The position numbers and the translations under genes were made by a program. The notes beneath the pieces are model-generated. The model made no database searches. It was not told the origin of the DNA and saw only the letters and a program-made list of their open reading frames with translations. A stretch of DNA of 32,000 nt from Okeania sp. (GTDB taxonomy: Bacteria > Cyanobacteriota > Cyanobacteriia > Cyanobacteriales > Microcoleaceae), in NCBI RefSeq assembly GCF_035285525.1, contig NZ_JAYKGW010000006.1:1-32000 (forward strand). Reading direction: 5' to 3'. This document shows positions 1 through 32,000 of the stretch, piece after piece (position 1 is the first letter of the stretch; each line of letters begins with the position of its first letter).

Positions 1-112
1 GTAAGGGGGGAGTTAAGAAAAAATCCCCCTTTGTAAGGGGGGAGTTAAGAAAAAATCCCCCTTTGTAAGGGGGGAGTTAAGAAAAAATCCCCCTTTGTAA
101 GGGGGGGGGAGA
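1..112. repeat. 32-bp tandem repeat (3 full units plus a partial one), truncated by the window edge
   Basis: Unit gtaaggggggagttaagaaaaaatcccccttt starts at 1, 33 and 65, with a partial copy at 97. Each unit has a G-run/C-run inverted repeat. It is followed at 123-157 by the end motif AAGGGGGATTTAGGGGGAT, also seen at 3190-3210. Confidence 0.85.
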
Positions 113-229
113 ATGTTCAAAGTCCCCTTTTCAAAGGGGGATTTAGGGGGATTCTAAATCTTGTAGAAACTAATATAGATAACGGAAACAATAACCAGTT
201 TCAAGAAAAAATTAACAAATTAAAGATCT

Positions 230-1225
230 ATGCAAGAAGTTATTTCTCATCGTCTTCCACGACATCACGATAATATCCTCCAAGTAATTAAAAGCTATTA
301 TCAACTGACAAAACCCCGGATTATTCTACTGCTCTTAATAACAACCGCAGCGGGAATGTGGTTGGGAGCAAAAGGGGAAGTTTCTCCCTTGCTTTTGTTC
401 GTGACATTAATCGGTGGTACATTAGCTTCTGGTGCTGCTAATGCAATCAACTGTATTTATGACAGCGATATTGACTACATTATGGAACGTACTCGCTGGC
501 GTCCCATTCCTTCCGGGAGAGTTCAACCCCGTCATGCTCTGATTTTTGCTTTGACTTTGGCAGCGATATCTTTTACTTTGCTGACTGTTTTTGCCAATTT
601 ATTAGCTGCACTGTTGGCAATGTCGGGAATAGTTTTTTATGTTGCTATTTATACTCACTGGTTAAAACGTAACAGTGTCCAAAATATTGTCATCGGTGGT
701 GCTGCTGGTGCTATTCCTCCATTGGTAGGTTGGGCAGCGGTTACAGGGGAGTTGAATTGGGCAGCTTGGTTACTGTTTGCTATTATTTTTATCTGGACTC
801 CTCCTCATTTTTGGGCGTTGGCAATTTATATTCGTGATGAATATCAGGAAGTTGGAGTGCCGATGTTACCTGTGATTGAGGGAAATGAAGAAACAGCTAA
901 ACAGATTTGGGTTTACACTCTAATTTTGATTCCGATGACGCTTTTGTTAGTTTATCCGTTGCACGCGAGTGGAATGCTTTATGGAGTATTGGCGACTTAC
1001 CTGGGAGCGATTTTTATTCAGAAAGCTTGGCAGTTGTTGCATGAACCTGATAATAAAGATGTGGCGCGATCGCTATTTAAGTATTCTATTTATTACATGA
1101 TGTTATTGTGTTTGGTAATGGTGATTGATAGTTTACCTTTTACTAACAGTATTATTACTGCTGTAGGAAATAGTTTACATACCTGGGTTGGAAGTGCGAT
1201 CGCAATGTTTTTTAGTTGTAATTAA
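230..1225 (+). CDS. ctaB: Protoheme IX farnesyltransferase (heme O synthase), UbiA prenyltransferase family
   Basis: 331-aa multi-TM ORF. It has the N-terminal YYQLTKPRI and the Asp-rich prenyltransferase motif [30 protein letters not shown] at 230. Confidence 0.9.
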
Positions 1226-1241
1226 ACATAAATAGCACTTA

Positions 1242-1333
1242 CAGGACTTACACGGGAGGTACTATATATGGAGTAAAAAAACTATTCCTCCATAGTTTAA
1301 AGCACTATATCTAGCCTAGCTGCGTAAGTCCTG
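1242..1333. mobile_element. Hairpin MITE with CAGGACTTAC...GTAAGTCCTG inverted ends
   Basis: Ends caggacttacac / tgcgtaagtcctg. Same family at 5297-5389, 9390-9481, 25731-25842, 26838-26935 and 31749-31840. Inserted just after the ctaB stop. Confidence 0.6.
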
Positions 1334-1457
1334 ACTTACACATAAATGCTATTGGTCGGGTGTGTTTTGCTAAAGCAAAGCTCCACTAACGCTACGCGAC
1401 ATATTTGCGGAGCATTCCGGAACGGAAAAAGTGCCACCGTAACGCACCCAGATTATA

Positions 1458-1629
1458 TATAGAACCCCTAACCGGATCTATTTTTTTAATAGATGGGGAG
1501 GGTGGGAAGTGTGGGGAGCTAGAGGCATTTTTCTACTTTTTTTCCCTATATTATTTCTCTGACTTCTGACTCCTGACTCCTGTACCAAAAACCCCTAATG
1601 CGTGCAAAGATACACTTAGGGGTTCTATA
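1458..1629. mobile_element. MITE with TATAGAACCCCTAA / TTAGGGGTTCTATA inverted ends carrying an internal STRR tract
   Basis: Perfect 14-nt terminal inverted repeat. Internal ggggagggtgggaagtgtggggag tract and ctgactcctgactcctg. A second full copy is at 26301-26459 and a related copy at 17761-17997. Confidence 0.6.
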
Positions 1630-1680
1630 ATAGTGCTTTTGCGTAACCCCTGATAAATTTCAAAATTAAATCATAATTTC

Positions 1681-1705
1681 AGGTAGGTATTTTGCCTGCC
1701 TTTTT
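1681..1705 (+). terminator. Rho-independent terminator-like hairpin downstream of ctaB
   Basis: aggtaggtattttgcctgccttttt has a 7-bp stem (one G-U pair), a 7-nt loop and a T-run. The same hairpin recurs at 3482-3508, 4622-4650, 5521-5545, 14470-14495 and, degenerate, at 15941-15965. Confidence 0.5.
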
Positions 1706-1832
1706 ATTTGGCAATTTCTAGCTTGACAAATACCAAAAATTAGGTTAATTATTGTATTGAAAAATTAAGCAAGTTTGTATATAAGCGCTGATAGCTTATG
1801 GCTGACGGCTGAATGCTTACCTAATAACTATA

Positions 1833-2867
1833 ATGACTTTATCGACTATCATCAACATTGCAATTACTCTCACTTTTATTTATTTGGCTTCAAGTTTTAT
1901 AATTCTTGTAATTCAGGAAAGAATATTCTTTAACTTAAAAGCTAAGAAATTAAAAGAATTTATTTATGTCTTGTTCGGGGAAGAACAAAAAAAAGGGGAA
2001 TCCTACGATAGTTTTTCTCTGACAGAAATATTTTTTGACAGATATTTAATTTTGCCTATTAATTCATCTCAATCATTACAGGAAGAACAAAAAAAAGGAG
2101 AAAAATCGGAGGCAGAAAAATTATCAAAATCTAGGGAAATAGAATTAATACCTGCTCAAGAATTTATTGCTAATTTAATTACTCTGGTAGCAGAAAAATT
2201 AAATTATGAAGATGGAGATTTCTATAATAAATATGAATTAACCAAAATCATGGCAGATATTAATAAGAGTGATTGTTTTTCTGAAAAAATAAAACGAGAG
2301 TTTTCTGCCATGGCACGAACAGCTATGAATAGATTTTCAGATCAAGAAGAACAACTTAAATATTTAGAGCAACAACTTCAATCTTGGTATAATAGGTCAA
2401 TAGAATATGTTTTAGAAATTTACGATAGAGAGAGCAAAAATATTGCTATTATATTATCTGTAATAATTGTTTTGATGTTCAATATTGATACAGTAAATAT
2501 TATTGATAATCTATCAAAAAGCGAAATTGCCTCAAATCTAAGCAATAAAATAACAGAAGTAATAGTCTCAAACTATGAATCAAATTTATGTTCTGAGTTC
2601 AATAGTGAAACGGAATTTGAAAATTGTCTTCAAGACCAATTAATGACTACTTTTAAAGCTTTAGATAAAATTGATAATTTGCCTATTGGATGGAATTTTT
2701 CAGAACCATTAAAAGAACAGTTGATACCGTTGAATTTTCCTAATATTATTAAAGCTGTTACAGGATGGATTATAAGTATTATTGCTATTTCTCAGGGAGC
2801 GCCTTTTTGGTTTGGTATTCTGAATAATTTACTTAATTTTAAATCAAATAGAGCAGCAAAAAGTTAA
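1833..2867 (+). CDS. Conserved hypothetical membrane protein (N-terminal TM, coiled-coil middle, two C-terminal TM segments, GAPFWF motif)
   Basis: 344-aa ORF with ATG start. Hydrophobic segments IINIAITLTFIYLASSFIILVI, IAIILSVIIVLMF and GWIISIIAISQGAPFWFGIL. No recognisable catalytic motif. Confidence 0.65.
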   Translation: MTLSTIINIAITLTFIYLASSFIILVIQERIFFNLKAKKLKEFIYVLFGEEQKKGESYDSFSLTEIFFDRYLILPINSSQSLQEEQKKGEKSEAEKLSKSREIELIPAQEFIANLITLVAEKLNYEDGDFYNKYELTKIMADINKSDCFSEKIKREFSAMARTAMNRFSDQEEQLKYLEQQLQSWYNRSIEYVLEIYDRESKNIAIILSVIIVLMFNIDTVNIIDNLSKSEIASNLSNKITEVIVSNYESNLCSEFNSETEFENCLQDQLMTTFKALDKIDNLPIGWNFSEPLKEQLIPLNFPNIIKAVTGWIISIIAISQGAPFWFGILNNLLNFKSNRAAKS

Positions 2868-2916
2868 TGGATAATGGATATAGCATGTCCCTTTTCTTGT
2901 GAGGTACAGTTCTGGA

Positions 2917-3210
2917 GATCCCCCCTAACTTCCCTTGAGAAGCTATCCATTACTCACAACTCTTGAAACCCTTGTGGAGAGGGTGGGGAGGGTGGGGGGT
3001 GTGGGGGGTGTGGGAAGTAAGAATTTTGTCTACTGTTCTCACTAAGCGCGTGTATTTTTCAATACACTTTTCTAGAAAAAAAGCCTCTCTGAGACATAAA
3101 CACAACTTGTCTATTTTGTCAAACTTTATGTTAAGAAATATGTGAGTAAGGCATAGCTTGAGAAGGGGGGAACTGGAAGTACCCCTTGAGAAGGGGGATT
3201 TAGGGGGATC
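2917..3210. mobile_element. MITE-like element with GATCCCCCCTAA...TTAGGGGGATC ends and an internal STRR tract
   Basis: Left end is gatcccccctaacttcccttgagaagctat. Right end is cttgagaagggggatttagggggatc. Internal tract gagggtggggagggtggggggtgtggggggtgtgggaag (2975-3015). This explains the spurious ORF 2963-3145. Confidence 0.5.
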
Positions 3211-3323
3211 ATAAATTTACTTCATAACTGTAAGAATTGCTTGAATCATTACTTCTAGTTAAAACCGAGAAGTAAGAATATCTAAGATGACATTACTATC
3301 GACTATAATTTTACTCATAATAG

Positions 3324-3508
3324 TTGATAAAAATTATACAGCAGTCTCACTACTCCTACTTCCTAAATTCTGGACTATCCAAAAGTTGCTTAAAAAACCC
3401 TTCTAAGAAAAAAGATGTGGCGCGATCGCTATTTTATCTTAGTTACTATTCGACAATAGTTAGACAATATAATTTTGTTTCAGGTAGGCATTTTGTCTAC
3501 CTCTTTTA
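3324..3508 (+). repeat. ctaB-tail/terminator cassette, copy B (direct repeat of 4465-4650)
   Basis: Starts ttgataaaaattatacagcagt. Contains aaagatgtggcgcgatcgctattt, identical to ctaB 1056-1079, and ends in the aggtagg...cctacct terminator hairpin. Confidence 0.6.
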
Positions 3509-3838
3509 ATATATAACTAAAACTGAATTACTAGCATCTTGACTCAAGGCTATGATATCATCATACCTAGAACGTAAAAGTATCTCAATTTGAGATGTTT
3601 TGCAATTTCCCACCCTAATCCAGATTAACTTAGGTGGAAAACCAAGCAAAATTACCAAATCATAAAAATCAGTATCTTTAGTGACAATAATATATTGATT
3701 ATCACGAGCATATTCCCAGACATCTCGATCGCTAGCTTGATCTAATCCTAAAAAATAAAGATGACTAGAATGTGGATAAATATCAGCTAAACGCGAAACT
3801 AAACGAGGGGATAAATTATGGTCAAATAAAAGTTTCAT
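3506..3838 (-). CDS. DUF5615-family PIN-like putative toxin
   Basis: 110 aa: MKLLFDHNLSPRLV...DRDVWEYARDNQYIIVTKDTDF, typical of DUF5615 partners of DUF433. Its ATG overlaps the upstream stop as ATGA (3835-3838). Confidence 0.75.
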   Translation of the reverse strand: MKLLFDHNLSPRLVSRLADIYPHSSHLYFLGLDQASDRDVWEYARDNQYIIVTKDTDFYDLVILLGFPPKLIWIRVGNCKTSQIEILLRSRYDDIIALSQDASNSVLVIY

Positions 3839-4059
3839 TTGTTTACTATTAAAGTTTGTTGTTCCCGTTCAGCAGCATAGCTAAGACAAGCTAAAATATC
3901 CTGTTTTGTTAAATAAGGAAAATCTTCTAATAATTCTTCATAAGTCATCCCCGCAGCTAGATAGGAAAGTACGTCGTAGACAGTTATTCTCATACCTCGA
4001 ATACAAGGTTTTCCACTCCGTTTTCCTGGCTCGATAGTAATAATATTTTGTTCTGACAT
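3835..4059 (-). CDS. DUF433-family putative antitoxin
   Basis: 74 aa with the signature GKPCIRGMRITVYDVLSYLAAGMTYEELLEDFPYLTKQDILACLSYA. Translationally coupled to 3506-3838. Confidence 0.8.
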   Translation of the reverse strand: MSEQNIITIEPGKRSGKPCIRGMRITVYDVLSYLAAGMTYEELLEDFPYLTKQDILACLSYAAEREQQTLIVNK

Positions 4060-4278
4060 ATTTAATTGATAGATTTGGTTAATTAAATTATTATTGTATT
4101 TCTTAATTATTTCATATTAGGGAGCATTATTCGACATTTATTCACTCCACTAGAATTTCACTCATATATATTTTCACGAGTTAGTTGCATAATTTCATTA
4201 GTCGTCAGATGGTTGGTTGCTTTGCCACTAATGGCAGCAATTATTTCTTTTCCTCGATTATAGTAGTTTTCCTGCACG

Positions 4279-4427
4279 GTAAACCACAGTAGGGACGTAT
4301 GGCTGACGCCAAGCTCCGCTAACGCTGCGCGACATGTAACGCATTTTTGCCGGTGCAACGTCCCTACTACAAGATGTTGGTTATGGCGACTTGGTTCATT
4401 CATTTGAAAAGTGCTGTGCTGTATAGT
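4279..4427. mobile_element. Palindrome-core MITE (AAACCACAGTAGGGACGT...ACGTCCCTAC...TTCATTCATTTGAAAAG) with a nested insert
   Basis: Same family as 5411-5495. There the core is the perfect 28-nt palindrome gtagggacgttgcatgcaacgtccctac. Here the loop holds about 57 nt of the cgctgcgcgacat repeat family. Confidence 0.5.
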
Positions 4428-4464
4428 GTCAATTTTCATAATTTTTATTGTTTGAAGTTTGACT

Positions 4465-4680
4465 TGATAAAAATTATACAGCAGTTTCAATATCCCTACT
4501 CCGTTATTCTGGACTATCGAAAAATTGGTTAAAAAACCCTTCTAATAGATAAAGATGTGGCGCGATCGCAATGTTATCTTAGTTGTAATTAAACACAAAT
4601 TAAAAAATAAAATTTTATTTTAGGTAGGTATTTTGCCTGCCTTTTTGTTTGCCAATTTATGAGTTGATATTTGTAATTAT
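4465..4680 (+). repeat. ctaB-tail/terminator/promoter cassette, copy C
   Basis: ataaagatgtggcgcgatcgc (as ctaB 1053-1073) is joined to aatgttatcttagttgtaattaaaca (as ctaB 1204-1230). It resembles ctaB with the stretch between its two HIP1 sites removed. Followed by the terminator hairpin. Confidence 0.6.
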
Positions 4681-4799
4681 AATAAGCAAAATATAAATTT
4701 TCAGCTTTATCTGCACGAAGCCCAATATTTGGCTTCCGTGAATACTCTGATATAATTGGAAATTATAGTAAAGCTAAAAGTTAAATAATTTATCTAATT

Positions 4800-5135
4800 A
4801 TGAGACAACGTAAGTTCTTTCCTGATGAACCTGTTGAGCCAAATTATTTTGTCGGCAGAAAATCTGAACTACAGACAATTTTTAATAAAGTTAATCGTCA
4901 TGGTGATGTTGCTATTTATGGCAGTTCTGGCATAGGTAAAACATCTTTGCTTAGATATATACAATCTACCAACTTTTGGAAAGAAAAAAAGTTAGATTTT
5001 TCAGAAGTTTTTATTGTTTATAAAAACTGCGACAGTTTGGTTACATCAAGCAATTTTTGGCAAGAAGTTTTAACAGACTTAAAAAATAAAGTTAAAGACG
5101 ATGAAAATTTACAGCAAAAAATTGATGAGGTATGA
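4800..5135 (+). pseudogene. N-terminal fragment (111 codons) of a T1-type P-loop NTPase
   Basis: FFPDEPVEPNYFVGRKSEL...YGSSGIGKTSLL aligns with residues 1-110 of 16400-17749. Homology stops at about 5128, before Walker B. Preceded by the extended -10 TGATATAAT (4747-4755). Confidence 0.7.
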
Positions 5136-5296
5136 GGAAACAAGGAACAGGGAAAAGGCAAGAAGAATTCATAATTTCTGGATAATAATTGATTTTAATT
5201 TTTATTTTTGGAGATGTCTATTAAAGATGAATTATAATTTTTAAACCTTGATTGGGAGCGCGATCGCAACTTTATCTTAGTTGTAATTAAACATTA

Positions 5297-5389
5297 CAGG
5301 ACTTACGCACCAACCACCATATCTAGTAGGGGCGAATGGCATTTGCCCCCTAGGGGTACCGTTTTATCTAAAGATTTGCGTAAGTCCTG
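5297..5389. mobile_element. GGACTTACGC-type hairpin MITE
   Basis: caggacttacgca ... tgcgtaagtcctg, with internal palindrome gtaggggcgaatggcatttgccccct. Confidence 0.6.
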
Positions 5390-5410
5390 ATTACAGCGGT
5401 TTTCATTTCA

Positions 5411-5495
5411 GTAAACCACAGTAGGGACGTTGCATGCAACGTCCCTACAAGATTTTGGCTATGACGATGTGGTTCATTCATTTGAAAAGCGCTGT
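5411..5495. mobile_element. Palindrome-core MITE (same family as 4279-4427)
   Basis: gtaaaccacagtagggacgttgcatgcaacgtccctacaag...ggttcattcatttgaaaagcgctgt. Confidence 0.5.
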
Positions 5496-5663
5496 AATTA
5501 AAAAATTAAATCTTAATTTTAGGTAGGCAAAATACCTACCTTTTTGTTTGGCCATCTGTTGCTTAGAAAATATTGAAAATTGTGATAACAAGATAAAATA
5601 AAATCGACATCAAACCCAAAAATGATATTATAAATTCCGAAAAAAATAATAAAAGTTTAAATA

Positions 5664-6917
5664 ATGAGTGTTTTCACGAGACTAGAATCTCAAGTTAGAA
5701 GCTATTGTCGATTGTTTCCTACAATTTTCACTAAGGCAGTAGGAGATAAATTAATTGATGAGAATGGAAACATTTACATTGACTTCTTGTCTGGTGCTGG
5801 CGCACTCAACTACGGACATAATAATCCTAAACTCAAAAAGCGTCTCCTGGAATACATTGAATCAGATGCTATTACCCACAGCCTCGATATGTTTACTTCT
5901 GCTAAACAGCAGTTCCTAGAAAAGTTTGAGGAGTTTATTCTCAAGCCACGAGAATTAGACTATAAGGTAATGTTTACAGGCCCGACAGGAACTAACTCTG
6001 CTGAAGCGGCTTTGAAATTAGCCCGTAAAGCTACTGGACGCAAAACAGTCATCTGTTTCACTAAAGGCTACCATGGACATACTTTAGGGGCACTTGCTGT
6101 TACACCTAACCCAGCCTATCAAAAGGATGTGGGTGTTAACCTTGATAATGTTTTAACTTTTCCCTTCGAGGATAAAAATGCCACCACGGACAATGGTCTC
6201 GATAAATTAGAAAAATTACTTGATGACTTAATTTCTAATCAGGACAAACCAGCAGCCATTATCTTAGAAACTGTTCAATCTGAGGGGGGAATTAATGTTG
6301 CTAGCGTTTCTTGGCTCAAACGCCTAGCCCAAATTGCTCAACAGCGAGAAATTTTACTAATTGTTGATGATATCAAAGTAGGTTGTGGTCGCACTGGTCC
6401 TTTCTTTAGTTTTGAACGGGCAGGAATTAAACCCGATATCGTTTGTCTGGCTAAATCTTTAAGTGCTTATGGAAACCCAATGGCTGTGGTACTAATTAGA
6501 CCAGATATAGACTGCTGGAAACCTGGGGAACATAGTGGTACTTTCCGTGGTAACAATCTTGCTTTTGTCACGGCTACTGCTGCTATTGAGGAGTATTGGC
6601 AAACAGATGCTTTTGCTCAAGAAATAGCAGATAAAGGTGAGGTGATGCAGAAACGACTCCAAGAAATGATCGCTAAATACCCAGAATTAGGCGGCGAACA
6701 CCGAGGATTAGGATTGATTCAAGGAATCGCTTGCCAACAAACGGGATTAGCCAAAAAAGTTAGCCAGGAAGCTTTCCAACGAGGCTTAATCTTTGAACCA
6801 ATGGGAGTTAACAAAGAAGTGATTAATCTGCAGTCTACACTTACCATTGATATTGACACCTTAAACCAAGGATTAGATATTTTAGATAAAAGTATTGCTG
6901 CAGCTATTTCAAATTGA
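5664..6917 (+). CDS. Class-III PLP aminotransferase, diaminobutyrate-2-oxoglutarate transaminase (EctB/PvdH-like), paralog 1
   Basis: 417 aa with LESQVRSYCRLFP, LNYGHNNP, GPTGTNSAEAA, DDIKVGCGRTG and LAKSLSAYG (putative PLP lysine). Paralog of 8016-9311. Confidence 0.8.
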   Translation: MSVFTRLESQVRSYCRLFPTIFTKAVGDKLIDENGNIYIDFLSGAGALNYGHNNPKLKKRLLEYIESDAITHSLDMFTSAKQQFLEKFEEFILKPRELDYKVMFTGPTGTNSAEAALKLARKATGRKTVICFTKGYHGHTLGALAVTPNPAYQKDVGVNLDNVLTFPFEDKNATTDNGLDKLEKLLDDLISNQDKPAAIILETVQSEGGINVASVSWLKRLAQIAQQREILLIVDDIKVGCGRTGPFFSFERAGIKPDIVCLAKSLSAYGNPMAVVLIRPDIDCWKPGEHSGTFRGNNLAFVTATAAIEEYWQTDAFAQEIADKGEVMQKRLQEMIAKYPELGGEHRGLGLIQGIACQQTGLAKKVSQEAFQRGLIFEPMGVNKEVINLQSTLTIDIDTLNQGLDILDKSIAAAISN

Positions 6918-6931
6918 CTCACTTAAACCTG

Positions 6932-7074
6932 TTATATCATGTCCGGATGAACAGGTATAAATAAATTAGGGAAAAGTCAGGAGTCGTAGGGGCAAACGGC
7001 CGTTTGCCCCTACAGGAATCAGCAGGGAAAAGGAGGAAGTTTTTTTGATCACTAATTATCCGCACATGATATTA
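6932..7074. mobile_element. MITE-like element filling the convergent intergenic gap
   Basis: Inverted ends ttatatcatgtccggatga (6932-6950) and ttatccgcacatgatat (7056-7072). Internal perfect palindrome gtaggggcaaacggccgtttgcccctac. The right end is the same motif as in the 18088-18705 array units. Confidence 0.55.
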
Positions 7075-8019
7075 AGTTTTTGCTACTTCTAAAAGTTCTG
7101 CCAACACTTTACCATGAAATTCCCAAGGAAAAGTCTCAATGGTAAAACCAGGCAACCCTGTATCTCCATCAATTGCTGCTTCCTCATTAACCAGAGTAGT
7201 TAAAATCTGTTTATCCATCTCTAAAGTTAATCCCTTAGTTAAGGATTCTTTCCAGTCAGGACGCAGCAAAGCTAGGGCAATCAGTAATCCCATGGCTCCC
7301 CAGTTTGAGACACCGCATATTATCGGGTAATTGCAAGGAATATTACAGGCAATTATTTCTCCACGCTTAATCGTTTTGGCGATTAGCTCTGGAGAAAGGG
7401 TTGCCATACCTAACTCATTGCCCAGATCGCCAATACCGATAGAAATAATTTCACTGAGAGTAAATAACAGATGCAAAGGAGCAGTATGAGCAGTAATATC
7501 CTTCCCACTTACATTGCGGACAGTACCATCAGCACTTGGGCCTGCTCTTTCAATGGCAATAACATGAGAGACAGGGGGAGCAGCACTTTTCCATAACTTA
7601 ATAATCTCAGCAACAGAAGCATCTTCTCTACTCACCGCATCTACAGGAACCACATCATAAGCAACATTAGGAGATATTCCGGCTGCCCTCGCTGCCGTTT
7701 CCACAGACTTCAGACATAAAGGATCTGTAACTAGACGCACCGGAATCCCTACTCTTTCCAGTCCTGCTGCTAAATGGGCGCAACCAATGGGACCATCATT
7801 TTCTGCTGCTGGAGGAGTTCCATGGGGAATAAAAAAGCCTGTCATAATGGCTACATGGGGGGATGGATGTTCGGCGATGGAACGAGCAGCACCAAGTAAT
7901 CCCCCCTTAGCAGCTTCCACAAGTGGCTGGATACCATGACCGATATCTCGTCCACAGATGTTTTCAATTTTTTCAATCTGGGTTAAGACTTCTGGAGAAT
8001 TTTCTGAAAGAATATTCAT
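7072..8019 (-). CDS. DUF4392 / D-glutamate-cyclase-like protein
   Basis: 315 aa with TGFFIPHGTPPAAENDGPIG, IERAGPSADG and GIGDLGNELGMA, recalled as DUF4392-like. Its ATG overlaps the stop of 8016-9311 as ATGA. Confidence 0.55.
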   Translation of the reverse strand: MNILSENSPEVLTQIEKIENICGRDIGHGIQPLVEAAKGGLLGAARSIAEHPSPHVAIMTGFFIPHGTPPAAENDGPIGCAHLAAGLERVGIPVRLVTDPLCLKSVETAARAAGISPNVAYDVVPVDAVSREDASVAEIIKLWKSAAPPVSHVIAIERAGPSADGTVRNVSGKDITAHTAPLHLLFTLSEIISIGIGDLGNELGMATLSPELIAKTIKRGEIIACNIPCNYPIICGVSNWGAMGLLIALALLRPDWKESLTKGLTLEMDKQILTTLVNEEAAIDGDTGLPGFTIETFPWEFHGKVLAELLEVAKT

Positions 8020-9311
8020 TTAGCTGCTGCTCCTGAAACGACTAATTTTTGAGAAGTTGTGGGCTGCATAACTTCTTGAACAGTATCTTCTAAAATAGTC
8101 AGCCCCTTATCTAATATTTCTTCGGAAACGGTTAAAGGCGGAAGACATCGAATTACTTGACCTTTGGCCCCGGCTGTTTCCATAATTAGCCCATTGGCAA
8201 AAGCTTTGCGAATAATTCGATCGGCTATATTACCATCTTGGCAGTCTAATCCCTGAATCATACCCCTACCTCTTACAGAAAAACCTGCTTCCTGATAGTT
8301 TTTGGCCATTTTTTCTAATCGGGATTTCATAATTGTTCCTTTATGTTTGACAGCAGAGGACAAACTGTCATCTTGCCAGTAGATATCCAAGGCAGCCTTA
8401 GCAGTAACAAAGGCTAAGTTAGGTCCTCTGAATGTGCCACTGTGTTGACCAGGTTTCCATCTATCTAATTCTGGTTTTATTAATACCAATGAGAAAGGCA
8501 AACCAAAACCACTCAAGGATTTGGAAAGGGTGACAATATCAGGAGAAATGCCAACTTCTTCAAAACTAAAAAAGGAACCTGTCCGTCCGCATCCCACTTG
8601 AATGTCATCAGCAATTAATAGAACATTATGTTGGCGACAGACTTTTTCCAGGGAGCGCAACCACTCGAAACTAGCCACATTAACTCCACCTGCTCCCTGA
8701 ATTGTTTCTACGATTACCGCTGCTGGCAGTGATACACCACTACCTACGTCAGAAAGCACTTTGTCCAAATACTCTGTCGTATCAATATTTGACCCCAAAT
8801 ACCCATGATATGGTATAAAGGTGACGCCAGTGGTAGAGATTCCGGCTGCTGCTCGCTGGGAAGCTTTGGCTGTTGTTGCTAAAGAACCCAGAGTTACGCC
8901 ATGATAGCCATTGGAAAAGGCAATCACCGTTTCCTGTCCAGTTATCTGACGAGCTAATTTGAGAGAAGCTTCTACAGCATTAGTTCCTGTAGGTCCGGGA
9001 AACTGAATTTTGTAATTTAATTCCCTAGGTTTGAGGATAATCTCTGCAAATGCTTGGATAAATTCTTCTTTGGCCACGGTGGCTAGATCGAGTCCGTGTA
9101 TTATACCATCAGACGCTAAATAATCTAATAGTCTTTGTTTAATTTGTGGGTTATTATGTCCATAATTAAGAGTCCCCACACCACAGAGAAAGTCAAGGTA
9201 CTGACGACCTTCTCGATCTTTGATAAATGCTCCTTGTGCTGTCTTAAATACCGTGGGAAATAAACGGCAGTAACTTCGCACATTGGATTCTAATTGATTG
9301 AAAATTTCCAT
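8016..9311 (-). CDS. Class-III PLP aminotransferase, diaminobutyrate-2-oxoglutarate transaminase-like, paralog 2
   Basis: 431 aa with LESNVRSYCRLFP, LNYGHNNP, GPTGTNAVEAS, DDIQVGCGRTG and LSKSLSGFG. More than half of the N-terminal residues are identical to paralog 1 by eye. Confidence 0.8.
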   Translation of the reverse strand: MEIFNQLESNVRSYCRLFPTVFKTAQGAFIKDREGRQYLDFLCGVGTLNYGHNNPQIKQRLLDYLASDGIIHGLDLATVAKEEFIQAFAEIILKPRELNYKIQFPGPTGTNAVEASLKLARQITGQETVIAFSNGYHGVTLGSLATTAKASQRAAAGISTTGVTFIPYHGYLGSNIDTTEYLDKVLSDVGSGVSLPAAVIVETIQGAGGVNVASFEWLRSLEKVCRQHNVLLIADDIQVGCGRTGSFFSFEEVGISPDIVTLSKSLSGFGLPFSLVLIKPELDRWKPGQHSGTFRGPNLAFVTAKAALDIYWQDDSLSSAVKHKGTIMKSRLEKMAKNYQEAGFSVRGRGMIQGLDCQDGNIADRIIRKAFANGLIMETAGAKGQVIRCLPPLTVSEEILDKGLTILEDTVQEVMQPTTSQKLVVSGAAAK

Positions 9312-9389
9312 AAGATTATAATTGTTTTTTTATGGCATCTTGTCCTCAAAATGCCCAAAGCATCTGTTATATCAATAAAATTTGCAATT

Positions 9390-9481
9390 AGGACTTACGC
9401 CAAGGTATCATATATATATTTAAAAAACTACCAGTGCAATAGTTTTGAATGCTATATACATATGGTCTCTGCGTAAGTCCT
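9390..9481. mobile_element. GGACTTACGC-type hairpin MITE between the TauD-like gene and aminotransferase 2
   Basis: aggacttacgcc ... ctgcgtaagtcct. Interior is related to the 31749-31840 copy (aaaaaactaccagtgcaatagttttgaatgctatata). Confidence 0.6.
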
Positions 9482-9497
9482 AGCAATCTAGAATCAT

Positions 9498-17997: not shown

Positions 17998-18087
17998 GGA
18001 AATCGTAAATTAAGTTGCCAGATTTTACAATAGGGGTTGGCTCTTCAAATTTTTTGGTGTTTGGGTTTGGAGACTAAACTCCTACAG

Positions 18088-18705
18088 TTTTTTCTCAGTA
18101 ATTATCCGGACATGATATAATTTAATATTTAGTTTCTCAAGCTCCTCAAGAAGGCAGAAGGTAGAGGGTAGAAGGCAGAAGGAAAAGAAAGCTTCAAAGG
18201 GAAAAGGCTTTTTTCTCAGTAATTATCCGGACATGATATAATTTAATATTTAGTTTCTCAAGCTCCTCAAGAAGGCAGAAGGAAAAGAAAGCTTCAAAGG
18301 GAAAAGGCTTTTTTCTCAGTAATTATCCGGACATGATATAATTTAATATTTAGGGTTTCTTAAAATCATCAGGAAGGTAGAGGGTAGAAGGCAGAAGGAA
18401 AAGAAAGCTTCAAAGGGAAAAGGCTTTTTTCTCAGTAATTATCCGGACATGATATAATTTAATATTTAGGGTTTCTTAAAATCCTCAAGAAGCCAGAAGG
18501 CAGAAGGAAAAGAAAGCTTCAAAGGGAAAAGGTTTTTTTCTCAGTAATTATCCGGACATGATATAATTCAATATTTAGGGTTTCTTAAAATCCTCAATAA
18601 GCCAGAAGGCAGCTATGCTGAAGGCAGAAGGAAAAAAAGCTTTAAAGGGAAAAGACTTTTTTCTCAGTAATTATCCGGACATGATATAATTCAATATTGA
18701 GGGCT
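18088..18705 (+). repeat. Tandem array: five full units of 100-123 bp plus a truncated sixth
   Basis: The motif ctcagtaattatccggacatgatataat begins at 18094, 18215, 18315, 18431, 18540 and 18663. Unit lengths differ through gain or loss of (a/g)aggcagaagg / gtagaggg sub-repeats. Each unit ends in aaagcttcaaagggaaaaggctttttt. Confidence 0.9.
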
Positions 18706-19010
18706 TGCTGATTAAATCTACAGCAAATTTCGGACCAGTGATTTACAGGGTAAATTGTGGAAATATTGTATTGCCAGCATCTTGCCCCCTTATGTGTACC
18801 TCACGAGCAACGGAAAGCGCTGTAAAACTATTAATAGACAAAGCTTAAAGGCTTTTTACGGTAACAAAAAGTGTCAAAAAACTACTAAATTAACCTGGAA
18901 AATAGTTTCTTAAAATCCTGAAGTATAACCATCTTTTTGTTTTTGATTTCCTGTTCCTTTAAACCTAGAATTTTGTACCTCATCAATATGAGAATTACCG
19001 AAGAATTCAA

Positions 19011-19057
19011 TGATTAAATGATTAAATGATTAAATGATTAAATGATTAAATGATTAG
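19011..19057. repeat. 8-bp microsatellite (TGATTAAA) x 5.75
   Basis: tgattaaa repeated head-to-tail from 19011. Stop codons in all frames. Confidence 0.9.
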
Positions 19058-19336
19058 GGTTTTGAAGCCTCCCCTTTAAAAGGGAAAAAATCAATTTTTT
19101 CCTTTGATTCAATCCTCTTCCTTTTAGGGATAAGTAATTATAAATTATCCATTATTGAATATACTTTTGCAAATTACAAATAATTCCTTATACCAAATTA
19201 ATTGTATAAATTTATAAGCCAAATTAATTACAATTTCTACTATAAATCTCCAATCTTATCGATAAATTATCAATTATTTTTCTCTGTTCCCTCTCTCAAC
19301 TAGGAAATTAATTTGGCACGACTACTTAAATTTAGT

Positions 19337-19612
19337 TAGGGTTGGCGCTCAAAAGTCTGATGGTTAAGGTAGGAAGTATGTAGGGACGTCCTTATGCAAC
19401 TTCCTGACAAAGTTAGGATAAACGGGGAGTTGTAGAAGAAGTGGTTATTAATAAATCCCCCTTATTGTTTCTGTCATAATTATCCTAAAATCCTCACTTT
19501 TTCCGCTCCATAAATCCAAAAGCTGGTACTTTTACGGTTCCCGATAAATCAGCCCGTAAAATCCTGCAAACGTTTATCTGTCAATGCTTTTATGTTTAAT
19601 CAGCCAGCCCTA
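19337..19612. mobile_element. MITE-like element with TAGGGTTGGCGCT...AGCCAGCCCTA ends
   Basis: Imperfect terminal inverted repeat. The right portion (tacggttcccga(t/a)aaatc(a/g)gc...gtttatctgt(c/a)aa...ttaatcagccagcccta) is shared with 26520-26781. Partial end copies at 18711-18730 and 20205-20225. Confidence 0.5.
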
Positions 19613-20986
19613 GTTATTTTGATGAAAAATTATTATAATATTAGTTTATTTGCCCAATTTTATAACCATAAAACTGATAGTAATCATACATGATTTGTCA
19701 TAGAAAAATGCATATATTTGTTCTATTAACCCAAACATTAATGGGATTTATCAATGCAACTTCTACAAGAAAATTTGAGATTGCTATATGAGAATAAAAA
19801 TTTAGAAAAGAAATAGTTCCTTTGTATAAAACCTAAAATAAAATTGTTTCGAGTTTGATTATTTAAATAACAATAGTTATAAATTATAATAAAGCTTCGA
19901 CTTAGTTGACAAGCTGCATTATAACGCAATATAATATAGTGGTTATCTCAACCAAGAATATAATGAAATTTGTCAAACCTAAAACATTGACTTAATCAAA
20001 TAATAACGTATAATGTTTGGATAAGCATACTATGAAACAGGGTGTACTCAGCCGGACAAAAAATATATTTGACAACTTATTTAGCCAAAAACTATGGTAC
20101 GATTGTCATTATAATTTAGGAAACTGCTGTATTTCCGAAAAAATCTTAACTCTAGGGAATTTGGGATATGGCCTTTCTAAGTTCATCGCTAAATTAATTA
20201 CAGCTTGCTGATTAAATCTAAAAGTATTACCAAATAAAGGTTTTAGCCTTTTTAAGTTCTCAAAAAGTGCAAGTTTTTCGGTAGCTCTGGTACGGTTCCC
20301 GAACAATCAAAAAGGAGCGCATTTTGGGCGCATAGTTGGGCAAAAAAAAATACACTCCCTATCCTTTCTATCTCCCCATCCCCCGATCTCCCCGTTTCCC
20401 CATCTCCTTAAAAAGATTTTCTCAGTCAACCTTAATTACATTTTGACCAAAAAATAAGGTCTCAAGCTTCCCTTTTCCAAGGGAGGAAAAATATTCGATT
20501 CAGCATTTCCAGTCTGTGGGTTCGGTTAGAGGTACTGTTAACTAATAACCAGAAATGATTCCTAGTTTACTGTGCCGTCTCTTAACTAAATAATCGGAAA
20601 CAATTTTAATCACGCTATAATCATGGCGGAATAACAGTTTTAAGGACAATCAGCGATACCCAATAAATGGGTAAAGTTGAGTGCATTTTTATCTACTTTT
20701 TTGCGTTTTTGACAAATCATTGCATACTACGATAAATACAGAGTATCAGGGTGTTTGCTATTAGGGTGTTTCGTAAAAATAAGTATTTCGTTTTTGAGGT
20801 AGTTTATTAAGAATTATCAAATATGGGTGCTGTTAAAAAATAATCTGTAGTAAACTGACGCACCTCAAAATCTAGGTTGGGCTTCGATTCCTTAACCCAA
20901 CTAAACCTTACTGATGTTGGGTTTAGTTTCATGGTTTGCTTTGCTGCGCAATGAAGTTCACAAACAACCCAACCTAGATATATTTA

Positions 20987-21249
20987 TCCATTTTAGATGT
21001 GTCAGTCCAGCAAGTTTCTAGGGTGCATTTTTGCGCTTCGCAAAGCTTTCCTATGGAATGCTGCGCAAACGTTTTTCATGTCGCGTTTCATATCAGCGAC
21101 AGTCGAAAAGCGAAACCGCGAAGAGCCGACATGAAAAGACAACTTAAATTAAGACTAAGAAAGGAATTTAGCAATCCGTCGTCACGCACCGCTTTAGATG
21201 TGTTAGTCCACTACGTCATATTGCTCCATTTTTAGATGTGTTAGTCCAG
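20987..21249 (+). repeat. Direct repeats TCCATTTT(T)AGATGTGT(C/T)AGTCCAG flanking a relatively GC-rich insert, just upstream of T2
   Basis: DR1 at 20987-21010 and DR3 at 21225-21249 (24/25 nt, one mismatch plus one extra T). A partial DR2, ttagatgtgttagtcca, is at 21194-21210. Confidence 0.65.
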
Positions 21250-21340
21250 TAACTTGAATTTTTGCTGCACTTTACTTCATCTTTGGTCTTTTACTGATAG
21301 TATTTTTTATTTCCTAGAAATTTTTTTACCTTTAATCAAC

Positions 21341-23302
21341 ATGAACTATAATCAACTAATCAATCCTTACGTTATGAACTATAACCAACTAATCAATCCT
21401 TACATTTTTGGTAAGCCAATTTATGAAAAAGAAAAGTTATTTGGTAGAGAAAATACGATTCAAGAAATTCAAAATAATCTTGAAAATAATGTCAAAATAA
21501 CTTTATTGCACGTCCAAAGACGTATTGGTAAAACTTCATTAATAACTTGTTTACCTCAGTTTTTCACTGAAGAAGAAAATAACTATAAATTTGTTACTTT
21601 TTCATTTCAGGGTCATAAAGATAAACCAATTCCGGAAATTCTCAATTATCTGGCTGATGATATTGCTGCTACTATTGATGGACTTCCGAAACAAGTCAGG
21701 GAAGAAGCTAATAGTTCATACAACTTTTTTCAGATTTTTTTACCCAGGATTATTAATGAATATTTATCAGGTAAAACTCTGGTTCTTCTCCTAGATGAAT
21801 TTGATGTTTTAGAAGAAGATAGAACCATATCCGATCGGGGAAAAAAGTTATTTGAAGAGTTAGAAAAACTTGTTAAGCAAGAAGAAAAACTATTTGCTAT
21901 TCTGGTTTTTGGTAGACCTTTAAATGATGTTATTTATCTAGAAGAATTTTTACAAAAAAAAGAGCAAAAGACTGTAGAAGTTGGTTTATTGGATAAGGAG
22001 AGTACAGAAAATTTGATTGTGCAGCCAGCTTTGGGAATGCTAAGATATCAACCAGATGCAATTGATGCGATTTGGCAATTATCCGCAGGTCATCCTTCTA
22101 TAACACAATTATTATGCTTTAATATTTTCAAATATTGTCGAGAAAAAAAAATAAGAAAGGTAACAGATACTCATGTTTCCTTAATTGTAAATCAAGCGAT
22201 CGCAGAGGGCGAAGCATTATTAAATAGTTTTCTAGAACCTTTAGAAGATGATGAAAAACTATTTTTTCGGGCAGTAGCAGAAATTCAAGAAAGTTCTGGA
22301 AAAAATCAACTGCAAACTATAATACGAAGTTGGCAGTCTATAGGAAAACGTTTGGTTGAAGAATATGGCTTTTTAGCAGAAAAAGAAGATCAAACAGGTT
22401 ATCAAATTAAAGTTGAATTTGTTCAGCTCTGGTTGATAAAGTTCCATCCTTTATCTCAAGAAGAAAAGTTGCAAATGCAGAAATTTCCGGAGATAAATAA
22501 TAACAATTATGAGCCTAAATCAGCAGTAAATAATCATGCTCAAAAACCTAATCAAATTTATGTTTTCTTTTCTTTGTTGTTAGTAGTTGGAATTTTTTCT
22601 GTTGTTATTATCCAATCATTATCTGGTTTCAAAAGACCGGCTATTTGCAATGATTTACTGAAGCAAATAAATAGCAAAATATCATCAGGAACTTTAGCAG
22701 AAAGATTGGCAGTTATCAATAAATTTAGAGAGAAGAAAAATTTGGATAAAAAATGTTCTAATTCTGATGAAATTTATGGAAATTTTTATGAGTTACTTTT
22801 TATGTATGGGCAGGAAGAAATTGAGAATAAAAAATTTGAGGTAGGGATAAAAAATTTATGTTCTATTAGTGATGAATATAGCGAAAAAACTCAAGAATAT
22901 ATCAATACGTTAATTGGCTCGGGTAGTAGTTTGTCTAGAGAAGAAAAAAGAAAGTTTATTGATCAAATTATTCAACAAAATCAAGCAGAAAATAAATGCT
23001 CTGCTTATTCATTTGATAACGAAGCAAATAAAAATAATTTGTTTCAGCAACTACAACAAATAGATAAGTTTTATAATGAACAAGGCAAACAGCAAAGTAG
23101 TAACTATAATTATTCAGAAGCTGTCACATCATACTGTAAAATATCAAAGTATTATTCTCAAATTCCTCAGATTAAACAACAATTAAGAGATTTGTATAAT
23201 GATGAATTTGGGGGACTTATATTGCGTAAAGAAAAAGAGGAAATGATTAATACACTCAAGAAAATAGGTGAAAATAATTGTCCAGCATTTCCAGATGTTT
23301 AA
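21341..23302 (+). CDS. T2: membrane-anchored STAND/ATPase_2-like P-loop NTPase with a C-terminal six-Cys extracytoplasmic domain, intact copy
   Basis: The track ORF starts at TTG 21254. The first ATG is at 21341 and a duplicated ATG at 21374. Motifs: NPYIFGKPI...LFGRE, Walker A-like HVQRRIGKTSL, Walker B LVLLLDEFD, LSAGHPSITQLLC, TM IYVFFSLLLVVGIFSVVII, then a domain of about 220 aa with 6 Cys. Confidence 0.8.
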   Translation: MNYNQLINPYVMNYNQLINPYIFGKPIYEKEKLFGRENTIQEIQNNLENNVKITLLHVQRRIGKTSLITCLPQFFTEEENNYKFVTFSFQGHKDKPIPEILNYLADDIAATIDGLPKQVREEANSSYNFFQIFLPRIINEYLSGKTLVLLLDEFDVLEEDRTISDRGKKLFEELEKLVKQEEKLFAILVFGRPLNDVIYLEEFLQKKEQKTVEVGLLDKESTENLIVQPALGMLRYQPDAIDAIWQLSAGHPSITQLLCFNIFKYCREKKIRKVTDTHVSLIVNQAIAEGEALLNSFLEPLEDDEKLFFRAVAEIQESSGKNQLQTIIRSWQSIGKRLVEEYGFLAEKEDQTGYQIKVEFVQLWLIKFHPLSQEEKLQMQKFPEINNNNYEPKSAVNNHAQKPNQIYVFFSLLLVVGIFSVVIIQSLSGFKRPAICNDLLKQINSKISSGTLAERLAVINKFREKKNLDKKCSNSDEIYGNFYELLFMYGQEEIENKKFEVGIKNLCSISDEYSEKTQEYINTLIGSGSSLSREEKRKFIDQIIQQNQAENKCSAYSFDNEANKNNLFQQLQQIDKFYNEQGKQQSSNYNYSEAVTSYCKISKYYSQIPQIKQQLRDLYNDEFGGLILRKEKEEMINTLKKIGENNCPAFPDV

Positions 23303-23326
23303 GAAAATCGACTTCTCCAGAAAAGA

Positions 23327-23498
23327 GGTTTGGTCTCCAAATCCATTGGTGCTTGGGTTTGGAGACCAAACCCCTACAGTTTTTTCTCACAAATGATTTC
23401 ATATTACCTTAGCTAAAGTTTCCTACTGTGGTTTACTTTATTTTAGGGGGGTTTGGAGACCAAACCCCTACAGTTTTTTCTCACAAATGATTTCATAC
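23327..23498. repeat. Two direct copies of GGTTTGGAGACCAAACCCCTACAGTTTTTTCTCACAAATGATTTCATA plus an inverted partial copy, between convergent T2 and amt
   Basis: Copies at 23355-23403 and 23448-23498. GGTTTGG-AGA-CCAAACC is itself a hairpin. tttggtctccaaa (23329-23341) is its reverse complement. A related sequence lies at 18062-18095. Confidence 0.6.
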
Positions 23499-23599
23499 TA
23501 TGAGGAGTTACACAGAAACTGGGTTTATCAACTAAATGTCCTGGTTTTAACAAAAATATCACAGTAATAAACCCGGTTTCTCGGTCGCCTTGCGTATTA

Positions 23600-25264
23600 C
23601 TACTTTAATGTGGTAACTTCATCTGTGGAATGTGGATTTTGAGAATTTACCCAAAAACCATCACTACCTTCTATTTCCTCTCTAGGTGTAACTCTGATTC
23701 CTTGTCTAGCGATCATAGTAATTTTATCCAACAAATTTCCTTTGTTGGATAATTTTCTCTTTTTCCCAATAATCATGTCAAAACTGTACAAAATTACACC
23801 AATGATTATCCAAACTATCCAACTCAAAACAAAAATGAAACCGAAAATAATTAACCATCCTAATATTTGAGAACCTAGTTGACCTAAAATATTATAACTA
23901 TCTTTATACGGTATACTATCTCTGAGACTCCAGAATACAGCTATAGTACCCCAACCTCCACAAAAAAGATGAACCGGAATAGCTCCTACTGGATCGTCAA
24001 TTTTCAGAGACCTTAAAAATATTTTACCTGCAACCACAAGAACTCCACTAACAGCTCCTATAAGAATCGCAATAGGAACATCAATATAACCAGAACAACC
24101 AGTGACTCCAACTAAACCCCCTAAAATACCATTAATCAGTGATGTAAGTTCAGGTTTTCCGCTTTCTGGGTTATTTTCAAATACTTGAGACCATAGACTG
24201 GTTACAGGAGTTGCTAATATAGCAACTATACCACCTGTGGCTGCGGACATGATAGTTGTAATGATGGTATGACCAACTTCTTCCAGCTCAGTAGTTGAAC
24301 CACCATTAAAACCCAACCAACCCAACCAAAGTATAAAACATCCAAGGGTAGCAGATGTTAAGTTGCTGGAGTCAGTAAAATAGTTTTGATTCTCAAATTT
24401 CCGAGGTAAGGGTTCCCGTGGTACACGACTATCTAAATCTTCTTGTGGATCGTACCCAAAGCGATTCCATCTGGGTTTCAGTATTATAGCGCCAACTAAA
24501 GCAGCGGTTCCTCCCACAGTATGGACAACAGTAGCTCCAGCAAAATCTACAAAATTAAATAGTTGGCTTAACCAACCATATTTTGACCATACCCAATGAC
24601 CAATAATAGGATATAGAAATGCTACTAAGATAAAACTAAACCAGAAAAATCCCCAAAACCTAATTCTTTCTGCTACAGAGCCAGAAACAATAGTAGCTGC
24701 AGTGGCAGCAAATGCTAATTGAAAGAAAAACAGAGATGTGATCGAACGTCTGGGAAACTGACTTTGCAAACAGGAAAATCCTGTCTCAGGAAAACTTAGG
24801 GGATTTTCATCTTTTTTTGGTAATAGAATAAATTGTGATTTTTCCTCCAACTCATTATATTCGGTTGTGGGAGAAAAATGCCCCCAATAAGTTACTATGG
24901 GTGGGCTATTTTCATTGACATCTTCTCCACAAGAATAGTTTGAGTTATCGCCAAACATCACACCAAAACCAAACGTCCAGAAAGCGATCGCTGCTACACA
25001 AAAAACTATTAAATTTTTTGCCAATACATTAATAGAGTTTTCTTTGCGACACAAACCATCTTCTAGGAGAGCAAAACCAGAATTCATAAAGAATACTAAA
25101 GCAGCAGCTAATACCAGCCAGATATTGTCTACGGCGGCAAAATCATTAATATTATCATTAGCTAAAGCTGTTTTGCCAGTTATTAAAACTATGATAGTTG
25201 CTAAAAATAAACAAAGATACCTACAATGTGAAAACCAATTTTTATCTGTCGATTTGCCTAACAT
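23600..25264 (-). CDS. amt: Ammonium transporter (Amt/MEP family)
   Basis: 554 aa, multi-TM, with NSGFALLEDGLCRKENSINVLAKN, FAGATVVHTVGGTAAL and GAIPVHLFCGGWG. Confidence 0.9.
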   Translation of the reverse strand: MLGKSTDKNWFSHCRYLCLFLATIIVLITGKTALANDNINDFAAVDNIWLVLAAALVFFMNSGFALLEDGLCRKENSINVLAKNLIVFCVAAIAFWTFGFGVMFGDNSNYSCGEDVNENSPPIVTYWGHFSPTTEYNELEEKSQFILLPKKDENPLSFPETGFSCLQSQFPRRSITSLFFFQLAFAATAATIVSGSVAERIRFWGFFWFSFILVAFLYPIIGHWVWSKYGWLSQLFNFVDFAGATVVHTVGGTAALVGAIILKPRWNRFGYDPQEDLDSRVPREPLPRKFENQNYFTDSSNLTSATLGCFILWLGWLGFNGGSTTELEEVGHTIITTIMSAATGGIVAILATPVTSLWSQVFENNPESGKPELTSLINGILGGLVGVTGCSGYIDVPIAILIGAVSGVLVVAGKIFLRSLKIDDPVGAIPVHLFCGGWGTIAVFWSLRDSIPYKDSYNILGQLGSQILGWLIIFGFIFVLSWIVWIIIGVILYSFDMIIGKKRKLSNKGNLLDKITMIARQGIRVTPREEIEGSDGFWVNSQNPHSTDEVTTLK

Positions 25265-25553
25265 GAAAACTCCATCATTTCAGTTATTAGTTACCGAAAA
25301 ACTAAGGTATAAAGCCTCTCCATTCGACCAATAAAATAAAAAAAGTTCCTTTTAGCTAATCCTCTTCTTTATAAGAAGAGGTAATTATTAATTAAATAAT
25401 TCAGCTTAAAAGCCTCCCTATTTAAACTATGCTTTACCCAAATATTTCTTAATATAAAACCTGGGCATTATTGACAAGTTATGGATAAGTCGTTTGAGAG
25501 GCTTTTTCAGCAGAAAAAATCTGTGGAAAAATACACAACCCTGGTTCGTAGAA

Positions 25554-25915
25554 GTAGAATGAAATCACCCTGATCCAAAAGTTAAGATTCAATAGTTTTC
25601 TCAACAATTAAAACAATCTTTTAGTAATGTTTTCTAGTAGAATGAAATGTCCCTGATGCAACAGTTGAGATTGCTTAATAGTTTTCTCAACAATTAAAAC
25701 AATCTTTTAGTAACATTTTCTAGTAGAATAGGACTTACGCAAAATAACGTAATTCCGTCAGTGCTAGCGATAGCCTTTGCGGAGCATGACCTCAGGAAAG
25801 CAATCTCAGATTCCCAATACTCGTTCCTTATGCATAAGTCCTGTAGAATAAAATGTCCCTGATGCAAGAGTTGAGATTATTTAATAGTTTTCTCAACAGT
25901 TAAAAAACGTTTTTA
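25554..25915. repeat. 83-86 bp tandem repeat x 3 upstream of amt; the third unit is interrupted by a MITE
   Basis: Units start at 25554, 25637 and 25723 (gtagaatgaaat...aatagttttctcaacaattaaaacaatcttttagtaa). Unit 3 resumes at 25843. Confidence 0.75.
25731..25842. mobile_element. GGACTTACGC-type MITE with an 8-bp target-site duplication
   Basis: ggacttacgcaaaa...ttatgcataagtcct is flanked by gtagaata at 25723-25730 and 25843-25850. Uninterrupted sister units show the empty site. Confidence 0.75.

Positions 25916-32000: not shown

Follow-up and report, generated by a model that had tools for sequence, protein, structure and literature searches.

Why should a gene for a P-loop NTPase with one predicted membrane helix and a cysteine-bearing C-terminal domain stand tail to tail with a gene for an ammonium transporter (Amt), and what might its product, here termed T2, do there? 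We analysed the pair within a 32,000-nucleotide stretch of an Okeania sp. contig (NZ_JAYKGW010000006.1, assembly GCF_035285525.1), hereafter the window, whose features are collected in Table 1. The strict pairing with the convergent Amt gene is the most informative fact about T2. A preliminary description, made from the letters alone, had dealt with the T2 architecture, and all of its sequence statements on T2 were reproduced, apart from the wording for the Walker A motif and the status of a paralog, both of which are corrected below. The pairing with Amt, the co-variation of T2 with an Amt loop and the occurrence of a four-cysteine form of the domain on other modules do not figure in that description.

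Table 1. Coordinates of the features of the T2/Amt locus and of its decayed copy in the window.
Feature	Position	Strand	Remarks
Decayed locus copy	12529..14119		tblastn with Okeania block; ORF fragments
T1 fragment of decayed copy	12529-12972	+	
Frameshifted X/T2-like NTPase fragments of decayed copy	12975-13752	+	
Amt N-terminal fragment of decayed copy	13958-14119	-	
Truncated paralog	14765..15712	+	linker, membrane helix and six-Cys domain only; ATG at 14924
Further Amt fragment	15769-15837	-	
T1, soluble AAA_16/STAND-like ATPase upstream of T2	16400..17749	+	canonical Walker A; AAA_16 3e-09, NB-ARC 3.3e-05
T2 gene	21341..23302	+	653 aa; three parts: NTPase, one membrane helix, six-Cys outer domain
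33-bp tandem duplication at T2 gene start	21341..21406	+	MNYNQLINPYV / MNYNQLINPYI
Predicted cytoplasmic NTPase, helical and winged-helix module	21398..22450	+	residues about 20-370; AF2, Foldseek
Deviant Walker A, HVQRRIGKTS	21509..21538	+	residues 57-66; nearly invariant in family
Walker B, LVLLLDEFD	21779..21805	+	residues 147-155; D-E-F-D invariant
GxP motif, SAGHPS	22082..22099	+	helical module after NTPase core
Linker	22451..22555	+	residues 371-405; N/Q/K-rich, poorly conserved; pLDDT < 50
Single predicted membrane helix, IYVFFSLLLVVGIFSVVII	22556..22612	+	residues 406-424; Kyte-Doolittle 19-residue mean 2.92
Predicted outer domain	22613..23299	+	229 aa, all-helical, 11 helices, six invariant Cys; AF2 pLDDT 88.4
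Outer-domain block R1	22622-22777	+	
Outer-domain block R2	22835-23020	+	
Outer-domain block R3	23111-23299	+	
Terminator-like hairpin between T2 and Amt	23447..23469	+	consensus match only
Amt, ammonium transporter, convergent partner gene	23600..25264	-	554 aa; Pfam Ammonium_transp E = 1.9e-90
Amt TM2-TM3 loop	24734..24946	-	residues 107-177; extended, two Cys; periplasmic by AmtB-topology homology

The T2 open reading frame spans positions 21254-23302 of the plus strand, with the ATG at 21341 giving the full product listed in Table 1. A database protein of 642 aa (P0001) is a 100% match to T2, and about 45 full-length homologs were found at 43-57% identity. The two copies of the duplication at the gene start agree at 31 of 33 positions (TRF period 33, 1.9 copies), and homologs carry one copy of the unit. 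The true start may be 21374, which would yield the 642-aa form found in databases.

Structure prediction gave a confident model for the N-terminal 370 aa (AF2 pLDDT 89.2, pTM 0.86), in which the NTPase is followed by a helical bundle and then by a helix/beta-hairpin module of winged-helix type. According to Foldseek, the best match of this half is the P. abyssi ATPase 2qen (E = 2.6e-10), and Orc1/Cdc6, CED-4 and 2qen together were matched at E = 1e-8 to 1e-10. A phmmer search of the NTPase part against the PDB returned no match, and a PDB profile search with the wider family alignment was dominated by TPR repeats of distant fused relatives, with a weak P-loop match to 2qen. The Walker A motif had been described as devoid of its usual glycines. 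The first glycine is indeed gone, with valine in its place, but G-K-T is kept in VQRRIGKT, and 39 sequences share Q-R-R-x-G without exception, distant TPR-fused relatives (26-38% identical) among them. A P-loop without its first glycine may allow weak or no hydrolysis. In the AF2 model, the GxP motif falls within the helical region, and its residues G250, H251 and P252 are nearly invariant in the T2 family; a GxP helical module followed by a winged helix after the NTPase core, which is a STAND trait, is thus present in T2. A further STAND trait, a C-terminal repeat sensor in the compartment of the NTPase, is absent, the helical repeats of T2 sitting behind the predicted membrane helix. All Pfam STAND and AAA models stayed under their curated cut-offs with T2, the best being AAA_22 (25.0 bits vs 27.0), with NPHP3_N (22.2 vs 24.8), nSTAND1 (22.0 vs 27.1), AAA_16 (19.5 vs 32.6) and nSTAND6 (18.1 vs 27.7) behind it. 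Only about 20-30 residues precede the NTPase core, Pfam detected no N-terminal effector or adaptor domain, and no output domain is recognisable in T2. The label "STAND-like" given earlier therefore holds loosely, on account of the sub-threshold Pfam scores and the missing N-terminal effector. The linker that follows is poorly conserved, with a mean identity of 42% and many indels.

Behind the linker, the hydrophobic segment stands out clearly, as the next best 19-residue Kyte-Doolittle mean elsewhere in T2 is 1.02. In all 31 members of the T2 family, it is the only segment above 1.3, with values of 1.9-3.1, and each member has one such helix with exactly six cysteines C-terminal to it. Across the family, the two flanks of the helix have similar K/R counts, so that the positive-inside rule is not decisive for the orientation. 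On the other hand, some Ser/Thr kinases carry the outer domain after a membrane helix, in the manner of receptor kinases; this favours an N-in/C-out, sensor-type arrangement and, by analogy, supports the same for T2. The outer domain is predicted to lie in the periplasm, the thylakoid lumen being less likely. We judge it highly improbable that the hydrophobic segment fails to cross the membrane, or that the tail is cytoplasmic, with six cysteines that bind metal or act as redox thiols. Invariant cysteines can be metal ligands, and the charge bias around the helix is not decisive; nevertheless, the cysteines are 35-48 residues apart, with no CxxC-type cluster and no co-conserved histidines, the hydrophobicity of the segment is typical of a membrane span, the order of kinase, helix and domain mirrors that of receptor kinases, and export of a folded 400-aa ATPase N-terminal to the helix is implausible. 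The earlier statement that this topology is unusual was too strong, since ExeA has the same layout and AAA_35 ATPases with a helix and the cysteine domain exist in Crocosphaera and Microcystis.

The outer domain of T2 holds exactly six cysteines, at residues 436, 472, 507, 553, 599 and 647, and ends in NNCPAFPDV. Conservation of the cysteines in orthologs, which the preliminary description had set as a check, was found in 31 of 31 members, where they make up 6 of the 14 invariant columns of the family alignment. Further, the block C3..C4 matches C5..C6 with a profile-profile probability of 98.9% (E = 1.9e-17, 59 columns), and only the second half of C1..C2 matches the other blocks (22-23 columns, E = 1e-4 to 3e-3); given this full match and half-match, "about 2.5 repeats" was a fair description. 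The repeat unit has about 80-95 aa, with its cysteines 36-48 residues apart, and each of the 25 tails scored has an even number of cysteines after the helix (6, 4 or 2). Even counts and two cysteines per duplicated unit fit intra-unit disulfides, and the pairs are probably C1-C2, C3-C4 and C5-C6, one per two-cysteine unit. A structure model of the region after the helix and a search with the cysteine domain alone had been called for. The former showed a confident all-helical domain (AF2, pLDDT 88), and the latter matched no known fold or family: there was no match in Pfam or NCBIfam, none below E = 0.7 in a PDB profile search, and Foldseek against PDB and viral structures found only generic TPR-/BamD-like helical repeats (best E = 0.069 for 3u4t_B, highest TM-scores about 0.40 for BamD chains). 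The domain matches just 15 clusters among 1.84 billion (1.84e9) representative proteins. It diverges much faster than the NTPase (33% vs 64% identity to the window protein) and falls into two deep types that are shuffled relative to the NTPase, whose phylogeny is discordant with that of the outer domain.

In many cyanobacteria, unrelated cytoplasmic modules carry, after a membrane helix, a shorter form of the outer domain with four cysteines. Among the modules are Pkinase (P0130, 1e-33; P0133, 5.5e-33), AAA_35 (about 1e-34; such proteins occur in Crocosphaera and Microcystis), Hpt (7e-15), pentapeptide repeats (9e-40) and small domains. A homologous-protein search with the short-form alignment returned no match; short-form relatives beside Amt genes were found by scanning genomes with an Amt alignment and then seeking the domain with a custom HMM. 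We propose a family defined by a membrane helix followed by a helical tail of 105-240 aa with 2, 4 or 6 conserved cysteines. The usual end of these tails is C-P-[AV], and C-Q in the Microcystis forms. Members would also have an Amt gene directly beside theirs, as a rule in convergent orientation, and putatively an extracytoplasmic location of the tail, disulfides and binding to Amt. T2 has the cysteine-tail architecture and the adjacent Amt gene, and the Amt-linked, apparently cysteine-stapled outer domain would represent a new extracytoplasmic domain family.

All of the 12 loci found via the domain (in Trichodesmium, Okeania (three loci), Dapis, Calothrix, Fischerella and several metagenomes) have a convergent Amt gene directly next to the gene for the cysteine domain, with a gap of -4 to about 300 bp and unrelated outer flanks. 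The 3' ends often nearly abut: the gap is 297 bp in the window, 7-40 bp in many loci and -4 bp in locus L008. When the scan started from Amt, the domain was found to adjoin 31 of the 50 cyanobacterial Amts nearest in sequence (identities of at least about 41%), against none of 30 that were more distant (Fisher p = 2e-9, uncorrected for phylogeny). The paired Amt is 75-78% identical across genera and is a well-conserved ordinary transporter; the Amt of the window ends in an ordinary C-terminal region. The two genes do not form an operon, since convergent genes are transcribed separately. That the outer domain is always encoded tail to tail with Amt suggests an undescribed partner or sensor for ammonium uptake outside the membrane. 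The hairpin between the two genes has a 10-bp stem with 6 GC pairs and is followed by a T run; Rfam found no match in the whole window. Beside related Amts that do not have the domain, the convergent neighbour is often a different signalling gene, for a REC-PP2C protein, a CheA-like kinase or a REC-GAF-HK protein.

Nearly abutting convergent 3' ends would allow antisense or terminator coupling, and the adjacency might accordingly come from shared regulation, such as 3'-end transcriptional interference, or from a common nitrogen role. T2 would then be a free-standing periplasmic sensor with no contact to Amt, whose cysteine domain binds another ligand or senses redox via its disulfides. We consider this rather unlikely, in part because the pairing outlasts repeated swaps of the cytoplasmic module and of all flanking genes, which shared regulation explains poorly. 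Furthermore, across nine T2/Amt pairs the identity of the outer domain tracks that of the Amt TM2-TM3 loop (Mantel r = 0.90, p = 2e-4), and the partial Mantel r is 0.89 given the rest of Amt and 0.86 given the NTPase; these pairs fall into about three clusters and thus stand for only few independent events. About 1.4 kb separate the T2 3' end from the stretch that encodes the loop, and since the intervening Amt sequence shows no co-variation, the pattern is not explained by a single recombination tract. Co-variation in the T2 subfamily that is specific to a periplasmic loop, with the rest of Amt controlled for, argues against a sensor without Amt contact. Other observations would suit such a sensor. 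When all 36 pairs are taken, the signal specific to the loop is weak (partial r = 0.25) and the domain follows the rest of Amt more closely (r = 0.85), which is what long co-inheritance alone would give; loop-specific co-variation was hence kept for the T2 subfamily only. The two-cysteine extended loop, which we had considered as a universal mark of linked Amts, holds for the closest Amts only: it is found in the T2 family, Nostocales forms, Spirulina, kinase forms and metagenome relatives, and outside the T2/Nostocales group the loops of linked Amts are short and have no cysteines, the Amts of Microcystis, Crocosphaera and Xenococcus being without the extended cysteine loop. A loop contact can therefore not be universal.

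T1 and T2 belong to a conserved T1-(X)-T2 array, with T1 in orthologous position in the Okeania, Dapis and Trichodesmium loci. The tandem array in which T2 stands comprises as many as six paralogous STAND-like ATPases (409, 965, 370, about 428, about 415 and about 650 aa). The paralog named in the preliminary description is 54% identical over the domain and does retain the six cysteines and NNCPAFPDI, but it is a truncated remnant without the NTPase part, sitting within a decayed duplicate of the whole locus. The tandem array, this duplication and decay, and the fast divergence of an outer domain whose two deep types are shuffled relative to the NTPase would also fit T2 as a member of a STAND-type conflict or defence array, a kind of array common in filamentous cyanobacteria, with the outer domain as cell-envelope or phage-contact sensor or anchor and Amt as an incidental neighbour; conflict systems with a membrane helix plus Sel1, PASTA or OmpA domains have been described (PMC7159879). 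This explanation appears improbable. PADLOC returned no match for T2 or T1 and only weak P-loop-level matches for the array paralogs, and T2 has no recognisable effector domain. Moreover, the strict Amt pairing is also seen in unicellular genera and with a kinase or Hpt domain instead of STAND ATPases, and the paired Amt shows the conservation of an ordinary transporter.

Taken together, there is in our view about an even chance that T2 is an inner-membrane signalling NTPase and the Amt encoded tail to tail its functional partner. The NTPase, helical module and winged helix would lie in the cytoplasm, one helix would cross the membrane, and the 229-aa helical C-terminal domain would stand outside. 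There it might dock on the periplasmic face of the Amt trimer, particularly on the extended TM2-TM3 loop, or alternatively sense ammonium beside that face. A change in Amt occupancy or conformation could then reach the winged helix and NTPase by way of the membrane helix, so altering the nucleotide state of T2, its self-association, and its association with the upstream soluble ATPases (T1, and X in relatives). In other cyanobacteria, this outer module would act on a Ser/Thr kinase, an Hpt domain or an AAA_35 ATPase instead. As its output, T2 could plausibly control Amt activity or signal the nitrogen status. More tentatively, the cysteine domain could be a dedicated periplasmic ligand of one cyanobacterial Amt clade, with Amt as an ammonium-binding co-receptor that is read from outside and relayed via one helix to interchangeable STAND-like or AAA_35 NTPases, Ser/Thr kinases and Hpt domains. 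In cyanobacteria such as Trichodesmium, Crocosphaera and Microcystis, nitrogen fixation and bloom behaviour are under the control of ammonium uptake and sensing. Were the co-receptor reading true, it would give cyanobacteria, among them the globally important N2-fixers Trichodesmium and Crocosphaera, a route of ammonium signalling that does not depend on PII.

To our knowledge, Amt regulation acts from the cytoplasmic side via PII/GlnK or through Amt-transducer fusions, and we know of neither a described periplasmic protein partner of an Amt nor a STAND-type switch driven across the membrane by a transporter. Our literature search, which included a 2023 review of prokaryotic Amts, found no periplasmic Amt partner and no pairing of cysteine-domain and Amt genes. 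The conserved pairing, across genera, of an Amt clade with a module that apparently faces outward and is linked to ATPases and kinases points to a so far unstudied layer of control.

The best Pfam match of T2, AAA_22 (25 vs a 27-bit cut-off), is the family to which ExeA-type ATPases are usually assigned. Aeromonas ExeA, a characterised cytoplasmic AAA ATPase of type II secretion with a single membrane helix and a periplasmic peptidoglycan-binding domain, has a matching overall layout (PMC4098917): T2, like ExeA/GspA, is a P-loop ATPase with one membrane helix and, by predicted topology, a folded periplasmic domain. T2 could by this likeness be an assembly or quality-control factor, tightly paired with one membrane protein, whose periplasmic scaffold helps to insert, trimerise, localise or turn over Amt without any signalling. 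We regard this as quite improbable, because the outer domain is also fused to Ser/Thr kinases, Hpt and pentapeptide modules, that is, to signalling and not chaperone parts, the winged helix and GxP module resemble those of switch-type ATPases, and most cyanobacterial Amts manage without the domain. Unlike that of ExeA/GspA, the outer domain of T2 is all-helical, putatively cysteine-stapled and without a PG_binding match; its partner is Amt and not ExeB and a secretin; its neighbours are ATPase paralogs, with no secretion genes; and its AAA_22 score is below the cut-off, with a GxP module and winged helix as in Orc/Cdc6 and STAND proteins.

With STAND and Orc1-Cdc6 ATPases (CED-4/Apaf-1; PABY2304, 2qen; nSTAND, PMC7159879), T2 shares the NTPase core, the helical GxP module, the winged helix and C-terminal helical repeats, as well as, with STAND ATPases, a place in a paralogous ATPase array of filamentous cyanobacteria. 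It departs from STAND ATPases in that its switch and its repeat domain stand on either side of a membrane helix, which places the presumed sensor outside the cell, and in that it has no N-terminal effector, no first Walker A glycine, sub-threshold scores in Pfam STAND models and no PADLOC match. T2 would hence exemplify a STAND-like switch with its presumed sensor across the membrane. The outer domain, predicted to be extracytoplasmic, resembles envelope TPR/Sel1-like proteins (BamD; Helicobacter Sel1) in its all-helical repeats with a cysteine pair per unit, and differs from them in having no sequence match and a unit of about 80-95 aa instead of 34-44 aa. Helicobacter cysteine-rich Sel1-repeat proteins have one disulfide per repeat. 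Receptor Ser/Thr kinases of the PknB-PASTA type carry a C-terminal extracellular sensor, and P0130 and P0133 share their order of kinase, membrane helix and outer domain; here, however, the outer domain is a putatively cysteine-stapled helical module and not PASTA, and T2 has an NTPase in place of the kinase.

Co-sensing by a transporter and a sensor is known from the pairs LysP-CadC and DctA-DcuS, and in CadC, which has a single membrane helix, the periplasmic domain contains a functional disulfide. Among sensor Amts, Ks-Amt5 is an Amt-histidine kinase (PMC5764959) and Sd-Amt1 an Amt-HAMP-diguanylate cyclase (PMC11152129). The logic proposed for T2 is like theirs, in that Amt would supply the ammonium-specific site and a signalling module would read it out. 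Unlike in Ks-Amt5 and Sd-Amt1, Amt and T2 are separate polypeptides encoded on opposite strands, with no covalent fusion; the contact would be periplasmic and not made via a cytoplasmic fusion, and the transducer would be an NTPase instead of a histidine kinase or cyclase.

The only strongly hydrophobic stretch of T2, the window gene for an NTPase with one membrane helix and a six-cysteine outer domain (residues 425-653; blocks R1 to R3), spans residues 406-424 (Kyte-Doolittle 19-mer mean 2.92, next best 1.02). It is followed by six cysteines at positions 436, 472, 507, 553, 599 and 647, as the preliminary description had read from the sequence. In an alignment of 30 full-length homologs (43-57% identical) and the truncated paralog in the window, all 31 sequences had one such helix (Kyte-Doolittle 1.9-3.1) and then exactly six cysteines, none of which varies; they fill 6 of the alignment's 14 invariant columns. 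The paralog, described earlier as roughly 50% identical with its cysteines conserved, is 54% identical and does retain all six. In profile-profile comparisons between sub-blocks of the family alignment, C3..C4 matched C5..C6 over 59 columns (probability 98.9%, E = 1.9e-17) and C1..C2 matched the other blocks through its second half only (E = 1e-4 to 3e-3); the earlier count of about 2.5 internal repeats is therefore a good description.

The T2 reading frame runs from 21254 to 23302 on the forward strand, and the ATG at 21341 gives a protein of 653 aa. A tandem repeat of the first 33 bases (21341-21406, 31 of 33 identical) doubles the first 11 codons (MNYNQLINPYV/MNYNQLINPYI) and thus creates two equivalent in-frame starts; the motif is present once in the aligned homologs. 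Because the database form of T2 (P0001) has 642 aa, a start at 21374 is equally possible.

The Walker A motif had been said to lack its usual glycines. The motif is deviant, but the first glycine alone is missing in VQRRIGKT. Its Q-R-R-x-G is invariant even among distant TPR-fused relatives, which argues for a conserved and probably functional non-canonical P-loop. All Pfam matches of the NTPase half were below threshold (AAA_22, 25 bits versus 27; nSTAND1, 22 versus 27.1; NPHP3_N, 22.2 versus 24.8), and NCBIfam returned nothing useful for T2. Membership of a curated STAND family was rejected on account of these cut-offs and the absence of an N-terminal effector. The AlphaFold2 model of this half, built from 39 sequences, was confident (pLDDT 89.2, pTM 0.86), and Foldseek matched it to the P. 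abyssi Walker-type ATPase 2qen (E = 2.6e-10), archaeal and eukaryotic Orc1/Cdc6, and CED-4. From these structural neighbours, the half is predicted to be a switch ATPase of the AAA+/STAND-like kind that contains a winged helix and a helical GxP module (SAGHPS). Elsewhere the T2-type NTPase module occurs alone (~370 aa), fused to TPR repeats or fused to GUN4.

The 229-aa outer domain was also modelled confidently by AlphaFold2 (20 sequences; pLDDT 88.4, pTM 0.81; 11 helices). It is without any known match in a PDB profile search (nothing below E = 0.7), in Foldseek against the PDB (best E 0.069; highest TM-scores ~0.4, to BamD chains) or in Foldseek against viral structures. Searched exhaustively with a HMMER profile, 1.84 billion representative proteins yielded 15 clusters only. 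The weaker matches were shorter proteins from Calothrix, Hapalosiphon/Fischerella and Spirulina, in which a membrane helix precedes a ~130-aa version with four invariant cysteines, equivalent to R1 plus one R2/R3-type unit; two of the four-cysteine proteins begin with a Ser/Thr kinase (Pkinase, E = 1e-33 and 5.5e-33). Since these short forms occur behind the helix of other proteins, the six-cysteine domain is an internally duplicated version of a portable module. All 25 tails scored have six, four or two cysteines behind the helix, and the duplicated unit has exactly two; these even counts fit one predicted disulfide per unit, the expected pairs being C436-C472, C507-C553 and C599-C647. As a rival reading, a cytoplasmic tail that binds metal or works through thiols is hardly credible. 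The Cys-domain gene itself can be duplicated: two tandem kinase-helix-Cys-domain genes precede the ammonium transporter gene (Amt) on a metagenome contig (L014, 4554-8905), and in a Microcystis genome (L039, 189-2093) a second Cys-domain ORF lies 4.4 kb from the Amt-adjacent one.

The outer domain led to 12 loci: the window, three in Okeania (SIO1I7, SIO3I5 and KiyG1), one each in Dapis, Trichodesmium MAG_R01, Calothrix MO_167.B42, Fischerella PCC 9431 and a 9.3-Mb JGI genome, and three on metagenome contigs. At all 12, the gene after the Cys-domain gene is Amt, on the opposite strand and tail to tail, with a gap of -4 to ~300 bp, while genes farther out differ. In the reverse direction, we scanned an Amt alignment against one genome per species, took the closest 80 cyanobacterial Amt loci, and iterated the domain HMM on their open reading frames. 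Of the 50 Amts sharing at least ~41% identity with the window Amt, 31 adjoin the Cys domain, as do none of the 30 more distant ones, Nostoc and Pseudanabaena included (Fisher's test p = 2e-9, not corrected for phylogeny). Positives include the unicellular Microcystis, Crocosphaera and Xenococcus. What these Amt-linked proteins carry on the cytoplasmic side varies: an AAA_35 ATPase in Crocosphaera and Microcystis (E ~1e-34), Hpt in Microcystis (7e-15), pentapeptide repeats in Xenococcaceae (9e-40), kinases, and, in Nostocales, small domains with separate AAA_35 genes ahead. Where related Amts have no Cys-domain neighbour (L041, L049, L050, L052, L055, L058, L064 and L066; also L037, L043 and L045), the convergent position is often taken by a different signalling gene, repeatedly one for a response-regulator/PP2C (SpoIIE) protein ending LQYVRTWHPNFQFEDDLSILQIDFS (REC-PP2C), and otherwise one for a CheA-like or REC-GAF histidine kinase. 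The Amt clade seems to be generally paired with signalling genes.

The best-supported reading, to which we give about even credence, is that T2 is an Amt-coupled transmembrane signalling ATPase. Its NTPase switch would lie inside the cell and its Cys-stapled helical module outside, where the module may either dock on Amt or sense next to it. The previously proposed STAND-like ATPase with a periplasmic or lumenal, disulfide-bonded sensor is partly supported, its architecture being upheld and its topology, disulfides and sensing standing as predictions, and the conserved Amt pairing makes the finding more interesting than was stated then.

The two halves of T2 have different nearest relatives. 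Outer domains in the family fall into two deeply divergent types, ~30% identical to one another. The window NTPase half is closest (69-73%) to proteins with the other outer-domain type, whereas the window outer domain is closest (55-56%) to those of Dapis and Okeania KiyG1, in which the NTPases reach just 53-59% identity. Set against P0002-P0008 and P0003/P0006, T2 gives the same contrast: 73% for the NTPase half with 30% for the outer half, and 55% for the outer half with 52-58% for the NTPase half. The halves have thus been shuffled, and this mosaic history of T2 indicates a recombination point in or close to the membrane helix.

The Amt TM2-TM3 loop (window Amt residues 107-177, nt 24734-24946), which we take to be periplasmic by the established AmtB topology (11 helices, N-terminus outside), is extended and has two cysteines in Amts of the T2 group. 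It goes with the type of outer domain: compared with the window, loops of same-type partners are 67-73% identical and those of other-type partners 53-63%, and the rest of Amt does not split the types (76-79% versus 68-80%). Across nine pairs, which fall into ~3 clusters, outer domain and loop were correlated in a Mantel test (r = 0.90, p = 2e-4), also given the rest of Amt (partial r = 0.89, p = 3e-4) or the NTPase (partial r = 0.86, p = 6e-5). Because some 1.4 kb lie between the loop's coding sequence and the end of T2, and the intervening Amt sequence does not co-vary, a single recombination tract does not account for this. When all 36 pairs are taken together, the domain varies with Amt as a whole (r = 0.85) and little of the signal is specific to the loop (partial r = 0.25), a pattern that shows long co-inheritance and not necessarily loop contact. 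The linked Amts of Microcystis, Crocosphaera and Xenococcus have short loops with no cysteines. T2 could instead be an independent periplasmic or redox sensor that shares regulation with Amt and nothing more, which we think rather unlikely.

A tblastn search of the window with the Okeania block reveals remnants of further T1-(X)-T2/Amt block copies, where T1 is the soluble STAND-like ATPase gene upstream of T2. In Okeania, Dapis and Trichodesmium MAG_R01, T1 and T2 flank X, a ~415-aa ATPase that is absent from the window, where the interval (17750-21254) is 3.5 kb of repeat-rich sequence with no long reading frames and no Rfam match.

Positions of the Amt gene, the intergenic hairpin and block remnants in the window
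Feature	Position	Strand	Remark
Amt	23600-25264	-	297 bp from T2
Terminator-like hairpin between T2 and Amt	23447-23469		
T1 fragment	12529-12972		75% identical to Okeania T1
X/T2-like NTPase fragments	12975-13752		frameshifted
Amt N-terminal fragments (stubs)	13958-14119 and 15769-15837	-	
Truncated paralog (helix-plus-Cys-domain ORF)	14765-15712		intact-looking
Stray T1-like fragment	4800-5132 (ORF to 5135)		isolated 111-aa ORF, 56% identical to Okeania T1 N-terminus

The stray T1-like fragment lies 7 kb upstream of the other ATPase-array fragments, and the paralog ORF starts with a 63-bp tandem duplication (14764-14894). The T1-T2 interval contains two 8-bp arrays (17788-17867 and 19005-19056) and a 109-225-bp tandem array (18088-18703). 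The full array in Okeania SIO3I5 (L002) and Trichodesmium MAG_R01 (L005) has six consecutive paralogous STAND-like ATPase genes on one strand (~409, 965, 370, 428, 415 and 650 aa), ending at the convergent Amt; the window retains T1 and T2 only. It is most closely related to Trichodesmium, Okeania and Dapis (Microcoleaceae), and its G+C is 28-44%. A block at 5664-12174, flanked by a gene for UbiA (heme O synthase-like; 230-1225) and by the ATPase array, has genes for two class-III aminotransferases, a TauD-family dioxygenase, a methyltransferase, a D-glutamate-cyclase-like protein and a member of the FAA-hydrolase family; since in Dapis just two small genes (~1 kb) separate UbiA from the array, this block looks like an inserted small-molecule pathway. 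A 1167-aa protein (26993-30496) combines PPC pre-peptidase domains, a papain-family C1 peptidase and a lectin-like domain with three Kre9/KNH-like Ig domains and NOMO-like and CBM48-like domains, and this mix, with several Pfam families bearing eukaryote-derived names, is unusual for a cyanobacterium. A PD-(D/E)XK-family transposase gene at the right edge (PDDEXK_2, E = 5.6e-51; 30732-31598) fits a rearranged, repeat-rich region.

Conflict systems are described to have components in which cell-wall-binding domains come after a membrane helix (PMC7159879), and T2 might be a membrane-anchored STAND conflict system; neither T2 nor T1 has a PADLOC match, however, and we consider this improbable. 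The claim that the topology is unusual for the superfamily was overstated. In the literature we found no account of this Cys-domain/Amt pairing, nor any periplasmic Amt partner. The layout of T2 is analogous to that of ExeA (PMC4098917), and an ExeA-like role as an assembly factor for Amt would suit that likeness, though we hold it very unlikely. For T2 as an Amt-coupled signalling ATPase, the analogous logic is that of the fused sensor Amts Ks-Amt5 and Sd-Amt1 (PMC5764959, PMC11152129).
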